Virus record (IMG/VR): IMGVR_UViG_3300047323_000138 | Span: 1 to 64,000 of that record | Strand: one strand, 5' to 3' | Length of the DNA: 64,000 nt | Source: a virus | Shown here: one piece after another, positions 1 through 64,000 of the stretch | Layout: the number at the start of each line of letters is the position of its first letter | Position numbering within the stretch: the stretch's first letter is position 1 | Notes under the pieces: generated by a model | Seen by the model: only the letters and a program-made list of their open reading frames with translations | The model's database searches: none | Told to the model about the DNA's origin: nothing | Position numbers and translations under genes: made by a program

Positions 1-1
1 C

Positions 2-160
2 ATTGCAGCCACACTAGCTTTACTAGTCGTTGTACTAGTAGGAGGTTACGTTTACCTGAACAGTGAAGTAATCAAACAACAACGAGAAGAATTACGTACA
101 GCACCAAAGAAACATGTAGAGATGAAGTCTTTTGAGGTTTTGAGCAAACATACTGAGTAA
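2..160 (+). CDS. 3' end of a membrane-anchored hypothetical protein (truncated by window edge)
   Basis: Open frame IAATLALLVVVLVGGYVYLNSEVIKQQREE...KHTE-TAA ending at 160. Confidence 0.6.
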   Translation: MAATLALLVVVLVGGYVYLNSEVIKQQREELRTAPKKHVEMKSFEVLSKHTE

Positions 161-174
161 CTTTATTTTAGGTA

Positions 175-203
175 TAAAAATAGCCCGCCAAATGGCGGGC
201 TTA
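175..203. terminator. Intrinsic terminator at the end of the lysis operon (possibly bidirectional)
   Basis: agcccgcca-aa-tggcgggct hairpin between convergent genes; A-run upstream gives a U-tract on the minus strand. Confidence 0.8.
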
Positions 204-243
204 ATCTTGTCTGAAATAAGGTCAATGGCGTGACCTTTGTGCT

Positions 244-606
244 CTATGGAGCTTCTTGTTTTTGTACGGGTTCGCTGTTCTGATAAATAACAGCGTTGCT
301 TTGATTATTGTTTATAATCTTATTATTCTGTTTCTTGTCAGCTTGCAACAACCTCACTTGCTGTTCAAGAATATAAACTTTCTGACTCATGCCAATCTGA
401 TAAGAGTCTTGAGATTCCAATCCCTTGTTAATCTTAGTTTCAAGATACATAACATTGTTGGACATTACTTGCTGAGACTCCTTTCTCAAAGCCTCAACTT
501 CATTACTATTGCTATTTGAAGAATACCTGTCTGTAAGGATAACCAAAGCAGCTAGGAGTAATAGAAACTGGGAAGCTCTGTCAAGAAGTGTCCAGCCCAC
601 AGTCAC
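244..606 (-). CDS. Membrane-anchored coiled-coil hypothetical protein (lysis region)
   Basis: N-terminal TM segment, heptad-like region, GGAG RBS. Confidence 0.6.
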   Translation of the reverse strand: MTVGWTLLDRASQFLLLLAALVILTDRYSSNSNSNEVEALRKESQQVMSNNVMYLETKINKGLESQDSYQIGMSQKVYILEQQVRLLQADKKQNNKIINNNQSNAVIYQNSEPVQKQEAP

Positions 607-610
607 CTCC

Positions 611-886
611 TTATTGTTTCATTTGACGACCATAAGGGCTCTGTAAACTAATCAGAATATCTAACCTACCGTTTACGTCGGCGCGAATAGCTTCAACGCT
701 CTTGGTTAGACGATCTTCCAGTACTTTAGCTTTTTCTTCAGTAAACATCTGACCTTGCATGGTATACATTCGATCTTCCATCTTCTGTTGGGCGTTATAT
801 TGCCACCCAACAATAAGAAAGAGAGAACCTAGTGCAAGTTTCTCAAGAATAGCTGCAAGCTTAACTTCACTATTTGACTGTGTCAT
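611..886 (-). CDS. Single-TM coiled-coil hypothetical protein (lysis region); likely start MTQSNSEVK at 886
   Basis: GAGG RBS before ATG at 886; TM LALGSLFLIVGW. Confidence 0.6.
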   Translation of the reverse strand: MTQSNSEVKLAAILEKLALGSLFLIVGWQYNAQQKMEDRMYTMQGQMFTEEKAKVLEDRLTKSVEAIRADVNGRLDILISLQSPYGRQMKQ

Positions 887-1148
887 AAAGACCTCTTTGC
901 TTCTCAGTCCATTGTCTTTGCTTTTCAAGAAGCAACTTATAGTCAAACACACAACCCGTATTCTTCACATATCCAATACTCAAAGAACGTACAGTATCCC
1001 CAGCACTTGTAACCCCACAAGGGTCAACCATCAGACTATTTGGCATCAGAAGTGGAACCTCTTTGGTGATTATCACTTGCCTTGGAGAGCAGGCCAATAA
1101 GCTCAGAAGGCAACTTGCCATCAATATCCACAACATCAGATACTTCAT
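870..1148 (-). CDS. o-spanin (Rz1-like lipoprotein)
   Basis: Signal peptide with lipobox LLAC, Pro/Cys-rich mature part, overlaps the i-spanin 3' end. Confidence 0.75.
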   Translation of the reverse strand: MKYLMLWILMASCLLSLLACSPRQVIITKEVPLLMPNSLMVDPCGVTSAGDTVRSLSIGYVKNTGCVFDYKLLLEKQRQWTEKQRGLYDTVK

Positions 1149-1443
1149 CTTTTACTACCTTTTGAGATTTGCTAGGAAGCTTATCAATAGTTGCCACAGC
1201 GGTCTGAGTCTTATCTTGCTGAACTTGTTTCTCAGATTGATATTCAGACGTGATGGTGTCACTTATTTCACAAGATTTAATCTGTAAGTTGAGGGACTTT
1301 TCACTATCTGCAAGACGATCCTGAGCTTCATGGAGTGCTTGTACTGCTGCACCCTTTTGCTCGCTTAACTGGTAAGAAAGGTAGCCAAAGATTCCTGTAG
1401 AGCATATGAAGAATAGGAGAGCGCCAATAAGGATATTATTCAT
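1036..1443 (-). CDS. i-spanin (Rz-like); likely start MNNILIG at 1443
   Basis: N-terminal TM then periplasmic coiled coil; lies after endolysin/holin. Confidence 0.75.
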   Translation of the reverse strand: MNNILIGALLFFICSTGIFGYLSYQLSEQKGAAVQALHEAQDRLADSEKSLNLQIKSCEISDTITSEYQSEKQVQQDKTQTAVATIDKLPSKSQKVVKDEVSDVVDIDGKLPSELIGLLSKASDNHQRGSTSDAK

Positions 1444-1678
1444 TGTTGTGTTCTTCCTGAATATCATCTTCAAACTGTGCAATAAACTTACCAACAAATC
1501 CCAACACAGCAACTACAGTCATGGCGATTATGATGTACACAGGACTCAAAGAAACAAGTCCCATCCCCAGCATTATGCTAATACCATAAGACATAGAGAT
1601 GAGAAGATTAGCAATTAAGCTAAGTGCACTGTAGGAGCGTAGATGTTTACGCCAATCACTTATTACTTTCATAAACAT
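1436..1678 (-). CDS. Holin/pinholin
   Basis: 80 aa, two hydrophobic segments, charged C-tail, adjacent to SAR endolysin. Confidence 0.7.
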   Translation of the reverse strand: MFMKVISDWRKHLRSYSALSLIANLLISMSYGISIMLGMGLVSLSPVYIIIAMTVVAVLGFVGKFIAQFEDDIQEEHNNE

Positions 1679-2180
1679 CCTTAACTTTTAAAGGTACTTC
1701 ACCCATACAGAACTGATACTCTTTAGTTCGTCTAGTGACAAGACCGTTGAGTTTCTTACCTTTTGCATAAATCCACTTAGTAAGCTCTAAACAAGCCCCG
1801 CCATAATTACCAGCATTCAATCTCTTAAGCATTGTGCTTGAAGAGAAATTACCAATGCCAACATTATAAACAAATGAGAGCATTGCAGCATGTTGGTAAT
1901 CAGACTTGAAAGGAACCTTCACAACAGACATTAACTGTTTATCGTGTTTGATAAGGTCATCAGCAAACACTTTATCGCACTGATCTACAGTGAAGGTTTG
2001 TCCAAGCTTAAGTTCTGGTCCTACGTGCCCACGGCATGAAGTTATGATATTCACAGGGTCTAAGTAAGTTTTAGTTACTAGCCCCTCTGACGGGGCTATG
2101 AGAAAGGAGCCAGCTAGGGCGAGTGACGAGCCCAAACCAACCCCAAGAAGTTTTTTATACAAATTAGAGTTGGTTGACAT
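1656..2180 (-). CDS. SAR endolysin, GH24 (T4 lysozyme-like) muramidase
   Basis: Gly/Ala-rich N-terminal hydrophobic anchor, then E-x8-D-x5-T triad (EGLVTKTYLDPVNIIT); SFVYNVG and GLVTRR motifs. Confidence 0.9.
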   Translation of the reverse strand: MSTNSNLYKKLLGVGLGSSLALAGSFLIAPSEGLVTKTYLDPVNIITSCRGHVGPELKLGQTFTVDQCDKVFADDLIKHDKQLMSVVKVPFKSDYQHAAMLSFVYNVGIGNFSSSTMLKRLNAGNYGGACLELTKWIYAKGKKLNGLVTRRTKEYQFCMGEVPLKVKDVYESNK

Positions 2181-2189
2181 AGATAATCC

Positions 2190-2561
2190 TTATTCGTCAA
2201 GTGCTGCAAGTTGTGCTCGTAATACTACAGCCCTAGCTTCAAGAGCCTCTAGTTCAGCACGTTCAGCAGTGCCTTCACCAATTGCAGCATCTGCTATAAC
2301 GATCAATCTAAGATGCCTTGCACTATCTTTATCAATCTGATCAAGTTCATAAAGAATTGGTGGCCTTGGATCAACATATGGTGGCGGTGGGGCATTAAAT
2401 TGAGTACCATCCCAGATCCAACCAAGCGGGGGGAGTGGGTCTACATCTGTCACATCGATCCAAATAAGATCAGGTGGGAACATTGTTGTAATATCCCCCT
2501 CGGTTGAGAAATATTCAAAAGAGTTTCCATTTTCATCAACTCGGATATAAATTTTCAACAT
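2190..2561 (-). CDS. Tail fibre assembly/chaperone protein
   Basis: WIDVTDVDPLPPLGWIWDGTQF motif; directly downstream of the fibre gene. Confidence 0.7.
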   Translation of the reverse strand: MLKIYIRVDENGNSFEYFSTEGDITTMFPPDLIWIDVTDVDPLPPLGWIWDGTQFNAPPPPYVDPRPPILYELDQIDKDSARHLRLIVIADAAIGEGTAERAELEALEARAVVLRAQLAALDE

Positions 2562-3856
2562 TACTTGTACTCCCAAATTATTGCGATGCCATCAGCACCA
2601 TTACCACCCGGTCTTGCTGTTGCTTGAGATGGATTGTTACCTGAACCACCACCACCAGCACCCGGACCGCCGCCAGCAAAGCCAGTACCTGTCCCAGTAA
2701 CAGAGCCGTTACCGCCACCACCGAAAGGTCCGGGTGCTCCGGGACCACCTTGACTACCTGTAGTACTTGAGCCTGAAACCCCAATGGCGCCAGATGTACC
2801 AGATGAATTCAGGATATTGCCGGATACTGATGCGGTGCCACCATTACCACCCTTGGCAGTGAATACTACGTTACTAGGACCTTGGCTCTCACCACCAACA
2901 CCACCACCAGCACTTGCTAGTGCGCCGAAGGATGTCGATGATCCGGGATTCGTGCCTGTGGTTATACCAATACCACCTAAGCCAATAGTGACTGTTTGGC
3001 CACTGAAACCGGATGTCAATCTAGTTTTTGTATATGCCCCTGAACCACCACCACCACCTACAGTATACTGCCCTGCACCAGTTATCGCACAGCCACCACC
3101 GGCACCGCCGCCGCCAACAAGTTCAACGACAATCGATGTTGTACCCGGTGTTGGTGTGTAAGTGCCTGTTGTCGTGATGCGTTGGACACCAATAAGCCTT
3201 CCCGCGCTGCTGTTCCCACCAGAGCTGGCAATCATTACCCATGAACCACCACTAATAGATGTGTTCCACTGAAGCCAAACATCACCATTAGTTGCAATAG
3301 CACCAGAAGGTAGTGCAGCATGGTCAATACCAACAATAGCTGCTGCTGTAATAACCCCATTGTTCGGAGTAAAAGTAGAAGCACCAGTGTTAGCATTAAG
3401 AGCTTTAAACTTCAACACCATACCATCAACAAGTGTTTTTACTACCGGAACATAGTCAGCTTTGTAGGTGTTTGCTGTACCTGTATCCAATGCATAAATA
3501 GGGCTACCAGACTGGTTTCTGAAAGCTTGGCGCCAGTATGAATTAGTGGTATCTGTGGTTGGGTTTTGGTTAGTGCTGCTTTGCACAGCTTCGTAAATAA
3601 GACCATCACTACCTTGTACAAACGCTTTAGGGGCAGATGCAGTGAAGTAGTAATCTTGTGTACTAGACCAAACACTAATACCCTTTTGGAAGATATGAAC
3701 AAGAGCATTATCTTGACGATTCTGTGACCAGTTTTCCCACTGAAAAGGAGGTACTTCAGCAGTCCAACCTGTTTGAATTTTAACATTACTTGGGGACACA
3801 ATGGAGCCGCCGGACGCCCATTGGTAAGTAAAGTCTGGACGAGAAATCTCAGTCAT
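2561..3856 (-). CDS. Tail fibre protein with glycine-rich C-terminal domain
   Basis: N-terminal KIQTGW..EVPPFQWENW baseplate anchor, small carbohydrate-binding-like module, GTYTPTPGT..VELVGGGGAGGG Gly-rich domain. Confidence 0.85.
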   Translation of the reverse strand: MTEISRPDFTYQWASGGSIVSPSNVKIQTGWTAEVPPFQWENWSQNRQDNALVHIFQKGISVWSSTQDYYFTASAPKAFVQGSDGLIYEAVQSSTNQNPTTDTTNSYWRQAFRNQSGSPIYALDTGTANTYKADYVPVVKTLVDGMVLKFKALNANTGASTFTPNNGVITAAAIVGIDHAALPSGAIATNGDVWLQWNTSISGGSWVMIASSGGNSSAGRLIGVQRITTTGTYTPTPGTTSIVVELVGGGGAGGGCAITGAGQYTVGGGGGSGAYTKTRLTSGFSGQTVTIGLGGIGITTGTNPGSSTSFGALASAGGGVGGESQGPSNVVFTAKGGNGGTASVSGNILNSSGTSGAIGVSGSSTTGSQGGPGAPGPFGGGGNGSVTGTGTGFAGGGPGAGGGGSGNNPSQATARPGGNGADGIAIIWEYK

Positions 3857-3873
3857 TTAAATATTTTTCCTTA

Positions 3874-4617
3874 TTAAAGAAGTTGGCCATACTGACCACC
3901 AACCGATAAATCGCTTAAATCTCCATAGCCTCTGGCATTAGGAGCACCCTGAAAACCAAAGAAGTTTTCAGCAATAAATTCACCAAAGTTAACTCTTACG
4001 CCAATTGGTTTTGGAACAAACCTTGAGGGATATCCTGAAGAATATGATGTGTAGTTCAGCAAGACTTTTTCAAAAGAGGAAAGCTCTCTCCCCATCATCA
4101 AAGTGAATTCAGCATTCCCTTCAGCAACAACCAAGTTAATATCAATACCAAATACGAATTGCATGAACTCAATGAATTGATTTGGAGTTGCATTTGTACT
4201 ATTCTTAATAATCTTAGCTTTGATGAACAAACGATATTGTTCATCTGTTAACAAAGTGTTCCCAGCTAAAGGATTATTGATGTCATAATAAGGACCACCA
4301 AGTGCAGGATTACCTAAGTCACCATAAGACTGAGCATCTGGATAACCTTGGAAAGCAAAGAAGGTTAACAGTGCAGTGTCAATAAGCTCTCTTGGTTGAC
4401 CAACAATATCTCCAATAATATCTAATTGAGCGCCTGTCGCAGTATCAATTGATCGCTCTTGCATAAGCTGACGAAAGACTTCTTGAAGCTCAATCTTTCC
4501 GCCGAGGAGGAGTTGGAGATAGCGGTCGAATATGGGCTTTTCAACAAACTGCTCAGTTACACGAGAACGAGCAACAGAAAGGTAATCTTCAATATTAAAA
4601 ACATTGAGTTCAGACAT
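3874..4617 (-). CDS. Baseplate wedge protein (DUF2612-like)
   Basis: ATGAQLDIIGDIVG and LTDEQYRLFIKAKI motifs; follows baseplate J. Confidence 0.8.
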   Translation of the reverse strand: MSELNVFNIEDYLSVARSRVTEQFVEKPIFDRYLQLLLGGKIELQEVFRQLMQERSIDTATGAQLDIIGDIVGQPRELIDTALLTFFAFQGYPDAQSYGDLGNPALGGPYYDINNPLAGNTLLTDEQYRLFIKAKIIKNSTNATPNQFIEFMQFVFGIDINLVVAEGNAEFTLMMGRELSSFEKVLLNYTSYSSGYPSRFVPKPIGVRVNFGEFIAENFFGFQGAPNARGYGDLSDLSVGGQYGQLL

Positions 4618-4626
4618 GAAGACTCC

Positions 4627-6066
4627 TTATGTGATCACGATATTAACACTCGACAATGAAGCAATCGAGGAGAATGGAATAACAATATTAGTTGTACCTG
4701 TTGGACTAGGTGCAGTACCAATCTTCAAGGAAACAACCTCGTGACCCGGAATGCTGTTAATCGGCGTATACAAGCGACTATAAATAACATCGTCACCAGT
4801 ACCAAGATTAGCTGCAAAGTAGTCAAGCAATGCCGTCTGAATAGCTGCATTACCATTAGCTGGGAAATTCACATCTGTGGTAATATCGATGCTGATGTAG
4901 ATAACAACAGGAGTTGGTCGAGAAAAACTTACGTTGTGAGCAAACCCTTGGACATCGTTGATACTTACAGTTGTATTACCGTAACTCAGAATACCAATTG
5001 GTTTGTTATCCCAAATAGCATTAGCAATGTCTGTAGACAAACCACCAACCACGATTGGAAGGAAGCTGTGTGCAGGAACACCGTTACCATCTACAACACT
5101 TGTATCATTCTCGTAAATAGTTACTTCGCTAACATTACCAAGATTGATAAGTGCAGAGTAGATAGCATCTAGTGTATTGGTTGCACGATCAAACTTACCA
5201 TTACGAAAGCGTAAACGAAGCTCTTCGTCTGTCTCACGATCTTCACCGGGAGTTGCTGCAATTGGGTTGATTACACTGTCCCAACCAAGCATCGGTGTGA
5301 GGATAGTGTCAACGGTGTTTGCAGGCTGTACGATAATGCCGGAATTAACAGCAACAACTTCACCAACTGTTCGTACTTTGTTAATACCAAGATTAACAGA
5401 TGTTGTAAAGTTAACAGTCTGGAAGATATCTAAACGATCAATTACAAGAGTCGTTCCAACAACAGAAGAAGTCAGTGTTGGATGAGCACCAGCAATAACG
5501 CCTTGCAACCCAGCCAAGATTTCAGCTACAGTAGCACTTGCATCAGATGTAAATGTGATGGTGTTAGAGGTTGTTGTATTGGTATAAGTGATAGTGTAAG
5601 CTGTGCTATTCTGTAGGGTGACAACTGATACGGTGATGCCACTAGCGTTGCTGGCAGCTAGAGAAATAGCGCCAACTGTAGTAAATTGTTCACCAGTTGT
5701 AGAGCTACTTACTGTCTGTCCAACAGGGATCAGTGTATTAGTGTCACCAGCAACAAGAATAGAGGAAGTGGTAAAGGTTTGTTCTTTACGTGTAATACTA
5801 GCGTATGCTACCAGATTATCTAGAGCAATCCCTGTTGCAGCGTTTGGATCAAACGCTGCATATACTTCCTGGGCAGCTTCCCAAAGGTCAGCTTCGGAGG
5901 GGGCTGCTAGGGAGATGAGGCGACCTAGAGCGGAGGAGTCTGATACGTCAACCGTATCACCGGGAATCGTCAAATCTTGAAATAATTGAACAGCCAAGGC
6001 CCTGTCATCAGCAAGGATATCAGCCAATCTTTTTATAATAAATCCCTGATCAGTAATACCTGCCAT
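4627..6066 (-). CDS. Baseplate J-like wedge protein
   Basis: ATGIALDNL, GEDRETDEELRLR and NGVPAHS motifs. Confidence 0.88.
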   Translation of the reverse strand: MAGITDQGFIIKRLADILADDRALAVQLFQDLTIPGDTVDVSDSSALGRLISLAAPSEADLWEAAQEVYAAFDPNAATGIALDNLVAYASITRKEQTFTTSSILVAGDTNTLIPVGQTVSSSTTGEQFTTVGAISLAASNASGITVSVVTLQNSTAYTITYTNTTTSNTITFTSDASATVAEILAGLQGVIAGAHPTLTSSVVGTTLVIDRLDIFQTVNFTTSVNLGINKVRTVGEVVAVNSGIIVQPANTVDTILTPMLGWDSVINPIAATPGEDRETDEELRLRFRNGKFDRATNTLDAIYSALINLGNVSEVTIYENDTSVVDGNGVPAHSFLPIVVGGLSTDIANAIWDNKPIGILSYGNTTVSINDVQGFAHNVSFSRPTPVVIYISIDITTDVNFPANGNAAIQTALLDYFAANLGTGDDVIYSRLYTPINSIPGHEVVSLKIGTAPSPTGTTNIVIPFSSIASLSSVNIVIT

Positions 6067-7003
6067 TAGCTAGATCCTTATACTGGTTTGTTTGAAAATC
6101 TACTAGTTCCCCCAAATCTGTAATAGATATGGTTTCAGTAAATCCGCTGGGAAGTTCCCATTGTGAAAAATATGAACCGAATGTTTTCCTAATCAACCTT
6201 TCATGTAGCTGGGCATCGAGACCTGTTGAATAATCCCAAGAGTAAGCTAATTCAAAATTAATATCTAATGGACGACAGTCTCTTTTGTGTTCGTAAAGAC
6301 GTCTTTCAATATCACAAGTAATCCCGTACTTATAACCTTGTAAGATATTATCTTCAGAAATCACTCGTAGAATATATAGCTTTGCTGGTAACGAAGGGTT
6401 GAAGCCTGAAAAGGCACAGTGAGGACAGGCACAGTTTCTCCTAATACTGCCTATTTTAGTTATCCAATCCTTACCACAAAAATCGCAATTAAGACTAAAC
6501 TCTATTTCTCTGACCCTTTTCTCGATCTTGTAATCTACAAAGTTAACTGTAAAATTATTCTTCTGACCTTTTTCAGAAACCTTATTAAAAAGATCTTCTT
6601 TAGATGGACGAGTGTTGTTTGCACAAACCCTACAACCTTTTTGACTAAAAGCAACGCCACTGTAAGTACCTTCCCAGTGGAAGTCACAAGTATTACATTT
6701 TAGTTTTATAGGGTCGTGGGACTTACCAATAACTTCGTCTAATAGGGTAATACCAAGTTTATTAAGAATCGGCAACATTCTTTCAATTTTTCTCTCAGAG
6801 TTCGTGCCAAACTTACCACTACAAATACAAGGCTTCCGGCCTGATAAAATTGAAGCTGCTGTTACAGTGGAAACCAGAGAACAGATAATACATTTAACGG
6901 TAAACCTTGATCGTTGATTTTTGCCAAACTCTAGAACTTCGTAATTAGCCCCATTTTGGGAGTAAATACTATTTTTATAATACTCTGATAAAAGCATATT
7001 CAA
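6050..7003 (-). CDS. Free-standing homing endonuclease: multiple CxxC zinc ribbons plus C-terminal GIY-YIG-like domain
   Basis: Repeated CxxC pairs; LYILRV...YKYGITCDIERRLYEH...HE core; AT-rich insert between baseplate genes. Confidence 0.7.
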   Translation of the reverse strand: MNMLLSEYYKNSIYSQNGANYEVLEFGKNQRSRFTVKCIICSLVSTVTAASILSGRKPCICSGKFGTNSERKIERMLPILNKLGITLLDEVIGKSHDPIKLKCNTCDFHWEGTYSGVAFSQKGCRVCANNTRPSKEDLFNKVSEKGQKNNFTVNFVDYKIEKRVREIEFSLNCDFCGKDWITKIGSIRRNCACPHCAFSGFNPSLPAKLYILRVISEDNILQGYKYGITCDIERRLYEHKRDCRPLDINFELAYSWDYSTGLDAQLHERLIRKTFGSYFSQWELPSGFTETISITDLGELVDFQTNQYKDLANGRYY

Positions 7004-7374
7004 TTCAACGGGTCAAGGGAAATAGGCGCTGTAATTTCTCCAGTAACAACTCTTACACTGAACACTAGAGAATATTTACGATTTACAAAAGTAGAATTAA
7101 AGGTTACAATTTCTTTAACTCCTTGCTCTTTAAGGATTTCGGTTTGGAAAATCAAATCAGCCGATGCTTTAGAAGTTTGCTTCTTGCCCAGCAGTCTTTG
7201 GAACCATGGCACACCATAAGTAGTGTCCAAAAACCATTCTTCACGAAACGTAAGTAAGCGAATCTTTAATCTTTGCCCGACAGTCTCAGTAAGTGGTTGA
7301 GTTGTATCTTCTTTCAGCAATGGCCCATTGTGCCAGATTATATCCCAAGATGTGGGATCAAGTTTGAAATCTAT
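7000..7374 (-). CDS. Baseplate wedge/sheath-initiator protein (gp25/gp46-like); probable ATA start at 7374
   Basis: QRLKIRLLTFREEWFLDTTYGVPW motif; GGAGGT RBS 5 nt before in-frame ATA GAT TTC AAA CTT GAT. Confidence 0.75.
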   Translation of the reverse strand: MDFKLDPTSWDIIWHNGPLLKEDTTQPLTETVGQRLKIRLLTFREEWFLDTTYGVPWFQRLLGKKQTSKASADLIFQTEILKEQGVKEIVTFNSTFVNRKYSLVFSVRVVTGEITAPISLDPLN

Positions 7375-7385
7375 GATACACCTCC

Positions 7386-8174
7386 TTAGTTTGTACTTGG
7401 ACCAGATGTGCCTGCACCTGTAGTTACGCCAGTATGCTTGTGCAAGTTAATATTGATGCCGCTAAGTGTGTAGGTGCCGGTCTGTACGTAACTACCAACT
7501 TGGGTAATATTACCCTGAAAGGTCAAATCACCTATCCAGAGTGCCGATGTGGCATCAACAGTCAAACTTGGAGTATTCAAAGATAGGCTAGTGGCGGCAT
7601 TGATGGTTACATCAGAGCCTTCAATAATCACAGGCATATTGCTGGTTGTAATACCAATACTACCATCGGCTCTAATTCTAATCTCTGCCTCCGCACCACC
7701 CAAGTTTCCAAATAAAACAGTATCTTTAGTGTCGTGAGTGAGTACATGTTTTGCTGGATTGTTGACTGCTATTCCCGGAGGTTGGATACCCGGCAGGAAA
7801 ATTGCATCACTCTTATCCATCTTGGCAAAGTTTGTGGGGCTAGATGGTCGTCCATTTCCACCTTTCCAGCCATCCATGTTCCTCATAGAGAACATGGCGG
7901 TCCCCGTATCACCCACCTCGATAGGGAAAGTGAAGCCAGACTTTTTAGATACTTGAAAGGACACAGGAACGCCGGGTATAACCGCTCGCTCTTTAACAGT
8001 GCCATCTTGCTCCAGCTGATTAATGGTTGGCTGTATATCAACCATTTGACCGTTCAAACCATCCCTGACAGCTACGACAATACAAGGTATAATGGTGTAC
8101 TTGTTATTCATCAAACTATCAAATGCACCAGTCATTGTGCTTTGAATAGCTGCTACGGCTTCAGAACTCATCAC
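7386..8174 (-). CDS. Baseplate central spike (gp138/gpV-like)
   Basis: OB-fold N-terminus (VDIQP..FTFPIEVGD) and C-terminal HKH metal-binding tip. Confidence 0.85.
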   Translation of the reverse strand: MMSSEAVAAIQSTMTGAFDSLMNNKYTIIPCIVVAVRDGLNGQMVDIQPTINQLEQDGTVKERAVIPGVPVSFQVSKKSGFTFPIEVGDTGTAMFSMRNMDGWKGGNGRPSSPTNFAKMDKSDAIFLPGIQPPGIAVNNPAKHVLTHDTKDTVLFGNLGGAEAEIRIRADGSIGITTSNMPVIIEGSDVTINAATSLSLNTPSLTVDATSALWIGDLTFQGNITQVGSYVQTGTYTLSGININLHKHTGVTTGAGTSGPSTN

Positions 8175-9070
8175 TTAGCTCCAGATTGAACTACTTTCTC
8201 TAAACTCACGGCTTTAATCTCCGTATACCAACCTGACGAACGCCATCCTCCAGAGTGTCTAAGAGATTCAACCTTAAGCCAACCTGTGATGAGAGTATCT
8301 TCTAGATATATAATATCCCCAGCTTTGATATCTGGATTAAGAAGGATTTTCATCTGAATTCCGGGCTTCTTAGCTTTGTCCTTTTTCGATCTACGACGGT
8401 CACCAGAAACTCTATAAGGAGTTTCAATCAAACCCGTATACTTAGAAATAACATAGGCTTGATTAAAGTTCTCAGTGGCTGCACGGTCATTGTTGTGAAC
8501 ATACAAAACACCATCATCAATCTGAGTATCTAGAGCATATTTTTCAGCAAGTTCATCCAACATTTCTTTAGGCGTTCCCATGAGAGGATAGCCGTATATA
8601 ATCTCATTACTAAGATTTGTACCGTTGTACACGCCACGAGAAACACCGGGAAGGTTCTTGCGAATAGCTTCAGCTACATCTTTTACGGTCTGTCCGGGGG
8701 CTACAAGCTCAGAAAGAATTTGATGGTTGAGTTCTACGTAGCCATCCCCAAGTTGTATTTGTGTAATCCGATCCGTACCAGACTTCCTTGTAGAGACATG
8801 GGTAACTTGACCAGAGAAGAGTCGTTTAGGGCCGCCAGTATCAAGATAGCCTGCCTCAAATACTGCTGCCGGATAATCCGTATCAAGCAATCTGATATGT
8901 TCAAGAGATAAGTTCGTAACTTCAATAGAAGCAGAATTCGTCCTTTTCTTATTATCCGTACTTTTACTAATATCAAATTGAACTTGAAGGTCAGTGATTT
9001 CTAATGCTTCACCAGAGTTATAGTCACCAATTATTAGTCTATACTGGCGGTTTCTCTGGATTAAGTCCAT
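8171..9070 (-). CDS. Baseplate hub protein
   Basis: LFSGQVTHVS, TQIDDGVLYV, TGLIETP and LLNPDI motifs; position. Confidence 0.75.
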   Translation of the reverse strand: MDLIQRNRQYRLIIGDYNSGEALEITDLQVQFDISKSTDNKKRTNSASIEVTNLSLEHIRLLDTDYPAAVFEAGYLDTGGPKRLFSGQVTHVSTRKSGTDRITQIQLGDGYVELNHQILSELVAPGQTVKDVAEAIRKNLPGVSRGVYNGTNLSNEIIYGYPLMGTPKEMLDELAEKYALDTQIDDGVLYVHNNDRAATENFNQAYVISKYTGLIETPYRVSGDRRRSKKDKAKKPGIQMKILLNPDIKAGDIIYLEDTLITGWLKVESLRHSGGWRSSGWYTEIKAVSLEKVVQSGAK

Positions 9071-9405
9071 TAGTCTTCCTCTGTGTAGATATAGAAAAGA
9101 TTATAATATTGATCAATTGAATCAGGATAAACTTTATAAGGTTCACTAATAATATCTGCTTTCTCTTCCATCCAGATAAATCCTGTCAACGGAAAGATTG
9201 CATAGTCCAAGAATATTGGATAATTAGGAACTAGAGCTTCACCTAAAACAACAGGATTGTTATCAGCATCATACAAATTGATAAAGTACAGCTTAGCCCT
9301 TTCATTATAGATAAACTCAAAGATGTATGAGTCACCTTGAAAGGCTATGGTATAAGTGTAATATGTGTCACCAAACAAAGGCATTGCTATATATTTATCA
9401 GCCAT
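9070..9405 (-). CDS. Small baseplate protein
   Basis: Position in baseplate cluster; YNER..YFINLYD motif. Confidence 0.6.
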   Translation of the reverse strand: MADKYIAMPLFGDTYYTYTIAFQGDSYIFEFIYNERAKLYFINLYDADNNPVVLGEALVPNYPIFLDYAIFPLTGFIWMEEKADIISEPYKVYPDSIDQYYNLFYIYTEED

Positions 9406-10183
9406 TAGCTCTTGCCTGCCTTAGCGGGTCAGTGTCTTTAGGGGAGTTACCACTACCAACATCTTGTGGTGTACTGTCTTGTTTACCTTTAGAGTTCTTA
9501 CTAGAAGCTTTCTTTTTCAAAGCATCCTGCACATCTTTGGGAATGACAGTTTTCTTCAAGAAAGCAAAAGTAACTTGCTCAAACGTGATGTCACAATAAA
9601 GACCATACCCAGTGTTAGGATCTTCTTTGAAAGTAATCTTAGTCATTACAAGATTATTGATTACTTTACGTAGCAGTGTGTTATCATACTCAAACAAGCG
9701 TACGAGCTGAATACTCGGATCAAATTGACCGGTCTTGTCGTTAAAAACAACACCGGCAGTAAGATCAATAAGAGCTTGTCTAATCTGCTCAATAAGATCA
9801 GCACGCCTACTATCAATAACTACTTCAGGAGTACTGTCTGACAGAAACTGACCAATGCTGTCCGGGATAAACTTCTTCAAGACACTTTGATCTGTGGAGT
9901 TTACACTAACAGCATTAGGAGCTTCGTTACTGTTGTAAGGGTTGTTGCCATCCAAGTCTTGAATTAGGTAAGTACCAGTAGAGATATCTACACCAGTAAT
10001 TACGGCACCAATTGTAAAGGTGGGATTATTACGGATAAAGTGATCAGTAACATTAGATCCGCCGTCAATTGGGTGTTTTGTCACACTACCAGTATAACTT
10101 TGAGTGTACGCGACCGTCGCATCCAGATAGATGAATCCGCCATCTTGAATTGAGGAGTCACCCCATTGAATACTAAGAGACAT
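9398..10183 (-). CDS. Tail tube initiator/Dit-like baseplate protein
   Basis: VTKHPIDGGSNVTDH motif; lies downstream of tape measure. Confidence 0.7.
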   Translation of the reverse strand: MSLSIQWGDSSIQDGGFIYLDATVAYTQSYTGSVTKHPIDGGSNVTDHFIRNNPTFTIGAVITGVDISTGTYLIQDLDGNNPYNSNEAPNAVSVNSTDQSVLKKFIPDSIGQFLSDSTPEVVIDSRRADLIEQIRQALIDLTAGVVFNDKTGQFDPSIQLVRLFEYDNTLLRKVINNLVMTKITFKEDPNTGYGLYCDITFEQVTFAFLKKTVIPKDVQDALKKKASSKNSKGKQDSTPQDVGSGNSPKDTDPLRQARANG

Positions 10184-10772
10184 CTATAAACCTCTCACTG
10201 ACTACTTTATAATTAATAAGAGTGTTATAAACATCTAAATCTATAACTGCTTTATACTTCTCGGCCAACTCTTTTACAATTATTTCTTTTTCTTTCTTGT
10301 GCCACAAAAAGGCATCAAGTTCTGTTTTGAATCCATTCTTTTCAAGATGTTTACCACTAGCATCTACAACAAAAGCTCGGAAAGCCTTGTCACGTTTGTG
10401 ATAATTAACTCCTTGCACACAGCCCCTGTCGGCCATTTTCTTAATCAATAAATTTATCTGAGTTGGAACAAGACGGCAAGTGGACGGAGAGTAAACTCTA
10501 GCATCACGGTCAATAATATCTTTATCTAATTGCCAATTTTCCTTTTTCTGATGCTCTGGTTGTCCTTCCCACCACTTTGCGAAGTCTTGGTAATCATGCC
10601 AACAAGGGTGCACAGTGACATCATCGTAAACCGCGAACTCTTCATTATAGCATCTTTTGATCATGCTACTCCAAACAGTGTAGCGTTTTATATTAACCCA
10701 CTTACCGCCAACCTTTTCGGTAGCAGCGTATCCAAACTTACCTGAGTTAAAACCTGCACCATAAAAAGCCAT
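10173..10772 (-). CDS. Free-standing HNH-family homing endonuclease
   Basis: WSSMIKRCY, WHDYQDFAKW, LDKDII..YSPSTC..VP..IN motifs; AP2-like C-terminus. Confidence 0.8.
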   Translation of the reverse strand: MAFYGAGFNSGKFGYAATEKVGGKWVNIKRYTVWSSMIKRCYNEEFAVYDDVTVHPCWHDYQDFAKWWEGQPEHQKKENWQLDKDIIDRDARVYSPSTCRLVPTQINLLIKKMADRGCVQGVNYHKRDKAFRAFVVDASGKHLEKNGFKTELDAFLWHKKEKEIIVKELAEKYKAVIDLDVYNTLINYKVVSERFIDVS

Positions 10773-10801
10773 AATGATTACTCCTAATTTAATTAGTACA
10801 T

Positions 10802-10830
10802 ATTTTATACGGAAATTTTGGTGTGGTCAA
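10802..10830 (-). promoter_or_regulatory. sigma70-like promoter for the HNH gene
   Basis: TTGACC-17 bp-TAAAAT on minus strand. Confidence 0.65.
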
Positions 10831-12717
10831 CTATTGTTTCACTGGGAATTGAACATTCACTTGATCAAAAGATTGAACAAACATATTTGCAACAGCTTCA
10901 CCAATTGCTTGCGCTTGTGCATTGGCATCCATACCTTGCAGAGTAGACCCATCAACATTTACAACTATATCAATTTGATTGCTGTTGTTTGTCACAATAC
11001 CCATAGCCTTATCGTCAGCTGCGGCTTTGGCCATCTCAGCTTGTTGGTCATCATAGCCAGCAGGATCATGATAGTAGATCGAAGTCGGATCTTCATACAC
11101 AGCACGTCCACGTTCACGAGCCTTGTTCATATTGAAGCCAGTGTTGTTTATCACATCACCAACAATGGCGGCGGGAGAAGCATACTCAAAGCCAAGGAAG
11201 CTTGCTTTCTCGCTAGAGCTATTGTTTGTCTCAGTTGCAGGCAATGTCCCACTCTTCCATCTTTGGAACTCTGCCATCGCCCCCATAATAGAAGCAATCT
11301 CTTTCGATGTGGCTTCTAAGTTCGGAAGGAAGTCAAATTTAAGAACAGAAATATCAGTAAAGATTTGTTTAATGGTTTGCCAATCTTTAACCAACTGAGA
11401 TGTTTTATCAATCCCCAACCAATCAGCTACAAGGCTATCCTTACCTTCTAGAGCACGGGCAAAGGACTGAGGAAAAAGCATTAAATCATCAGCCCATTTA
11501 GTAGCTTCATTGAAGCCTTCTGCAAGCTTCTTAACCAAGTCTCCGCTTTCACTCAGTCCAGCTGTAAGGGTACGAAAGATCCGGGCAAAACCCTCTTCTA
11601 CACCAGCATTAGAGGCTACAATAGCCATATCACTTAATGCGTTCTGGTATCTACCTTGCTCAGCTTGTGATGCATGAGATGCTTTCTCTAGACCCGGTTG
11701 AGCTTTCTCACTAGCAATGTTAGCTGCATAGTTGAGGATATCTCCTCGTACTTGACCTTTCTTCATTGCAGCTTCAAGAGCAATAATAGAAGCAGATCCT
11801 GTAAGATCCCCTTTACCTTTCCCTGTCTCTTTCAGTTGCTGCTGATAAGCCTGAGCGAAGATATTCTTAGCACCCGGAAGACTGTTACCAAGTTGTTTAG
11901 TCAGTTCCTCAGCTTGCAGTTTATCCTTACCAGCAATCTGACTTAATGCGTTAAATACAAGCTTCTGTCTTGCTGGGGAGAGTTTGTTAACCCGCCCATA
12001 CTCAGCAAAACCTTTAAAGATATTCTGAGCTTGTCCAATCGTACCACCAGCACCAAGAAGGTTAGATGTCAGTACATTGAAGTCACCAGAAGCCTCAAGA
12101 TAATTGAAACCTACGCGATTAGCTGTCTTACGTAGCCACTCAAAGGATTGTTCACCTTGTTCAGCAGTACCACCATTCCCTGTAAGAACAGCTTGGGTTT
12201 GTAGCTGAGCGGCCACAACTTCTTGATTTCGTTTATTAAGAGAGCTAAGTCCATAACCACCTAATCCCAATGCAATGGCTGGGCCAAGCAAACTAGGCAT
12301 CCCACGAGTACGACTAGCACCAGCAGCAACTGCCCCAGTAACAGCGGCCTCTCTTACACGCCTCCCCGGTGGAGTGACAGGAGGGATGTGCGGAGGTTGA
12401 ATAGTTGGCCTTAGAGGGTGGGCCATCCCGGCTCGGGCCATTGCCAAGCCAACAGTCTGATTCAGTGCAGCTTGGTTGACAACAAATCTGTTAATGTCGA
12501 AGACAACACGATTACTAGCTATGTCCAAAGCAGTACCAAGAACTCTTTCAAGTTTGCGTTGGTCAACTGTAAAGTTACCAATACCAAAGCTTAGATTACC
12601 AAAAGCACTAAACTTCTTAAGTTTTTTCTCAAGAGTATCTAGGGCTTTATCAACCTTCTTCAATCCTTTGGTGTCTACATCAAAACCGAGTGACGCAAAG
12701 TATTTTGCAATCTGCAC
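10831..12717 (-). CDS. Tape measure protein
   Basis: Helical Ala-rich protein with tape-measure domain (ALSQIAGKDKLQAEELTKQLG); follows tail chaperones. Confidence 0.88.
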   Translation of the reverse strand: MQIAKYFASLGFDVDTKGLKKVDKALDTLEKKLKKFSAFGNLSFGIGNFTVDQRKLERVLGTALDIASNRVVFDINRFVVNQAALNQTVGLAMARAGMAHPLRPTIQPPHIPPVTPPGRRVREAAVTGAVAAGASRTRGMPSLLGPAIALGLGGYGLSSLNKRNQEVVAAQLQTQAVLTGNGGTAEQGEQSFEWLRKTANRVGFNYLEASGDFNVLTSNLLGAGGTIGQAQNIFKGFAEYGRVNKLSPARQKLVFNALSQIAGKDKLQAEELTKQLGNSLPGAKNIFAQAYQQQLKETGKGKGDLTGSASIIALEAAMKKGQVRGDILNYAANIASEKAQPGLEKASHASQAEQGRYQNALSDMAIVASNAGVEEGFARIFRTLTAGLSESGDLVKKLAEGFNEATKWADDLMLFPQSFARALEGKDSLVADWLGIDKTSQLVKDWQTIKQIFTDISVLKFDFLPNLEATSKEIASIMGAMAEFQRWKSGTLPATETNNSSSEKASFLGFEYASPAAIVGDVINNTGFNMNKARERGRAVYEDPTSIYYHDPAGYDDQQAEMAKAAADDKAMGIVTNNSNQIDIVVNVDGSTLQGMDANAQAQAIGEAVANMFVQSFDQVNVQFPVKQ

Positions 12718-12731
12718 TGTTTATTACTCCG

Positions 12732-12944
12732 TCACTTTAGTTTATTTTTATCTGCTTTAGCTTTTTCTATAGCTTGCTGATGTAGAGAATCATACACATC
12801 CAGCATTTCAATCAACTTAAGCATCTGTCTTGTAGAATATTTCCATTCCATCTCAGATGCTAATTCCAACCCACCTTTCTCATGCATTGCAATTCTGTAA
12901 ATACTCCAATGTTGAGAAAAGGTTTTGTCTATCTCTTGATCCAA
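12732..12944 (-). CDS. Tail assembly chaperone, frameshift (GT-like) extension
   Basis: In the -1 frame of 12983..13303, with an open frame back to the U-run. Confidence 0.7.
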   Translation of the reverse strand: MDQEIDKTFSQHWSIYRIAMHEKGGLELASEMEWKYSTRQMLKLIEMLDVYDSLHQQAIEKAKADKNKLK

Positions 12945-12982
12945 TCTTGTTTTACCCGATACAGGCTGTCCATTGGACTGTA

Positions 12983-13303
12983 TTATTCTTCTGTATCGGG
13001 TGCCTGAAAAAGCTCTTCGAAGTTAAAGTTCAACACTTCCTTATAGAGCTTGTTCAAGTGGGCATATTTGCGAGAGAAGAAAACATCAAAAGACTTCTCA
13101 GTGATCTGCATATTATCTTTAGACACATAGTTGCAGATGATTTGTTTCATCTGACTAAGGTCAGCTTTGCCTGCGTCAATAGCTTCTTGGTGCTTTTCAA
13201 TAAAGATTAGACCCTTGGTTGCAGGCATAGCTGATACAAGGTATTCAATATCATCAACTGTAATAGTTGTTTGTTCAAGTACTTCAAATTTTGGAGCTGC
13301 CAT
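12983..13303 (-). CDS. Tail assembly chaperone (G-like)
   Basis: Position between tube paralogues and tape measure. Confidence 0.75.
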   Translation of the reverse strand: MAAPKFEVLEQTTITVDDIEYLVSAMPATKGLIFIEKHQEAIDAGKADLSQMKQIICNYVSKDNMQITEKSFDVFFSRKYAHLNKLYKEVLNFNFEELFQAPDTEE

Positions 13304-13329
13304 TTATTTTATCTCAGAAATTACATCAG

Positions 13330-13827
13330 TTAGAAAATGTTACTAATAAAATCAGTTGCTTCATTTACCGCACTGTCAAATAGACTTGTAGACGGACGAG
13401 TGTTGCCACCAATTTTATATGTGTCTGTTGACTGGCAAAAGATTTCCCAACCTCTGTATTCAAAGCCACCTGAATAAGTGGTAGTTGGGTATCCAGTAAT
13501 GTATGCCTCATTGGATGAGAACACACTTCCACCAGAGCCATCTTTCAACGTAAGGGCGATCCTTGCTGTACCTTCCTCTAAATCCAACTCATGGATATAT
13601 GAAAGTACATCATTAGTTGGGGAGAATTGAGCTAAGGAGAATTGAATAGTTGCTGAAGTATCTCTGTTGGGCACTCGTGTGTTTTTACCACGAATACCCC
13701 TGACAACACTAAAACCTTTGACAGTTCTAGATATAGAGATGGATTGCCAGCCAACAACTTGATAGCCACCGATGGTGAGTTTAACATCACCGGGACTATA
13801 AGTTGTTACCGTAAAACTATTTGCCAT
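13330..13827 (-). CDS. Tail tube-like protein (DUF3277-like paralogue)
   Basis: TYSPGDV..TIGG, LTLKDGSG; similar to the two upstream tube proteins. Confidence 0.7.
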   Translation of the reverse strand: MANSFTVTTYSPGDVKLTIGGYQVVGWQSISISRTVKGFSVVRGIRGKNTRVPNRDTSATIQFSLAQFSPTNDVLSYIHELDLEEGTARIALTLKDGSGGSVFSSNEAYITGYPTTTYSGGFEYRGWEIFCQSTDTYKIGGNTRPSTSLFDSAVNEATDFISNIF

Positions 13828-14330
13828 CAGATAATTCCTTCTAGAATTGGTAGAGCACCTGTGGCAATATTAATTAAGTCTTGGAGGATACTTTGTTCAT
13901 TTGCATTGCTGCCAATGTTGATAACTGCTTGTGAACTTCTCAATACCCATGTCCGTGTATCTACAGAAGCGCTCTTTGACAAAGTTGGAAGACCCTCAAT
14001 CCATGTAGTGGTACTGAAGAATAAATCAGAGCCAGAGGAATCTTTACAGAGGAAGGCGAATTTCCCTCTTTGACTTATTTCATCAAGCTGCCAAAACTTA
14101 GTCAACACATCATTTGAGAAGGATCCAGCGTGAAGGGTCAGTGTGATTGTATAAGTCTGATCACTCTGATACAGCCTACCCATCTGACCATCCGCTGTCT
14201 TAACAGATGTGAATGGCATCATATCTTTATTAATGGATATGAAAGTTCCATCTACAAAACCTTCCACCGGCAGGATTCCACCAACAAGGCACACCACATC
14301 ATCAGGGCAATAGTTAAAAATACCTGCCAT
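13827..14330 (-). CDS. Tail tube-like protein (paralogue)
   Basis: NYCPDDV, GFVDGTFISI, ITLTLH..S.SNDVL, KDSSG. Confidence 0.7.
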   Translation of the reverse strand: MAGIFNYCPDDVVCLVGGILPVEGFVDGTFISINKDMMPFTSVKTADGQMGRLYQSDQTYTITLTLHAGSFSNDVLTKFWQLDEISQRGKFAFLCKDSSGSDLFFSTTTWIEGLPTLSKSASVDTRTWVLRSSQAVINIGSNANEQSILQDLINIATGALPILEGII

Positions 14331-14344
14331 AAAAGCTCCTTGGT

Positions 14345-14371
14345 AAAAGGAGGGAGTAACTTAATACTCCC
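14345..14371 (-). terminator. Terminator-like hairpin after major tube gene
   Basis: gggagta-ttaagt-tactccc then tcctttt. Confidence 0.65.
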
Positions 14372-14378
14372 ATCACAA

Positions 14379-14909
14379 TTATGGATTTAGTTTCCAACGA
14401 TCTGCAACATCACCACCGGCTGCCTCAACAGCAGCAACTTCCGAGTCACTAAGTGGAATGTTACCACCAATGAACAAGTCGCTACCAAACAGATAGATAG
14501 CCCAATCACGGGTACTGGTATCTGAACCAAAAGATACATTTGGTGGGGAGGCAATGATTGCAGTGTTAGAACTTGCTACCGTCATACCACTAGGGTCTTT
14601 CAGGGTACAGTTGAATACCCAGTCATTATTGGAGGTATTGGCATCCGCAAGCTGAAGTTGCTGAAGTACAGTATTAGATGGTGAATACTGGTGAAGCGTA
14701 ATAGTTACGTTCATCCCAGTAACACGACGTTTTACACGACCAAAGGCTGCTCCGCCGACACCCTGATAAGGTGTAGAACTAGGGACCAATCGATCCATAG
14801 AGATGAATGTCCCGTCTGCGTACCCAGTAACTGTGTGGATAAAATCACCTTTTGAAATTACAATTGTAAAATCATCTGGTGCATAGTTGCCAATAAAATT
14901 GTCGGCCAT
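14379..14909 (-). CDS. Major tail tube protein; likely start MADNFIG at 14909
   Basis: AAGGA RBS; NYAPDD, GYADGTFIS, TITLHQYSPSN; directly after sheath. Confidence 0.8.
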   Translation of the reverse strand: MADNFIGNYAPDDFTIVISKGDFIHTVTGYADGTFISMDRLVPSSTPYQGVGGAAFGRVKRRVTGMNVTITLHQYSPSNTVLQQLQLADANTSNNDWVFNCTLKDPSGMTVASSNTAIIASPPNVSFGSDTSTRDWAIYLFGSDLFIGGNIPLSDSEVAAVEAAGGDVADRWKLNP

Positions 14910-14926
14910 TATTATATTCCTTTTCG

Positions 14927-16207
14927 TTAAACGCTCAAGAACCCGTTGATTTGAACGCGACGGATGGACCCTGCAAGACGAGCGCGGAATACAAAGACAC
15001 CGGCAGTACGTTGAGCGCGGAGTGTTGGGCTGATGGTACTTACATCTGGGGTACTCACGCTCCAACCACGATCAATCAGGCCATTTGCTTCTGCTTGAGA
15101 AAGTACAGAACGAATTTCATTTTCGATAATAGCAAGACCCGGATTTGTCATCGGAACTTTCAAACTATTAATCAAACGGAAATACACGCCTTCCTGAAGT
15201 CGGGCATAAAGCCAGTCGATCCCTACAATTTCGTCAATAGGCGAACCACCAAAAGTATCACCATCTTGGAAGATGTTAACACCGGCAACAGTGGTGTACA
15301 TGTTGCAGTTTTTATTACGAAGATTTACACGTTGAGTGTCAGTAAGATTACTTACGGTTACACCAACAGCACGTTTGAAGTCCCAGTCGTTCGAACCCGG
15401 AGTGTAGGGGAGTTGAGCACCCATCCAAGCAGCTTCTGGAAATTCAGTGTCAGCAGTTGGCAGATAGATACCATAAGTGCGATCAGCAGTCTTATCACTC
15501 AACTTCTTAGCGATGTCTGTAATACCAGTAGTTGGAGTTACAGTATCAGCAGTGGAAGTACCATACAACTTACGACGTGCATTAATCGCATCACTCAGAG
15601 CTTCTACGTCAGCAGAAACATGAGTCTCGGAAACAATACCGTACCAAACATTGTTTTCTTGTTCTACAGCTTCAAGAGCTTCAACCCAATCTTCAGTTAC
15701 AGTGTTAACGCCAACAAGATTAGCCGAAGCTGTAACACTCCAAGGAGTACCAAGTACAGTGGTGGTCAGAACTAGAGTGGTAGTACCGGATACTGTAATA
15801 CCTGTAGGAGTACCAATAGCGGCTTTCAGACCAGTAACGATAGTGGTAGCAGTCGCGCCAACACCCGAAGTGAAGGTGTATGGGGCACCATTCAAGGTAA
15901 CACTATACAGGGTATTGTCTGCTACAGTTGGGGTATAGGTTACAGCATCAACTTGACGACGACCTACAACAATCGAAGGAGGTACAGCACCAACAGAAGA
16001 TTGACCAAACAACTTAGTTGCAATCTTAGATACGTTACTGGTAGATTCGAAATCATCGCCTACAGCAGTGATATCAGTGTAAGTACGGGTGCGTTCGGAG
16101 AAATTTGTAAAGGTTGCAAGAACCAACGGAATCTGGAAGCTTGCGGTGGCTACGGCTGTAGACTCACGGGTGATCGTGATAGAAACGATCTGGTCCAATT
16201 CACTCAT
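14927..16207 (-). CDS. Tail sheath protein (DUF3383-like)
   Basis: IDEIVGIDWL, KVPMTNPG and RLAGSIRRV motifs. Confidence 0.88.
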   Translation of the reverse strand: MSELDQIVSITITRESTAVATASFQIPLVLATFTNFSERTRTYTDITAVGDDFESTSNVSKIATKLFGQSSVGAVPPSIVVGRRQVDAVTYTPTVADNTLYSVTLNGAPYTFTSGVGATATTIVTGLKAAIGTPTGITVSGTTTLVLTTTVLGTPWSVTASANLVGVNTVTEDWVEALEAVEQENNVWYGIVSETHVSADVEALSDAINARRKLYGTSTADTVTPTTGITDIAKKLSDKTADRTYGIYLPTADTEFPEAAWMGAQLPYTPGSNDWDFKRAVGVTVSNLTDTQRVNLRNKNCNMYTTVAGVNIFQDGDTFGGSPIDEIVGIDWLYARLQEGVYFRLINSLKVPMTNPGLAIIENEIRSVLSQAEANGLIDRGWSVSTPDVSTISPTLRAQRTAGVFVFRARLAGSIRRVQINGFLSV

Positions 16208-16283
16208 TGGTTCACCTCTGTGTAATTAAAAGACATTCGTTAATCCTTATTTTATTGTTAAACTGCGGCATACGAATGCCTTC

Positions 16284-16814
16284 TTACGGAATTATGATAC
16301 CTTCGGGAACTGTAAAAACTCCCGTTTGTTCGGAGTCCACAATAATAGATTCGACCCAATCACTAATCTCTGAAGTATTCACGATGTAGTTAAAGGTTAC
16401 GTCTAAGTTGTGATATTCCACCCACTTGGTATCTCTTTTCTGTGGGGCTCTGCGTATTTGACTCTTACGCATAAATGCTAAATTATTCTTTGTTAAAGCT
16501 TCTCTTGACACAGGGACATTGTTAATTCTCTGAGTAAAGCTTTGAGACATGTCACCAGACAAGCTACCGACAAAGCTAAATTGAACCATCACTTCGTACA
16601 CAACCCTAACATCTAACTTATAATCGGTACGTGTTTGAGCTGAAGTACTATGATGACCCTGTTGTTCAATATTAAGAATATTAATTACAACATAACTCTC
16701 AGCAGGTTCTGTACCATTATTGTGACTGAAGATTACCGGAGTAGTTGGATATTCTGATAATGCTGCAAGAGCCCCAAGTCTGATTGCTTTTCGGACATCT
16801 GTGTAAATTGGCAT
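16284..16814 (-). CDS. Tail terminator/neck protein
   Basis: Position upstream of sheath; size. Confidence 0.65.
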   Translation of the reverse strand: MPIYTDVRKAIRLGALAALSEYPTTPVIFSHNNGTEPAESYVVINILNIEQQGHHSTSAQTRTDYKLDVRVVYEVMVQFSFVGSLSGDMSQSFTQRINNVPVSREALTKNNLAFMRKSQIRRAPQKRDTKWVEYHNLDVTFNYIVNTSEISDWVESIIVDSEQTGVFTVPEGIIIP

Positions 16815-16823
16815 ATGATGTCC

Positions 16824-17192
16824 TTAGTTTGGGGTTAGTTCTATTCTTGCGGCTTTACCCTCAAAATGATCACGAGGCCCCATCTGGTATTGCTGGACCT
16901 TCATCATTTCGTAAAGTTCACCATTCCATGTGAATCGATCCCCACCATATCCGGCAGTACCTTCCTTCTTGTGTCGAATAGGGTCAGCCGTGAAGAACCA
17001 CAACCAAGCTTTTGTTCTATCAGACTCAGGAAGAAGCATTACTTGATAATCAGTAAAAGGATGGACGTTAGCTTGTACAGTAACGGTTGAGTCAGCACCT
17101 TCAATCCATTCACCATCAACATACGAACCTGCTGCTTGTCGAGTAATAACGACAGGAGTTTTTCTAACTAAAGTAAATTCTGCAACTGACAT
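16824..17192 (-). CDS. Head closure (stopper) protein
   Basis: GSYVDGEW, LLPESDR and GDRFTWNGELYE motifs. Confidence 0.7.
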   Translation of the reverse strand: MSVAEFTLVRKTPVVITRQAAGSYVDGEWIEGADSTVTVQANVHPFTDYQVMLLPESDRTKAWLWFFTADPIRHKKEGTAGYGGDRFTWNGELYEMMKVQQYQMGPRDHFEGKAARIELTPN

Positions 17193-17668
17193 TAGTCATC
17201 TCCCCGTTTAGCTACTTCGAAGTCTGTTGTTTCATACATGGTCCCACTATCAATCAGAGGATTATTAAATCCTTTATTCTCGATTGTTTTAGGGCTGTTT
17301 GGTGGTGTGTCCCATTTAGCAATAACATCTTTCATGTCTGTTACAAATACCGGACCAAGCTTTGTGTACTCTTGTTTGAAAGAACTCTTACCTTCAGCAA
17401 TCCTTTGCATACTTTCTACAAAGAGCTTATCGTAGACTCCCTTCTTAACTGGTCCCATAAAACCTACTCGTATGAAAGGTCTTGTTGGGTTAGTTGTTGA
17501 ACCTTCTTCGTTCCACTGTGCTACTTGAGCAACAGGTAGGTTATCATTCTCAGGTCCGTAGTTTGATCCTTCAAACCAACCAATACGAAGTTCTTCTTGA
17601 GAACCTTTAAGAAGTTCTTTCTTTAATTTATTCCAACCAGACTTGTCAACTTTTAGTTTGAAACTCAT
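17192..17668 (-). CDS. Neck/tail completion protein
   Basis: VAQWNEEG..PTRPFIR and PPNSPKTI..KGFNNPLIDSG motifs. Confidence 0.75.
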   Translation of the reverse strand: MSFKLKVDKSGWNKLKKELLKGSQEELRIGWFEGSNYGPENDNLPVAQVAQWNEEGSTTNPTRPFIRVGFMGPVKKGVYDKLFVESMQRIAEGKSSFKQEYTKLGPVFVTDMKDVIAKWDTPPNSPKTIENKGFNNPLIDSGTMYETTDFEVAKRGDD

Positions 17669-18159
17669 TCGAAAGCATCCAGCTCCCAGCCAACGAATTG
17701 GATGGCAGAATCAATACCAAAGAAAGTAGAAGCATCCCTTGTAGAGTTACCATGATTATAAGGCTTCTCACCCTTATCAAATCCTTGATAAATAGGCTGA
17801 ATATTATTATCTTGGTTGCTGTCGTTATCAAACATATCTTGTTTACTCACACCACCAGCGTAAGGAATAATCCTTGTAGACAGAAGTGATGCAGGAGTTT
17901 TAATAACGTTCTGAAGTGCAGCGAGATATGAAGTGGAATAGGTATTCCAGACCTCATAATTCCCTGCACGTTCTCGCGTAGGGTAGCTGGCAATTCGTAA
18001 TGAAATAATGATTGCAGCTTTAATTGCAGCTTGCCAAACATCACCATTGGTCGTTTCTAAAAGATATTCGTAGGTTTCATCATCGAGGATCGGGTAGAGG
18101 GGATTACCCTCAACATCACCAACAATGATTTTAACCTTGTCTGTATCCGTGAGCGCCAT
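17665..18159 (-). CDS. Head-tail adaptor protein
   Basis: DKVKIIVGD..ILDDETYEYLL and PYAGGVS; position. Confidence 0.7.
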   Translation of the reverse strand: MALTDTDKVKIIVGDVEGNPLYPILDDETYEYLLETTNGDVWQAAIKAAIIISLRIASYPTRERAGNYEVWNTYSTSYLAALQNVIKTPASLLSTRIIPYAGGVSKQDMFDNDSNQDNNIQPIYQGFDKGEKPYNHGNSTRDASTFFGIDSAIQFVGWELDAFE

Positions 18160-18177
18160 GTAGCCTCCTTATAAAGT

Positions 18178-18200
18178 AAAGGAGGGCAGACAAGCTGCCC
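18178..18200 (-). terminator. Terminator-like hairpin
   Basis: gggcag-cttgt-ctgccc then tccttt. Confidence 0.6.
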
Positions 18201-18205
18201 CACAA

Positions 18206-18466
18206 TCAACTGGCAGGCATAATCCCGGCAGTAATAAGTTTTGTCAGCAGAGCATTATATGCAGCGGTGACGGCAGTCAGGTCAGCAAAAGCTGGAGACT
18301 GTTGAGCAGTGAAAGTAATTTGTTTTACTTTACCAGCTACAGAAGTGGTTGCAGCAGGGGTAGTTGCTGCTGTGTCGCCAGCATTAGCCTCTGTAACAAC
18401 ACGATCAATTACAGTGAAGACATCACCCCAAGAACGTTCTTGGATAGTTGTTTTTACAATAGCCAT
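18206..18466 (-). CDS. Small head fibre/decoration protein
   Basis: PAATTSVAGKVKQ...YNALLTKLITAGIM head-fibre-like motif, directly after MCP. Confidence 0.65.
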   Translation of the reverse strand: MAIVKTTIQERSWGDVFTVIDRVVTEANAGDTAATTPAATTSVAGKVKQITFTAQQSPAFADLTAVTAAYNALLTKLITAGIMPAS

Positions 18467-18483
18467 TTCAAACTCCTAAAAGT

Positions 18484-18510
18484 AAAATAGGAGGGGCTTT
18501 CGCCCCGTCC
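18484..18510 (-). terminator. Terminator after major capsid gene
   Basis: ggggc-gaaa-gcccc GNRA hairpin then tcctatttt. Confidence 0.75.
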
Positions 18511-18529
18511 ATCTAACCTCAAATACTTA

Positions 18530-19573
18530 TTAAGTACTCGAAGTCAATTTTACGAGCACCTGTGGCTGCGTGACGAAGTACAGAGGAGAAGTCTCAACTT
18601 GCATTTCGTGGAACTCATCTTTAGGGTCAGTGAACTCGTATGCGAACATCTCAACACCAACGCCGTTAGCACCACCCAACTTGTTGCTTGGGCCGTAGTA
18701 ACCACGGAACAGATCATTCACAACAGGCAGAACGTGACCGGTATCGGTAGCAACGGCTACTTCGGTGGTATCGTTAGGCAGTTTGAAGATGTGGTCGTAG
18801 GTGATGAAAGTTACACCTTTGTAGGTGAACTGATCTACCGAACCCCAAGCCATAAACTGGTTGGTGCTGTTACGGTTAATCTCAACTTGCGAAGCGTAGT
18901 ACAGATAAGCTTGGCGAATCATCGGGTGACTAACCAGTTTATCGAAGAACGAACCATCAACAACAACACGAATACCACCACCGATGGTGGAACCAGTTTT
19001 CAGGTTGGTTTGCAGGTAGCGCTTCAGTTGCGAGATTTTAGCGTTAACGTCGGTGGACGCATCACCAAGATCGAAGTCAATCACTTGTTGGGTGATACCA
19101 AACTGGGTGAACATGTCTGCAATAACAGCGCCGTCAGGGGTCTTCATGATACCCTTTGCAGCTTGCAGCTTCATGTACTCAAGCGATTGCTCAACTTGTG
19201 CACGCATGTCAGTCAGTTTCTGTACACGGACACGGGCCAGCTGCTCAGGAGAGTCTGGGGTGCCCGGCATACGCCAGCCTTGAATATCTTCAGGAGTGAT
19301 GTAGTCACTGTGCTTGAAGTAAGCCAAAGGCAGGGAGAAGGTTTCTACTTTCCGATCATTACCTTTGATAGTCTCACGGCTACGACGGGATACTTGAGGA
19401 AGCAGAGTGGTATCGTTCATGCTCTTGTCAAAAACAATAGCAGTTTGCGAAGTACCTTGAGTACGGAACAGATCCATACCACCAATCAGACCAGCCTGAT
19501 TGTCAAGGTTATTAATTTCTTGAGTCCAGTCAACAAGTTGAAAACCGTTACCAAACGAGCGAGTAGTTGCCAT
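18530..19573 (-). CDS. Major capsid protein (lambda gpE-like family)
   Basis: 347 aa, strong codon bias, LEYMKLQAAKG and ETSPLY motifs; follows decoration protein. Confidence 0.9.
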   Translation of the reverse strand: MATTRSFGNGFQLVDWTQEINNLDNQAGLIGGMDLFRTQGTSQTAIVFDKSMNDTTLLPQVSRRSRETIKGNDRKVETFSLPLAYFKHSDYITPEDIQGWRMPGTPDSPEQLARVRVQKLTDMRAQVEQSLEYMKLQAAKGIMKTPDGAVIADMFTQFGITQQVIDFDLGDASTDVNAKISQLKRYLQTNLKTGSTIGGGIRVVVDGSFFDKLVSHPMIRQAYLYYASQVEINRNSTNQFMAWGSVDQFTYKGVTFITYDHIFKLPNDTTEVAVATDTGHVLPVVNDLFRGYYGPSNKLGGANGVGVEMFAYEFTDPKDEFHEMQVETSPLYFVTQPQVLVKLTSST

Positions 19574-19593
19574 TATTTATATTACTCCGTTAA

Positions 19594-20022
19594 TTAAGCG
19601 AATTGGTTCGGTTGGTCAATCACTTTGATACCAACAGCTTCCATTTGCGCATATACAGCAGCAAGTTCAGGAGCAGTATCAACGGATGCACCAAACACGA
19701 GGTAGGACTTACCTACACCAGCAGGACCACGGAACAATACAGTTACGTTGGTATCAGTAGTTGCAGCGATGGTTTGCTTATTATCACCATCTGGTTTGCC
19801 GATGTAGATACCAGCAAAATTCTGACTACCGTCTACAGCGGTTGCTTCCAGAATCTTGTACTTACCGTTGGCAGTAACTTTGCCGAGGACAGTACCAATT
19901 ACGTAGGTTTTAATTGCAGCTTCGTTAGCTACAACTACATCACGGCAGTGGCCGTATTCAGGATGATCTTCATATTGCAGTACAGCGCCAAGGCGAGTAG
20001 AGCGGGTTTCGATTGCAGCCAT
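19594..20022 (-). CDS. Head decoration protein (lambda gpD-like)
   Basis: GTVLGKVTANGKY..ATAVDGSQNFAGI motif. Confidence 0.85.
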   Translation of the reverse strand: MAAIETRSTRLGAVLQYEDHPEYGHCRDVVVANEAAIKTYVIGTVLGKVTANGKYKILEATAVDGSQNFAGIYIGKPDGDNKQTIAATTDTNVTVLFRGPAGVGKSYLVFGASVDTAPELAAVYAQMEAVGIKVIDQPNQFA

Positions 20023-20064
20023 ATTATTTGAAACTCCTAGCTAGGATTTTATTGATAAACAATA

Positions 20065-21006
20065 TTATTGTTTTTTACTTTTGTTAATAAGTTCACCAAC
20101 AAGATTCAGACCAGCTTCTTCTTGTTTCTTAGGTTCACCTTCACCGCTAACACCTTTCTCTTTGAAAAGGTCAGACTCTTTTTCGTCTTTAGCATTACCG
20201 CCAAGAGATTTAAACATTACACCGAAAGCTTCATCGGAGAGGGCTTCGGTTGCTTTGAACAGAGCTTCAACTTCAGCTTCTGGACGAACACTTTTCAGCA
20301 AGTCTTTACGAGCTTTTGCTACGACTTCCAGTTTCTCAGCCTTGAACACTTCCAAATCAGCGAGTGCTTTAGTCAGGGCAGACTCTTTTTCTACGAGCTG
20401 AGCTTTAAGAATTGCTTCAGCAGCATCAACTGCTTTCTTGATTTCTTGTTCCAAAATTTCTACCTCAGATTTTTTAAGTTCTTGCGCTTTATGCATCAAC
20501 AGTAGATGCTCTTGCGTATCTTTATTTTGAAGGGCTTTAGTTACAAGGCTATAGATTCCTTCTTCTAGTTTATCTTCCGCATCATCAGACAGAAGCATTT
20601 CCCCAGTTGTCGGCTCGTAAGAAAGAGTCCGAGTCATGGGTTTGGCCAAATCACCAAGGGTGACTTTTCCATCTACAAGAGAGTAATCTACCGAAAATAG
20701 ACCACCCTCACTACAGAAGAGAACAATGGAATCATTATAATCTTCTACATACAGCCAACGCTCATCGTCACTACCGAAAGCTTCACGTACTGCACTAGAC
20801 AGTGCATCATTAAGCTTAGACGCATACATTGATTTAGTAATACCAAGAGCTACAAGAGCCTTTTCAACATCGTCAGTAATAGTTGCATCAGACTTCATAA
20901 GAAGAGATATGTTACGTCCATTAGCACTCCCTTGTTGCAACTCCATATGAGTCAAAGCCAAATGTGGGCGCTTACTGTCATCTTTTGTTTTAATAATCAA
21001 AGGCAT
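20065..21006 (-). CDS. Capsid scaffold protein
   Basis: Acidic/Lys-rich coiled-coil C-half; lies between protease and decoration protein. Confidence 0.7.
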   Translation of the reverse strand: MPLIIKTKDDSKRPHLALTHMELQQGSANGRNISLLMKSDATITDDVEKALVALGITKSMYASKLNDALSSAVREAFGSDDERWLYVEDYNDSIVLFCSEGGLFSVDYSLVDGKVTLGDLAKPMTRTLSYEPTTGEMLLSDDAEDKLEEGIYSLVTKALQNKDTQEHLLLMHKAQELKKSEVEILEQEIKKAVDAAEAILKAQLVEKESALTKALADLEVFKAEKLEVVAKARKDLLKSVRPEAEVEALFKATEALSDEAFGVMFKSLGGNAKDEKESDLFKEKGVSGEGEPKKQEEAGLNLVGELINKSKKQ

Positions 21007-21707
21007 TATTCACCACCATCGAATGTGACATTGGTGATTTCACCAGTCTTTTGATTGATCTTTCCTTTACCGCCAATACTTACACCACCAATAACACCAG
21101 ACTTCTTGAGGTTCCAAAGATCCTCGCTGTGGTACTGAACCTTAGCAATCCAAGTACCAGCCTTGATCACTTCATCAGTTTGAACTACTTTGACATCCAA
21201 CTCTTTTTGGACCCAAGTAGATTCAATGGTGAATGCGTCAGTTTGTTCAAGGTGAAACAGATTGGCAGTGACAACTCCTTTCTCAAGGTTCTGGTTGAAG
21301 TTCTCACAAGCCTTTTCAATAGTGGCTTCAGACATCCATTCACCATGAGCATCTTTCACTAGAGGCTCATAGACAACTTCGTAAGACACCATCTCTTCGT
21401 TGAGTTCTTCAACTACTGGTTCAGCAGAAGTATTGCCGAAGAACTTCTCAATAAAGCTAGAGAACATATCAATCATTTCAGAAGCTTTGAGGATGTCAGG
21501 TAGTTCATTATCTGGATAGAATTTCTTGTAAGCAGCACGAACTTTCTTCTTTACTGCTGGAAGATCAGCTTCCGGGATATCTACTTTGTTACCTCTGAAA
21601 CCTTTACCAAGAGCTGCAACAGCATCTGCTGTATGTCGGGCATCAGAGATATTAAGCTTTGCTTTAGACTCGTCTTCTGGGTCTGGATTATATGCATATG
21701 TCGTCAT
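21006..21707 (-). CDS. Prohead maturation protease (XkdF-like) with extra N-terminal domain
   Basis: VVYEPLVKDAHGEW, NLFH, IESTW, GTW and GGVSIGG motifs. Confidence 0.8.
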   Translation of the reverse strand: MTTYAYNPDPEDESKAKLNISDARHTADAVAALGKGFRGNKVDIPEADLPAVKKKVRAAYKKFYPDNELPDILKASEMIDMFSSFIEKFFGNTSAEPVVEELNEEMVSYEVVYEPLVKDAHGEWMSEATIEKACENFNQNLEKGVVTANLFHLEQTDAFTIESTWVQKELDVKVVQTDEVIKAGTWIAKVQYHSEDLWNLKKSGVIGGVSIGGKGKINQKTGEITNVTFDGGE

Positions 21708-23180
21708 TTACGTATTCTCATTATTCCCTACAGAAGTGTCATTTGATCCCACTGGACTCTTACTCGTACCCGGACCTGCTGTAGAAAGTCCTTCACCAGC
21801 GCCAGTAGTATTACCAGTAAGTTGAGCTTTAAGATCATCAAGAGACATCTCTGAGTCATGACGTGTTGGTAAGCCAACCCACTCAGCAACTTGGTTAATG
21901 TTTTCAGGAGTGATACTAACGAGGCCAACAGATGCGGCACGTTGCAAGTACTTAGAGAGAACATCCAAATCTTCTTCTTTAATCTGGTCATACTCAAACT
22001 TCGGCATACGGTCCAACGACCAACCATTTAAACGCCAAAGTTGCGGAATCAAATCAGAGTTAAGAGGGTCTTGAATCTCTTTCAGATAACTTTCAACTGC
22101 CATGTGAACAATGCTGGACTTAGAGTCCGCAAGGTTGAACGAACCACCTTTACTGTTACCCATCTGCAAGATATCAGCGAACAACGCTTGAAGGATCTTG
22201 TTATCCCAACGAGTAATGGCTTTATCAGTGTCATACTGACTAGCATTAGGTGGGCCAATAAGTTCAAAGTCAAACAGGCTGTTATTCTGATCATCGTAGA
22301 ACTTTGGCATGATAATACATGCTTGTTCATTGTTCTGAAGATTACGACCAATATTCTTAAAGGCTTCAACAGTTGCCATTTGATCAGCAGTGGCATCAGC
22401 TTTCAGGTAATCAGCAGGAATATCAAACTTAGGGATACCACCCAATCCACGAGTGATACCAACAGCTTCAGACTCCTCAATCTGTTTACGATAACGCCAA
22501 GCTTTATAAACTTTACTAAGAGGAGAGCGACCTTGTGGGTTATCTCGACTTACATCTGTACGGAACAGAAGAAACTTAGGACGTTCAATATCAATCTGAC
22601 CGCCGTAGTGGCTACTATTAGCTAGGCGATAACCATCAACTAGGAAGCTAGTATCTTGCACAACACCCGTAAGTTCACGTCCAGTATCATCAAACAACCA
22701 ACGATAAATCGTGGTTTGAGAGCGAGTGGCAAGTTTCTTAATACCTACAAGTCCATCATCAAATCTAGAGCCTGTAGAGAGGCGTCTACGTCTATACACT
22801 TTCTCTTGAATCGCATAGCCGTATGTAAACATGCTGGTTACTTCCTTAATAAAGGAGAACCAACTATGTTCCATGTCAGCCATACATTGCTGAAGGAATT
22901 GAACTTTCTTAAGATCGTCTTCTGTGGGATCACTTGGAGGAACTACTTTCCAAGCTACACGGCTAATCATCATAGAGAACAAAGAAAGAGCAGAAGCAAT
23001 TGTTGCATCTTCTCCCATTTCTTGGTAAGTACGGTTGGCTCTAGGCCATTGTAGATCGCGTCTTTGCTCTTCGAGAATTATACCATCAAATTCTCGTAAC
23101 CCAAGCCATCCAGATTCTCCCATCTTAATTCTAAGAGCCGGATTATCACCAGCCTCCAGATTCAAATCATCATTTGCCAT
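21708..23180 (-). CDS. Portal protein (DUF935-like)
   Basis: DNPQGRSPL..VYKAW.Y and GGSFNLADSK motifs; between terminase and protease. Confidence 0.88.
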   Translation of the reverse strand: MANDDLNLEAGDNPALRIKMGESGWLGLREFDGIILEEQRRDLQWPRANRTYQEMGEDATIASALSLFSMMISRVAWKVVPPSDPTEDDLKKVQFLQQCMADMEHSWFSFIKEVTSMFTYGYAIQEKVYRRRRLSTGSRFDDGLVGIKKLATRSQTTIYRWLFDDTGRELTGVVQDTSFLVDGYRLANSSHYGGQIDIERPKFLLFRTDVSRDNPQGRSPLSKVYKAWRYRKQIEESEAVGITRGLGGIPKFDIPADYLKADATADQMATVEAFKNIGRNLQNNEQACIIMPKFYDDQNNSLFDFELIGPPNASQYDTDKAITRWDNKILQALFADILQMGNSKGGSFNLADSKSSIVHMAVESYLKEIQDPLNSDLIPQLWRLNGWSLDRMPKFEYDQIKEEDLDVLSKYLQRAASVGLVSITPENINQVAEWVGLPTRHDSEMSLDDLKAQLTGNTTGAGEGLSTAGPGTSKSPVGSNDTSVGNNENT

Positions 23181-23884
23181 TAATCCTCCATAAGACCAAG
23201 TTCTATCAAGTGATCTTCACAATATTTTGGCCAGAAGCCGTAGTATTCAAAATGAGCTTTATATGAAACTATCGCAGCTTCTTTTTCAGAGTCATGTCTT
23301 TTAAGCCAAATCTGATTACCGTCTTCATCTAAAATGAATGCAGTCCACTTATCTTTGGTCTTGTGATAACTAACGCCACGGTACTTTGATGTTGTATCAC
23401 TTTGTTTTCTTTTATTTCTAAGATTAACTTTCCGAGTTACCCACCGGCAATTTTCTTTGCAGTAATTACCTTCGTTGTCTTCTCTATCTAAGTCATAACC
23501 TTTTATATAGGTTGGGGACATATCTTCAATAAATTGTTTTGGAGTTAAAAGCCACTCATCACAAACACCAATTCCACGACCACCATAGTTATGGAAATCG
23601 GGATATTCTGGATTAGTGCAGCGCTTAACCATATCTACCCAAGCTTGGTAAATAACATCTTTTGACAGTCCGTGTGTTGTTAACCTTTCAGCAGATACTT
23701 TGTTTCGGTGGCATCCACAGGAGACTGTGCTTCCCTTCTTAATATCTTGAAGGTTTGGGGATGTTTCCTTACCGCAATCACATAGGCATACGGCCACTTT
23801 CTTCCGGTATGTACCAAAATCTTTTGTGTAAATTTCTTGGATAGTAAGATAATTTACTTTATCACCAACTTCAAATGTACTCAT
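23180..23884 (-). CDS. Free-standing HNH-AP2 homing endonuclease
   Basis: CLCDCG, SCGC, THG, YGGRGI, LDREDNEGNYCKENCRW and SKYRGVS motifs. Confidence 0.88.
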   Translation of the reverse strand: MSTFEVGDKVNYLTIQEIYTKDFGTYRKKVAVCLCDCGKETSPNLQDIKKGSTVSCGCHRNKVSAERLTTHGLSKDVIYQAWVDMVKRCTNPEYPDFHNYGGRGIGVCDEWLLTPKQFIEDMSPTYIKGYDLDREDNEGNYCKENCRWVTRKVNLRNKRKQSDTTSKYRGVSYHKTKDKWTAFILDEDGNQIWLKRHDSEKEAAIVSYKAHFEYYGFWPKYCEDHLIELGLMED

Positions 23885-23974
23885 TTTTAATCTCCGTTCA
23901 GATTGAATAGGCGGTGACTATCTAGCGAACGGGCTAGAGGGAGTTGCAATCTCTTTTCATCACCATGAAACATT

Positions 23975-25402
23975 TTAAAAATTAAACTCATTCATCTTAC
24001 CGAGTGCCGGTATTGAGAATGTCGGAATATTCAGTTTTTGTGCAAGTGTGATAAATGCATCACTCGTAGCATCGACCTGATCATCCTTGTTATTTCTGGA
24101 GCCATCAAAGCCTTCCAACTCACTAAAATAGTCTTTATTCCACTCTGCGTCAACATAATCAACTAGCCCTGCCTCAGCAGCAGCAGCAAATGGTTGAAAT
24201 CTCACCGTTTTGCTCTTATTCGTTGGACGCATTCTTGCGTGGAAACCTTCAGCTAGAAGGTCTTTAATCATCATTTGACCAGCAGCTTTACCGGCTTGAC
24301 CGGGCTCCTGCGGGAGTAGGATGTTTGTCCCTTCAGGATCATTAACAGCACACTCAATAATCTTCTGCATTACTTCGCCGTAACGTGCTCTAAAACGAAT
24401 AACATCTACAACAATATAGTGTAAAGATTTTGTCTTTGCCATTAGGACACCAACAGTCCAGTCAGGATTTGGATTCAAGTCACTAGGAAGTGTTCCTGCA
24501 ATATCCCATGCTCTGCAATATGAAATAATGTTTTGTTCAAACATCTTCACAGGTTGCATCCAATCTTTTTTCAGCATGCCCGACCCGGAAGGCCGTACAA
24601 ACCAGTTGCCGTAGAGGTAGCGTTGCACATCTACAAACGGCTTGGCTTTAAGTGTGGAGATGTAGCCCCTGTCATTCGCAAGAAGTACAGGGTTGTCATA
24701 GCAGGTTGCACTAATGAAAGTAAAAGTTTTAATACCACTCTCTTCACCTTCACCATATATATCTTCTAATTCTTTTCTATCATCTGCCCAAATGTACTTA
24801 CCGTCTTCAACTACATAGTAGCGAATTTGCCCATCTTTCGACTGATCAGGTGTACCATCTTCTTGTAGATAAGGTCGAATCCAATCTAGGGCAAACCAAT
24901 CTGGATCAGGGTTGCACGTAAGCACCATCTGTTTCTTGTGCTTAGCTCTTGCAGAACGAATACGAAGTCCAAGATACTCAATACAAACTTGAGAGAAATG
25001 TGTGGCCTCGTCAAATAACACAAAAGTATATTGAGCGCCTTGGTGCTGGAACCGATTTTGGTCGTGTTCCATGTGGGAGAACTTAATACTACCGCCTGAT
25101 GGAAATGTAATCTTCAGGTGTTTTTGATTAACTTTAATGTTCTCTTTACCAAAAACATAGGCATAAAGTTCACAAGCTGTTTCCCACAGACCACCTTGAG
25201 CTGTAAGTTCGCCTGTGGTCTTACGAAAGATAACCCCACGCAGATATGGATCTGATGCGAACTTAAGAGGATAAAGCAAACTTACGTAACTTTTTCCGGA
25301 GCCCATAGCTCCCCCTACAATAGCCGTGTCAGCCGACTGATGCAGGATGAGGTTTTGCTTAGGACTACTTGGCCCAATAGGAGTTTGTTCTAAATCGTCC
25401 AT
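23975..25402 (-). CDS. terL: Terminase large subunit
   Basis: Walker A GGAMGSGKS, Walker B VLFDEATHF, LTCNP, RuvC-like RAWDIA and DDQVDA. Confidence 0.95.
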   Translation of the reverse strand: MDDLEQTPIGPSSPKQNLILHQSADTAIVGGAMGSGKSYVSLLYPLKFASDPYLRGVIFRKTTGELTAQGGLWETACELYAYVFGKENIKVNQKHLKITFPSGGSIKFSHMEHDQNRFQHQGAQYTFVLFDEATHFSQVCIEYLGLRIRSARAKHKKQMVLTCNPDPDWFALDWIRPYLQEDGTPDQSKDGQIRYYVVEDGKYIWADDRKELEDIYGEGEESGIKTFTFISATCYDNPVLLANDRGYISTLKAKPFVDVQRYLYGNWFVRPSGSGMLKKDWMQPVKMFEQNIISYCRAWDIAGTLPSDLNPNPDWTVGVLMAKTKSLHYIVVDVIRFRARYGEVMQKIIECAVNDPEGTNILLPQEPGQAGKAAGQMMIKDLLAEGFHARMRPTNKSKTVRFQPFAAAAEAGLVDYVDAEWNKDYFSELEGFDGSRNNKDDQVDATSDAFITLAQKLNIPTFSIPALGKMNEFNF

Positions 25403-25450
25403 CTATAGTCCTTTAGAAAATTAGCTTCCTCTTCTAAAGGAATGCATTAC

Positions 25451-25789
25451 TTAAACTTTATTATTAACTTCCAAGAAATCTCGTATCATTTGATTTTTAT
25501 CTCTTCCTGTAATCCCACGAGTGGCTACAATTGGACGTAGATCTTCAATACGCATTTCTTGCAAGACTTCCTTAGTCCACTCCTCCCTAACAATCACAAC
25601 CTCAACACTAGGCTCTGACTTAAGAAACTCTTCAGTCTCAATATTCATCACACATGCATGAGGGTAGTCATTAAAGAATCGCTCTTTCTTGTCCAACACA
25701 CCACCCTTCACAGAGTATTTAATGATGTTGTCAATAAAGTTATGACCGTAGTAGTCTTGGCTTGTAATAAGCAATTTATATTTGTTCAA
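25451..25789 (-). CDS. Hypothetical protein upstream of terL with short helical nucleic-acid-binding-like C-terminus
   Basis: TTG start with GGAG RBS; own promoter. Confidence 0.65.
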   Translation of the reverse strand: MNKYKLLITSQDYYGHNFIDNIIKYSVKGGVLDKKERFFNDYPHACVMNIETEEFLKSEPSVEVVIVREEWTKEVLQEMRIEDLRPIVATRGITGRDKNQMIRDFLEVNNKV

Positions 25790-25825
25790 TTCTTCTCTCC
25801 GTTGTTTCTTTCTTTGATATTGGAG

Positions 25826-25854
25826 ATTCTACAGACTTTATATCTGGAAGTCAA
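25826..25854 (-). promoter_or_regulatory. sigma70-like promoter upstream of 25789/terL
   Basis: TTGACT-17 bp-TAGAAT with TG before -10. Confidence 0.65.
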
Positions 25855-25924
25855 GCTTTTGGAATATTTATTTCAATTATTTTAATAACAAGCACTCGAT
25901 TAAGAATGCTTGCGATAAAACAAC

Positions 25925-26269
25925 TTAACCGCCAGTAGAAGTTTCACCAATAACAGTGACTTGTATAACGGTGCCGTCTGGAACAGTCCTTGTGGTCGCA
26001 CCAAGAGCTAGCAAGTTAGCACCTCTAAGTCCGTACCCACTAGCACCGGTAGTAGTTGGTGCAGTACTCAATGTAGCCCAAGCTCTATCATAAACGTTAG
26101 CTGAGGATAGAATTGCTGTAGCTTGTACAACAGGAGCACTAATAAAGCCTGCTGCTGTGTAGTCTACGCTCCAAGCACCACCAGAAGTTGTAGTTGTTCC
26201 AATCCAAACCACAGGACCGTTCATAATCCCATTAGAATTATAGCCCCAAACAGCAACATGATCAGTCAT
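25925..26269 (-). CDS. Small beta-rich virion/fibre-associated protein
   Basis: Thr/Gly-rich; WSVDYTAAGFISAPVVQAT; coupled to fibre gene. Confidence 0.6.
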   Translation of the reverse strand: MTDHVAVWGYNSNGIMNGPVVWIGTTTTSGGAWSVDYTAAGFISAPVVQATAILSSANVYDRAWATLSTAPTTTGASGYGLRGANLLALGATTRTVPDGTVIQVTVIGETSTGG

Positions 26270-26270
26270 C

Positions 26271-28481
26271 TTAAATTACCCTGTAAGTGAAGGTGAATAC
26301 ATGGTCACGAGCAGCGTTGGATCCAGCTTGGAACTCCATCAATGCCCTATCAGTTGTTGTATTGGCAGAGAGGGCACCAGATTGTGTAGTTTGCCCACAA
26401 GAGCTAACACCAACCAAATCACCGATAGCTCCAAGGTTGGATGTAACAGGAAGGGTCATTTCTATCGCTGTAGCACTGCCGTTGGTTGTTGGGTCAATGT
26501 TGATACGACCACTCACAGTAACCATTGTACCAATTTGAGTGAACATACACACAGCGGCTGTCACAGCTTGGATGTTGCTAATGTTTGTGATTGTTGGTGT
26601 ATATGTACTGGAAGTAATCCCAAGGTTTGTACGTGCATTTGCTGCTGTACTGGCTCCAGTGCCACCATCTGCTATATCTAGGTCAGTGATACCAGTAATG
26701 CTACCACCTGTAATGGTAACGCTATTACCGTTCTGTACAGCCATTGTACCAAGACCTAGTGTAGTCCTAGCAGATGGTGCATCCACATCATCAATCAAGC
26801 TACGACCATAAGTGGTCAGAGATGTTTCACCGTAAGCATCTACACCAGCAGAGTAGAACAATCTATCAGCCACAGTACCGAAGGTAGAGAACTGTTGTAG
26901 TGTATTATCCCAAGCCTGAACATCTGTACCAATAACCAATCCAAGATTGCTTCTAGCTGCGCTAGCAGTTGAAGCCCCTGTCCCGCCATCAGCTACAGTA
27001 ATATCAGTGATGCCTGTTACAGAGCCACCAGTAATACTTACGCTGTTGCTATTCTGAGTAGCGATAGTACCCAAGCCAAGATTAGTGCGTGCAGTAGGAG
27101 CATCACTTGCCCCAGTACCACCATCGGCAATAGTAATATCCGTAATCCCTACGACACTACCACCTGTGATAGCCACATTAGCAGCATTCTGCAATGCCAT
27201 GTCACCAAGGCCCAATGTTGCACGAGTAGTGGCAGCAGAAGTGTCATCTAGGATTGTACGTGCAAAAGGAGTGAGGACTGTTTGAGCAAAGGTATCTACA
27301 CCAGTGCTATAGGTCAGTCCATCAGAGGCTGTAACTTGAGCAGCTAGAGCCGTCAGTGTAGCATCAACTGGTTGAGCACCGATAGAGGTAGTTGTGATAA
27401 CCACATCACCCGTACCGCCATTGATTGTATTTACTACGTCTTGAATGGCACTTTTACTGAGCTTATTAGGGCTCAAAAGCGTTTCTAGTTTAGTTTTGAT
27501 ATCTGTGGCAGAGTAGACACGATCAGTGATTACATCGTCGAAAACACCGCGTTGAATCATACTAGCGAAGTATGCACTTCCAGCCGGACTACCTTTCAAA
27601 GCTACGACATCAGCTCTAATTTCAAATTGAAGTTCAACACCCGCTGATAGGATTACAGGGCTGTCTGTGAAATCGAATGTGTTATCACCCAACACCCAAG
27701 TAAGCCCATCAGTATCCTTCTCGAATGAGGTCTTGTTTGGGATGTATTTTAAAGCAACGCCATTACTGGTTTGACTAACTTTAATCCTGACATTAGTCAT
27801 TGGAGCATAAGTGCGGAACTTAATAGCGTTGGTTCTGGCATTGTTCTGCACAACGTACAAGAATGTCAGCGGATTGTCTGGGAGATTTGTACTGTCAATA
27901 GGCTGAGCACCAAATTCAAATTCAGGCTCAATCAAATGAAATACAGTAGGTTCAGAAGATGCAGCAGTACGTGGAGTATAGAAGTCCACAATCGTGTACT
28001 GACGATCATTAAGAAGGTTGGATATACCGAGGAAACCAGCTACTTCAGACAGCTTCAGAACATCGCCGAAGGTAACGGAGCCGCTCTCCACGCCGAAGCC
28101 GGGCGGGGCTAGAATTGTACCGTCTTCCAGTACTCGCATCCCGGAGCCAGAGAAAGTACCGTCAATAAGCTTATATGGAATCTCACCAATGGGCACTCCC
28201 GCTAAGGAGACTACTTCACCATTTGGACCTTGAACAACAGGAGTAATGTCTACCCATTGTCCGGCAATACGTTGCATGAAGGCAGAGGTTAGCACTACAT
28301 CCGTATAGATCAACCTACCCAGAAGATCGCTGTTACCATCATAAATGGCTAAGTTGGAAGGGTTGCTAGCAAAGTAGCTATCTCGTGCAGCTTCTGCTGC
28401 TGTCCTATCAGCACCCATGAAGTCATGAGTCTGTGGACCCATACGAAGGGATCTATTAATTCTGGAATCTGTTGCACTCAT
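26271..28481 (-). CDS. Fibre protein with tandem repeats (head or auxiliary tail fibre)
   Basis: Three copies of LGLG(D/T)xAxQNxxxVxITGGSxxGITDxxxADGGTGAS and two of T(P/T)xxRxxxDDxxAxxxRxTLGL. Confidence 0.75.
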   Translation of the reverse strand: MSATDSRINRSLRMGPQTHDFMGADRTAAEAARDSYFASNPSNLAIYDGNSDLLGRLIYTDVVLTSAFMQRIAGQWVDITPVVQGPNGEVVSLAGVPIGEIPYKLIDGTFSGSGMRVLEDGTILAPPGFGVESGSVTFGDVLKLSEVAGFLGISNLLNDRQYTIVDFYTPRTAASSEPTVFHLIEPEFEFGAQPIDSTNLPDNPLTFLYVVQNNARTNAIKFRTYAPMTNVRIKVSQTSNGVALKYIPNKTSFEKDTDGLTWVLGDNTFDFTDSPVILSAGVELQFEIRADVVALKGSPAGSAYFASMIQRGVFDDVITDRVYSATDIKTKLETLLSPNKLSKSAIQDVVNTINGGTGDVVITTTSIGAQPVDATLTALAAQVTASDGLTYSTGVDTFAQTVLTPFARTILDDTSAATTRATLGLGDMALQNAANVAITGGSVVGITDITIADGGTGASDAPTARTNLGLGTIATQNSNSVSITGGSVTGITDITVADGGTGASTASAARSNLGLVIGTDVQAWDNTLQQFSTFGTVADRLFYSAGVDAYGETSLTTYGRSLIDDVDAPSARTTLGLGTMAVQNGNSVTITGGSITGITDLDIADGGTGASTAANARTNLGITSSTYTPTITNISNIQAVTAAVCMFTQIGTMVTVSGRINIDPTTNGSATAIEMTLPVTSNLGAIGDLVGVSSCGQTTQSGALSANTTTDRALMEFQAGSNAARDHVFTFTYRVI

Positions 28482-28492
28482 TTAATATCTCC

Positions 28493-28768
28493 TTATACAA
28501 GTTGTTGTACGGAGACGTGAGTGTTACCAACTTTAATTGCTTTCCCCCAAACAATATCTGTTTCGTTTTCGATATACAGGTATTTCAAAGGTTCAATTAC
28601 TTGACCGTTTTCAGAAGATGCTGCTGGGAGGGATGCTGCAATAATAATACGTACAGGCTCACTACCCTTGTTCTGAATAGAAAGAGGAGTGCCAGTGATT
28701 AATGAGGTCGCGAGGTTAAGATTCTGGTATGCTGCACCAGTTAGAATTACATCTGGCAATGATGCCAT
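28493..28768 (-). CDS. Small hypothetical (probable virion) protein
   Basis: GGGAG RBS; LSIQNKG beta-sandwich-like motif. Confidence 0.6.
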   Translation of the reverse strand: MASLPDVILTGAAYQNLNLATSLITGTPLSIQNKGSEPVRIIIAASLPAASSENGQVIEPLKYLYIENETDIVWGKAIKVGNTHVSVQQLV

Positions 28769-28898
28769 ATTATTCTCCCTTCAGAGATGGTGGTTCTTAT
28801 GAACCGACCTTATTGTTATTGTTACAAAGGGGAATATACACTGCAATTACAAAGCTATAATCACTCTATAATTGTATATAAAAGGTGTTGAAAGCCAC

Positions 28899-29043
28899 GG
28901 CTGCCTGCTAATCAACTTGAGAGAACAAAGGTTTTTCTCTCCTCACCACACTTGGTTGCATTACGAGGAACCACTCCGTCCAGTTCTTAAGCTGGCTAAG
29001 ATTTGTGAGTCGCCAGACTCACGGGTTTCCGAACTAGGCAGCT
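28899..29043 (-). ncRNA. Unassigned multi-branch structured RNA
   Basis: Closing stem gctgcct/aggcagc enclosing four hairpins in intergenic DNA. Confidence 0.55.
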
Positions 29044-29055
29044 CAGAAATTCTTT

Positions 29056-29460
29056 TTATTCGTCTTCATCAGGTTCAACGAACACCAACGACAAACGAGG
29101 TTTCATCTCGGACTTAATCTGTTCCGGGGTTTGTTCTTCCTCTTCAGGATCACGCTTCCCTTCAGCACGGGCTTTGAAGTTTGTAATCTCATCGCTGCTA
29201 GCTGCTTTTTCAACGCTAACAATCGAGTTGATCACCCACTTTGCACTTGCAACGGATTCAGAGTTAACAGTTTCGTTGTTAAGACTCTTATCAATCAAAG
29301 CTAGAGCAATATCTTCTCGTGTACGAAGCTTATCAGCCAACTCACGAAGTTTACTCTTTTTGATACGAACCTTACTATTTCCTTTCAAGTTTTGATTAGA
29401 GCGTTCCGCCCCGAATCGTGTACTTGGGCTAGGGTTTGGATTTGTAATCTTCTTGGTCAT
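29056..29460 (-). CDS. Putative terminase small subunit
   Basis: NPNPSPSTRF N-terminal motif seen in TerS-like proteins; 134 aa; near terL. Confidence 0.5.
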   Translation of the reverse strand: MTKKITNPNPSPSTRFGAERSNQNLKGNSKVRIKKSKLRELADKLRTREDIALALIDKSLNNETVNSESVASAKWVINSIVSVEKAASSDEITNFKARAEGKRDPEEEEQTPEQIKSEMKPRLSLVFVEPDEDE

Positions 29461-30149
29461 ACTAGTTCCTTATACTTCTGATGGAATATTTTACGGGCTT
29501 GGATATCTTTAATACCAAGCTCTCTTTGAATTTGGATTATTTTATAACCTTTCTCAGCCAACTCACGTCCAAGTCTGTATCCTTTGCGAGTTAGAAATCC
29601 AAAGTGAGTTATCTTATCCAAATCTCTCCAATCAAAAGGTAGTACATCTGTATGGACCGAGTAGTTGTCACCGTTAATTACTTTCTCAACAGCCCAGCGA
29701 CCACAATCAAAGTATTTACTCAGTGCTTTCACATCTAGACGTTCTTCTCTAAATTCAGTTCGAATAAAGTAAACATCATCTTCCGTGAATAAAGCAGTTG
29801 CATTATTTTCACCTTGTTGACCAAACAACCACCTATCACGAGTGCCGTGCTTTACAGAATCAGCTTGATTCTCTTTGTGAGTGCCGGTTGCAAGATGCAG
29901 AGGGTTGTTGCACAGGCTGTTACCACACAAGTGGCGGACAACTAGTTCGTCTGGAACTTCACCTACGAACAACGTATAGAAAAGTCGATGTGTATGCCAA
30001 TTTTTATTGTCGTGTTTTTGTTGACCATAACCATCACCTTGCTTGAAGATGCTTTTACGCCACAACCAACAGCCTTGATGATTCTCAATAACATTTTCCA
30101 TCAAATGAATCTTTAATTCTTCAATACTTCTTGAGTTTGGACCGGCCAT
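29457..30149 (-). CDS. Free-standing HNH homing endonuclease (Zn-finger HNH plus HTH)
   Basis: GCWLW, HRLFY, VRHLCGNSLCNNPLHLATGTHKENQAD. Confidence 0.9.
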   Translation of the reverse strand: MAGPNSRSIEELKIHLMENVIENHQGCWLWRKSIFKQGDGYGQQKHDNKNWHTHRLFYTLFVGEVPDELVVRHLCGNSLCNNPLHLATGTHKENQADSVKHGTRDRWLFGQQGENNATALFTEDDVYFIRTEFREERLDVKALSKYFDCGRWAVEKVINGDNYSVHTDVLPFDWRDLDKITHFGFLTRKGYRLGRELAEKGYKIIQIQRELGIKDIQARKIFHQKYKELV

Positions 30150-30338
30150 TTTAAAACCCTTTTAGTCAAGTCACCGAATGTCGCAACGGGGACAATGTAA
30201 CAAACCCACAAAAGGAGACTTGCTGAAAAGGTCTTACCGTTACGTTGTTTTTAAAGGTAGTTGCGCTACCTGATACACAATATCATACACTTAAAACTCA
30301 GGGCACATTGCGTGCCCGTTGTCTTATTCAACCACAAA

Positions 30339-30413
30339 TTACTTTCTATTCGAACGTGGTCCATCAAACCTAGTATCAGGTGATGGGTTCGGATTTGTAA
30401 TTTTCTTAGCCAT
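30339..30413 (-). pseudogene. 24-aa remnant duplicating the N-terminus of 29056..29460
   Basis: MAKKITNPNPSPDTRFDGPRSNRK-TAA versus MTKKITNPNPSPSTRFGAERSNQN (17/24 identical). Confidence 0.8.
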
Positions 30414-30442
30414 TTTAGTACCTTACATTAAAGCAGCTTGAA

Positions 30443-32950
30443 TTATGAAACATAAAGGTCCCCCAAAGTGCTTGTAAAAAAGTTCCAAGTAGCATTAGGG
30501 TTTGTTGATCCAATAGGTGTAGCCTTCAATTGTGAAGAGGCGTCAATAGACCATGTGAACGATGGGAATGTTCCACCAGCACCAGTTAGAAGCCCAACAG
30601 CACTGACAGTTACCAATTGAGGAGCAAGAGACGTGGCTCCCTTAGCTACCTGAAGGATGTAATGTGCTGTCTCAGAAGCATTTGCATCGACTTGTTTAAC
30701 TGTAATGAACAATACACCGGAAAAGTTGGTTGCTGTACCATCTTGTGAAACACAAGTACCAACCACGTTTCCGGTGGTTGTCAGGTTCTTGGAGATTGTC
30801 TGTGATGCAGTGTTGATCCTTTTAGATGAATAGTCCCTACGTGCTGTGCTGTTCTCGTCACGATTACCCACACCAGTGATAAAATCATAGGAAGTTCCCA
30901 GCGGGACGTTAACGGTGTTATATCTTGCTCTTGCTCCTTTGGAACCCTCAGAGTCAGTGGAGATAGATATCCCAGATGCTCCAGCAACGCCTGAGTGTAG
31001 ATAACAGCCCTCAACAATAGCCTTACCTTTGTTTACCCTAATACCAGACCCATTGAATTGGTATGCTGTTACGTCTTTTACAACAACATCGGGAAGAAGC
31101 TCAAGACCTCCGGTGGGGGAGATGTCACCGGTGACATCTGCCACGTTGTTCAGGAATGCACTAGTAATCATGTAGGCATTAGCTTTACTACCTACGGCAG
31201 AGCAGTTCTCAATGCTTGCATTTTGAGCACCGTATACCGAGAACGAATGTGATCCGGAGGTGGGGTTCCTCTCTATAATATCAACACCGCGCATGACAAC
31301 ATGCTCGTGGTAGCCGCCAGAGGCCGCCGCGATAATAGCCACACCTGTTGCGGAGCCTGCTGCTGGAACATCACCTACACTGAGGGCAGACGGAAGAACT
31401 TCAATATTACTGGCGATACCACACTTGTACAAACGATGAGTACCTGTGAAAGCACCAATAGTTTTGTAAGTACCTGTGATAGCATCTTCCTTGGTTTCAG
31501 CTACTTTAATAGTGTTAGCGTCAACTACAATAGCGAAATAGTAATTGGCCCGTCCAAAACCAGTAATCGCTGTGTTGTTCTGGCGGGAGTAAATTAAAGG
31601 GTAACCTGTAGTCAATCCGTGCGCTGTCAGGGTGAGAGCATTTGCGGAAGATGTGGTAAAATCGTATTTACCTAAAGTGTATGGCTCTATACCAATAACT
31701 TCACGCATAGTGTCGGTAGAGAACACCTGCATACTACCATGATCTACGTTCCCATATTGAAGGCCGAAGTTACCGCCTTTCTCACAGATAAGTTTTCCAT
31801 AGCAGTTAGTGGACGGTCTGTTATATGGATAAAAAGCACTAACGCCTACGGCTCCACCCAAAGCAGTGCCATCTGAAATTACTTTCAAATCTAGGAATAG
31901 ACCATCTGTATTATCTAGCAATATACCATGTTCAGCATGAGTACCAATACGAGCTACAGTGAATCCCTTCAAGGATATGTTCTTAAGTCTTGGTCCAGTG
32001 AATGGGCTTGCAAAGAACAGCTTACCAGAAGATGGAAACTTACAATAAATTGCAGGAGAATAGCTATCATCCCCCAAGATATCCATTGAAGACCACACAT
32101 GTATTGTATCAGTGATCATGTACTTCTTGTTTCTTTTAAGCTTGATTGGTAAGCCCGAAGCTTCTGCTGCAAGGAAGGCTGGCGTACAATCCGTGCCAAT
32201 CTGGGTATCTGGGTCATAGTCACCAACTGCACCAAACAATTCAATAGGCACACGAGAGTCACCAAGTATGGAGTAGATAGTGGCTGGTGTGCCATCAAGG
32301 TCAATACCGATCAAGGCCGCGCCTTTTAAATGATCGGAGTTGTTGGATAGATCTGCGATATCAGCTTTAGTAGAAAGAAGCCCTTCAGTATACACAGCAC
32401 TAGCTTCAGCGGCATTAGCCGAATCCAAAGAATCCTGTGCAGATGTGGAAGCTTCAGCAGCCTTAGTGGTGGATACACCCGCAGAAGTACTAGCAGATGA
32501 TGCACTATTAGCCGAGTTAGTTGCAGAGGTTTGACTGGCTGTAGCACTGTTTGCAGATTGAGTAGCTGACGTACTCGCATTCGTAGCACTTACAGCAGCA
32601 GCATTCTTACTAGCCAATGCAGCAGCAGCGTCAGCTGCCACTTGAGCTACAAGAGGGTCTGAATGAGCTGTTTGACCAATCATCAACAGAGCATTAATAG
32701 TTGTCTCTGTTGTATCATCTGTAATTTCAATATTACCAATGCTTGTAAATGCATGGTAATCATTTACGAATACACTTACTTTATACCAGCCATTAGGGAC
32801 ATCAATTTCATATGCTCCATCCACATTTGTCTTAAAATCTTTAGTGACAAACTGGAGAACATCTGGAGATGTGTTGTTAGCTGTAATCCGTACAAGTGAA
32901 TTTGAATATGGAACACCTGTAGGGGTTAGAAGAATACCTGAAAGAATCAT
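30443..32950 (-). CDS. Tailspike/fibre with beta-helix (pectate-lyase-like) depolymerase domain
   Basis: lambda-Stf-like N-terminal domain, Ala/Ser-rich stalk, FGAVGD..DCTPAF beta-helix start. Confidence 0.8.
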   Translation of the reverse strand: MILSGILLTPTGVPYSNSLVRITANNTSPDVLQFVTKDFKTNVDGAYEIDVPNGWYKVSVFVNDYHAFTSIGNIEITDDTTETTINALLMIGQTAHSDPLVAQVAADAAAALASKNAAAVSATNASTSATQSANSATASQTSATNSANSASSASTSAGVSTTKAAEASTSAQDSLDSANAAEASAVYTEGLLSTKADIADLSNNSDHLKGAALIGIDLDGTPATIYSILGDSRVPIELFGAVGDYDPDTQIGTDCTPAFLAAEASGLPIKLKRNKKYMITDTIHVWSSMDILGDDSYSPAIYCKFPSSGKLFFASPFTGPRLKNISLKGFTVARIGTHAEHGILLDNTDGLFLDLKVISDGTALGGAVGVSAFYPYNRPSTNCYGKLICEKGGNFGLQYGNVDHGSMQVFSTDTMREVIGIEPYTLGKYDFTTSSANALTLTAHGLTTGYPLIYSRQNNTAITGFGRANYYFAIVVDANTIKVAETKEDAITGTYKTIGAFTGTHRLYKCGIASNIEVLPSALSVGDVPAAGSATGVAIIAAASGGYHEHVVMRGVDIIERNPTSGSHSFSVYGAQNASIENCSAVGSKANAYMITSAFLNNVADVTGDISPTGGLELLPDVVVKDVTAYQFNGSGIRVNKGKAIVEGCYLHSGVAGASGISISTDSEGSKGARARYNTVNVPLGTSYDFITGVGNRDENSTARRDYSSKRINTASQTISKNLTTTGNVVGTCVSQDGTATNFSGVLFITVKQVDANASETAHYILQVAKGATSLAPQLVTVSAVGLLTGAGGTFPSFTWSIDASSQLKATPIGSTNPNATWNFFTSTLGDLYVS

Positions 32951-32983
32951 ATTGTCCCTACTGGAATAATTATTGTTTTAGAA

Positions 32984-33277
32984 TTCTTAAGCGAACTTAC
33001 AGGCAATGCCTTGCAATATTCATAATGAAGAAGAACGCTTAAGAAATGACCCTGTACTAAGCCTATACCGTAAGGAGAGGTACGTTACACGCTATCAAGG
33101 TCAGAAGACTAATTCACAGGAGAGGGAATGAATAGTCTTAATGCTGTCTGAGGAAGAGGAGAGAAAGACAGCTTTTGAAGATAATGCTTTATGTAGAATT
33201 TAAGTTCTTATCGCATTATCGGTGAAACTGGAATTAGTGCTCTGCTCACCCTCCCAACCGACATTCACTTTTGGAGG
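32984..33277 (-). ncRNA. Array of seven abutting hairpins, three with CUCUCCU loops
   Basis: Stems at 32984-33045, 33047-33103, 33105-33139, 33143-33172, 33180-33220, 33221-33250, 33250-33277; G-U pairs favour minus strand. Confidence 0.7.
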
Positions 33278-33279
33278 CT

Positions 33280-33326
33280 ACGCGACCTAATAAGGTTTCG
33301 ACTTATCACAAAGTCTCATCAGGCGT
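33280..33326 (-). ncRNA. Type I hammerhead ribozyme
   Basis: acgc CUGAUGA gacuu-ugugau-aaguc GAAA ccu-uauu-agg UC gcgu: complete core, three stems, GUC cleavage triplet. Confidence 0.92.
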
Positions 33327-33335
33327 GTTAAATAA

Positions 33336-33450
33336 GTGCGAATGCTGGATACCTACTTGCAGAGCGGTGGTATCGTACGCTCGTAAATTAATGCTGGTGT
33401 TGTTTATCTCGTCTTTATCACGAGGTGGCAGAATCCAGCAACTGCGCATT
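33336..33450 (-). ncRNA. Multi-branch structured RNA domain 5' of the hammerhead
   Basis: ugcuggau/auccagca closing stem enclosing cucgu/acgag and gagcg/cgcuc hairpins. Confidence 0.6.
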
Positions 33451-33452
33451 CT

Positions 33453-33713
33453 TTAACAAGTGATCTGAACAGGACTTTGAAAGTCTGTCAACTTCCACTG
33501 TTTGAAGTAGTCTGAAGGATACACCCGAGTAGGTATGTCACCAACCCCTACGAATACTTCTTTGTTACGATCAGGTGTACGCACTGGTGTGACCTTATCA
33601 AACACAAGCTTCAAATGATCTTTAATCATCAACCATTGGTTTTCAGAGATGGTGTCTGTGTCAGATAGTTCTACGAAGCCTTGAAGCCAGTATGTGAAGC
33701 TTTCGGAATTCAT
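33453..33713 (-). CDS. Conserved phage hypothetical protein
   Basis: F.YWLQGFVEL...QW.MIKDHL.LVF.KVTP motif. Confidence 0.7.
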   Translation of the reverse strand: MNSESFTYWLQGFVELSDTDTISENQWLMIKDHLKLVFDKVTPVRTPDRNKEVFVGVGDIPTRVYPSDYFKQWKLTDFQSPVQITC

Positions 33714-33715
33714 GG

Positions 33716-33850
33716 TTATTCTTCCATGCCAATTTCTTCACAACCAATATCAAGATATTCAAACAAAGCTTCTGGAGATTCAAAGTGAATAAGATTTTCA
33801 CCACGATCTGTTGCTTCCATTACTTCTAGAGTTTTAGCACTTGGAATCAT
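33716..33850 (-). CDS. 44-aa peptide resembling the C-terminal toxin-binding region of DinJ/RelB antitoxins (absent from ORF track)
   Basis: MIPSAKTLEVMEATDRGENLIHFESPEALFEYLDIGCEEIGMEE; AAGGA RBS; own promoter. Confidence 0.65.
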   Translation of the reverse strand: MIPSAKTLEVMEATDRGENLIHFESPEALFEYLDIGCEEIGMEE

Positions 33851-33873
33851 TTATATTTTCCTTTCGATATAAG

Positions 33874-33902
33874 AGTATAACATCTTTTAGATGAATTGTA
33901 CA
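33874..33902 (-). promoter_or_regulatory. sigma70-like promoter with dyad in spacer
   Basis: TGTACA-17 bp-TATACT with extended TG; catct-aaa-agatg dyad. Confidence 0.55.
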
Positions 33903-33909
33903 CAATTAT

Positions 33910-34116
33910 TTAGTAGTCAATATGTTTTGAGCCGTCAGACTCAGATTCATAATAAGCTTCAGTAATATCTTCAAATTGATATCGTTTAGGTTCATATTCA
34001 TCAATATTGTAAACTACGTTTAGGCAAGCGGAGCAGAAATCCTCTTCTTGACCATTTTCTTGCAACATTTTAAAGTTCCTCCACGTCAGAGGGACATTAC
34101 AGCAACGACACCTCAT
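33910..34116 (-). CDS. Small zinc-ribbon protein with acidic tail
   Basis: CRCC...FCSAC. Confidence 0.65.
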   Translation of the reverse strand: MRCRCCNVPLTWRNFKMLQENGQEEDFCSACLNVVYNIDEYEPKRYQFEDITEAYYESESDGSKHIDY

Positions 34117-34151
34117 CGGTGGATTCCTTTTGTTAGTTCAGGTTAGGTTCC

Positions 34152-34182
34152 ATTATACTCACATGGATATGTGTTCTGTCAA
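34152..34182 (-). promoter_or_regulatory. Consensus sigma70 promoter with 19-bp dyad-containing spacer
   Basis: TTGACA-gaacacatatccatgtgag-TATAAT. Confidence 0.6.
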
Positions 34183-34303
34183 GTAAATTGAAAAATAAAT
34201 ATTATTTCTTATCTACCTTACAGAATGTTGTATCCCCCAATACTGTTTCCCAAGCTAAAAACATAGCTTCTCTCCTAAAAGCACATCCTTGTGCATAAAT
34301 AAA

Positions 34304-34969
34304 TTATCTGCCGCATGAACCTACAAGGCTACAATTCGGAAAGTTTGGACAGCCAGCATGTAGGTAGGAAAACGCATCAGAATACCTCTTGTCCAAAACT
34401 AATGCTTTATTGTTACCTATTGATGCTAGATGAATTGTTAATCCGCACTTATGCAACCAATGAGATAAATTCTCATATGAATGCTCATCAATGTCTGGTG
34501 AAACTTTAGCCAATTGCTTATAGAATTCCTCATGACTTGCATCTTGGTCAATCACTATACCTTTAATTTTTGAGATTATAGGTTGAGATGCCATGTTAGG
34601 GTTCAACAATTTATTATAAATACCATTATCTTTTTCCTCCCAAATCATATCTGTCTCAATTCCTTGAGCCTCAGATTGGGTGAGCTTCTCTACCACCTTC
34701 GTAACAACCAACTCCTTCCCTTCGTGGAAATCTTTATTCAATTGAGAACAAGAGCTTTTACCACTTACACAGTGGCGGGATCTGTTTCCTTTACCCATCC
34801 CAATATATCTGAGTACACCATCAACGTGGCAAACATACACGTAGTAAATATTCTGATGCTCTGGCGAAACAGGTGTTTGCATTTTAACTCTTTCTTCTTC
34901 GGTTGTCTTGCGGTTAGGACGCTCAATAACTCGTTTGATTGGGTCCATAAAGTCTTTACTAATTTTCAT
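34304..34969 (-). CDS. GIY-YIG endonuclease
   Basis: YYVYVC..DGVLRYIGMGKGNR..H, EA..IE..MI and YN motifs. Confidence 0.75.
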   Translation of the reverse strand: MKISKDFMDPIKRVIERPNRKTTEEERVKMQTPVSPEHQNIYYVYVCHVDGVLRYIGMGKGNRSRHCVSGKSSCSQLNKDFHEGKELVVTKVVEKLTQSEAQGIETDMIWEEKDNGIYNKLLNPNMASQPIISKIKGIVIDQDASHEEFYKQLAKVSPDIDEHSYENLSHWLHKCGLTIHLASIGNNKALVLDKRYSDAFSYLHAGCPNFPNCSLVGSCGR

Positions 34970-34977
34970 GTTTCATC

Positions 34978-35460
34978 CTAAAAAGGTAGTTGTGAATCAT
35001 CCCAATCATCAACGGGCTGGTGCTTGTATGGTTTTGGTGTTTGCGCGGGTTTAGGTACTACTTTCTCCACATACTTAGGCTTTTCTTCCTCAAGTATCTT
35101 GAAGGCTGCGACACTACCTTCCCACAAAACTAAATCAGAATGCACCTTGTAGTAAAACCACCGCCATTGACCAGAATCGGGCCTCAACTTCTGACCTTCC
35201 ATAATTCCATGATCAAGAAAGGATCTTAGGATTGTTCCTGCGGATTTATACTCTACACCACAACATTTAGCGATTGTTGCTTGTGCTTCATAATGTTGAC
35301 CTTTCAAGGTTTCAGTAAAGAACTCATTCTTACTGAGCATATAGGCATAAATAATCTTACCACTTGCTGAGAGCTTTACAGCTTCTCCTGTCTTCTTACT
35401 AATGTACCCATCTGCCAATGCTAGGCTTTTGGGTAGTTTATAGAATTCATCTGTGTTCAC
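34978..35460 (-). CDS. Winged-HTH DNA-binding protein (Rep/replisome-organiser-like)
   Basis: FYKLPK..LSASGKIIYAYM..EAQATIAKCCGVEYKSAGTILRSFLDHG; DDSQLPF SSB-like acidic tip. Confidence 0.65.
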   Translation of the reverse strand: MNTDEFYKLPKSLALADGYISKKTGEAVKLSASGKIIYAYMLSKNEFFTETLKGQHYEAQATIAKCCGVEYKSAGTILRSFLDHGIMEGQKLRPDSGQWRWFYYKVHSDLVLWEGSVAAFKILEEEKPKYVEKVVPKPAQTPKPYKHQPVDDWDDSQLPF

Positions 35461-35516
35461 ATTGTTGTACCTTTAGTTATATTATTGTAAATCTAGAGTT
35501 TTTATGTTGCTATTTT

Positions 35517-35642
35517 CTATTTTGTCATATCTTGAATCTCCTTTAGTTTGAACATGCATTTCAGAATAAAAGATTGTCGACTCATCTCACCACGATTCTC
35601 ATCAATCCAAGAAAGTAGTGGTCGAGGGATAATCAAGCTCAT
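35517..35642 (-). CDS. 41-aa CopG/Arc-like ribbon-helix-helix protein (absent from ORF track)
   Basis: MSLIIPRPLLSWIDENRGEMSRQSFILKCMFKLKEIQDMTK; AGGAGA RBS; beta-strand, L..ID, MSR..FI pattern. Confidence 0.65.
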   Translation of the reverse strand: MSLIIPRPLLSWIDENRGEMSRQSFILKCMFKLKEIQDMTK

Positions 35643-35672
35643 TTTGTATCTCCTACGTTATTTATCTCATAG

Positions 35673-36010
35673 GTATAGGACAAAAGATCCCATACTCGTT
35701 TCTTTCTCTATCACTTCGTTCTTGCACCAAACAATGAATAAAAGAACAAAAGCTTTGCACTCTTAAATCAAGATCTTGCTGAATACCACAATCTTACGCT
35801 CTACCGAGCTGTTTGTAAAGTATAGGATATTAAATCCTATTAGCTTTTAAAATCTATATTTTCTTTCTATCTTAATCATTCTATATAAAGAGACATTTTA
35901 TCCTATACATATAACCTTAAATGTCCCATACCTATAGGATAAATTAAGTAGCTTTTTAATTCCTTTCATCTTTGTTTCTTCATTCCCATAAAGATTAGCA
36001 CCCTTCCCAT
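35673..36010. repeat. TCCYATA repeats (inverted pairs and ~22-23-bp direct spacing) in AT-rich divergent intergenic region
   Basis: TATAGGA-N7-TCCCATA at 35674, TATAGGA-N7-TCCTATT at 35821; further copies at 35901, 35924, 35933. Confidence 0.6.
35791..35819 (-). promoter_or_regulatory. sigma70-like promoter for the RHH-wHTH operon
   Basis: TTTACA-17 bp-TAAGAT; gctc-ggta-gagc dyad in spacer. Confidence 0.55.
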
Positions 36011-36088
36011 GTATCTGTCAACCCTCACACCAAAATAATCCCTATTCCAAATCAACCTAACCAAATATAAATTCTTTTAGCAATCCGC

Positions 36089-36117
36089 TTGCTTTCCACA
36101 AATCTGTAGCGTAATAT
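36089..36117 (+). promoter_or_regulatory. sigma70-like promoter opening the plus-strand block
   Basis: TTGCTT-17 bp-TAATAT, then AGGAGAG RBS. Confidence 0.6.
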
Positions 36118-36154
36118 AGGTTCATCAAATACAGAAACACACAGGAGAGAAGAA

Positions 36155-36436
36155 ATGAATGTGCATTTTGAAGTCTGGACAACTGAAATTACACTGAACA
36201 AAGAGATGACCTTCTATAATCATTTGTGGTGGGATATGAAATCCAATCGATACGGTATCACACATTTTATTGAAAAATACGATGACGTTTGTGAGCACAC
36301 CGCTTCGTATGAATTCTTCAGGAATGGTGAGATGTTGTGTTCAGGTGAAGGTGATCCAATTCCTCAAGATAAAATTGGTACAGGTGGGGTTAGTGTTATG
36401 GTGCAGATTGATTATGCGGAGTACGTGTTCAAATGA
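36155..36436 (+). CDS. Hypothetical protein
   Basis: Strong RBS; coupled to next ORF. Confidence 0.7.
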   Translation: MNVHFEVWTTEITLNKEMTFYNHLWWDMKSNRYGITHFIEKYDDVCEHTASYEFFRNGEMLCSGEGDPIPQDKIGTGGVSVMVQIDYAEYVFK

Positions 36437-36891
36437 GATATACACGCGGTAAATGGGTCGCTAGCTACCGAGATACATTCTCCCTAGACATCACCCTATC
36501 CCCAATCATCTACGCCGGACTCTCACGTTTCCACGATGTCTTAGAACAAAAGAATCGCGAAGGGAGATGTCTAGGTATCCCAAACGAATATATGAAAGAC
36601 GAATCCAAGTGGGTGACAGACTCTGACGTACAAAATTGGCTAGACGACATCAAGAAGATGATGTATGCTTTCGAGAACAAAGAGCCTGATATAAGTTTGT
36701 ATGGGTTTAAGCTAGAGATGGTGCCAGTTCCGGGAGGTGTTGCTAAAGAAGGCTGCTCAGTTCCCTACACAATCGAGTGTGATAATCTGGAAGAGAAAGC
36801 TAGATATCGTGCTGATTGTGTTGAGCATGAGAGGTTGGTGCAAGAAGGGTTGAATCTACTAGCACTTCGCTGGAAGTCTCTTTGGTGGTAA
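36433..36891 (+). CDS. Conserved phage hypothetical protein
   Basis: DTFSLD.TL..II..GL..F and W...LKKM..AF pattern. Confidence 0.7.
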   Translation: MRYTRGKWVASYRDTFSLDITLSPIIYAGLSRFHDVLEQKNREGRCLGIPNEYMKDESKWVTDSDVQNWLDDIKKMMYAFENKEPDISLYGFKLEMVPVPGGVAKEGCSVPYTIECDNLEEKARYRADCVEHERLVQEGLNLLALRWKSLWW

Positions 36892-36914
36892 ATTAATTTA
36901 ATAGGAGAAAGGAA

Positions 36915-37079
36915 ATGAGTGATTATATTGAAGCTGGCTACGAAACACGCAAACACTATCTAGAATCTCTAGCTGATGAATATAATGTAGATATTGAGGT
37001 AGTGTTTGCACTAGCTTCTCTACTTGGACGGAATGAAGACTTTGATGGTTTGATTAGCGCTTTGGAGGATTCACAGTGA
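36915..37079 (+). CDS. 54-aa acidic hypothetical protein (absent from ORF track)
   Basis: MSDYIEAGYETRKHYLESLADEY...EDFDGLISALEDSQ; AGGAG RBS; overlaps MTase start. Confidence 0.65.
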   Translation: MSDYIEAGYETRKHYLESLADEYNVDIEVVFALASLLGRNEDFDGLISALEDSQ

Positions 37080-37753
37080 TTGACTTGTATCATGGTGATT
37101 GCATTGAACAACTTATGAATGTTTCAGATAATTCGGTTAACCTTATTCTAACTGACCCACCCTATAATATTGCACGAAAGAATAATTTTCATACAATGGG
37201 GCGAGCTGGGATTGACTTTGGTGACTGGGATAAAGGCTTTGATTTATTCTCGTATATTAAAGAAATTCCCCGTATCTTGCACAAAGACGGATCTGTGATT
37301 ATATTTAATGACTGGAAAAATATTGGCGAGATTGCACGTTGCTGTGAAGAGAACGGTTTGGTGATTAAAGATATGTTGCGTTGGGAGAAACTTAACCCTA
37401 TGCCTCGTAATAAAGATCGTCGTTATATTACAGATTATGAAGTTGCTGTTTGGTGTACTAATACCAAAGCTAAATGGACATTTAACCCTCAGGCTGATAC
37501 ATATGATCGTCCAAAGTTTGTTGGTAGCCTGACTCCGGGAAAAGAAAAGACTGGACATACTACACAGAAGCCAGTATATCTTATGGAGCAACTATTGAAA
37601 ATTCATAGTAATCCTGAAGATGTTGTATTGGATATGTTTATGGGTAGTGGTACAACTGGTGTAGCTTGTAAGAATCTTAATCGTAAATTTATTGGTATTG
37701 AGCTGGACGAAGCTTATTTCAACATTGCAAAGAATCGTATTATGGAAGTATAA
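37076..37753 (+). CDS. DNA N6-adenine/N4-cytosine methyltransferase (beta class)
   Basis: TDPPY motif IV, HTTQKP, DMFMGSGTTG motif I. Confidence 0.92.
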   Translation: MIDLYHGDCIEQLMNVSDNSVNLILTDPPYNIARKNNFHTMGRAGIDFGDWDKGFDLFSYIKEIPRILHKDGSVIIFNDWKNIGEIARCCEENGLVIKDMLRWEKLNPMPRNKDRRYITDYEVAVWCTNTKAKWTFNPQADTYDRPKFVGSLTPGKEKTGHTTQKPVYLMEQLLKIHSNPEDVVLDMFMGSGTTGVACKNLNRKFIGIELDEAYFNIAKNRIMEV

Positions 37754-37755
37754 TA

Positions 37756-39882
37756 ATGATCTACATTCTCTACTACCTAATCTGTGCAGTATCGAGCTTT
37801 TATATCACTAAAAACTACGTTGAGTCCAACCTTAGACGTGTAGGCATCCAAGACGCTAGCATCGCTACCGCTATGAGAAATGCCGCTAAGAAAGACGAAA
37901 CAATTGATCCAATGCATGATTGTCCAGACCATGTAGCTTCAGCTTTGTTTTGGACTATTCTTTTGGTGTACACTGGTGTATTGGCAAATTAATAAACAAG
38001 ACTTTTCAGATTTTAGGGGGTAATATATGATTACTAAAACTGACGACAAGAAACACAAATACCAAAGCTGGGAAACTCTCCTGACACTTAGCTATGGAGG
38101 TGCTATGGATTATATTACATTTGATTTAGCTGCTTGGGGTTCTACAGAACAAGAGTCGGTAGACAATTTCAAATTGGCTTGGGAGACACTAAAGGATAAA
38201 GTAGATGAATTGGTGGCTCAAGAATGAAACGTCTAATCATGTACCGCTACAGTTCTTGGACAGAAGGTTGTGGATGTTGCTCAAATAGTGAATCACTCTA
38301 TGATGTCTATGAAGATGGTGTGTTAGTGTCAGAAGCTAATTGGTGTGATCTATTTAGTAACGAGCAAGAATTACGTGAAGGTTTGAAACACCTTGAACCT
38401 TTTTATGTTGATCCTGATTGTTGGTGGTTTTGATGATTGATCCCTTTAACAGTGTAAATTGGAACAAAGAAATTATTGGTGTAGATGCTGAAGGTGAGCA
38501 TCTAAAGGTTATGATTAGTAATGTGACAGGTACACCAACTATGTGGGGCTGGTCAGTATTTCGTAGACAAGGAGGTTACAGGACTTACGGTTTGAGTGTA
38601 GAGACTATGCTGAGTAGAGGTTGGAGGTTTTATGAAAGTATGTTGCGGTAGTGGTAAACCTTATGACACTCAAACAGATATCCAAAAACTTGGTTGTTAT
38701 TCTACAGATCACTGTGTAGGACCAATTGAAGTGGAAGACTTCGATCTTCTGCTGACAGGGCTTGGAACATTCGACACAAACGATTGCATTAGTCACGAAG
38801 ACATGCGACATTTATTTAACAAGGCTGACAGTTGGGAAGAATGGATAACCTCACAGGTTGAACAAGAAGGGATTGAGAAATATAAGGCGTGGTATGCTAG
38901 AATGAATTCTCGCTGTGATCTACACCCTGAGTTGATTGAAGCTCATAATGAATTATTTGGAGAGGAAGGATGACACAAGAACAGAAAGAAGAGATTCTTA
39001 AACAGTACCTTCAATGGGTTGATCAAGTGTGTGATGATTTCCCTGAAAAGATGCATTTCAACCCAGAGGAAATCGTTATGAAAGTGTTAGGGTTGGTGGA
39101 GGAATATTCTGAATGAAGCAACAAGAGATTCAGAAGATCAGGGCTTTAGATCCTACACAATGTAACGGGACTTTTGCGAGTGTACTCTTAGACCCCAACA
39201 TTAACCAAGCACATTATGCAGAAGTGTTGTATTATTTGTTGAGTAAGGTGCTTGAAGAGAAATCGTATCTAGAACGCGTCAGTAATGCTATGACGCGAGT
39301 ATTGCAGTCGAATGGGTTGCTGGATGAATTGAATAAATGTCTTGAGTTGGAGGAGAAATAAGTGAAGATTAATTTTGAAGCTACAGCGGCAGAGTTGCAA
39401 GCAGCATATGGTGATGACTTTGATTGTACAAAGCCTATTGAAATCACATTTGGTAAAGAAACGTTTACTTGCTGGGTGACTAATTATGACTTGCGAAAAG
39501 AACATTGGAGGAATGAAACACTGATTCAAGTTCATTCTGAAGGACGTTCTAAGCGGCTACAGGATATTACTGATGCTAAGGATCTTGTGAACAAGACTAA
39601 AGAAGCTCACAAGGAAGCGCAGCGTAAACTGGCAGAGCTTCAGGAGGGTAAATGAGAAAGTCTAATATGGAAGTGAGTGTGTCGTTCCTAGCCGGTACAT
39701 CATTCCAAGACGCTTGCGAGGAAGCTAAGGGTTATGCAATAAAGAACAACCTTGCATACGTTCGGTTTGACTTTAATGGAATTCATTGTGCAATTAGTCA
39801 GCGAGCTGATGTTGACAAAGCTTATGATAAGTTCATGAATGCGCTTAAAACTGAATCAAAGTATAAATTCTTTTGTGAATAA
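37756..39882 (+). other. Run of small hypothetical ORFs (37756, 38027, 38224, ~38433, 38632, ~38970, 39113, 39362, 39652)
   Basis: Tightly coupled ORFs with overlapping start/stop codons and RBSs. Confidence 0.65.
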
Positions 39883-40005
39883 ATATGTGAAGGATTTGTT
39901 TAGAAAAAGCTTTACAAAGCAACACAGGTGTGAGATTCTAGGTTCGTAGGAAATGTGAAGCAAAGAAAGGCGGTATAATTTAAATAACGTAAGTGAGGTG
40001 GTATC

Positions 40006-40702
40006 TTGGGCGCACGTGGGGGGCAGTCAAAAGGGTCGGACTGTTAATCGACCTAAATTTGAAAAAGGATATAAGCGAACTAGACTTATCCAAGGTTTTG
40101 GTGTTAATGATGCTGATTATTCTTTGGGTAATAGTAAAGGAGACACTAAATGCCCTATACATAAGAAGTGGTTAGATATGATTTATAGGTGCTATCGGCC
40201 AAATAATGAAGAAACGTCTTATAGGGACAAGACAGTCTCACTAAAGTGGAAGCGTTTCTCTGACTTTAAGATGTGGGTAGATATGCAAGTCTTTAGTAAA
40301 GAAATGGATTTAGATAAAGATATTCTAATCAAAGGTAACAAAGAGTATGGTCCAGATACTTGCGCATTTGTACCGGAATATGTAAACCTATCCATCAGTG
40401 GATTTAAATCTAAAGAAATAAACCCTTGGCCTATTGGTGTACATTGGTCAACACACCTTAAAGGTCGACCCTTCGAATCGATGTGTCAGATTGGAGATAA
40501 AAGAAAACGACTAGGTAGGTTTGCAACTCCGGAAGAAGCTCATGCTGCATGGCAGCTAGGTAAAGTAGAGGCTTTAGAACTTGTTATTAATCGCTACGCA
40601 AAAGAGGAGTGTTTTCGTACAGACGTTGCAGATGCTTTGATGTGAAGAGTTTGGGATTTGAGGTTGGACCATGCAAACGGCGTAGAAACTAAATCATTGT
40701 AA
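40006..40702 (+). pseudogene. HNH-family homing endonuclease, apparently frameshifted at G6 and with premature TGA
   Basis: GFGVNDADY, WLDMIYRCY, LDKDILIKGNKEYGPDTC motifs; RBS fits TTG 40006 in another frame; frame continues after TGA 40643-40645 to TAA 40702. Confidence 0.65.
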
Positions 40703-40713
40703 GGAATTAAATT

Positions 40714-41460
40714 ATGGCAAAGCGTAGCTTGGAACAAACTGTTCAGAATCGTTGGGAAAAGAAAGCGGATGTTGGGCGTGTAATTAAAAGCAAGTTTCAA
40801 GATGAAAATTATCTTGCTGTTCCAGTTACCGCAAAGACTGAAGTTCAAAAACAGTTCCTTAATGCGTTGAAAGAGTTTGATGTTGTAGTCTTTTCAGCTC
40901 CGGCTGGCGTAGGTAAGAGCTACCTTGCTATGAGCGAAGCTTCAGACTGGTTGAAGAAAGGACTTTACGATAAGATTACTTTGTCTCGTGCAGTAATCCC
41001 GATGGGTCGTAGTCTGGGTATGCTTCCTAATAATCTTCAGCAGAAGTTCGAACCGTTTCTAATGCCTTTGTTGGAAGTATTGTGGAAACGTTACGGGAAA
41101 AGTTACTACGAAAATTGCTTGGCACTAGGTACTGTCGAATTGTTGGCGCCAGAATATGCTCGCGGTCGGTCGGTATCTGGGGTAATGATCATCGACGAAG
41201 TACAATGTATGGATCAGAATGAACTCTACACAATGCTTACTCGTATGGAGGCCGGTGCTAAGTTGATTCTCATCGGTGATGGCACTGGACACCAAACAGA
41301 TATTAAAGGTGTCAATGGTATTGAGTGGCTTACTAAGTTTGTAGAGAAGAATCCAGAACTTCAGAAGCATATTAAAGTAATTACAGCAACTAGCGAAGAT
41401 ATTGTTCGCGGTGGTTTGTGCAAAGCAATGGTTAAAGCCAAAGAAAAGGAGAGTAAATAA
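40714..41460 (+). CDS. phoH: PhoH-like ATPase
   Basis: APAGVGKS, LGMLP, YARGRS, IIDEVQ, LTRM, IGD..QTD motifs. Confidence 0.92.
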   Translation: MAKRSLEQTVQNRWEKKADVGRVIKSKFQDENYLAVPVTAKTEVQKQFLNALKEFDVVVFSAPAGVGKSYLAMSEASDWLKKGLYDKITLSRAVIPMGRSLGMLPNNLQQKFEPFLMPLLEVLWKRYGKSYYENCLALGTVELLAPEYARGRSVSGVMIIDEVQCMDQNELYTMLTRMEAGAKLILIGDGTGHQTDIKGVNGIEWLTKFVEKNPELQKHIKVITATSEDIVRGGLCKAMVKAKEKESK

Positions 41461-41461
41461 T

Positions 41462-42235
41462 ATGAAAAACGAAGATCTGATGTTGTTGCCACAGAAGTCC
41501 CGTATCTCGTCCAGTCACAATGGTGGTATGACTCACGTCATCCGAATTCATGAGGATATCTCCGAGCCAAGTAACTGGAGCGATGAACTTGACTTGATTA
41601 ACGGAGCATCTGAACAGGACACAATTGTATTAGACGTATGCTCGCCGGGTGGATATCTTGACACAGCAATGCTCTTTCATCGTTCATTGAATAGTTGTGC
41701 AGCACACACTGTTGCAATTATTGGTCCTGAATGTGCAAGTGCTGCCAGCGTGATTAGTTTGAGCTGTCGGGAATGGATTCTTGACGACACTTCAAGCCTA
41801 ATGATTCACACATCGAGCTATTCACTCGGAGGAAAAGATACAGACATTCTGGAACATGCAAACTTCTCCCGTGGTCAGTTGAAGCGTCTTTATGAAAATG
41901 TGTATTCGGGCTTTCTCAGCCCAGATGACCTTAGCGATGTAATCAAAGGAACACCATTTTACTTTGACGCGGAGAACATTGCTGACCGATTGGATAATTT
42001 GCAAGAATACCGTGCAAGCCTTCCTTGCCCTTGCGGTGATAGTAATTGTGGGAAGAATCCTCCAGTTGAAGACGAAGAAGACTTTGACGAAATGCCTTCG
42101 CTAGCCGACATCGTTGCCGGTGCAGTAAAAGATGGAATTGCAGCCTATGAGAAGTCTCGCCTTGCTGCCGAACGTAAAGCTTCTAAGCCAAAGGCTGCAC
42201 CAAAAGCTACAAAAGTAATAGAAAAAGTCGAATAA
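41462..42235 (+). CDS. ClpP-like serine protease
   Basis: CSPGGY, CASAAS, LMIH motifs; ATG at 41462 with GGAG RBS. Confidence 0.85.
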   Translation: MKNEDLMLLPQKSRISSSHNGGMTHVIRIHEDISEPSNWSDELDLINGASEQDTIVLDVCSPGGYLDTAMLFHRSLNSCAAHTVAIIGPECASAASVISLSCREWILDDTSSLMIHTSSYSLGGKDTDILEHANFSRGQLKRLYENVYSGFLSPDDLSDVIKGTPFYFDAENIADRLDNLQEYRASLPCPCGDSNCGKNPPVEDEEDFDEMPSLADIVAGAVKDGIAAYEKSRLAAERKASKPKAAPKATKVIEKVE

Positions 42236-42303
42236 AGAGCTTGCATAGAACCGATGTCCGGGCTTACAATAGACGGACATTAACAAACAAAGGAGAGCAT
42301 ATT

Positions 42304-43675
42304 ATGGGTGAATTTTTCGGATGTATGTTTATACTTGCTGTAGTTATTATAACGACAGTCTCTAACACAACATTCCGCTTTGATGCAAACGAAACAGTGA
42401 AGATGTTGAATGAAGTTTGTATTAAGAATAGTGGGATTGAATTCTCAAAGATTGATGTTGACTCGTGGCAGTTCAAATGTAAAGATGGTGCAAGTTTTGT
42501 GGTCAAGCGCCCATGAACGACTACGAATACAATGATCAACAAGAAGACTTAGCTTGTTTGAATGAACCAGTATTTGATATTGACCCATATATCTATCTAG
42601 AATACGATTTGGAATATATGCAAGGAGAAATGTAATGACAAATGAAATTATCAGCAAGTTTATTGAACATCTAGTAAAACCAGATATGTTTCTTGAAGAA
42701 ATTTGGTTTGAAGATAAATATGGAAATGTCCACTGGAATGGTGAAAACAATATTGACGACCTGATAAATGGAGATGGGGATACCTACTCTGGCGATATCC
42801 GTACAGAAGTAGTTGAGATAGATGGTTTTGCGCTATACACTATGGGTGATGACTGTGGTGGTGAAGGGCAGCTGATCTTTAAACTTAGTAATAAAATTGA
42901 CCCAAAGGATTACGAATGAATTACGAAAACAACGAAGTAGTTATTGAAGGTTTGGAAAGTTCGATGAACACTTGGATCTTGTCTGATGAGAATGATGTAC
43001 GAGATACGTTTGGAGAAGACCTAGTATCTGCTGTAAAGGAAGCACTAGATGAGCAGTGATTACGACAGGTGGCTTGAAGAGGGTGATTATTATCTAGATG
43101 AAATTTATGTTCCTGAAGAAGACTGGAATGATTACGAACCGAATGAATATCCAGATGAGGATTGTGATTAATGGAAGAGCCTGTTGGTCCACTTTGTGGG
43201 AAAGTAAATAAAATCATCCCTCACATCCCTTATTACTTAGCCGAAGGAAACGTTGTACAAAAGAAATGGACAGAACCTTTCGTAGACAGAGTTGGAAACA
43301 AAGCAATACTTACAAAAGTAGAAGTGCTTACGAAGAAAGGTAAGTTGGTGGAGTATGTTATTCAAGTGGCTTGGGAGAATTGAGATAATGGTTAAAGAAA
43401 AAGATATTGATGTTGTAATTGTTTCCTTTACAGACTACACTTCATATGACTTTGTTGAGCCGGGGACTTATTTCAGTGTTAGTGCAATGCAGGATTATTA
43501 TTTCTACAAAACATCCGACAGAGCTGCTGCCCAGTTAAAATGTGACGAAATCTTTGGCCCAAATCGTTACGTGGTCAAAACGTCAAAGATTATAAAGACT
43601 AAATCTAAACTAGAGTCAGGAGGCCAGAGCGTTTACGCGACGGCAACAACTAAAGGTCAAAAGAAGTATAACTAG
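42304..43675 (+). other. Run of small ORFs including four very acidic ones (42513-42635, 42635-42919, 42916-43059, 43049-43171)
   Basis: Promoter TTGCAT-18-TACAAT at 42241-42270; coupled ORFs. Confidence 0.65.
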
Positions 43676-43684
43676 GGTGGGATT

Positions 43685-44188
43685 ATGGCAACAACACACG
43701 GAATGTCTGAGACGAAGGTGTACTTCTCTTGGTGGGAAATGAAAAGACGTTGCACCAATGACAGTAGGTCCGAATTTGTAAACTACGGAGGAAGAGGGAT
43801 CAACTTTCCAGAGAAATGGCTAACATTCGAAGGTTTCTGGGAGGATATGGGTGATACTTACTCACTCGGATTAACCTTGGAAAGAAAGGATGTTAATGGA
43901 AGCTACTCTAAAGAAAATTGTGAGTGGATACCACTAGAAGAGCAGGCTAAGAATAAAAGAGCTTATAAAAGTAACACAGTGGGTTTAGGAGGGTGTTGTC
44001 TTTTTGAGTCTAGGGGGAGAGTTTACTTGCGGGCGAGAATTCAAGACTCGACAACAAAGAAAAGAGTAAGTAAACTTTATAATCTAGCAAAGGTGCATAT
44101 CTCAGAGGCAATAATTCTTGCAGAAGAGTGGTTGAAAGTTAATCGTCTGCAAATGGGATATAAAGAGGGTCACGGCAGTGAAGGATAA
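43685..44188 (+). CDS. Free-standing HNH homing endonuclease
   Basis: THGMS, W.EMKRRC, YGGRGI, TLERKDVNGSYSKENCEW. Confidence 0.88.
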   Translation: MATTHGMSETKVYFSWWEMKRRCTNDSRSEFVNYGGRGINFPEKWLTFEGFWEDMGDTYSLGLTLERKDVNGSYSKENCEWIPLEEQAKNKRAYKSNTVGLGGCCLFESRGRVYLRARIQDSTTKKRVSKLYNLAKVHISEAIILAEEWLKVNRLQMGYKEGHGSEG

Positions 44189-44582
44189 ACACATTCAAGC
44201 CTGCATGAAATGTGCTGAAGCTTGGGCTGAATGTTCTTCAGCAGAACGCCTAAAGGTTGGTGCAATTGCGTATAAGAATGGTCATATTATCGCAGAGGGG
44301 TATAATGGACTCCCAAGCTCAATGCAAGGCTCTTGTGAGGATGAACACGGACATACAAAATCAGAAGTTACTCATGCAGAAGATAACCTTTTGAGAAAGC
44401 TGACTCGTAGCACAGAAAGCAGTGTTGGTGCCTACATCTTCATCACTCATGCTGCCTGTAAAAATTGTTCAATTAAAATTGTTGACGCAGGCATCACAAA
44501 AGTCTACTATCGTAATGAGTATCGCAGCACTGAAGGATTAGAATATCTTCGTGCAAACAATATTGAAGTAATTAAAATTTAA
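44178..44582 (+). CDS. dCMP deaminase family protein
   Basis: KVGA, GYNG, HAEDN, THAACKNC zinc motifs. Confidence 0.88.
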   Translation: MKDKHIQACMKCAEAWAECSSAERLKVGAIAYKNGHIIAEGYNGLPSSMQGSCEDEHGHTKSEVTHAEDNLLRKLTRSTESSVGAYIFITHAACKNCSIKIVDAGITKVYYRNEYRSTEGLEYLRANNIEVIKI

Positions 44583-44593
44583 AGGAGAACAAA

Positions 44594-45211
44594 ATGAGAA
44601 CCAATGAATCGTTGTGGGCGGCAGAAGACATTGTAGACACTAAACATCTCCAATTCTTCAGTCTGTGTCAAGTAATGCGTGCCTTACATTATGACTATGT
44701 AGAATATCGGTCTTGTGCATCTCGATTTGAGAGCAAACACTATTCCAATAAAGGTCGTGAAGTAATCTCAATCTCTAAAGCTGTAAAATTATATAATGGT
44801 GACACAGCTAAATGTGTATTTGGTCGTCCTCCCAGTCACCTAACAATCTGGAGCTTTAACGACTATCAAGTTGCACAGGCTAAGGCTGCACGTATTGTCA
44901 AGAAAGTTAAGATCCAGCATTGTCGTGCTACAAATACTCTGATTATTCAAGACCACCGAGTAGAGTTCGTTCTTCCTTCATTCTCAAAGTTGTTTCTCAA
45001 TAATAAGTATTTAGGGTGACCCATGAATCGCTCAATCATATACGTTTGGTCATCAGGATTTTGGCTTTATGGTGTAGACTACCATCACGGTACGCATTCA
45101 GCTCTGGGTAAGTATCAAGAAGTTATTATTGGCGAGGGGTGGCATAAACAAGAGATTACTTTGATGGTGAATGATTTCATTGAAGAGAATCTATTGATGT
45201 GGGAAGATTGA
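44594..45211 (+). other. Two hypothetical ORFs (44594-45019, 45023-45211)
   Basis: RBS and ORF continuity. Confidence 0.65.
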
Positions 45212-45222
45212 TAAGAATTTAT

Positions 45223-45265
45223 AAGGACTCTGGCGCTTGCTTGAGTCCTTTTCTTTTGCCATAAT
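45223..45265 (+). terminator. Terminator overlapping a sigma70 promoter
   Basis: aaggactc...gagtcctt-ttctttt hairpin; TTGCTT-17-CATAAT at 45237-45265. Confidence 0.65.
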
Positions 45266-45289
45266 GAATCACAAATTAAAGGAGGCTAC

Positions 45290-45793
45290 ATGGCTAACGT
45301 ATGGTTCACATCAGATTTACATTTAGGTCACAAAAACATTGCTAACTTCCGCACTCAGTTTGAATCTGAACTACACCACCGAGAAGTTATCAAAGAGAAC
45401 TACCACAAGGTTGTAACGAAACGAGATAAAGTGTTCTTCTTAGGTGATGTTGCATTCACACAGGAAACCCTTGAGGATGTCAGCACTTGGGTTGCTGAGA
45501 AGAGGGTGTTAATTGTTGGTAATCACTGTACAGATCAGGTGAGTATGAAAGAAGTGGTTAAACACTTTGATGAAGTGTACAGTCTAAAGAAGTACAAGGA
45601 GTTCTGGTTATCTCATGCACCTATCCACCCACAGGAGTTACGAGGTAAGTATAACTTACATGGTCATATGCACTTTGAGACAGTAGACGATCCTCGTTAC
45701 TTGAATTTGTGTCTTGAACATACTGATTACACACCAATTGACTTGAGTGAAGTTCGCAAACGACTCAATATTACTGAAAAGGTTTACAAATGA
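45290..45793 (+). CDS. Calcineurin-like metallophosphoesterase
   Basis: SDLHLGH, LGDV, GNH, SHAP, HGHMH motifs. Confidence 0.88.
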   Translation: MANVWFTSDLHLGHKNIANFRTQFESELHHREVIKENYHKVVTKRDKVFFLGDVAFTQETLEDVSTWVAEKRVLIVGNHCTDQVSMKEVVKHFDEVYSLKKYKEFWLSHAPIHPQELRGKYNLHGHMHFETVDDPRYLNLCLEHTDYTPIDLSEVRKRLNITEKVYK

Positions 45794-45970
45794 CACCAGA
45801 CAAAATCAAGAAACAAATAGAACTGCTCTGCTCGGACCTTGAGCGCTGCGATAAACGTTGCCGTAAGATATCCAAAGCAATCGGCCTAGAAGATAATCAT
45901 CTTATTTCTTGGGCTAGGAAAGAGGCTGAGAGTGTGTTAGAGTATATTGAATTGTTGAAGGAGAAAGAAG

Positions 45971-46642
45971 GTGCTGATAAAGAGATTTAAAGAAAATACT
46001 GCCGGAAGGGACTTCTTCACAACAGATATACATGGTTGCTTTGACCTGTTGCATGAACAAATGAGGCTACATGCTTTTGATACAACCAAGGATAGATTGT
46101 TTGTAGGAGGGGACAACGCGGACAGGGGTCCATATTCAGACACAGTATTAGATTACATCTATGAACCTTGGTTTCACAGTATTAGATCTAACCATGAAGA
46201 GATGCTAATCACTGCTTTTGAGAATCCAACAAGCCGTAACGCTTATGAGATGCTCTATTGTAATGGTGGTGAATGGTTCTATGATTGTACACATGAGAAG
46301 CAGAAAGCTATCTATGAGGCTTTCAAGTCTTTACCATTAGCAATTGAAATTGAAAATCCTCAAGGCCTGATCGGTATCATACATGCCCAAGTTCCTATGG
46401 ATGATTGGGAAAAGTTTAGAGGCATGTCTGAACAGGATCTTTACTGGAGTGGGTACGCTATTGCACAATGGTCGAGAACCAAGTATGATAAACAAGATGT
46501 AACAGATGTGAAGGGTTTGTATAAGTGTTTCGTGGGACATAGCCCAACTAACTCAGGCGAGGTTGAACAATTAGGTAACACTTACTACTCGGATCTGGGC
46601 AGCTTCTTTCGAGATAAAATATCTTTCATTGAGATCAACTAA
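45971..46642 (+). CDS. Ser/Thr protein phosphatase (lambda NinI/PphA-like)
   Basis: DIHG, GDNADRGP, RSNHE, NGGEW, HA, GHSP motifs. Confidence 0.9.
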   Translation: MLIKRFKENTAGRDFFTTDIHGCFDLLHEQMRLHAFDTTKDRLFVGGDNADRGPYSDTVLDYIYEPWFHSIRSNHEEMLITAFENPTSRNAYEMLYCNGGEWFYDCTHEKQKAIYEAFKSLPLAIEIENPQGLIGIIHAQVPMDDWEKFRGMSEQDLYWSGYAIAQWSRTKYDKQDVTDVKGLYKCFVGHSPTNSGEVEQLGNTYYSDLGSFFRDKISFIEIN

Positions 46643-46643
46643 A

Positions 46644-49396
46644 ATGACACAAGAACAATATTACCTTCTAGAACGACTACGTACAAACCTCCTAGACGCT
46701 GCATCTGAGCTAGAACTTCTAGGCAAACTGCCAAGGTTTACACAGAATATTGATTGGATGTTGGATGAACTTGAAGAGTATATTAAATTGCAGAAGGAGG
46801 TTGATAAATGAAAGAGAAATCAGACGGTGAGATTTATGAAGATGTTAGCCGTAAAGCTAATCCAGAGCTACATGCACAAATAGATGCTTGGATACAAAGT
46901 CTTCATGAAGGGCAACAACAGCTCATCAATGAAGATGCACAATTGATTGAAGATAATTATTGGGAGTTAATATTGAAATGAGTAATGTAAACTTTAAACC
47001 GATGGATGATAAGCAACGAGAGCAGGTGCGGCTCAAAAGGGCTGCTGACCAAGCTTATGCTAAAGAGAACTTGATTACAGATTTCAAAGACGAGCAGTTC
47101 TGGCGAGAGAATGCCTCCAAAGTGGCGCTACGCCTCCCCGGTTGGTGGATTCCTAGTAGCGAAACAAAATACATTCGACGTGCATGTAAAGCTTTAGGTG
47201 TAGATATTAATTTATTTGTGGAAAGCACAGGCTTTTCTAACTTAAATCAGCTCGTAAAGGCTAATTCTAAGTGGTCGGCTGTGGGTATGGTTGGGTTGTG
47301 TGTGGAATTTGCCATCGAAACTGGAAAGTTGGCGTAGTTTTTACCCTGCCAATCAACGAAAAACTAAAATTCATCTCCGTACACAGGGGTATACTAAAAT
47401 GACAATTCTTGCTATATATTTAATCGGTGTAATCTTCACATTCTATTATGAGACAGAGGATATCTTCCTTGGATCGCTCCCTACATCTATTCAAGGGACA
47501 ATTATATTCTCTTTATGTTGGCCCTTTAGCATAATCTTCGGAGCTGCTATCATGTGGAAAGAGATTATTAAGAAACGTGGAGAGAAGAAATGACTGCTAA
47601 TCGCACACTTGCTGAACAACGTGGATTATCTGAGTCCCAAATCCAAGAGATTGATCGTCTGCACGAACATCTTGACAAAACAATAAACTATTTCATTGAA
47701 CAAGGCTGGACACAGGCACGAGAAGATGAAATTCATGATATCGAATACCTCCTACAACAAGCTTGGGGATTTCCTAAAGACTGTGGATATCATCGTTATG
47801 CACACCAATATGCTTTTGTCTGTCAGTGGTTTGGTCGGACATTCAAGTGTGTAGAAACTGGGAATCAAATTACGTTAGGGAAGGACATCTACGAACGTCA
47901 GTATATTCCTTTCGGTAATTGTGCAATTGACTTGGGTGTCTTGAATGGCTACTCTCGTCGTATTGGAAATATGGAGGAAATTAAGAAATGACCCAACAAT
48001 ATTCACCCGAGAAACAATTGATCAAAGACTTCATCCGCTACATTTCTGATAATCATAAGTGCTGTGTGGTGAGTTTTCCAGATGAGTTTGCTGCTGACAG
48101 CTATTTGAACTACAAATTTGTCAATACGTGTGAATTGCTGGATGAATTTATTAGGGAGAGAAAGACATGAGTTGGGTTCAAGTAGATGAAAAGACTGCTG
48201 AGTGGTTGTTACGACAACGTAATGACGACAACATCCTATACTCTTCGAACTCTTTGCACTGCTGGGATGAGATATTCACAGCAGGAGGTTGTAGATTTAA
48301 GGTGGAAGGTTCGTTCTACTCAGATGAAGTATCAGTCTATAAGGAAGAACAACTATGAACCAAACAATTGAAGAAAGATTCCAATCCATAGAAGACCAAC
48401 TCAAAGAGCTTCGCAAGGAATTGGAGAGTGACCTTGCGAAATATAGGGATAGTAGTTATTTAATTAAGAGGGAGAAATCATGAACAAAACAGAACTCATT
48501 GGAGTGGCAATAGCTATAACACTTATGCCTTATATTATTGGGGTGTGGTTAGTTTACAACATCAGGGGTGGGAAATGAATCAGAAAGCTATTGAAACTTA
48601 TGCGGTACATCTCTATAGAACACGAAAGCCTTGGTCTGATCCGTATGCATATTACATTGAGTACACTGGTAACTATTATGGAGAAGACTCCGATGGAACA
48701 AGGATCTACAATTGGCAAGAATACGAACAAGAGTCTAGCGATGCTGTGGATTATTGGTCAGGAGAAAGTAAATGAAAGGTGAGCCACCAAAACCTCCACT
48801 TATGCGTGTAGGTGCTAACGGCAATCCATGCCCTCTATGTGGTAGTGGAATGAAGCCTAATTGGCTGTGGCTAAAATCTAAGGGATGTTATCAGCCCGAG
48901 TGTGAGAATTATTGGAGGAACAGATGACAGACACATACGAACGTTGTTCCTGTGGTGCTAGAGATAGGGCTAAGTGTAGTAAAGAGAGTGAACATGGTGG
49001 GAAGCTGTGTTTGAAGACAGAAGACAGTCTGTTTAAGAACTTTCGAGAAACACTTAATGGTGGCTTCTGTGCTGATATTGATTACGAGTCAGATGCTTGG
49101 CAGAAGGTTGTTGATGATTGGTCTGAGTTTAAAAGTCAGTGCGTGCCTATTCCTAAAGAGTTGTTTGAACGTATGGGTGTGATTAAAAAGAAAGCTGAAG
49201 AGAATAGGAAGAAGGACTTAGACAATGAAACCACTAATCATTAAAACACCAGAAGGACTTTACGTCTGTGAAATACCAATAGAGAATGAACCTGAAGACA
49301 ATGCAACAGATGCGGAATGGTGGATATGGGCTGCAACTGGTGTTGGCAGTAGTCCTGTAGAGGCTTATAATAATTGGGTGAAGGATTGGGAGGATA
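46644..49396 (+). other. Run of small hypothetical ORFs (e.g. 46978-47337, 47590-47991, 48912-49244)
   Basis: Coupled ORFs with RBSs; no recognisable domains. Confidence 0.6.
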
Positions 49397-49400
49397 AGGT

Positions 49401-49607
49401 GTGAATCTTAAACCAGAAGACTTAGAAATCACCACATACCCACCCTATAAAACTGGAGGACAACATGTAGGACTTACACATAGTGGTGTTCTTATTGTGC
49501 ATAAACCTACAGGATTGGGTGTTGTGTCTATTAGTGAGAGAAGTCAGTATAGGAACAAAGATAGGGCTTTAGTTATGTTGGAAATATTGGTTGAGTTGGA
49601 GCTATGA
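49401..49607 (+). CDS. Minimal class-I release-factor GGQ domain protein
   Basis: DLEITTY..GGQHV...SGVLIVHKPTG..V....ERSQYRNK..AL..L matches the RF-1 peptidyl-tRNA hydrolase domain. Confidence 0.85.
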   Translation: MNLKPEDLEITTYPPYKTGGQHVGLTHSGVLIVHKPTGLGVVSISERSQYRNKDRALVMLEILVELEL

Positions 49608-49907
49608 AAGGTCTATTCATACTAGCGTGCTGTTGTCTTTTCGCATATTGTATAGCTGAGAGTTTAGACCAAGCTAGAAAAGAATGTGATAAGAAGCAAG
49701 GGTATGAATTTATTAAACCCATTGGTAGAAACCAACCTTGGCAGTGTATACGGGAGGGTAGGTAATGTACGATAGACAACCACAAAGCTATGCTGAGATG
49801 TTTCAAATGGCAATGCAAGAGTTAAAGAAACAAACAGACTTGTACTTTGAATTTAAGAAGAAAGAGTTTGATGCGTATGTGGATAGGAAGTTAGAGGAGG
49901 TGAAACA

Positions 49908-50468
49908 ATGAAATACTATAGTGGAATAGGGAGCAGACAAACACCAAAAGATATCCTAAAGCTTATGGAAGACATTGCATTCAAGCTTGCACAGAAAGGC
50001 TATATCTTACGGTCAGGCGCAGCAGGTGGTGCAGATACTGCATTTGAGACTGGTGCTAAATATTACGCTGAACAGATTGATGAACGTGTAACACTTGCTC
50101 AGTTGTATATTCCTTGGGCTAGCTTTGTTAGCTATGATGAATACTATAAAGATTGGTATAAGGTGTTGGACAGAATGACCAAGAAAGAGGAAGCTTATCA
50201 ATTAGCCTCTGAGACACACCCAGCTTGGGATAAGTGTTCTAAGGGAGCTAAAGCTCTACATGCACGTAATACGTTTCAGATACTAGGACCAAACCTTAAC
50301 AATCCAAGTAGCTTTCTTATCTGTTGGGCTAAGGTAGATAAACATGGGCAACTGAAAGGTGGTACCAGGACAGCTTGGGAGTTGGCTAAGGCTCATGGTG
50401 TTCCTTGTTTTAATTTGTACAATGAAGAAGATAAACAACGATTGATTAAATTTGTGGAGAGTGAATGA
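49908..50468 (+). CDS. SLOG (DprA/Smf-like) superfamily protein
   Basis: YSGIGSRQTP, LRSGAAGGAD.AFE.GA, ARN, GGT..A motifs. Confidence 0.8.
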   Translation: MKYYSGIGSRQTPKDILKLMEDIAFKLAQKGYILRSGAAGGADTAFETGAKYYAEQIDERVTLAQLYIPWASFVSYDEYYKDWYKVLDRMTKKEEAYQLASETHPAWDKCSKGAKALHARNTFQILGPNLNNPSSFLICWAKVDKHGQLKGGTRTAWELAKAHGVPCFNLYNEEDKQRLIKFVESE

Positions 50469-50698
50469 TGGAAAAGTATAAACTGACTTACGAGATTACT
50501 GAGTACGGCGGAAGTATTCAACTGCTGAGTGTTGAACCTAAATCTAATTATGTAGAGCAATGCTTCTATGAAGGAGAGATTCTACAGCAGGTGTACTTGG
50601 ATGATGACGGTGTGTATGAACTAACTGTGGTTCACGTCTTTGAAGAGGACTACGATCACTTCGGTATTGTTAATCTAGAGAAGGTGTATGGACGTTAA
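50465..50698 (+). CDS. Hypothetical acidic protein
   Basis: Coupled ORF. Confidence 0.6.
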   Translation: MMEKYKLTYEITEYGGSIQLLSVEPKSNYVEQCFYEGEILQQVYLDDDGVYELTVVHVFEEDYDHFGIVNLEKVYGR

Positions 50699-51242
50699 GG
50701 AACAAGCTGTAGCCCTGCGAAAGCAGGGATTAACGTATGCCCAAATATCAAGCTCCTTAAACGGGGCTTTGTCTGTTGATTGGTGTAAGAGAAATCTGAA
50801 GGGTGTAAAAGCTGTAGATAAATACACACTACTTTACGAACAATCCCTTATACTTTCTAAAAGACAAGAGGGTGTAACAGATAAAGAGCTTAAGGATATT
50901 GCATTCAAGGTATTAGGGACAGTTGAGAAAGGAGATATATCCAGATTGAAAGCCAAGATTAAACGGAAGAAAAATGATGACCAAAACTCGGTACTTGTTC
51001 GACCTGCATGGATGTCGCCCACCACTCCAGCAAAGAGCTTAGTTATGATGAACGAACTATCTCATGAGTTATATGAAAATATCCAGCACCTAGTGGACAT
51101 GTACATTGAGCAATACCCAGACACGGATAGAAAGAAGGCTTTAGAAGAGATGGTGTACCTATCCAATGGATGGGCATTAAAAGAGAGTCTGGAACGTCGT
51201 ATGGAAAGGAACTACAGGACAGTAGAACGTATAGAGAAGTAG
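50688..51242 (+). CDS. HTH DNA-binding protein
   Basis: AVALRKQGLTYAQIS...SVDWCKRNL N-terminal HTH. Confidence 0.7.
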   Translation: MDVKEQAVALRKQGLTYAQISSSLNGALSVDWCKRNLKGVKAVDKYTLLYEQSLILSKRQEGVTDKELKDIAFKVLGTVEKGDISRLKAKIKRKKNDDQNSVLVRPAWMSPTTPAKSLVMMNELSHELYENIQHLVDMYIEQYPDTDRKKALEEMVYLSNGWALKESLERRMERNYRTVERIEK

Positions 51243-51244
51243 CC

Positions 51245-51471
51245 TGCACTTTCTTTACTCCTATACAACACAAGAGTGCACGACCTGATTACACTGGTCT
51301 TTAGGTGCACTTTATCCGCACCTTTTGTCTACGCACTTTACTGAAAGCCTTGTAAATTAAGGGCTGTAGGTGAGTGCACTTCTTTTACTATAATATTAAT
51401 ACTCTCACAGTAGTGCACCTTACTAAATAAAATCACATGGGAAATATCCCAACCCCTCCAGAAGGCACTTA
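51245..51471 (+). repeat. Eight GCAC-core short repeats, most followed by YTT
   Basis: tgcacttt, gtgcacga, gtgcacttt, cgcacctt, cgcacttt, gtgcactt, gtgcacctt, ggcactta. Confidence 0.6.
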
Positions 51472-51752
51472 GCTTGTATCAGTAAGTGTCTATTTCTTTG
51501 TCTAGAAAATATGGCAGTTGGTCTGTAAGCCTTTATTTATAAGGATCTTCTAGTTTCCTATAATTACCAGAGTTCTAGTTGTAGCGTTTAACAGCTTACT
51601 ACCCCGTCACCTATATGTCAACCATAATATCAAAATATCTGAAGAATTCATTAATCGGCCTGCCCTGATAGAGACAATGAATAAAATGCAATCCATGTAC
51701 CAACCCCTCCATCGATAGCTATAACTCATCATCTACCGTTCCATAACGTAAC

Positions 51753-51780
51753 ACTACGCAGAACATAGCTTATGTTAAAT
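51753..51780 (+). other. dif-like XerCD recombination site
   Basis: ACTACGCAGAA-catagc-TTATGTTAAAT: exact XerD arm, 6-bp spacer, XerC-like arm. Confidence 0.7.
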
Positions 51781-52139
51781 GCTACTGAATAGACTCATCC
51801 TATCAACATACTGAGCGACTACCACACCTGTAGCTACCTTGTCAAGAACATCTATTAGCCTACATGTATAGGGCTGGATAGTGTGTTGGTGAGGTAATGT
51901 CAAGGGTTTATTGGGAAGTTTATAGTGTAAAGGAATCGTTACGGTGTGTTAACGCGCTCAGGAGGGCGCTATGCTTAACTTGATACGTAGTATCGACTAT
52001 GCTTATGAAAGACTAAATAGTGACTAATACATCTATTTCAGTCACATTGTAGACTAGAGAGAATAAAGCTTAGGAGGAGTTTAGAAGGTTATAGGAGGGT
52101 GGTATTTGAAAGGATACATGTTGATACTCATAAACAACT

Positions 52140-52160
52140 AAGGCCCCGTGAGGGGCCTTG
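52140..52160. terminator. GC-rich hairpin at the end of the minus-strand early block
   Basis: aaggcccc-gtga-ggggcctt. Confidence 0.65.
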
Positions 52161-52178
52161 TAGACTTTCCTGCTTGAA

Positions 52179-52484
52179 TTACTTAGCTACAAGTAACTCT
52201 TTAGGAATGTATGCAACACCATCACATACATAAACTTGATCAAAGAACTTAGTTTCAGAGTAGCCGTAGGTGCGAACAATCTTAAAGCCTTCCACTTTAG
52301 CTGCAAAGTGCCATTTAGCAAAACCTTCCTCCTGCTGAATTGCAAACTCATCAGCCACTACATACTCAGTCTTCACGCGTTTCTGTGCAGGAGCCACTTT
52401 CTTGATGCAAGTGTAGCCATAAGGCTTGCCATTGAAGAACTGTGGGCAGGTAACTTCAGAACCACAGCAAGTGCAAGTAATCAT
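52179..52484 (-). CDS. Zinc-finger hypothetical protein; likely start MITCTCCG
   Basis: GGGAG RBS; CTCC...YGYTC. Confidence 0.65.
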   Translation of the reverse strand: MITCTCCGSEVTCPQFFNGKPYGYTCIKKVAPAQKRVKTEYVVADEFAIQQEEGFAKWHFAAKVEGFKIVRTYGYSETKFFDQVYVCDGVAYIPKELLVAK

Positions 52485-53284
52485 GGCTAAATCTCCCGAA
52501 GAGGGTGGATCTGGATGACCCTGTCTCCCTTTCATGTTTAAATTGTAGCACAGCTAATGGTTATGTACAGGAGAATTTGAAAGAAAATAAAGATATTTTT
52601 ATTATAGACAGGTGGCGCTCATCCCTACCATTCATTGAAGACGCATATCCACCACAATTACAATAATTCTTATAGCTTGTGATACCTTTTGTAGACAACC
52701 AGAGTAGATAAGTCATTTCTCTATTCCTATGTTTTCTGATTCGGTAGGCACCTTATATAGATTTGTCTACCCTGTAAAGCTTTTTATTCAATTTCTTTCA
52801 AAGCTTCTCAAACCTAACAGCCGTATGCTCCAAATAATCATCTGTCATACATAGGAATGATTTGTACATGGAAGCTCTGAATGAATGGCCTCACTAGAAT
52901 TGTTTCAAGATAGAACGGATGTTAGACACATCATCAATCAGACTGTGCAGCTTCTCGATAGCTTCCCGCTCAGAGTATGAATGTATGAGTATCCACAAGT
53001 GTCCTTTGCAGTATGAGGTGTCATAATTGATGATGTACATGTTATCACCCTTTTAGAAGTAGTTATTAGTGGACGATTGTTTGCAGGCCTTTAGCATAAT
53101 CAGAGGCTGGATAGCCTTCCACTTCGTCTTTCCATGTTTTGTGATATATTGGTGCTGGTTTTGATGAGCTATCTTGAAATAAGACTTTGTAGAGGACTAC
53201 TAGTGAGATGATCATGACAATTTCCTTCTTGTATGTTTTGTTTCAGTAAGATAATTATAGCTTATCTCAGAGAGCAGTCAACCT

Positions 53285-56222
53285 TTATTTCACTTCAGGA
53301 ATACAATTAATTTCCCAGGCCACCACTTCGCCAGCCATATGCTCTGCCTTGAAACTTGTCATGTACTGCCGATAGGCTTCCTCTACAGGCATAGACATAA
53401 TGAATTTACGTTCTTCTTGCATACGTTCGATGCAGTCAGAGTGTGTTAGGGAAGAGGCTTTGCCTCCGTCAACAATGTACTCTTCACAAGTGATGACAGA
53501 GCAGAACGAGATAGCTAGTAGGAGGGACATGATTGTGATTCCTGTGTTTGTCTGAGAGAATCTCTTTCCTCTCTTCTTGTGTTCTATTGTACAGCTTCTG
53601 GTGTGGTGTGCAAGGGATCCTTTCATAAAGTTTAATTTATTTTTTAAACAAAAGAAAGCCCCATAATTGGGGCTGTCCGCTAGTTAACCTTTAGAAACTT
53701 CTTCGTGAAACCTCTCAGGTACTTTTGCAACCTTAACACCGTAAGCGTCTTCAAAGTGACTGGGAAGCTCTCCGTCTTCAAGATAGGCCCAAGATCTGCC
53801 TTTGTCATCGTCTCGCACTAAGACAATACGAGATGTCATACCCTCTTCACAAGGGATTTCATTAATAGCTTTGGCTTTAGCAAAGCTGTCTGTATGGTTG
53901 TGATTCTGGATGTCCTCATGCTCATCCACTTCCTCTACATCCCACTCATAGTATACAGTCATTTTGTGTCTCTCCTTTGGAAGCTGTTTTGCTTCCTTCT
54001 GGTTTTAATTCTAATGACCTTCACACCACACGTCAACAAGTATTTCAAACATTATTCATTGAAAGATTCTATCAGGTAAGCTTGTCTCATCACTCCAAAT
54101 AATCATAAATCACCGTAACATCTTCAGGCTTGTATTTAGCCATCACACCCTCTTCACTCAAACTCCCTTCCACAATGTCATAAGCCTGCACCTTCGCATT
54201 AAACACATATAGCTTCTTTGACTTCCTGTCGTATTTGTATAGGAGGATTGTGTCAGAGCTTGGATAGCTGTCGGATTTAAGCCAGATTGTATTGTCTTCG
54301 ATGTATGTGCAAACTAGCTTTAGAGGGCCAAGTGTGTAGACAGCATCTGTTTTGAATTGGATAGTCATGATTGTTTATACTCATTAGAAAATCGTCTATT
54401 CCAACGCTCAACTAGTTCAAAAGCTTTATCTCTAGATTGAATGAATCGTAAAGGTTTGTCTACTTCATCTGTGTATTCCATAGCACTAATCTCTTTATCA
54501 GAGTAGCACAGGCTAATGGCGTAGCCTTTACGCACAGCATGACCTTCAATAAAGAGTTTCATACTTTGCACACCTCTTTTTCTTTAGACATCTTGACAAG
54601 GTTTGTTTCTTTGTGTTCATGAGAGTAAAGGTAAACTTCAATAAATTTAGCTGTCTCTTTACCAAAACCTTCAACTGTACTGAGCAAGCCGAAGTTAAAC
54701 ATCAGGACATCACCTTTCACAAGCTCTTTAACCTTAACTGTGTCCACTTGACCTACGTTCTGGATGCTGATCATGATGTCTGTCCCTATGGTTTGCTTGG
54801 GTGTGGGGTAATTATAATCTACCCTCAAGCTCTCGTAAACACATATTTTCAATTATTTACGGATAATCCACGTAAATAATCTTCCTAGATTTCTTCTTGT
54901 TTAGTTTGACAACAGACTCAGCTCTGTATTCAGCTTGCCTGATGATCCATTGATCAATGTGACGTTGTGCTTCTTTGATTGTGTCAAAATCAGCTAAGGT
55001 TTCAAGGTCTAGGTGCATGTCTTGCCACCACCAAAAGAAGCCACAATAATACTGACACTGATAAGACACACTGTTGCAGTCTGTTGTAATCTTGATTCTT
55101 GTTTTGTTCATTATCATTCACCACTCCAATTCCGCTTCATATCCCTACTCATCCTCCAACCTCGCTTAACACAGATATGCTTATTGTGTCGTTCGCTGTG
55201 TTCGTCTAAGGGTGTGTCTAGAGAGTGTTTGCTAGGACGTTTACGTTCGTATTTTTGGAATGTTTCTGTTGTGTAGGTGTTCATTTGGTTTGTGTCCGTT
55301 TAAGGTTATGAAAAGATTCATTGTAACCAAACTCAATCAGACGTTTTTCTAACTCTCCAATGTACTCTAGTAAGGAATCTTCAGAACGCTTCCACACATC
55401 AGGATTCCCGCCTACATCCCAAACTAATTCTGCCACCAGATTCATTGCATGTTCGCTAATCATTTGTAGCTACTCCAATACCACCCCATTCAGAATTCAT
55501 ATGGTGCAAGATCTTACCTTTTGCTGTCAAGATATAAAACTCTTCGGCGTCCCAATCGATGTTATCGGTTTTCCATTGCTTGCTGTAGCTTTCTTCGTGG
55601 CGGTACACTGCTACATACTCAGTCTCAAGCGTGTTATTCAAGCTTCTGCATGCCCGATTGTCCTTCTTGAATACGCCGTTGTATTTAGTGCGAAACTCTA
55701 ATACGCCTTGAGGTTCTTTCAAGAAATCTTCATAGCTAATCATTTCCTTCTCCTTAGCTCATTGTGTGGACAGCATTAACAATTACGTTCCAGACCTTCC
55801 CTTCACTGCGATATAATTTGAAGCTCTGGTGGCCTTGTGAGATTAGGTCTTCGATGGTTGATAGGGCTGCGTTGAGGGTATCATACTGAGTGTGTTGAGT
55901 GCTCATTGTTGGTTTCTCCATCCGGGACCATGTCCGATAGTATCATGTATTGAAATTGCCAACATTAAATAACAGATAGATAGAAGAACTACCATAACTC
56001 TTTACCTCCTCATGCATCCCTGTCATCCTCAGATGGTGCTTTCGGCATCTGCATCCAATGAGTGTAGAATTTAACCTGATCAAGACGTTGCAAGGATGTC
56101 CACTGAATAGCTGTCCAGATGTTATCACCGTAAGCTAGTACTTGTCCACGTTCGTCTGCATCAGCTTTGTACGGCTGAATGTCAGAGGTTTTGAAGTAGT
56201 ACATTTGTTTGTGCTCGATCAT
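53285..56222 (-). other. Early small hypothetical ORFs (53285, 53684, 54090, 54365, 54559, 54857, 55281, 55456; 56010 is DUF551-like)
   Basis: RBS plus promoters; THWMQMPKAP motif in 56010..56222. Confidence 0.65.
53650..53674 (-). terminator. Intrinsic terminator
   Basis: agcccca-atta-tggggct then ttctttt. Confidence 0.75.
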
Positions 56223-56385
56223 TTTAAAGCCTCAAGGTTGATAAATAATTACAGTGGTTTCTGGGTCAATCTTATAAGTTACTCCACCGCAACCCGGTTT
56301 ACAGCCACCACGAACTCTTACAAACACCGCACCATTTTGTTCAAATTGGAATGGAGTTCCAATTTTAATAGATTTAAATTTCATC

Positions 56386-57129
56386 TCACACCGCCTTCAA
56401 TTCATTCCAGTAGGATCTTGCTTTGTGTGACCAGTGTAATGCTGTCTTGATCAAGGTGCAAGCTATTTTTAAAGGTTTCTTGAAAGAATTATTCGAAGAC
56501 AATTCATCGATAAATTCCACACCGCAATCTTCGTATTCCTCTGAAGCATATCCGTCATTAGGCTGAGGGCTAAAGCCGCTGGATGGGGTGTATTCTGCCT
56601 GCACAAGTGCAGAATCTTCGTCTGTTTCTGATGACTTTGGCTTAACAGATGCAGCACGTTTGTACAAGACCTCTTGACGTTGGATCTTCGTGACAATGAT
56701 ATCCCTCAAAAGGCTGTACTCAGAGATATTCATCTCACCAGCACGATAGCTAGTTTCGAGTTCAAACATCTGGTCACGTAATACAGACAGGCGTTTAAGC
56801 TGAGGTAAGATCTTATCTTTAATGCTGACTTTAGAGATTGGTTTACGAACCACAACAGGATCACCATAAGCAGCCAAGTTTGCCTTACCTGATGGCAATA
56901 CATGGGCAAGACTAACAGTCTCATTGACAGCATGCAGTTCTTCAGGGACATCATAGCTATCAGTCAGTTGCTTTCTCATATGCCAATAATCAGCACCAGA
57001 AAGGTCACGGGTTTGCATGGTGATAGGGTTCTTCCATTGCTTGCCATTACGAGACAGGCAAGACCAGTCATCGTAATCGCCTAGAGTGGATGATTCACCG
57101 TAGCCTGACCTTCCTTTACCTTTCCACAT
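56386..57129 (-). CDS. Early hypothetical protein (247 aa)
   Basis: GAGGT RBS; own promoter. Confidence 0.7.
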   Translation of the reverse strand: MWKGKGRSGYGESSTLGDYDDWSCLSRNGKQWKNPITMQTRDLSGADYWHMRKQLTDSYDVPEELHAVNETVSLAHVLPSGKANLAAYGDPVVVRKPISKVSIKDKILPQLKRLSVLRDQMFELETSYRAGEMNISEYSLLRDIIVTKIQRQEVLYKRAASVKPKSSETDEDSALVQAEYTPSSGFSPQPNDGYASEEYEDCGVEFIDELSSNNSFKKPLKIACTLIKTALHWSHKARSYWNELKAV

Positions 57130-57181
57130 GTTACACCTCTAAAGCTTTGTTTGTTTCTGATAAGACTAATTCTATAGGTAT

Positions 57182-57204
57182 AAAGAAGCCCCGTCAAGCG
57201 GGGC
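57182..57204 (-). terminator. Terminator whose loop/stem contains the -35 box of the next promoter
   Basis: gccccg-cttga-cggggc then ttcttt. Confidence 0.7.
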
Positions 57205-57832
57205 GTAGTGTTTATTTCAAAGTTTATTTATCGTTCCATCCCTTCCATTTACCTACTCGGGCAAGTTCCTCAAGTGCGGCTGTCTGCCGTTCCTGAAGCT
57301 GTCTATCTTACCGCTTCTTAGTGTTACCAGCACTTACTGCGCAGATGATCCACAGCAAGGCAAATGGTGGGAAGATGATTGTTAGAATCAGGAACACCAC
57401 ATGACTTAGGCCGCTCATGACAACACCTCATATTTAAAGTAAACATTCCAAGCATCAGGACCACTAGCCCGGAACATATGAACACCGGTTTCAGTCTTCT
57501 GATAAATTTCACCGTGAGCATTGAGCGAGAAGTCATACACTCCCCCGGCTTTGAAAGCTACACGGGCATCTTTGGTCATTACGACATCACGGATACATTT
57601 GAGTTTCATGTTACACCTCTTTCGAGTAGATGGAACGGACCACGTATCGAACTGCTCCGTACTGCAAATCTTTCTTGTTAGCAAAGGCACGAGCAGTGCT
57701 ACCTTTACCTTCGCCGTACGACTTGACAACAGCTTTGGTTTGGTTGTCGATTACGTCGTAGCCGATTACTGTGTTCATGTCGTTCTCCGTGATTCGTTTG
57801 TTTTGCTTCAGTAAGGTAATAATAGGCTCCTT

Positions 57833-58528
57833 TCAGAGTTCTGTCAACAGGTATTTCCAAGAAAGTCTTCGTTCGGGATAGTAGAACAACTCAGCAGATT
57901 TCCTAGCACACGCAGCGTCCAAAATGTTGTTGTAAGCTCCGAGTTGAATCTCTTTACCCATGAATGTGATACGAGCAACCCAAGGATTGTAGATGTTCCT
58001 CACACTATACTTTACTCCAGATACGCCCGTCTTGTTTCTAGAGCTAATCCTTTTATTGAACCCTTGGATTGATAGTGTAGCCCACAGGCAATTGTCTGGT
58101 GAATAGTCACCATTAACATCAACCCTGTCTAGAGACATACCCTCTGGTGGATGCCCCATATCCTCAATAAAGTTTTGCAGACCTTCGATATCTGGCCCTT
58201 TCCACCTATCACAGATACTGATCCCCCGACCACCGTAGTATGGATACGCTGCATCCTCTATATTATTACATCGTTGGTGCATACTGTTCCATCTCCAGTA
58301 CATCGTAGTTGCTGAAAGTCCGTGCTCTGGTAAGCTACCACGAGTGCAACCACATCCAGCTTTAAGATTATCTTTTATACATTTCCTCAGCCGCTTGGTA
58401 GTGTGGACACATTCGTTACCACAAGCACAAATACAATTCCACCATCTGTAATCTCCTTTTTGGTGAGAGAAGGATATCACTTTTAGTCCGTTTACTTCTA
58501 CTCCAACCATGTCTATCGCTACTGGCAC
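57833..58528 (-). CDS. Free-standing HNH-AP2 homing endonuclease; likely GTG start MPVAIDM
   Basis: WNCICACG, GCGC, YGGRGI, SLDRVDVNGDYSPDNCLWAT, NKTGVSGV motifs. Confidence 0.88.
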   Translation of the reverse strand: MPVAIDMVGVEVNGLKVISFSHQKGDYRWWNCICACGNECVHTTKRLRKCIKDNLKAGCGCTRGSLPEHGLSATTMYWRWNSMHQRCNNIEDAAYPYYGGRGISICDRWKGPDIEGLQNFIEDMGHPPEGMSLDRVDVNGDYSPDNCLWATLSIQGFNKRISSRNKTGVSGVKYSVRNIYNPWVARITFMGKEIQLGAYNNILDAACARKSAELFYYPERRLSWKYLLTEL

Positions 58529-58547
58529 TTTACTTTCCTCATAGATT

Positions 58548-58570
58548 AAACCCCGCACGAGACGGGGTTA
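58548..58570 (-). terminator. Hairpin terminator upstream of HNH gene
   Basis: aaccccg-tctcgtg-cggggtt. Confidence 0.55.
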
Positions 58571-58600
58571 TTTTGTAGACTGAAAATCAGTCAGTTAGTT

Positions 58601-61600
58601 TTACTTCTCTACCTCTTTTAGTCTATCACGCAAAGCTTTAATTTCAGCCTCTTGCAACAGATAAAGCTCCATCAACAACTGTCTACTATCTTCACACTCA
58701 GCATAAGCTGTTGACTGTTCACCTTTAGCGACAAGCTCCGTCACCTTGTAATTGACATCCTCAACAGCCCACTCAACCTCTGAGCGTTCACGTAGAAACA
58801 AGGTTCTTCCTTCACACTGGACAAGCCAACCTAGAGTTTTCATAGTCTTAGCCTCAATTTTCGCGACGGATAGTTTTGAACGCATCGGCCAGCAGGCGTT
58901 TGGTTCTCCTTTTTCCATCTTTGAGGCGAAACACACTGTAGCCTTTGTTACTATCAAGCTTCGTGATCGTACCTAAGAACATGCCTGAGTCGTTGAAGAC
59001 TCGACGGACTTTGCTACCGGCTACAGGACTGAAGCTGCTGTTGATTTGTGTAGTGCTCATGATATCACCTTAAAGAGTAAGATAACCAACCTAAAGAACC
59101 ATTTCTTCAGGCTTGTCTCCATGTCTGTCAGATGGCTAACTTCTTAATCGCCGTCTCTTTGCTCCTTTCATGACTTAATAGTAGCCGATGTCCTACACGG
59201 CGTCAAGAAAATTGTTAGGATTTATTTCAGTCATTGTAAATCAATGATTCTTCTACCAATTTCTCCTCAATCACCCCAAGCTGAATCACATAATCCAGCT
59301 CACCACCCTCATAAGCTGGTGTATCCTCGCTGACCCACAGCCAGCTCAGCAGGTGCTCCTCCAAGGTTTTTTTAGATAGATTCAGCAGATTACGACAATC
59401 CACCAAAGCTTGGTTGTACACATTAGGATTGTGCAGGGTTTCCAAAGCTTGCTTGATTTCTTCATTGATCATTTCTAAGCCCTCTACGTTGGTATTAACT
59501 GTCGTTGTGTTACGTTCTTAAGACGCTTTGTAAAGCAGATCTTACACTGATTTAGGATCCAATCAACAATTATTTCACAAGATTTTCATGAATTTTTAAA
59601 ACAGCCCGGTAATCTGGTGCCACTTTTCTTCTACAAATGCAACACCTTGTAAGTATTTCTCATCTATTTGACAGTCAATAGGTAGCTCGTCGTTTGCTGT
59701 CCAAGCCTCACACCAGCCTTCTAGTGCTTCATGTGAGCCGAGAGTACAAGCATAAATACCATCATGAATAGCTTGTCTGTAGTAATCGTTCTCAGGCGAT
59801 TCATTCAGAGATTTCTGTAGCTGTTCTTTCAGGAATTCAAGAGGACTTGTCATATCTTCTCCACAATTTTTGTACTCAAGTATTGGACTAACTCAGTAAA
59901 ACTAAAATCACCCCGTTCATGCCGCTTACGCAAATTCCCTTGTGCTGTGTGGTGACAGATAATTTTCCTTGCACCTCTTCCAACCTCTACACTGAATCCG
60001 TCTAAACCATAGTAAATCTCATCCAACTGCGTCCAACCAAGAGGGTTAGGATAAAGTTCTTCATACTCTTGTTTGGTGATGATGCTGGTGATTGTGTAAA
60101 TACCATTCCCTTCAGGGTAATTCTGTGCTTGGCGTATGACTGATTCGCCTATTGAGAATAGTTGTTTCATTCTTCATAGTCCACTTTCAAAGCTAATGAA
60201 AAGATGGCTTGATAATCCCAACCGCATTCAGAATCAAGAGTGTACATCACATAACCGTCAAGCTCAACAGCTTGCCCTTTGATAAGACCTGAATAAGTAT
60301 TTCCATTCTGCTCAATCAAATCCTCCAGTTTGTTATCCGTGTTGTAGATAACTTGACAGTCGTCAGCATACCAACATACTTCCGTACAGTCTTCTGGAAA
60401 GTTAATATGATCTTGAAACAGCTCTAATAGTTTACTATTCATCAGGCACCATCCTCACAAAATAAAGTTTCTTCAACATAATCACGACAGGCCAGTGCAT
60501 AATTATAGCGACACTGCTTCAACTCTTCTTTGGCCAAAATCAGGGCCAAAGATCCCTCTAAGGACGAGTGAGCCCCTTTGTATTCTTGTTCAGCAATAAG
60601 AAGTTTATTGCGTAGTTCTGTTAGGGTTTTCATTTACTCATCTCCCAACGCTCTAAATGAATTCGATCACTAATGCAGACATGAAACTTATCACAGGCTT
60701 TACCTACACCATCTCGCCTGTCATCTGCTTGAACGTGACCTAGAAACTTGTTGTTGATATAGACTGCGTAAGTGATCATTTAACACCCCTAGCCAAATCA
60801 ATCGCCTTGTTAATATCCTCTTCGGACGACTGTGTATTTCCCATCACTGCAAAGAAGTCTTTAGAATGATCTGTCAAATTATCCCATTCGACTGCACACT
60901 GAGATAGAAAGAAGTTCCAGCGATCAGAGTTTTTAAGCTGACTGTCCGACACCTTCTTAGACACAACGGCAGTCTTTGTTTTAACGGCCATAATTATTTC
61001 TCCTTACCAGTCAATATCAATAGTGTATGTGCCAGCTTCAATCAAACCTTTTTCATGTAGATCATTTGCGATCATTTCAACAGTTGGGTAGAAATTTCGT
61101 TCCCACCACATACTCAGACCATTTTTACGATCCCACTCATCAGGTGAATTAAGTGTTTGCTGAGAATCACGTTCAATCCAAGCTTTGAAACTAACACCCA
61201 TATCATCGTGGTTTACAACTTCAGGAACAGTATCATTCTCATAATCTTCAGCGTATTCATCGGGAATTGTAACCTCAACACGTTGACGCTCTTTACAACC
61301 ATCTTGTTGTTGAAAGCTGTAAGGACGCTCATAAGTGGTTTTTACCAAATTATCCCAATCACCTACATCAATGACTTGTTCTGTTCGGGTTGTAATCTTC
61401 ATAATCTTCTCCTAAATAATTTGTTTTACACATGTCTGTTGTGTGCATGGCTGTAAGATTAGCCGATTAGATTGGATGCGTCAAGCTTTTCTTCATTATC
61501 TACAAACCATTTACATTTCTCGTTCGGATTCTTGCAAGCCACGCACATAACCAAGAACGCTTGGTACTTTGGTAATGATTCTTGTGTGAATCTGGTGCAG

Positions 61601-63831
61601 GATAGGCGTCTATCACAATCTGTACCGTGGCATTTGACGAGCTTTGTCATTGTGTCCCCTTGATCGTATCGGTAATCCTCTGATAAGCAAGCGTTGCATT
61701 CTCTTGAGTGTCAAACTGTAGAGTTTCCCAAGTGTCGCTATATTCAAAATACACCCGTCTGTCTGTACCGAGATAGAATGAACGCATGTGTGCAAGGTTC
61801 AATGCAAAGGACTTGTTACCAATACCACTATAATCATCACTAAAAATGTACATTAATTACTCCAAAAGAATTTAGATTCTGTATCAACTTCATATGGACC
61901 CTCTGAGACATGAACATCACCACCTTCTGCCTCAATCTCATCAGCGAAGTCTTGTGCCTCTTTCTCTGTCTTGAATCGATTAGGTGTGTAATAGCCGTCA
62001 CAACCTGTTGTCACTTCAAACCATTTCATTTTATTCTACTCCTAAAATCAAAGACCTTTTTGTTTGACGTGATTGCATTTGAGGATCATCAAAACACACA
62101 GCTTCTGTAACAGAGACTTCCTCGCTACCGAATGCACCATCTTCAGTTTGAGTACTGTTTTCAATAACACTCACCTCTAGGTGTTGTGGTTGCTTCTCAA
62201 GCCATTTAATAAAAGTTGCTACGTTCATTCTTCCTCTCCAAGATCAAACTCTAACGACTCAATAATATTCTCAATCTCGTCTGTCACTGAATAGTCATAT
62301 TGCAACTCTTTTTCCAACAAGTGTTTAGCCTGTTGGAGTAGGGCAATAGCGTCTTCGATAGTTTCTTTACGTTGGGTCATTTGGGAGACTCCTCTTCAGG
62401 ATGTTGTTCGTTAAACCACTCATAGATTTCATCATTAACGTATTTGTTCACACGTTCCATTGTATGTCCGGGATTGTTGGCTTGAAGTTTATTCAAGATT
62501 TCAATTACCACATCCCAAGGGATCATCTTTTTATCACTCACCATAACCTCCAAACTCATAAGGAATTGCATTCAAGAAAGAGATAAGACTTTTTATAACA
62601 ACTTTAGCATCCTCCGGTGTACGAATATCAACCACACCATGATTCTTGTCTATGATAGCACAGATAGGCTGCGGATACTCAAAGATTTTAATGTTGTCTG
62701 ATTCATAAAATGGCTTGAAGTCTGTCATTTAAGCTTTCTCCTCAAAACTATAACAGTGGTTTATCCCATCATGATTTCTGATATATGTACACGTCAAGTG
62801 ATTCATCCTACCACCGACGTTAGTCATATCATTCGTATACTTAGGTGATGTACATCTCCACTCAAACAGCTTTATGTATCGCCATTGTGTTGTTAGGGAG
62901 CGGTGTTTGCAATCTGAGCATTTGTTCATTTAAGCTCCACAGTAGGACGAGCTGTCCACTGCCATTCTTTACAGTTCTCTTGCCAAGCTTCTTGGAACCA
63001 ATCGTTGGTGTTTTCAAGACATGCCCAATATTTCCCATCATCCTCGTCTTTGTAAAACCAAGCTGCGTTAACCAAACCTGTAGCTGGTTGATACCATTGT
63101 GCCTCTTTAGGTGCTTTGTTCCAATCAATATTCATTTAATCAACTCCTTAAGTTTTTCTGCATCAACATGATAACCTAGATCAATCCACTCTGCATAGGA
63201 ATATAGATTACCATCAGGGTATTTTAGTCCCGGATGTTGTATGTGCCATTCGTCCCAATGCTCATCAAACGTCTGAGGATTCAACACTTCCAAAGTGATT
63301 TGCATAGGACCACCACTGTAGCTATCTCCTTCGATTTCTAGATTGGCTTTGTATCCTTCTAGTAGTCTGGAAAGTTTTGTTAAGAATTCTTTGGTGTGGG
63401 TGTTCATACATCACCATACACAGGATTTTCTAAGTCTTCAATAAAGTTCAGTAATTCCTGAATAGCTTCAATTCGACCAAGATCCCAACCGATATCAAAA
63501 CCACCCTCTTCTGCACCTGACTGGTATGCATCAAGATTGTTAGTTTCATATTGATTCCAAAGCTGTGCATCTTCTTCAGTAATCAGTCCTTGGAAGTGTT
63601 CTTTAAGCCAAACCATTTTCTTTGGTAGCTTCATTCTATAATTTCCTCAAAATCTTCTTCTAGAAATACTTTATTGATCCTTATACTTCCAAAGTTCTCA
63701 CCACATCGCTCTACACTTAGGTAATAAAAATCCGCATCCTGATTAGTTATAGAGATAATATCATTCTCAAGTACTGGGTCATTATTAGTTGTATGCCACC
63801 AACCATCACCACCTATCTTATACTTCATCAC
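58601..63831 (-). other. Early small hypothetical ORFs (58601, 59227, 59596, 59850, 60167, 60442, 60776, 61004, 61459, 61647, 62031, 62377, 62534, 62729, 62926, 63132, 63404, 63631)
   Basis: Densely coupled ORFs with overlapping ATGA junctions and RBSs. Confidence 0.65.
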
Positions 63832-64000
63832 TTACACTCCTCACTTCCCGTATGCAAAACATAACATTTGCCGCTAGTTTTGTCCACTCCAATCACGCAG
63901 ACATGCATCCCCTTACCTAGCTCATCAGGAGTTGTTCCAACCTTAATTAGTAGCTCTTTTCCCGCCAACTCTTGCCATTTGAAGATGGATTTGGATAGGA

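Follow-up and report, generated by a model that had tools for sequence, protein, structure and literature searches.

The phage genome analyzed in this study is an IMG/VR record (IMGVR_UViG_3300047323_000138) of 87,351 bp, which possesses direct terminal repeats and is rated 100% complete. The window described here is the stretch of 64,000 nucleotides that corresponds to the first 64 kb of this record. The GC content of the phage genome is 41%, and no tRNA gene was found in the whole 87-kb genome. The large terminase shows 44% identity or less to those of cultured phages, of which ~95-kb Pseudomonas myoviruses are the nearest, and the phage DNA occurs in metagenomes from rhizosphere, soil and root. 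At positions 1-35460, nearly all long ORFs are encoded on the minus strand. The RNA locus is a 502-nt intergenic stretch on this strand (32951-33452). The features of the locus are as follows, in the direction of the minus strand.

33453-33713, minus strand: upstream gene of 86 amino acids (PHROG 28500), on the same strand as the RNA module.
33236-33383, minus strand: conserved element of ~148 nt that contains a hammerhead and is closed by a 7-bp long-range helix; a module separate from the CU-loop RNA.
33221-33228, minus strand: single-stranded 5′ tail GUUUCACC, invariant in 17 of 17 family members; start of the CU-loop module.
33180-33220, minus strand: hairpin H1, with a covarying stem (11 distinct versions); its internal and apical part is A-rich and conserved (AAGA ... 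AAUUCUA).
33143-33172, minus strand: hairpin H2, with a 7-bp stem and a 16-nt all-pyrimidine loop UUCUCUCCUCUUCCUC (33150-33165); compensatory changes in 5 of 7 pairs of helix 1.
33105-33139, minus strand: hairpin H3, with a conserved base AAGA/UCUU and the loop UCCCUCUCCU (33118-33127); the UCUCC core is present in 17 of 17 H3 loops.
33047-33103, minus strand: hairpin H4, with the apex cgua-CCUCUCCU-uacg (loop 33073-33080); compensatory changes in 10 of 12 pairs of helix 4.
32984-33045, minus strand: domain H5, in which a long stem (UUCUUAAGCG/CGCUUAAGAA; 16 distinct versions) encloses two small hairpins; 3′ boundary of the module.
30443-32950, minus strand: downstream tail-fibre gene, on the same strand as the module.

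The module at 32984-33228 (minus strand) is a discrete unit of 245 nt, in which the 5′ tail GUUUCACC is followed by five abutting hairpins with linkers of 7, 3, 1 and 1 nt. In the window, H2, H3 and H4 have apical loops that are 100% pyrimidine, and all three contain UCUCC; H4 is longer in the window than in relatives. The minimum free energy (MFE) of the 245-nt module was −67.4 kcal/mol with z = −5.65, and 0 of 200 shuffles folded as well. When both strands of the whole genome were scanned for pyrimidine loops with a closing stem of 5 bp or more, 23 scattered, weak and single candidates were obtained, and no second cluster of three such loops within ~100 nt was found elsewhere in the 87-kb genome. 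The original prediction had described the three hairpins with their pyrimidine loops, and this description matches the sequence exactly. It had also placed seven hairpins directly 3′ of a ribozyme cleavage site. Of these, the conserved module accounts for five and the hammerhead element for a sixth, and the seventh (~33229-33245) is an unsupported hairpin that is weak in the MFE fold; moreover, the module begins 55 nt past the cut.

Related loci were gathered via relatives of the upstream 86-aa protein, by a DNA pattern derived from the conserved linkers, and by inspection. We obtained 17 distinct members from IMG/VR, metagenome and MAG contigs, together with a truncated copy (L256) and a diverged version (L014). 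When folded individually, each of the 17 members gave the same five domains, conserved in order and size, and exactly one copy is present in each of 6 complete genomes of 84-90 kb. The stems exist in 11-17 different sequences per hairpin. The H2-H4 loops are 79-100% pyrimidine across members: UCUCC is found in 33 of 34 H3 and H4 loops and CUCC in 16 of 17 H2 loops, and the linker between H1 and H2 is UUUCCUC(C) in most members. When 472 kb of related loci were searched with a covariance model of H2-H4, every member was retrieved without any additional match; window positions 33058-33179, which are themselves in the seed alignment, scored 42.7 bits (E = 4e-6). In the covariance-model alignment, 86.3% of cells were paired as compared with 69.1% in shuffles, and compensatory changes were observed in 23 of 34 pairs. 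The covariation score was 0.50, as compared with 0.21 in shuffles and ~0.09 with slid partners, and none of 500 shuffles reached the observed values. The original prediction depended on conservation of the loops in homologues and survives in this respect: the CU loops are kept and the stems covary. Together, the fold, the covariation and the retention of the loops make it nearly certain that the minus strand encodes a genuine, conserved structured RNA, which has been selected for both its fold and its loop sequence.

In wider searches, the loose pattern GTTTCACC..AAATTCTA was insufficiently specific and returned noise. A scan of GTDB genomes gave one true match (L343, JAKFCP010000003.1), which is a 3.6-kb contig binned into a Pedobacter MAG. 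We considered Pedobacter (Bacteroidota) as the host and dropped it, because the phage clearly uses Shine-Dalgarno (SD) sites and short contigs are often mis-binned. The assignment of this contig is probably a binning artefact; the GC contents are similar.

The strand of the RNA is indicated by several observations. Among 1177 predicted pairs, 105 are G-U pairs, which would turn into A-C mismatches on the plus strand. The z value of the plus-strand fold is −1.79 as compared with −5.65 for the minus strand, and the minus-strand MFE was lower than that of the reverse complement in 10 of 10 members tested. The flanking genes, the hammerhead and, in relatives, the abutting tRNAs all lie on the same strand as the module. 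The earlier suggestion that G-U wobbles favour the minus strand thus agrees with both the G-U count and the folding z-scores. The same note had raised a plus-strand transcript as an alternative, namely a sponge for CsrA/RsmA, and the complementary loops AGGAGAGG and CAGGAGAGGGAA do contain GGA. However, the fold strength computed in both directions disfavours this reading. On the transcribed strand, GGA loop motifs of the CsrB/RsmZ type were not found, and the loops of the minus strand are CU-only. Because the G-U pairs, the folding and the strand of the flanking features all point in the same direction, we regard a CsrA sponge as extremely unlikely.

The borders of the module were examined in Logan contigs. 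Four sequencing runs contain contigs of relatives whose match to the window is confined to the interval from 32980-32984 to 33229 and gives way to unlike sequence beyond it; five such contigs begin to match at 32980-32984. In one DNA contig, window positions 32964-33237 are replaced by 435 other letters, as in the two-tRNA arrangement of the L005 type. These sharp match ends and the differing flanks show that the module is a discrete unit between variable flanks. On the 3′ side, most relatives carry an orthologue of window gene 29056-29460 directly after the module and not a tail-fibre gene; the window gene shares 48% identity with that of L012. In the window, the module is separated from gene 29056-29460 by two inserted genes, that of the tail fibre and one for an HNH endonuclease (29457-30149), within 29056-32950 on the minus strand. 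PHROG naming gave no family for gene 29056-29460 or for the gene 3′ of the module in relatives, and tblastn with the tail fibre against cultured phages gave no match. In two relatives (L016 3216-3360, and L242), ~150 nt with tRNA-like arms (AGUUCAGAGGUAGAAC ...) lie 3′ of the module before the next gene; ARAGORN and Rfam call no tRNA there.

The 5′ side of the module differs among members. In 8 of 17 members, the 3′ end of a tRNA lies 0-9 nt before GUUUCACC, and the encoded CCA often abuts it directly. Therefore, an abutting tRNA is a frequent but not a defining feature of the family. A CDS stop lies upstream in 2 members and other sequence in the remaining members. In the window, a tRNA directly upstream is absent and the hammerhead element holds this slot. 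Among the 17 members, the hammerhead element is present only in the window and in the L005 lineage and is absent from 15; in L005, two tRNAs lie between the hammerhead and the CU-loop module. The original prediction had described the system as ribozyme-released. Since the module of relatives follows a tRNA-CCA, a CDS or another RNA, this description fits the genome of the window and not the family. Two further features were observed in the 5′ flanks. In the close relative L256, directly upstream of the CU-loop RNA (2160-2252), the 5′ flank and the last ~35 nt of the hammerhead element are kept and the catalytic core is gone, so that this is a natural deletion variant. In L012 (2850-3055) and L194 (~7005-7130, upstream of tRNA-Thr), a conserved noncoding stretch of ~200 nt, CUGAAGUGUCCC ... 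GUCCGUGACGGUAAAGGG, precedes a tRNA and has no Rfam match.

The hammerhead core is of type I topology, with CUGAUGA at 33316-33322, GAAA at 33296-33299 and GUC, and the predicted cut lies between 33284 and 33283. The match to Rfam Hammerhead_3 is weak (22.7 bits, E = 0.043) and does not reach the gathering score of 48.5; the topology of the element is a circular permutation relative to this model. A pattern scan found the element in six IMG/VR loci and in Klebsiella phage 05F01, and the phages that carry it include unrelated ones. In an alignment of these seven sequences, the CUGAUGA ... GAAA core and A15.1-U16.1 are invariant and position 17 is C, A or U (H). Compensatory changes are present in stems II and III, in the 3′ hairpin and in the 7-bp long-range closing helix; 93.7% of cells pair, and the covariation score is 0.37 as compared with 0.13 in shuffles. 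In other loci, the element lies after or before tRNAs, before an HTH gene or is followed by a terminator. This HTH gene is one that we take, from its translation, to be of small-terminase type. The two contigs with the element upstream of the HTH gene also contain DUF2815 RNA (RF03084; L003 9988-10047 and L008 5374-5433).

Several structural details of the element were also noted. In the window (33236-33383, minus strand), L001 (4012-4152), L003, L004, L005, L007 and L008, the 7-bp closing helix is followed by an invariant A, and an invariant GAUACC/GGUAUC pairing lies 5′ of the closing helix. A pseudoknot also seems to be present, formed between the 3′-hairpin loop and the strand that precedes stem I, although support for this pairing in the MAFFT alignment is only 61%. 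Six of the seven sequences can alternatively form a 5′ hairpin (GAGCG/CGCUC) that is in competition with the closing helix. The element resembles the hammerheads of phages and bacteria (Rfam clan CL00010; PMC3088659) in its complete core, three covarying stems and H at position 17. In contrast to these, it is sub-threshold in Rfam and embedded in a pseudoknotted fold of ~140 nt with a 7-bp closing helix. When the 502-nt intergenic region was searched by blastn against 50,697 cultured-phage records, only the hammerhead part was matched, in Klebsiella phage 05F01. The segment L001 4056-4151 corresponds to 95673-95768 of this phage (LC483177.1), where the element lies directly after a tRNA array. 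A hypothetical protein of 31 codons (gene_188, opposite strand) has been annotated over the element, probably in error.

With respect to transcription, neither promoter-like nor terminator-like sites were found on the minus strand within 32951-33452. The sequence 3′ of H5 is A/U-mixed, and no terminator-like site was found on the minus strand at 32700-33452. An intrinsic terminator or U-tail is typical of Hfq-dependent sRNAs; the U-tailed intrinsic terminator of an Hfq-dependent trans-acting sRNA of the enterobacterial type is absent here. The module was found on short contigs from one metatranscriptome and one probable RNA run, although such contigs show neither the ends nor the level of an RNA. 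Because the RNA-library contigs X22 and X23 cover the module alone and continue into unlike flanks, they derive from relatives. These contigs are consistent with transcription of the module but are not proof of it. The module, which occupies the position of the tRNA genes of relatives, would be cotranscribed with the small genes upstream of it. In relatives, 3′ processing of the tRNA would set the 5′ end at GUUUCACC. In the window, self-cleavage by the hammerhead would generate a 5′-OH end 55 nt upstream of the module, and these 55 nt of the hammerhead element would stay 5′ of it. The position of the hammerhead, which is that of the tRNA in relatives, suggests the importance of having a processed 5′ end upstream of the module. 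We can fairly infer that an upstream RNA-processing element is favoured, and that the hammerhead here substitutes for tRNA processing.

We then consider the possible partners of the loops. The phage uses SD sites: GGAG occurs at −18 to −4 in 31% of first-ATG starts as compared with 3% of random positions, with a peak at −12 to −9. AGGAGA is the commonest extension of AGGAG (31 of 61 sites). SD use was the same inside and outside the structural module of the genome; thus, no gene class obviously escapes a general anti-SD effect. Loop:SD duplexes were computed at −8.3 to −14.0 kcal/mol, with the constraints of the loops ignored. At AGGAGA and AGGAGAG sites these energies are similar to or better than those of a 16S tail of the E. 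coli type. When the RNA was compared with its own genome, complementary stretches of 9-14 nt were as numerous as expected by chance and no target was outstanding; among those related to the loops, the best are found at 48155 (13 nt) and 36140 (10 nt).

The original prediction held that a hammerhead-released RNA silences the phage's own early genes whose ribosome-binding site is AGGAGAG. It had correctly placed AGGAGAG before the ATGs at 36155, 42304 and 53962 (5, 6 and 7 nt ahead, respectively). H3 is complementary to the 36155 site over 10 nt; the duplexes there are −11.6 to −14.0 kcal/mol, and the value for the 16S tail is −7.4. However, no enrichment of AGGAGAG was found: AG follows AGGAG in only 4 of 37 sites. 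In addition, 10-mer matches occur at the chance rate. Nor are the three genes conserved as partners. The 36155 gene is without IMG/VR relatives, the 53962 gene is missing from 5 complete relatives, and the orthologues of the 42304 gene carry AGGAGAA, AGGAGAU or AAGGAC although the RNAs of those phages keep CUCUCCU. Furthermore, 15 of 17 members are without the hammerhead. We therefore consider this version very doubtful. The gene at 36155-36436 (plus strand) is the first gene of the plus-strand block and has the best AGGAGAG site; its lack of IMG/VR relatives was seen by both pattern and tblastn searches.

Pyrimidine loops that pair with SD regions are known from bacteria. In S. aureus RNAIII (hairpins 7, 13 and 14), RsaE/RoxS and Listeria LhrC, UCCC- or CU-rich loops pair with SD regions. 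The loops of these Firmicutes sRNAs are similar to those of the phage RNA, whereas sequence and architecture are unrelated and the sRNAs are bacterial, with known targets. The closest design is that of the cuckoo/alpha-r14 RNAs of Alphaproteobacteria (CcsR1-4 and NfeR1), in which 2-4 adjacent hairpins with variable stems carry the anti-SD word CCUCCUCCC in every loop (PMC4615179). The phage RNA shares with them the adjacent hairpins, the freely varying stems and one common pyrimidine loop word, features that imply a multivalent seed. However, the word differs: it is UCUCC or CUCUCCU in the phage RNA (window loops UUCUCUCCUCUUCCUC, UCCCUCUCCU and CCUCUCCU). The cuckoo RNAs are encoded by bacterial chromosomal genes and the phage RNA by genomes of virulent-type phages; in addition, the latter possesses the GUUUCACC tail, H1 and the three-way H5, and no terminator. 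Rfam ar14 gave no match at the gathering score over the window, nor at E up to 10 over 32700-33700. Thus, the phage RNA is an analogue, and not a homologue, of cuckoo/alpha-r14.

Virulent phages carry tRNAs and a few orphan small RNAs, such as the T4 band C/D RNAs and the PAK_P3 sRNAs; the former are small RNAs from the tRNA region of a virulent phage. Phage PAK_P3, a myovirus of ~88 kb, produces two abundant noncoding RNAs of ~100 nt (sRNA1 and sRNA2) in its tRNA region, the function of which is unexplained (PMC4933390). Like the RNA described here, they lie beside phage tRNA genes; unlike it, they are ~100 nt long and no pyrimidine-loop array has been reported for them (PMC4933390). Rfam at the gathering score, over the window and 13 related loci, gave only tRNAs and DUF2815 RNA; at E up to 10 over 32700-33700, it gave only the weak hammerhead match. 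The CU-loop module showed no blastn similarity to any of the 50,697 cultured-phage records. The view that this architecture was undescribed in phages therefore holds for the literature searched, Rfam families and cultured phages. The RNA would work like a known kind, the multi-hairpin sRNA with anti-SD loops, and forms a new, phage-borne and structurally distinct family.

For the function of the module, we tentatively propose a multivalent anti-SD riboregulator, the loops of which pair with SD sequences and repress translation; we put this at somewhat below an even chance. In this mechanism, the H2-H4 loops and, in most relatives, the H1-H2 linker would present single-stranded UCUCC or CCUCC. 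They would pair with the GGAG(A) SD sequences of mRNAs in competition with the 16S tail, and the RNA would act as a multivalent translational repressor, like cuckoo/alpha-r14, RsaE or the loops of RNAIII. The use of SD sites by the phage, the frequency of AGGAGA, the duplex energies and the cuckoo-like design count in favour. Turnover of the stems around a retained loop word also points to sequence-specific recognition. Counted against the proposal are the core UCUCC, which differs from the canonical anti-SD CCUCC, the chance-level complementarity, the AGGAGAG sites, which are neither enriched nor carried by genes conserved in relatives, the uniform SD use, the missing terminator and the fixed position of the module upstream of the same packaging-region gene, which would suit a cis role equally well. 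The lack of a terminator and of identifiable targets, together with the fixed position before the orthologue of 29056-29460, keeps two other explanations alive.

In one of them, the RNA binds a protein: its pyrimidine tracts, held on a scaffold, titrate, trap or recruit Rho, S1 or cold-shock proteins. Primary sites of Rho (YC dinucleotides) and S1 bind pyrimidine-rich single strands, and the RNA exposes three to five all-pyrimidine tracts, held by a scaffold that is rigid and conserved and whose linkers are short and fixed. The search for a specific mRNA target, which found none, would also suit a protein ligand. The C/G ratio of 2.4-3.8 in the 5′ half exceeds the genome mean of 1.22; however, it lies below the 99th percentile of the genome (4.0). 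A rut-type site is C-rich, G-poor and largely unstructured over ~80 nt, and classical rut sites are unstructured, whereas this RNA is strongly structured. Rho and S1 require only pyrimidine richness, yet UCUCC is kept almost without exception in the H3 and H4 loops. Because a specific word and not mere pyrimidine richness is conserved, pairing is favoured over generic pyrimidine binders, and we judge protein binding to be unlikely. The other explanation is a cis element that heads the packaging and structural operon and would control whether transcription of the early region, with its small genes and tRNAs, reads through into the late genes. It could act as a Rho-dependent insulator, as a put- or EAR-like RNA for processive antitermination, or as a leader for stabilisation or processing. 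Wherever the flank is long enough, the module, including that of the diverged L014, lies on the same strand upstream of the 29056-29460 orthologue or of the inserted tail-fibre gene. The absence of promoter-like and terminator-like sites on the minus strand of the intergenic stretch and the nearly uniform orientation of the long ORFs up to 35460 also fit such a role. However, synteny among related phages is expected regardless. The distance from H5 to the start codon and the sequence between them vary, extra RNA-like sequence is inserted in some members, and the module is exchanged as a discrete, sharp-bordered unit between phages with differing flanks. A cis role thus seems to us improbable, to about the same degree as protein binding.

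A broader form of the anti-SD proposal concerns the biology of these phages. A clade of virulent soil phages may make a multivalent anti-SD RNA from a tRNA/ribozyme processing cluster, and a hammerhead or tRNA processing, as interchangeable generators of the 5′ end, would release it. In competition with the 16S tail for GGAG(A) sites, the RNA would reprogram translation initiation for host shut-off or an early-to-late switch. We consider this picture possible but rather doubtful as a whole. The RNA combines strong comparative support with clear rival explanations and with a hypothesis, that the loops act against GGAG(A) sites, which is both simple and testable. The window adds to the family a hammerhead in place of the tRNA, and a negative outcome for the AGGAGAG partners. 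There is also a gain for annotation, because such stretches are now left blank or called hypothetical proteins, as is the hammerhead of phage 05F01 under its 31-codon ORF. To our knowledge, virulent phages have not been reported to possess a conserved family of riboregulators that is structurally defined and has a readable seed. If the proposal is true, the RNA would be the first conserved class of structured riboregulators of this kind in lytic phages.

Follow-up and report, generated by a model that had tools for sequence, protein, structure and literature searches.

A predicted hammerhead ribozyme within a conserved double-pseudoknot RNA of phages

The stretch of DNA analysed here, in the following called the window, comprises positions 1 to 64,000 of the IMG/VR virus record IMGVR_UViG_3300047323_000138, which is a complete, 87,351-bp genome of an uncultured phage with direct terminal repeats. 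Between an ORF of 86 amino acids (33713-33453) and a tail-fibre ORF of 835 amino acids (32950-30443), the minus strand carries a type I hammerhead motif (33326-33280) and, around it, a conserved structured RNA element of 144 nt (33382-33239). Both ORFs have their coding strand in common with the hammerhead, and the element occurs in a single copy in the genome. Between the element and the tail-fibre gene, neither a terminator-like nor a promoter-like site was found on the same strand. A megablast search with 32900-33800 gave no match among phages or complete E. coli genomes.

Several other features of this intergenic region deserve mention. An ORF of 47 amino acids (33449-33306, minus strand) runs over the element's 5' half to end within the hammerhead. 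It was considered as a gene and rejected: it has no PHROG match, a 1-nt indel in the related locus L002 changes and shortens its end, and its conservation pattern is RNA-like. Thus, it is probably not a gene. A structured stretch of about 60 nt (33390-33452, minus strand) begins directly after the stop codon of the 86-aa ORF, with pairings such as UGCUGG/CCAGCA and CUCGU/ACGAG, and is common only to the closest relatives, L002 and L069. In the alignment with L069, homology sets in right behind this stop codon. The stretch accompanies the element in the L002/L069 lineage and lies outside the widely conserved unit. Between the element and the leader of the tail-fibre gene follows a variable slot (33046-33240 in the window, 2505-2850 in L002). 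In L002, the closest relative, this slot holds a tRNA-Pro, a tRNA-Leu and pyrimidine-loop hairpins of its own, while the window has some 195 nt of other hairpins there and lacks tRNAs throughout its 64 kb.

Read on the minus strand, the window copy comprises all conserved core positions of a type I hammerhead (C3 U4 G5 A6 N7 G8 A9, G12 A13 A14, A15.1-U16.1 and an H17 that is not G). Stem I consists of the four base pairs ACGC/GCGU (33326-33323 with 33283-33280) and is open, which makes the topology type I. The core CUGAUGA (33322-33316) is followed by stem II (33315-33300; GACUU/AAGUC with the loop UGUGAU), by GAA (33299-33297; GAAA stands directly 3' of stem II) and by stem III (33296-33285), which has the four pairs ACCU/AGGU, including A15.1-U16.1, and the loop UAUU. 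C17 is 33284 and the base behind it, the G at position 1.1, is 33283, so that self-cleavage is predicted between 33284 and 33283 based on the hammerhead consensus and its established chemistry. Cleavage by a hammerhead gives the upstream piece a 2',3'-cyclic phosphate end and the downstream piece a 5'-OH end, and it is reversible. A previous sequence-only reading of the window had described a complete type I hammerhead with this cut on the sense strand of its neighbours. In these respects it was right: the sequence is exactly as it had been written out, the site is correctly placed according to the consensus, and the strand is that of both the 86-aa and the 835-aa ORF.

Over all 87,351 bp of the genome, a descriptor for the three hammerhead topologies found exactly this one site. 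When the genome was shuffled 400 times with its dinucleotides preserved, type I motifs with a minimum of 4/5/4 bp in their stems turned up not once, and 11 were found if the minimum was lowered to 3/3/3 bp. A search with the hammerhead models of Rfam, which had been suggested as a check, was not successful: at gathering score, Rfam 15 gave no match in the window nor in 20 related loci. In E-value mode, Hammerhead_3 came first, with a partial match of 22.7 bits (gathering score 48.5, E 0.013), and RAGATH-1-hammerhead (RF03152) second, with 14.6 bits (gathering score 56.3, E = 7). Such gathering scores are statistical thresholds of the existing models and not biochemical features. Since the window hammerhead scores below them, it is missed by the curated thresholds. 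Nearest-neighbour folding of the window copy did not recover the hammerhead (z = -1.5). A predicted 10-bp hairpin on the minus strand between 33327 and 33284, formed by GCCUGAUGAG with CUUAUUAGGU, would sequester the hammerhead core. This alternative hairpin exists only in the lineage of the window, L002 and L069, and it could be a folding trap or an artefact of the prediction; folding methods that are restricted to nested pairs are unable to represent a double-pseudoknot RNA.

To judge the motif by its relatives, homologues were collected via the neighbouring 86-aa protein, by exact-pattern scans of viral and metagenome contigs and by BLAST against GenBank phages. They were confirmed with two covariance models (R1 and R2), which match end to end in the window copy and in 27 other distinct loci; 26 of these 28 distinct sequences contain the hammerhead. 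C3, U4, G5, A6, G8, A9, G12, A13, A14, A15.1 and U16.1 are invariant in all 26. N7 is U in 24 and C in two members, and H17 is C in 11, A in eight and U in seven members, never G. At the level of sequence, this is what an active hammerhead would be expected to show, with an invariant core and variation confined to N7 and H17. Pairing is kept while the stems change: stem I, for instance, reads ACGC/GCGU, CUAAGA/UCUUAG, ACGA/UCGU or AUGC/GCAU, depending on the lineage. Within the hammerhead, 100% of the alignment cells of stem I, 91% of stem II and 96% of stem III are paired, and each stem has two to four pairs with compensatory changes. Covariation in related phages, which the sequence-only reading had named as a further check, is thus present in its stems, next to an unchanged core. 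For the element as a whole, 96.7% of the pair cells in the 28-sequence alignment are standard pairs, compared to 74% after shuffling and 36–42% if one strand is slid by one to three columns. Compensatory changes were found in 28 of 40 pairs and all seven helices are supported (a 10-sequence version of the alignment was analysed as well). Helices D and B, described below, were absent from the model used for the alignment, and consequently their support is not circular. As far as alignments can tell, it is this conservation and covariation in relatives, and not an Rfam score, that establishes the hammerhead.

Two details of stem II vary among the members. Its loop is of the GNRA type in 22 of 26, which suggests a docking contact, while no specific receptor could be identified from the sequence. 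In type I hammerheads, it is a tertiary contact of loop II with the stem I region that makes cleavage fast at physiological Mg2+. The pair 10.1-11.1, intact in the window copy, is mismatched in 11 of 26 members: L100, L089, L113, L114, L119 and L126, from the lambdoid, N4-like and Stephanstirmvirinae lineage, have U-U at this place and five further members A-A or C-A. G10.1 is generally considered to matter for the binding of metal, and copies with such a mismatch may be slower or differently arranged.

The hammerhead does not stand alone, as had been assumed before, and its flanks are conserved as strongly as the ribozyme itself. Together they form the 144-nt element, which begins with helix D (33348-33374, minus strand), formed by GAUACC (33374-33369) and GGUAUC (33353-33348). 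All cells of this helix are paired in the 28 sequences, and three of its six pairs show compensatory changes (e.g., UGUACC/GGUACA and GACACC/GGUGUC). The loop of helix D contains GCUCUGC (33365-33359), the 5' strand of helix A, which pairs with GCAGAGC (33245-33239) and closes the whole element, resulting in a first pseudoknot (D/A). Helix A is likewise paired in 100% of the cells, with compensatory changes in six of seven pairs. Just upstream of the hammerhead lies the 5' strand of helix C, GCAUUCGC (33345-33338), and its partner GUGAAUGU (33268-33261) is found inside the loop of hairpin B, which gives a second pseudoknot (C/B). Helix C is paired in 97% of the cells and compensated in six of eight pairs, with sequences that differ wholly between lineages. 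To judge from this alignment, it encloses the hammerhead and acts as a prolongation of the 4-bp stem I. Hairpin B itself (33250-33277) is built from CCUCC (33277-33273) and GGAGG (33254-33250), with 91% of its cells paired and compensatory changes in five of six pairs. This hairpin had formerly been counted as the first of a separate array of hairpins downstream of the ribozyme. However, it is helix B of the knot, and the sequence inside and after it pairs with strands upstream of the ribozyme (helices C and A).

Not only the helices are conserved. The joining strand AAGUA between the 5' strand of A and the 3' strand of D (33354-33358) consists of invariant alignment columns and is, together with GUGA (33249-33246) and UAG (33280-33278), among the most conserved unpaired stretches. 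AAGUA, GUGA, UAG and ACC are nearly invariant across lineages in which the helices have changed completely. A further candidate, a 5' hairpin GAGCG/CGCUC that might act as a switch by competing with helix A, was dropped in spite of two compensated changes, as it fails to track the changes of helix A in 05F01, Magnus, DP01 and the L007 and L088 lineages.

The genomic settings of the element are diverse. It is always intergenic and co-oriented with its neighbours, while the flanking genes differ in every lineage and neither a conserved partner gene nor a conserved neighbouring protein was found. First, tRNA genes on the same strand lie 1–16 nt from the element in L103, L007, L096, L114 and L116. 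In L103 it follows 16 nt after a tRNA-Tyr and precedes a tRNA-Ser by 7 nt. It stands 7 nt ahead of a row of four tRNAs in L007, 16 nt ahead of a tRNA-Pro in L096 (on the same contig as L002), 1 nt behind the last of ten tRNAs in Klebsiella phage 05F01 (L114) and 4 nt ahead of a tRNA-Ser in Klebsiella phage DP01. Second, in the lambdoid contigs L089, L094, L126 and L134 the element lies between the Q antiterminator gene and the lysis genes (holin), and in L089, L094 and L134 an intrinsic terminator follows. The 81 nt upstream of the element in L094 are 91% identical to positions 44635-44715 of lambda, between Q and S. This part of lambda presumably belongs to the pR' '6S' transcript, and the lambda record annotates only Q, orf-64 and S here. 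Third, the element directly precedes terS in L087, L092 and L095, and a tail-fibre gene in the window and L069. The cultured carriers include Escherichia phage VTCCBPA_322 (PP989839), the Klebsiella phages DP01 (PP824815), Magnus (MN045230) and 05F01 (LC483177) and Pseudomonas phage phita81A (PQ738200), and they belong to the Schitoviridae, the Ackermannviridae, the Stephanstirmvirinae and unclassified groups. In the GenBank records of the carriers, the element is either unannotated or covered by small hypothetical CDS calls. Examples of the latter are gene_188 of Klebsiella phage 05F01 (L114:2545-2640), which is called on the opposite strand atop the element, and CPT_Magnus_036 of Klebsiella phage Magnus (L117:2059-2157). 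Both are likely annotation artefacts.

The knot also exists without the ribozyme. While a first pattern scan for hammerhead-free knots gave chance matches only, a second one, based on helices D and A, led to two real ones: L134:3878-3982 (minus strand) and L130:799-903 (plus strand). In both, helices D, A, C and B are intact and a 10-nt loop (ACU-U/G-CGUAGU) takes the place of the hammerhead. The missing part reaches from the 5' strand of stem I through C17, whereas GCGUAG with the substrate strand is kept. In L134, the knot follows directly on the Q antiterminator gene of a lambdoid phage and has a terminator-like hairpin on either side. Based on these sequences, the ribozyme is to be seen as a module within a larger knot.

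Nor is the element as a whole a fixed part of its genomes. Comparison of L094 with public RNA runs revealed, in contigs of two biofilm RNA libraries, a related lambdoid late leader in which 54 other letters stand in place of the 169-nt cassette L094:2511-2679. The exchange begins at the 5' GAGCG and extends to about 28 nt beyond helix A, which marks the boundaries of the insertion. No reads of these runs fell on the element itself. Five complete relatives of about 90 kb that share the 86-aa gene are without the element, and among the 63 loci found via the 86-aa protein only three possess it. Consequently, the element is not linked to this gene. In none of the complete E. coli genomes was the lambdoid version found, and a pattern scan of genome contigs gave 0 matches, a result that says nothing on prophages in species-representative genomes. 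Since the element is absent from relatives and two knots lack the ribozyme, neither the knot nor the cut is essential.

What would the cut do? If the minus strand is transcribed as part of the late region, the stretch 33382-33239 would fold into an RNA of about 145 nt with two consecutive pseudoknots. In the first of these, the closing helix A would place its 5' strand in the loop of hairpin D. The second, made of helices C and B, would lie nested behind D and ahead of the 3' strand of A, and the hammerhead, with the substrate strand GCGU and then AG, would sit in the loop between C and B. Most likely, the hammerhead would then fold and cut between 33284 and 33283, with helix C as extension of the 4-bp stem I, on which the GNRA-type loop II would probably dock. 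The 5' piece would end at C17 and the 3' piece begin with GCGUAG. However, helices I, C and A, with 19 bp in total, run between the two products, and their separately calculated duplex energies sum up to about -23 kcal/mol here and to -25 kcal/mol in two other members. The cut would thus be a nick in a compact fold and not by itself a separation. The product would be a nicked knot in two pieces, with its halves kept paired by these three helices. The RNA upstream would end with the ribozyme body and the 5' half of the knot, closed by a 2',3'-cyclic phosphate, and the RNA downstream, made up of the hairpin array and probably the tail-fibre message, would start with a 5'-OH buried in the 3' half. 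From the sequence we infer that cleavage takes place in vivo and that the halves stay associated. As the products would remain paired and the reaction is reversible, cleavage in vivo may be incomplete. A nick would still be compatible with a chemical and structural protection of both new ends.

The knot, moreover, does not appear to serve the transcript of the window only. Copies bounded by tRNAs could be released as units of about 150 nt by the enzymes that process tRNAs, which argues for a function of the knot itself. These copies, and the knots that lack a hammerhead, point to a role of the unit beyond processing of this one transcript, to which the sequence-only reading had confined it. 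Taken together, we consider the following as the best explanation and would give it a chance of roughly three in four: the locus encodes a conserved, so far uncatalogued phage RNA of about 145 nt, which consists of two pseudoknots with a built-in hammerhead and would form, once nicked, a two-piece knot. In addition to the knot's own function, we infer as its effect a boundary between RNA units (mRNA, tRNAs, small RNA) that is capped both chemically and by structure, in phage regions of heavy transcription. Against this explanation speak the stem I of only four pairs, the Rfam scores below threshold and the preference of nearest-neighbour folding for a hairpin that sequesters the core. One might go further and speculate that the element represents a new class of non-coding RNA, widespread among phages and with its own function, in which the hammerhead ends (2',3'-cyclic phosphate and 5'-OH) are part of the function rather than the result of mere transcript trimming. 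This extension is tentative, and we lean slightly against it. If true, such a two-piece RNA could engage the RNA-repair, RNA-decay or tRNA-directed defence machinery of the host.

A simpler view, which is that of the sequence-only reading, takes the hammerhead as a processing site: it would separate the upstream mRNA from the hairpin RNA or the tail-fibre message, with the 5'-OH shielding the downstream RNA from RNase E, which depends on a 5'-monophosphate. In favour of this view, the ribozyme is genuine and has the orientation of its neighbours, and co-transcription with the tail-fibre gene is plausible since no terminator- or promoter-like site was found between the two on this strand. The positions at the head of the terS operon in L087, L092 and L095 and within the late leader of lambdoid phages fit as well, and processing of long phage transcripts has already been proposed for phage hammerheads (PMC3088659). 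However, the 19 bp that hold the products together stand against a separation, copies with tRNAs on both sides, such as that of L103, need no ribozyme for their release, and in L134 a knot without hammerhead occupies the same lambdoid position. Thus, the earlier interpretation is supported in part, being right on the motif and the position of the cut and too simple on its effect, and a mere processing site appears unlikely, although by no means negligible.

The hammerhead might also serve the maturation of the knot, or of the tRNAs or hairpin RNA that come after it, by providing an end that RNase P and RNase Z of the host cannot make. The strong association with tRNA arrays on the same strand would fit, and a precedent is given by HDV-like theta ribozymes that trim the 3' trailers of phage tRNAs (PMC10879173). 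Yet the cut falls about 45 nt upstream of the 3' end of the element and not at a tRNA boundary, the 3' piece alone would comprise only hairpin B and the single strands of helices C and A, and some knots have no hammerhead at all. We therefore regard such a device as improbable. It is even less probable that the knot senses or binds a small ligand or a protein. Such a partner might be a tRNA-directed factor, or one of RNA repair or defence, by which ends with a 2',3'-cyclic phosphate and a 5'-OH are recognised; the hammerhead would then be the output or activation step. The joiners AAGUA, GUGA, UAG and ACC, invariant despite changed helices, resemble what is seen in RNAs that bind ligands or proteins, and the element is located among phage tRNAs. 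However, no ligand, partner gene or conserved neighbouring protein was found, and this reading is speculation. That we are dealing with a chance resemblance or an inactive relic is very improbable: sub-threshold Rfam scores, a short stem I, a predicted alternative hairpin and the absence from close relatives are outweighed by 0 of 400 shuffles with an equal motif and by an invariant core with covarying stems over 26 homologues in unrelated phages.

For the nicked double knot, which remains our preferred explanation, the literature provides several points of reference. Perreault et al. described hammerheads of phages and prophages in 2011, together with pseudoknots by which they are stabilised (PMC3088659). 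HDV-like theta ribozymes adjoin the tRNAs of gut phages, in a study that mentions no hammerheads (PMC10879173), and a review from 2019 considered the role of bacterial and phage ribozymes as still open and in need of further work (PMC6765202). In full-text searches of the literature, we found no description of a hammerhead in this double pseudoknot, nor of the knot itself, and Rfam 15 holds no family for the double-pseudoknot element. Thus, a double-pseudoknot scaffold with a hammerhead appears to be new to the literature searched, and it is a candidate for a new family in catalogues of structured RNAs. Given natural versions with and without the ribozyme at the same locus, clear genomic settings and cultivable carriers, the role of a phage hammerhead becomes testable by phage genetics and mapping of RNA ends.

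Among known systems, the late leader of lambda (the pR' '6S RNA' between Q and S) shares its position between Q and the lysis genes with the element in L089, L094, L126 and L134. However, lambda itself lacks the element and the phage of the window is not lambdoid. The T4 RNAs rnaC and rnaD were considered as hammerhead-free homologues and rejected, as model R2, run with filters off, reached at most 2.4 bits over 70.8-71.3 kb of the T4 genome. With theta ribozymes, the hammerhead has in common that both are small ribozymes, known to be self-cleaving for theta and predicted to be so here, in phage tRNA arrays and on the tRNA strand. Yet theta ribozymes belong to another class and cut at the 3' trailer of a tRNA, whereas the cut predicted here lies inside the ribozyme's own scaffold, about 45 nt from the next gene. 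RAGATH-1 (RF03152) is similar in being of type I with extra conserved structure 5' of stem I, but this structure is a single upstream hairpin, with neither a double pseudoknot nor a closing helix. The closest likeness in the motif itself is to the type I hammerheads of bacteria, prophages and phages (PMC3088659; Rfam clan CL00010, e.g., RF00163). The core, the three-stem junction, the open stem I and the NUH triplet are identical, and like known phage hammerheads the element is intergenic, lies on the sense strand and presumably needs its periphery for activity at low Mg2+. The difference lies in this periphery: in known type I hammerheads it connects stems I and II through their loops or through a short pseudoknot, while here it is a double pseudoknot of 95 nt that exists without the ribozyme as well.

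Follow-up and report, generated by a model that had tools for sequence, protein, structure and literature searches.

Why would a phage encode the toxin-binding end of a bacterial antitoxin by itself, with neither the DNA-binding head of that antitoxin nor a toxin gene beside it? This question is raised by a reading frame for a 44-aa peptide on the minus strand (positions 33716-33850, stop codon included) of a stretch of DNA from an uncultured soil phage, IMG/VR record IMGVR_UViG_3300047323_000138. The stretch analyzed, referred to here as the window, comprises the first 64 kb (positions 1 to 64,000) of this virus record, which is complete at 87,351 bp and carries direct terminal repeats. Distant kin of the record are ~98-kb Pseudomonas phiPsa374-like phages and Vibrio myophages, as judged by a tail protein with 55% identity across half of its length. 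Window DNA was found by sequencing run in rhizosphere metagenomes, with partial matches in soil and root samples, and there was no RNA run among the runs listed as containing the stretch. The phage host is probably a rhizosphere Pseudomonas-like bacterium. Neither megablast of the region nor tblastn of the 44-aa peptide returned a significant match among 50,697 isolated phages, and scans of the whole window with Rfam (gathering thresholds) and for tRNAs yielded no matches.

The 44-aa gene and its phage relatives

The initial annotation had described an unannotated 44-aa reading frame with a ribosome binding site, and both were recovered. The encoded peptide (M-I-P-S-A-K-T-L...G-M-E-E) is specified by a single-copy gene, and a Shine-Dalgarno-like GAAAGGA (33859-33865, minus strand) is located 8 nt 5' of the ATG. 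Residues 2-35 form a core that resembles the antitoxin DinJ, and residues 36-44 form an acidic tail that is absent from DinJ. Upstream, a 68-aa zinc-ribbon gene (CxxC...CxxC; 33910-34116, minus strand) is conserved and bounds the slot of the peptide gene on its left. The gap between these two genes measures only 59 nt and contains a promoter-like site (TGTACA-17-TATACT with a TG before the -10; 33902-33874, minus strand), which had been regarded as the gene's own promoter. The site exists, but it agrees at 9/12 positions, and sites of this quality are not commoner in the region than in shuffled sequences, i.e. they occur at chance level. In two related phage sequences (L007 and L013), a perfect TTGACA-16-TATAAT (12/12) is found ~38 nt 5' of the ATG, at the position equivalent to the promoter-like site of the window.

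Downstream, the gene for an 86-aa protein, termed p86 (33453-33713, minus strand), begins with an ATG 2 nt after the peptide stop codon. The peptide gene had also been placed at the head of a ribozyme operon, which was not upheld. The hammerhead type III match in question (33296-33341, minus strand) scored 22.7 bits against an Rfam gathering score of 48.5 (E 0.064), p86 intervenes, and the equivalent cassettes of relatives precede other elements, as in L007, where a tRNA gene (63.4 bits; L007:4369-4442, plus strand) follows the peptide gene in place of p86. A link between the peptide gene and a ribozyme operon is not established. The sub-threshold hammerhead does retain an intact CUGAUGAG...CGAAA core.

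Homologous peptides were sought in two large protein collections. A phmmer search of 1.8 billion representatives returned one true homologue of 47 aa with 66% identity, while two further matches (P0002 and P0003) were rejected as repeat-protein artefacts. A word-indexed search of 5.8 billion proteins identified nine clusters of 44-51 aa, some of them on ~85-kb phage contigs, and the gene is also carried by the IMG/VR relative L007 (86,180 bp). The family thus comprises 11 variants of 44-51 aa, all of which start with M-[IK]-P-[NS] and share 20 invariant columns. Because ten variants besides that of the window keep the frame, the start and these 20 columns, the reading frame is confirmed as a real gene and not a chance frame. 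After the core, the phage peptides continue with an acidic tail of 9-12 residues (G-C-[ED]-E-I..., ending in E-E, W-I, G-F or G-L) that has no counterpart in DinJ.

One sequence with a different architecture was observed on a short metagenome contig (L014:492-1169, plus strand). It encodes a 225-aa protein in which a P-loop domain similar to AAA_28 and deoxynucleoside kinases is followed by a C-terminal 34-residue DinJ tail (I-P-N-T-R-T-L...L-D-I), and a tail-fibre-like gene is its neighbor.

Homology to the C-terminus of DinJ

In direct scans, the peptide matched nothing in Pfam and NCBIfam (E 10), PHROGs (E 1) or PADLOC (E 0.01), and phmmer against PDB sequences at E 10 was equally empty. 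The Pfam gathering threshold for PF04221 was not reached and no match to this family appeared even at E 10, and BLASTP of the peptide against E. coli DinJ alone produced no alignment. With Pfam, NCBIfam and PDB scans empty, the short fragment escapes routine annotation, and its link to DinJ becomes visible only through a closer full-length DinJ or through profiles. The link to PF04221 was missed by direct hmmscan but recovered by both of these routes. A profile built from two phage peptides and compared with longer proteins (5.8e9 sequences) gave a single match (E 1.4e-8), P0004, an 86-aa member of PF04221 that bears the name DNA-damage-inducible protein J. With 67.5 bits to PF04221 over profile positions 1-81, P0004 represents a complete DinJ; its best PDB matches are the E. 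coli DinJ-YafQ structures 4ML0 and 4Q2U, and BLASTP aligned peptide residues 3-34 with P0004 residues 54-85 at 25/32 identical positions. Independently of this, a profile of the 11 phage peptides was compared by hhalign with a profile of four distant DinJs, which gave a probability of 97% (E 8.7e-11) and equated peptide residues 2-35 with E. coli DinJ residues 53-86; the DinJ profile had E. coli DinJ as its master and further contained two metagenomic sequences and one from a Dehalococcoidia MAG. The alignment to E. coli DinJ extends to the exact C-terminus of that protein. In the ESM Atlas, scores of only 0.84-0.85 were obtained, and one 40-aa cluster with PF04221 on 17% of its members was treated as a lead and not as evidence.

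The tail had initially been assigned to a combined DinJ/RelB type. The DinJ part of this assignment holds, while the RelB part does not: E. coli RelB (4FXE) matches P0004 over the ribbon-helix-helix (RHH) head only, whereas DinJ (4ML0, 4Q2U) matches it through to the end, and the tail is therefore DinJ-type. On the strength of these comparisons, the resemblance of the peptide to the DinJ tail is judged to be true homology. In tblastn of full-length P0004 against the 50,697 isolated phages, every match took in the N-terminal head, most matches came from records of temperate phages, and no match was limited to the tail.

The peptide starts at the 'PN' motif of DinJ, at about DinJ residue 52-53. 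The C-terminal toxin-binding segment is present and the N-terminal RHH domain, responsible for DNA binding and dimerization, is absent, as had been proposed; only 59 nt separate the gene from the preceding one. A 41-aa reading frame at 35517-35642 was considered as a split-off DinJ head and rejected, as it is unrelated to that head. Since the dimerization and DNA-binding head is missing, the peptide cannot act as a repressor. DinJ inhibits YafQ via its C-terminal domain, and the complex is lost upon deletion of DinJ residues 77-86 (PMC12301738). The equivalent of this YafQ-binding end in the peptide, residues 27-35, contains the family-invariant residues F30, Y32, L33 and I35.

Proposed function and candidate target

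The absence of a cognate toxin gene near the peptide gene, noted at the outset, was found to extend to the complete 87,351-bp genome, which contains no match to PF15738 (YafQ), PF05016 (ParE/RelE) or PF04221 (RelB), nor could a Pseudomonas-type YafQ be found in it. The peptide is thus phage-encoded and antitoxin-derived, and its toxin partner is absent from the phage. As only the toxin-binding tail of DinJ is copied, the peptide is most likely an antidote to a host toxin-antitoxin system. In the reading that we favor, with a probability of roughly 60%, it is a minimal decoy antitoxin that would keep a YafQ-like toxin of the host silent after host DinJ decays. The peptide would correspond to the 34-residue segment with which DinJ wraps YafQ-family toxins, extended by the acidic tail of 9-12 residues, and would be expressed early and in free form under its own host-type promoter. 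Upon infection, labile host DinJ would no longer be replenished, and the peptide would cover the surface to which DinJ binds on the YafQ-like toxin thus set free, so that the toxin would stay inactive. A toxin-antitoxin system that presumably restricts the phage would thereby be unable to abort the infection. Both the neutralization of a YafQ-like toxin and the anti-defense benefit are predictions from sequence.

The closest full-length DinJs, found in Pseudomonas gingeri, in a Pseudomonadaceae MAG and on soil-type metagenome contigs, point to a candidate target. Each of them adjoins a YafQ-family gene (PF15738, 45.7 bits) whose best PDB relatives are E. coli YafQ and HP0892. At nine Pseudomonas-type loci (L002:3001-3577, L003-L005 and L008-L012), dinJ and the YafQ-family gene are convergent, lie ~45 nt apart and share no operon. 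In E. coli YafQ, His50, His63 and His87 are catalytic (PMC4652777). The YafQ-like partners do not have these histidines (H50 is replaced by N/G/S, H63 by K/R/L and H87 by V/T), and the proteins of the convergent loci carry conserved cysteines in place of the catalytic histidines. The loss of these residues and the convergent arrangement with dinJ make the activity of the partners uncertain. Only 3/401 genomes sampled from the genus of P. gingeri carry a DinJ tail that matches the profile of the phage peptides, neither the DinJ nor the YafQ-like protein matches a defense model in PADLOC, and the literature search returned no report of DinJ-YafQ restricting phages. A type II antitoxin is, as a rule, specific to its own toxin, and an identity of 64-78% to known tails is therefore no guarantee that the peptide binds the toxins belonging to those tails.

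Co-folding of the peptide (11-row alignment) with the YafQ-like protein of P. gingeri (7-row alignment) resulted in ipSAE values of 0.55, 0.63 and 0.56, a median of 0.56 that compares with 0.15 for the best of three controls. The pLDDT of the partner did not fall below 71, and 94% or more of the contacts were shared between runs. In the calibration of the tool, the mark was reached by 58/80 solved complexes and 2/110 mismatched pairs, but at values of 0.60 or below by only 7/80 solved complexes and by both mismatches, and the tool graded the result as weak support. As solved DinJ-YafQ complexes exist (4Q2U, 4ML0), the score may reflect likeness to these structures rather than binding.

Taken further, the DinJ tail could be a portable toxin-grip module, used as a free peptide with an acidic tail and as a fusion to an AAA_28/deoxynucleoside kinase-like domain (L014), and directed against an undescribed convergent, histidine-less DinJ/YafQ-like defense pair of soil pseudomonads. 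This extension is offered tentatively and is more likely wrong than right.

A different target for the peptide is unlikely, but of the rival explanations it is the one that survives best. The peptide could act as a decoy for the Lon or ClpXP proteases that spares host antitoxins from degradation, modulate the DinJ-YafQ repressor, or counteract a toxin of competing prophages, plasmids or satellites. Homology proves descent from the DinJ tail and nothing beyond it, the candidate YafQ-like toxins are atypical, and the acidic tail, with its W-I, G-F or G-L end in most members, is a conserved and phage-specific addition to which DinJ has no equivalent. Antitoxins are, moreover, substrates of proteases (PMC4803016). 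The conserved positions of the peptide nevertheless coincide with the YafQ-binding end of DinJ, the co-fold with the YafQ-like protein exceeds its controls, if weakly, and no particular other partner is indicated. Neutralization of a YafQ-like toxin remains the preferred reading.

Selection on the gene and exchange of the cassette

Whether the gene is maintained was approached by comparison with five Pseudomonas-type dinJ genes. Synonymous divergence (dS) to these genes is saturated, dN amounts to 0.24-0.35 and the proteins are 64-78% identical, which argues that residues have been held by selection. The GC content of the peptide gene is 35%, compared with 50-57% for the corresponding dinJ parts, and together with the saturated dS this indicates that the capture is old. 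Between the window and L007, the peptide gene shows a dN/dS of ~0.55, which denotes moderate constraint at low power, as it was calculated over 44 codons from one phage pair. In the same comparison (33716-34116 versus L007:3638-4144), dS is 0.35 for the cassette and 2.2 for the adjacent zinc-ribbon gene, which suggests that the cassette was exchanged later than its surroundings. The sequence of L013 combines a coding sequence identical to that of the window with a leader as in L007. Promoter and gene thus appear to form a cassette that is under mosaic exchange between phages.

The occupancy of the slot varies as well. In L017, whose p86 is 95% identical to that of the window, the peptide gene is missing and the zinc-ribbon gene is directly followed by p86. 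In L020, the slot before p86 holds a short reading frame (L020:1331-1504, plus strand) that ends in the acidic-tail motif (...I-T-N-E-E-E-W-V), does not contain the DinJ core and was apparently left behind by a deletion. Judged by these genomes, the peptide gene is an optional accessory cassette. A CapR homology domain (PF21817, 53.6 bits) occurs in a 326-aa protein that L007 encodes two genes 5' of the peptide gene (L007:2580-3560, plus strand), and a different 221-aa gene occupies this position in the window.

These data also bear on the explanation that the gene is a decaying, functionless remnant of a captured dinJ. The gene is dispensable, being absent from L017 and reduced to a remnant in L020, and a dN/dS of ~0.55 to L007 would be in line with decay. 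All 11 variants, however, retain the frame and begin at the same point, the domain boundary, nothing of the RHH part is left in the only 59 nt upstream, and the gene has its own ribosome binding site and, in relatives, a perfect promoter. A protein that stays 64-78% identical to bacterial DinJ while dS is saturated and the GC content has fully adapted to the phage is hard to reconcile with loss of function, and decay is regarded as highly improbable.

The downstream gene p86

The p86 family is much larger than that of the peptide, with 308 clusters in phage contigs compared with nine. In an AlphaFold model of p86 based on 50 sequences, two helices at the N-terminus are predicted with confidence and the C-terminal half is disordered, and hhalign revealed no similarity to the YafQ profile (probability 0.7%). 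The peptide is absent from 80/80 IMG/VR loci that contain p86, and L007 possesses the peptide without p86. Hence p86 is neither a toxin of the RelE/YafQ fold nor an obligate partner of the peptide, and its candidacy as a toxin was rejected on the YafQ-profile result, the modeled fold and the 0/80 loci with the peptide. The possibility that the peptide belongs to a phage-borne toxin-antitoxin pair, whose toxin would be the translationally coupled p86 or the product of some other phage gene, is suggested by the 2-nt spacing and by a gene order, antitoxin before toxin, that is typical of type II modules. It is the least probable explanation, given that p86 lacks a beta-sheet nuclease fold in its model, that the two families differ in size, that none of the 80 p86 loci contains the peptide, and that no BECR-family match was found in the genome.

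Members of this large, phage-only family share a conserved N-terminal two-helix motif (W-L-Q-G-F...I-K-D-H-L-K-L-V-F). The C-terminal half of p86 is swapped in L013 (L013:1859-2119), even though the flanking DNA is 95-100% identical.

Comparison with known antitoxins and phage inhibitors

The nearest known relatives of the peptide are DinJ of the E. coli DinJ-YafQ system (4Q2U, 4ML0; PF04221) and the DinJs of the P. gingeri type. Peptide residues 2-35 are homologous to DinJ residues 53-86, including the last nine residues, which are needed for complex formation. Unlike DinJ, the peptide lacks the RHH head, and with it any means to dimerize, bind an operator or regulate its own expression. Its gene belongs to a phage and is not flanked by a toxin gene, and the product is extended by an acidic tail that DinJ does not have and scores too low for Pfam to detect. 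Orphaned type II antitoxins are known to be hard to recognize (PMC11825919). If the proposed function is correct, routine annotation would miss such genes, as Pfam, NCBIfam and PHROGs were all empty for this one, phages that infect soil pseudomonads would face a genuine barrier in the form of a YafQ-like system, and a ready-made minimal inhibitor peptide for the family of YafQ-like toxins would be at hand.

Type II antitoxin genes without toxins have been noted in a phage before. The lytic cyanophage S-CREM1 carries genes annotated as orphan YefM, TacA and MazE antitoxins, for which the same hypothesis, binding of the phage antitoxin to free host toxin, was put forward from sequence alone (PMC9964418). 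These antitoxins are presumably encoded by whole genes, whereas the peptide described here keeps the toxin-binding tail only. Against DarTG, the use of orphan antitoxins by phages is established; examples are the NADAR enzymes of T4-like phages (PMC11825919), an antitoxin mimic of ICP1 (bioRxiv 10.1101/2023.12.14.571748) and a DarG2-like protein of a chimallivirus (PMC13309987). They resemble the peptide in being phage-borne, antitoxin-derived and toxin-free, and they are thought or shown to neutralize a toxin-antitoxin defense of the host. They differ in that they are full-domain enzymes that undo the modification introduced by the toxin, which is the logic of type IV systems, while the peptide is a 44-aa fragment of a type II antitoxin that is predicted to act by binding.

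A parallel to the predicted mode of action is offered by Dmd of phage T4. When the antitoxin of the host has decayed, this small protein blocks an RNase toxin of the host by binding to it directly. Dmd is non-homologous to host antitoxins, whereas the peptide is a recognizable copy of the binding segment of the antitoxin itself. The toxins RnlA and LsoA are the ones to which Dmd serves as antitoxin, according to work cited within PMC11825919. A literature search, which was not exhaustive, returned no described case of a phage with a type II antitoxin fragment, whether stand-alone, solo or truncated, or with the toxin-binding tail as the only part retained. Phage proteins that disarm toxin-antitoxin defenses are mainly enzymatic antitoxins of the DarG and NADAR types or non-homologous inhibitors such as Dmd. 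Next to these, a 44-residue fragment would represent the simplest possible route, in which a phage retains the toxin-binding tail of the antitoxin alone.

Follow-up and report, generated by a model that had tools for sequence, protein, structure and literature searches.

Sites recombined by XerC and XerD are already known from bacterial chromosomes, from plasmids and from small integrating ssDNA phages. In the dif/xrs layout on which we based our comparisons, two 11-bp arms lie 6–8 bp apart and their inner ends form the dyad ATAA-centre-TTAT. ColE1 cer and pSC101 psi are sites at which host XerCD acts on an extrachromosomal element, and in both the XerC arm and the centre deviate. They need about 180 bp of accessory DNA, located on the XerC side and bound by PepA together with ArgR or ArcA. 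The IMEX group (CTX-phi, VGJ-phi, TLC-phi and the gokushovirus prophages) consists of small ssDNA phages that encode no integrase, carry dif-like sites with dif-matching centres and use host XerCD to become integrated at dif. In P1, a large, temperate myovirus with a plasmid-borne prophage, a single loxP site serves Cre both to circularise the terminally redundant DNA and to resolve dimers. On plasmids of Acinetobacter baumannii, XerC and XerD bind their sites cooperatively, and compatibility between sites is set by the centre (PMC11705084, Blanchais et al.). According to the same study, plasmid sites with a (T/C)CGCCA centre are cleaved by XerD without FtsK, and dimer resolution was proposed for such sites in Acinetobacter; the plasmids also form XerCD-dependent cointegrates governed by centre compatibility, a plasmid site that diverged in its inner motif was inactive, and inner motifs govern activity (PMC11705084). 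Our literature search found no report of XerCD sites within the terminal repeats of phages, or of their conservation in large tailed phages of virulent type, and no paper linking phages of the WFH or RpT1 type (see below), or phage terminal repeats, to Xer.

The locus considered here belongs to a phage from a rhizosphere metagenome. The window, that is the whole stretch of 64,000 nucleotides that was analysed, comprises bases 1–64000 of a complete 87,351-bp IMG/VR record. A 28-mer on its plus strand, at positions 51753–51780, reads ACTACGCAGAA / CATAGC / TTATGTTAAAT. An earlier note on this DNA had described it as an exact XerD arm at 6-bp spacing from a XerC-like arm, with a centre other than TGTATA, and all of these features are as stated. 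The XerD arm (51770–51780) is identical to that of E. coli, Pseudomonas, Vibrio, Neisseria and many other dif sites (PMC2731167 table), and the window contains no other exact or one-mismatch copy of it. The XerC-like arm (51753–51763) agrees with E. coli dif at 7/11 positions and with the common beta/gamma-proteobacterial arm ATTTCGCATAA at 8/11. Its CGCA core and its terminal AA are intact and correctly spaced from the XerD arm. With the centre at 51764–51769, the inner dyad becomes AGAA-CATAGC-TTAT in place of ATAA-centre-TTAT, that is, one inner XerC position is off.

The site lies between converging plus- and minus-strand gene blocks, as had been noted before: the plus-strand arm ends at 51242, the minus-strand arm starts at 52179, and the 936-bp zone between them (51243–52178) holds only two chance ORFs of 41–42 codons. 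Equivalent zones in relatives measure 0.6–1.5 kb. The zone had also been taken for the sole non-coding stretch of about 0.9 kb, but a divergent region at about 35.5–36.2 kb is gene-poor too. The last gene of the plus arm in the ORF list (50688–51242, plus strand) encodes a 184-aa protein with a weakly helix-turn-helix-like N-terminus, which we used as a marker. It had no PHROG, Pfam or PDB match below threshold, apart from weak HTH_23 matches in 4 of 9 homologues, and searches for it in cultured phages and in plasmids were negative. Terminator-like hairpins close both arms: one with a T-run, read from the sequence at 51463–51499 on the plus strand and kept with changed stems in L004, L006, L007, L008 and L011, and a GC-rich one at 52140–52159 on the minus strand. 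A search of Rfam yielded just a weak, sub-threshold sRNA match at the terminator, and the window has no tRNA genes. Alignment with L004 delimits a site-containing block of about 205 bp (51710–51914) that also occurs in phages of another clade.

The zone contains several further recurrent elements. Its start is occupied by a GCAC-core repeat array (51244–51420), conserved in relatives, in which GTGCAC occurs at 51276, 51305, 51374 and 51413, so that 4 of the genome's 7 copies fall within 180 bp; the array could serve to bind an end-recognition or regulatory protein. A AAAATATC-type motif recurs at about 51442, 51511 and 51632 and at equivalent places in relatives, and may be a phage-specific promoter or binding element. 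At 51973–51998, a conserved GCTTA(A/G)C is followed by a short hairpin, also seen at L004:5809, L008:5267 and L021:4527, with compensatory stem changes among relatives (CATC/GATG, TACC/GGTA, GATAC/GTATC). The left half of the zone has one further GCTTAAC block of this kind; such elements could be either a DNA motif or a small structured RNA. A perfect DnaA box, TGTGGATAA, followed by a palindrome, lies 5–6 bp from the XerC arm at L070:3304–3312 and L081:2429–2437. DnaA boxes were not enriched in the zones of the relatives that were scanned, and the box is not a general zone feature.

How readily might such a site arise by chance? The 28-mer is the best dif-like match in the entire 87,351-bp genome. 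In 300 order-2 Markov genomes, which served as the chance model, a score of at least 18/22 against the E. coli arms occurred twice, or in about 1 in 150 by one-genome statistics, whereas at least 19/22 against the generic pair ATTTCGCATAA / TTATGTTAAAT was reached in 0/300. The simulated maximum was 18/22, and the exact XerD 11-mer appeared in 7% of the simulated genomes. By single-genome statistics the match is suggestive, being only moderately unlikely by chance; such odds are not decisive, since the genome is a single one from a scan of very many. What decides the question is the evidence from the relatives.

Searches with the marker protein found relatives at 18 IMG/VR loci and 41 metagenome loci, its homologues anchoring loci L002–L032 and L059–L099. 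At many of them, a gene-free convergence zone lies downstream of the marker gene. Conservation in relatives was a check proposed by the earlier note. The best dif-like score was 17–21/22 in 15 of 37 non-redundant zones, compared with 0 of 29 upstream control regions of similar length (cut at no less than 17/22), and the distribution of zone scores is bimodal. This result speaks against the chance match in AT-rich DNA that the note had allowed for. In 5 of 5 complete genomes, the genome-wide top dif-like match falls in the convergence zone, and there is one site per genome in G000, G003, G004 and G006. G002 (L038) has a second match of 19/22 at position 36448 on the minus strand, inside a small plus-strand coding frame; its score is above the simulated maximum, but it is probably a chance occurrence.

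The exact 28-mer had no match in the IMG/VR records searched, which may not include the window's own. It recurs unchanged in L059, whose marker protein is 95% identical. Other relatives carry variants: ACTTCGTATAA-CCTCTA-TTATGTTAAAT in L003, ATTTCGCATAA-TGTAGC-AAATGTTAAAT in L004, ACTTCGCATAA-TGTAGC-AAAAGTTAAAT in L017, ACTACGCATAA-TGTACA-CTTTGTTAAAT in L068 and, in reverse orientation, AGTTCGCATAA-CACCCA-TTATGTTAAAT in L021, L069 and L070. The XerC arms of relatives thus include ACTACGCATAA, ACTTCGCATAA, AGTTCGCATAA, ATTTCGCATAA and ATTGCGTATAA, the last four of which correspond letter for letter to natural XerC arms, from Thiobacillus and Methylobacillus, Neisseria, Haemophilus and Idiomarina (PMC2731167 table). 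The centres include CATAGC, CCTCTA, TCGGAT and CACCCA. In nine aligned sites, the information content per position is 1.38 and 1.66 bits in the arms, 0.46 in the centre and 0.4–0.5 in the flanks; these nine were chosen by arm match, and the fair test is the comparison of zones with controls (15/37 vs 0/29). Among the nine, the full inner dyad is found in L003, L010 and L021, and L004, L006 and L017 retain ATAA on the XerC side. The AGAA variant of the window recurs in L060, L083 and L085. Homologous sites in this group therefore have conserved arms and a free centre, beyond what chance would produce.

Presence of the site is patchy. In the marker-protein tree, site-bearers occur in 3 of 3 ingroup clades, each of which also has siteless members, and two sites are inverted; overall, the site is absent or reduced to a half-site in about half of the clade. 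The closest IMG/VR relative (L014, 83% marker identity) has the XerD half-site TTATGTTCAAT (10/11) alone, without a XerC arm, at the homologous position L014:227–237, as read across the circular junction of the contig. L002 and L061 likewise show decay to a half-site. In the whole genomes of four site-negative relatives there was no convincing site, only three weak matches with no more than two mismatches to the inner XerC ATAA plus XerD arm. Where the site is present, its surroundings vary. Relative to L059, in which the rest of the zone has diverged, no part is better kept than this block of about 205 bp. It is also about 80% identical, by a by-eye estimate, to L004, whose marker is just 41% identical; the site itself differs from that of L004 at seven positions, a divergence at least equal to that of the flanks. 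The zones of L021 and L070 cannot be aligned except for 30 bp of 100% identity, which are the site including its centre. Taken together, the site is old and selected, yet dispensable and often remodelled. In one soil run (X2), the summed contig depth over window positions 51755–51871 was about 190, as against about 12–14 over neighbouring genes (about 14×); this excess is contig-based and weak, and it suggests many related replicons that have the block in common.

The phage itself is a myovirus with genes for tail sheath, baseplate, tape measure, portal, major head protein and large terminase. It has a replisome of its own and encodes a primase-helicase, a family A DNA polymerase, exonucleases, ribonucleotide reductase and several HNH endonucleases; this gene content is of virulent type. 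The nearest cultured phages are Pseudomonas Otagovirus-like myoviruses, with about 43% terminase identity. The absence of an integrase from the window, pointed out earlier, extends to the whole 87,351-bp genome: no tyrosine recombinase was found in either, while the same search was positive in 14 of 14 control genomes. Searches of the phage for a serine recombinase, ParA, ParB and an FtsK-gamma domain were also negative, with control genomes positive each time, and neither a resolvase nor repressor-type evidence was found among its genes. For the plasmid-like carrier state that the earlier note had considered, there is accordingly neither ParA, ParB nor repressor-type evidence. The source run gave one circular contig without alternative joints; other sequencing runs contained small shares from relatives, with no sign of integration, and the habitat is soil and rhizosphere. 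An uncultured, recombinase-less, virulent-type soil myovirus clade retains the site in a gene-free zone.

The position of this zone in the genome can be approached through the nearest cultured relative, phage phiPsa374, in which the order of the PhoH, protease, phosphoesterase and DprA-like genes agrees with that in the plus arm of the window. The phiPsa374 genome is linear; both of its gene arms point towards the ends and run into direct terminal repeats of 526 bp. Because of this synteny, the convergence zone of the window probably corresponds to the joined genome ends, that is, to the terminal-repeat junction. In the phiPsa374 repeat, a motif with AGTGCA at its core occurs three times; no dif-like site was found in the phiPsa374 sequence. 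The 127-bp terminal overlap of the window's record is the assembly k-mer, as overlaps in IMG/VR records are 127 or 77 bp and do not represent real repeats.

Dif-like sites within terminal repeats were found in two cultured virulent phages. A search of cultured phages with the window-type 34-mer gave no meaningful match, and the zone has no DNA similarity to cultured phages. The L021-type 34-mer had few matches, among them about 22 near-identical records of similar size, from E. coli phages and one Shigella phage, that include WFH, WFC and Wifcevirus WFH and match at 24/28. In WFH (vB_EcoM_WFH, NC_048194.1), with a computed terminal repeat of 3,701 bp, AGTTCGCATAA-CAGGTA-TTACGTTAAAT is present in both repeats, at 3337–3364 (L219) and 70919–70946 (L220), in a gap flanked by annotated terminators that converge. 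The T7-like Ralstonia phage RpT1 (OK274245.1) carries CCTACGCATAA-TAACCA-TTATGTTAAAT within its terminal repeat of about 209 bp, with copies at L221:82–109 and in L222 (record positions 40661–40688). The degenerate site of L062 has the same centre, TAACCA. A Cre/lox-like arrangement, with the site inside a terminal repeat and therefore in two direct copies, is thus observed in WFH and RpT1; the window may have it too, synteny with phiPsa374 pointing to the convergence zone. The resemblance to P1 has its limits, in that the recombinase would be the host's and these phages look virulent.

The L021-type site matches 1,425 plasmid records, 942 of them from Acinetobacter. Acinetobacter plasmid sites that we retrieved read GTTTCGCATAA-CAGCCA-TTATGTTAAAT, agree with the L021/L070 site at 27/28 positions and at two flanking bases, and are located among typical pdif sites. 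Their centre is related to the (T/C)CGCCA centres of plasmid sites that XerC and XerD of Acinetobacter bind and cleave in the absence of FtsK (PMC11705084). For the window site, the best plasmid matches are CACTACGCATAA-CAAAGA-TTATGTTAAAT on Klebsiella IncF plasmids and a dif-like site on a Methylomonas plasmid; the arm ACTACGCATAA, found in L062 and L068 and one mismatch away from the window's XerC arm, is also present on a Klebsiella plasmid. These Acinetobacter pdif/xrs (xrs38/xrs66), Klebsiella IncF and Methylomonas sites resemble the phage sites in their 11-6-11 layout and in combining a canonical XerD arm and a private centre with a XerC arm that is more divergent. On account of these matches, the phage sites appear to fall among the privately centred Xer sites of extrachromosomal elements. 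The likeness to plasmid sites drawn in the earlier note thus holds up, the sequence seeming closer to these than to chromosomal dif. Compared with dif itself, the phage arms are identical or near-identical, and conservation is stronger in the XerD than in the XerC arm, as it is in proteobacteria, but the centre does not resemble TGTATA. The outer GTTAAAT of the XerD arm is invariant (9/9 aligned phage sites) while its inner positions vary in some phage sites, the reverse of the chromosomal pattern.

The setting nevertheless differs from that of plasmid sites. The phage replicon is an 87-kb virulent-type myovirus with a single site, in which no plasmid-type replication or partition genes were found. 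Acinetobacter pdif modules are bounded by several sites in alternating orientation, an arrangement that the phage genomes lack. Accessory DNA of the cer/psi kind was not recognised in a non-rigorous look, and the conserved block flanks the phage site on both sides. The cer centre is 8 bp long, while that of the phage site is 6 bp. Six KOPS motifs were counted, too few to judge polarity or FtsK guidance. ISNCY-family transposase genes adjoin plasmid Xer sites in L103, L104 and L105, which is consistent with a report that elements of the IS1202 family target dif and pdif sites (PMC10132070).

In our view, the data are best explained by a genuine plasmid-type XerC/XerD site, kept at a convergence zone that would correspond to the genome ends, with host XerCD recombining its copies; we hold this reading with about even confidence. 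One alternative is that the sequence is not a Xer site at all but a promoter or a phage-protein site whose likeness to dif is accidental. Directly next to the XerD arm there is a weak promoter-like match on the minus strand (TTGATA, 16-nt spacer, TAGCAT), GTTAAATG(C/T)TAC is common to several relatives, and the one-genome odds given above leave room for coincidence. Yet the promoter-like hexamers are missing in L003, L008 and L021, which retain both arms, so we rejected the promoter reading. An RNA-structure reading was rejected as well, folding at the site giving z-scores of -0.67 and +0.98, which leaves the conservation without such an explanation. Arms that equal natural XerC and XerD arms, a fixed 6-bp spacing, a free centre, occurrence in either orientation and the near-identity of one phage site to plasmid Xer sites make this alternative very unlikely. 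Even less probable, to a degree that we regard as slight, is IMEX-type attachment, in which the phage would integrate at host dif through XerCD and could persist as a prophage. The earlier note had raised this option, both arms are Xer-like, no integrase is encoded, and there are precedents in filamentous phages and gokushoviruses (PMC7062461). The centres, however, vary between close relatives and are unlike the TGTATA-type centres of beta/gamma-proteobacterial dif. Moreover, no integrated copy turned up: among 185,579 species genomes (one each), the marker gene was found on short MAG contigs alone, in Methylococcus and Pedobacter bins that yield no host call and no prophage. The single circular contig of the source run and the virulent-type gene content point the same way.

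Two further alternatives accept a Xer site and differ about its function. One is that the site serves exchange, host XerCD fusing the phage with plasmids or with phages of compatible centre, so that it would be a small mobile module with no role in the life cycle. The identical 30-bp site within unrelated flanks (L021/L070), its 27/28 agreement with sites of Acinetobacter plasmids, which form XerCD-dependent cointegrates (PMC11705084), the two orientations, the patchy distribution, the block common to different clades and, weakly, the depth excess over the block in one soil run would all fit. Against it, each genome examined has a single site and no flanked module was found, similarity between zone and plasmids is limited to the 28-mer, and no phage–plasmid hybrid contig was seen in the species genomes or sequencing runs searched; we consider exchange as the sole function unlikely. 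The other is that the site was functional in an ancestor and the window copy, with its AGAA, is a decaying relic that no longer recombines. The inner-arm change from T to G falls in a motif that governs activity (PMC11705084), half-sites have arisen by decay in L002, L014 and L061, and the seven differences from L004 lie in a block that is otherwise about 80% identical. On the other hand, the 28-mer of L059 is identical despite the diverged remainder of the zone, and AGAA recurs in three other relatives. ColE1 cer (ACAA) and pSC101 psi (GCAA) are active with a base other than T at the position where the window arm has G. Decay of the window copy is thus, in our estimate, improbable.

If host XerCD does act on this site, the likeliest role would be XerCD-driven circularisation, joining or monomerisation of phage genomes. 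Host XerD would bind the perfect right arm, XerC would then be recruited cooperatively to the weaker left arm, and the pair would recombine two identical copies of the site. Copies in the two terminal repeats of one injected genome would give a circle, copies in two genome copies a head-to-tail joint, and copies in a circular dimer would give monomers. Such a scheme would be a host-supplied equivalent of P1 Cre/lox. Each lineage could keep a private centre because only the identity of the centre with itself would matter. Several points count against this reading. The XerC arm of the window has AGAA, while nearly all dif sites have ATAA, the distribution is patchy, and phiPsa374 has no such site. 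XerD normally needs FtsK at the septum, and the phage encodes no FtsK-gamma-like activator. Phages that package from concatemers also have no obvious need for monomer circles. A wider version, in which unrelated virulent terminal-repeat phages (the soil clade, Wifcevirus and a T7-like Ralstonia phage) place a XerCD site in or at their repeats for circularisation or joining by the host recombinase, is a tentative proposal that we regard as possible, if doubtful; if true, it would mean that the host supplies lytic DNA metabolism with a Cre/lox-like step, hitherto undescribed.

If the site is functional, a housekeeping recombinase of the host would be a host factor for lytic phages. This would bear on circularisation or concatemer formation in terminal-repeat phages, on host range and resistance, for which the state of xerC or xerD could be relevant, and on DNA exchange between phages and plasmids with Xer sites, such as Acinetobacter resistance plasmids. 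The E. coli Wifcevirus phages make the idea directly testable. An evolutionarily maintained XerC/XerD site in a phage without a recombinase of its own suggests that the phage may borrow a host enzyme to control the shape of its genome.
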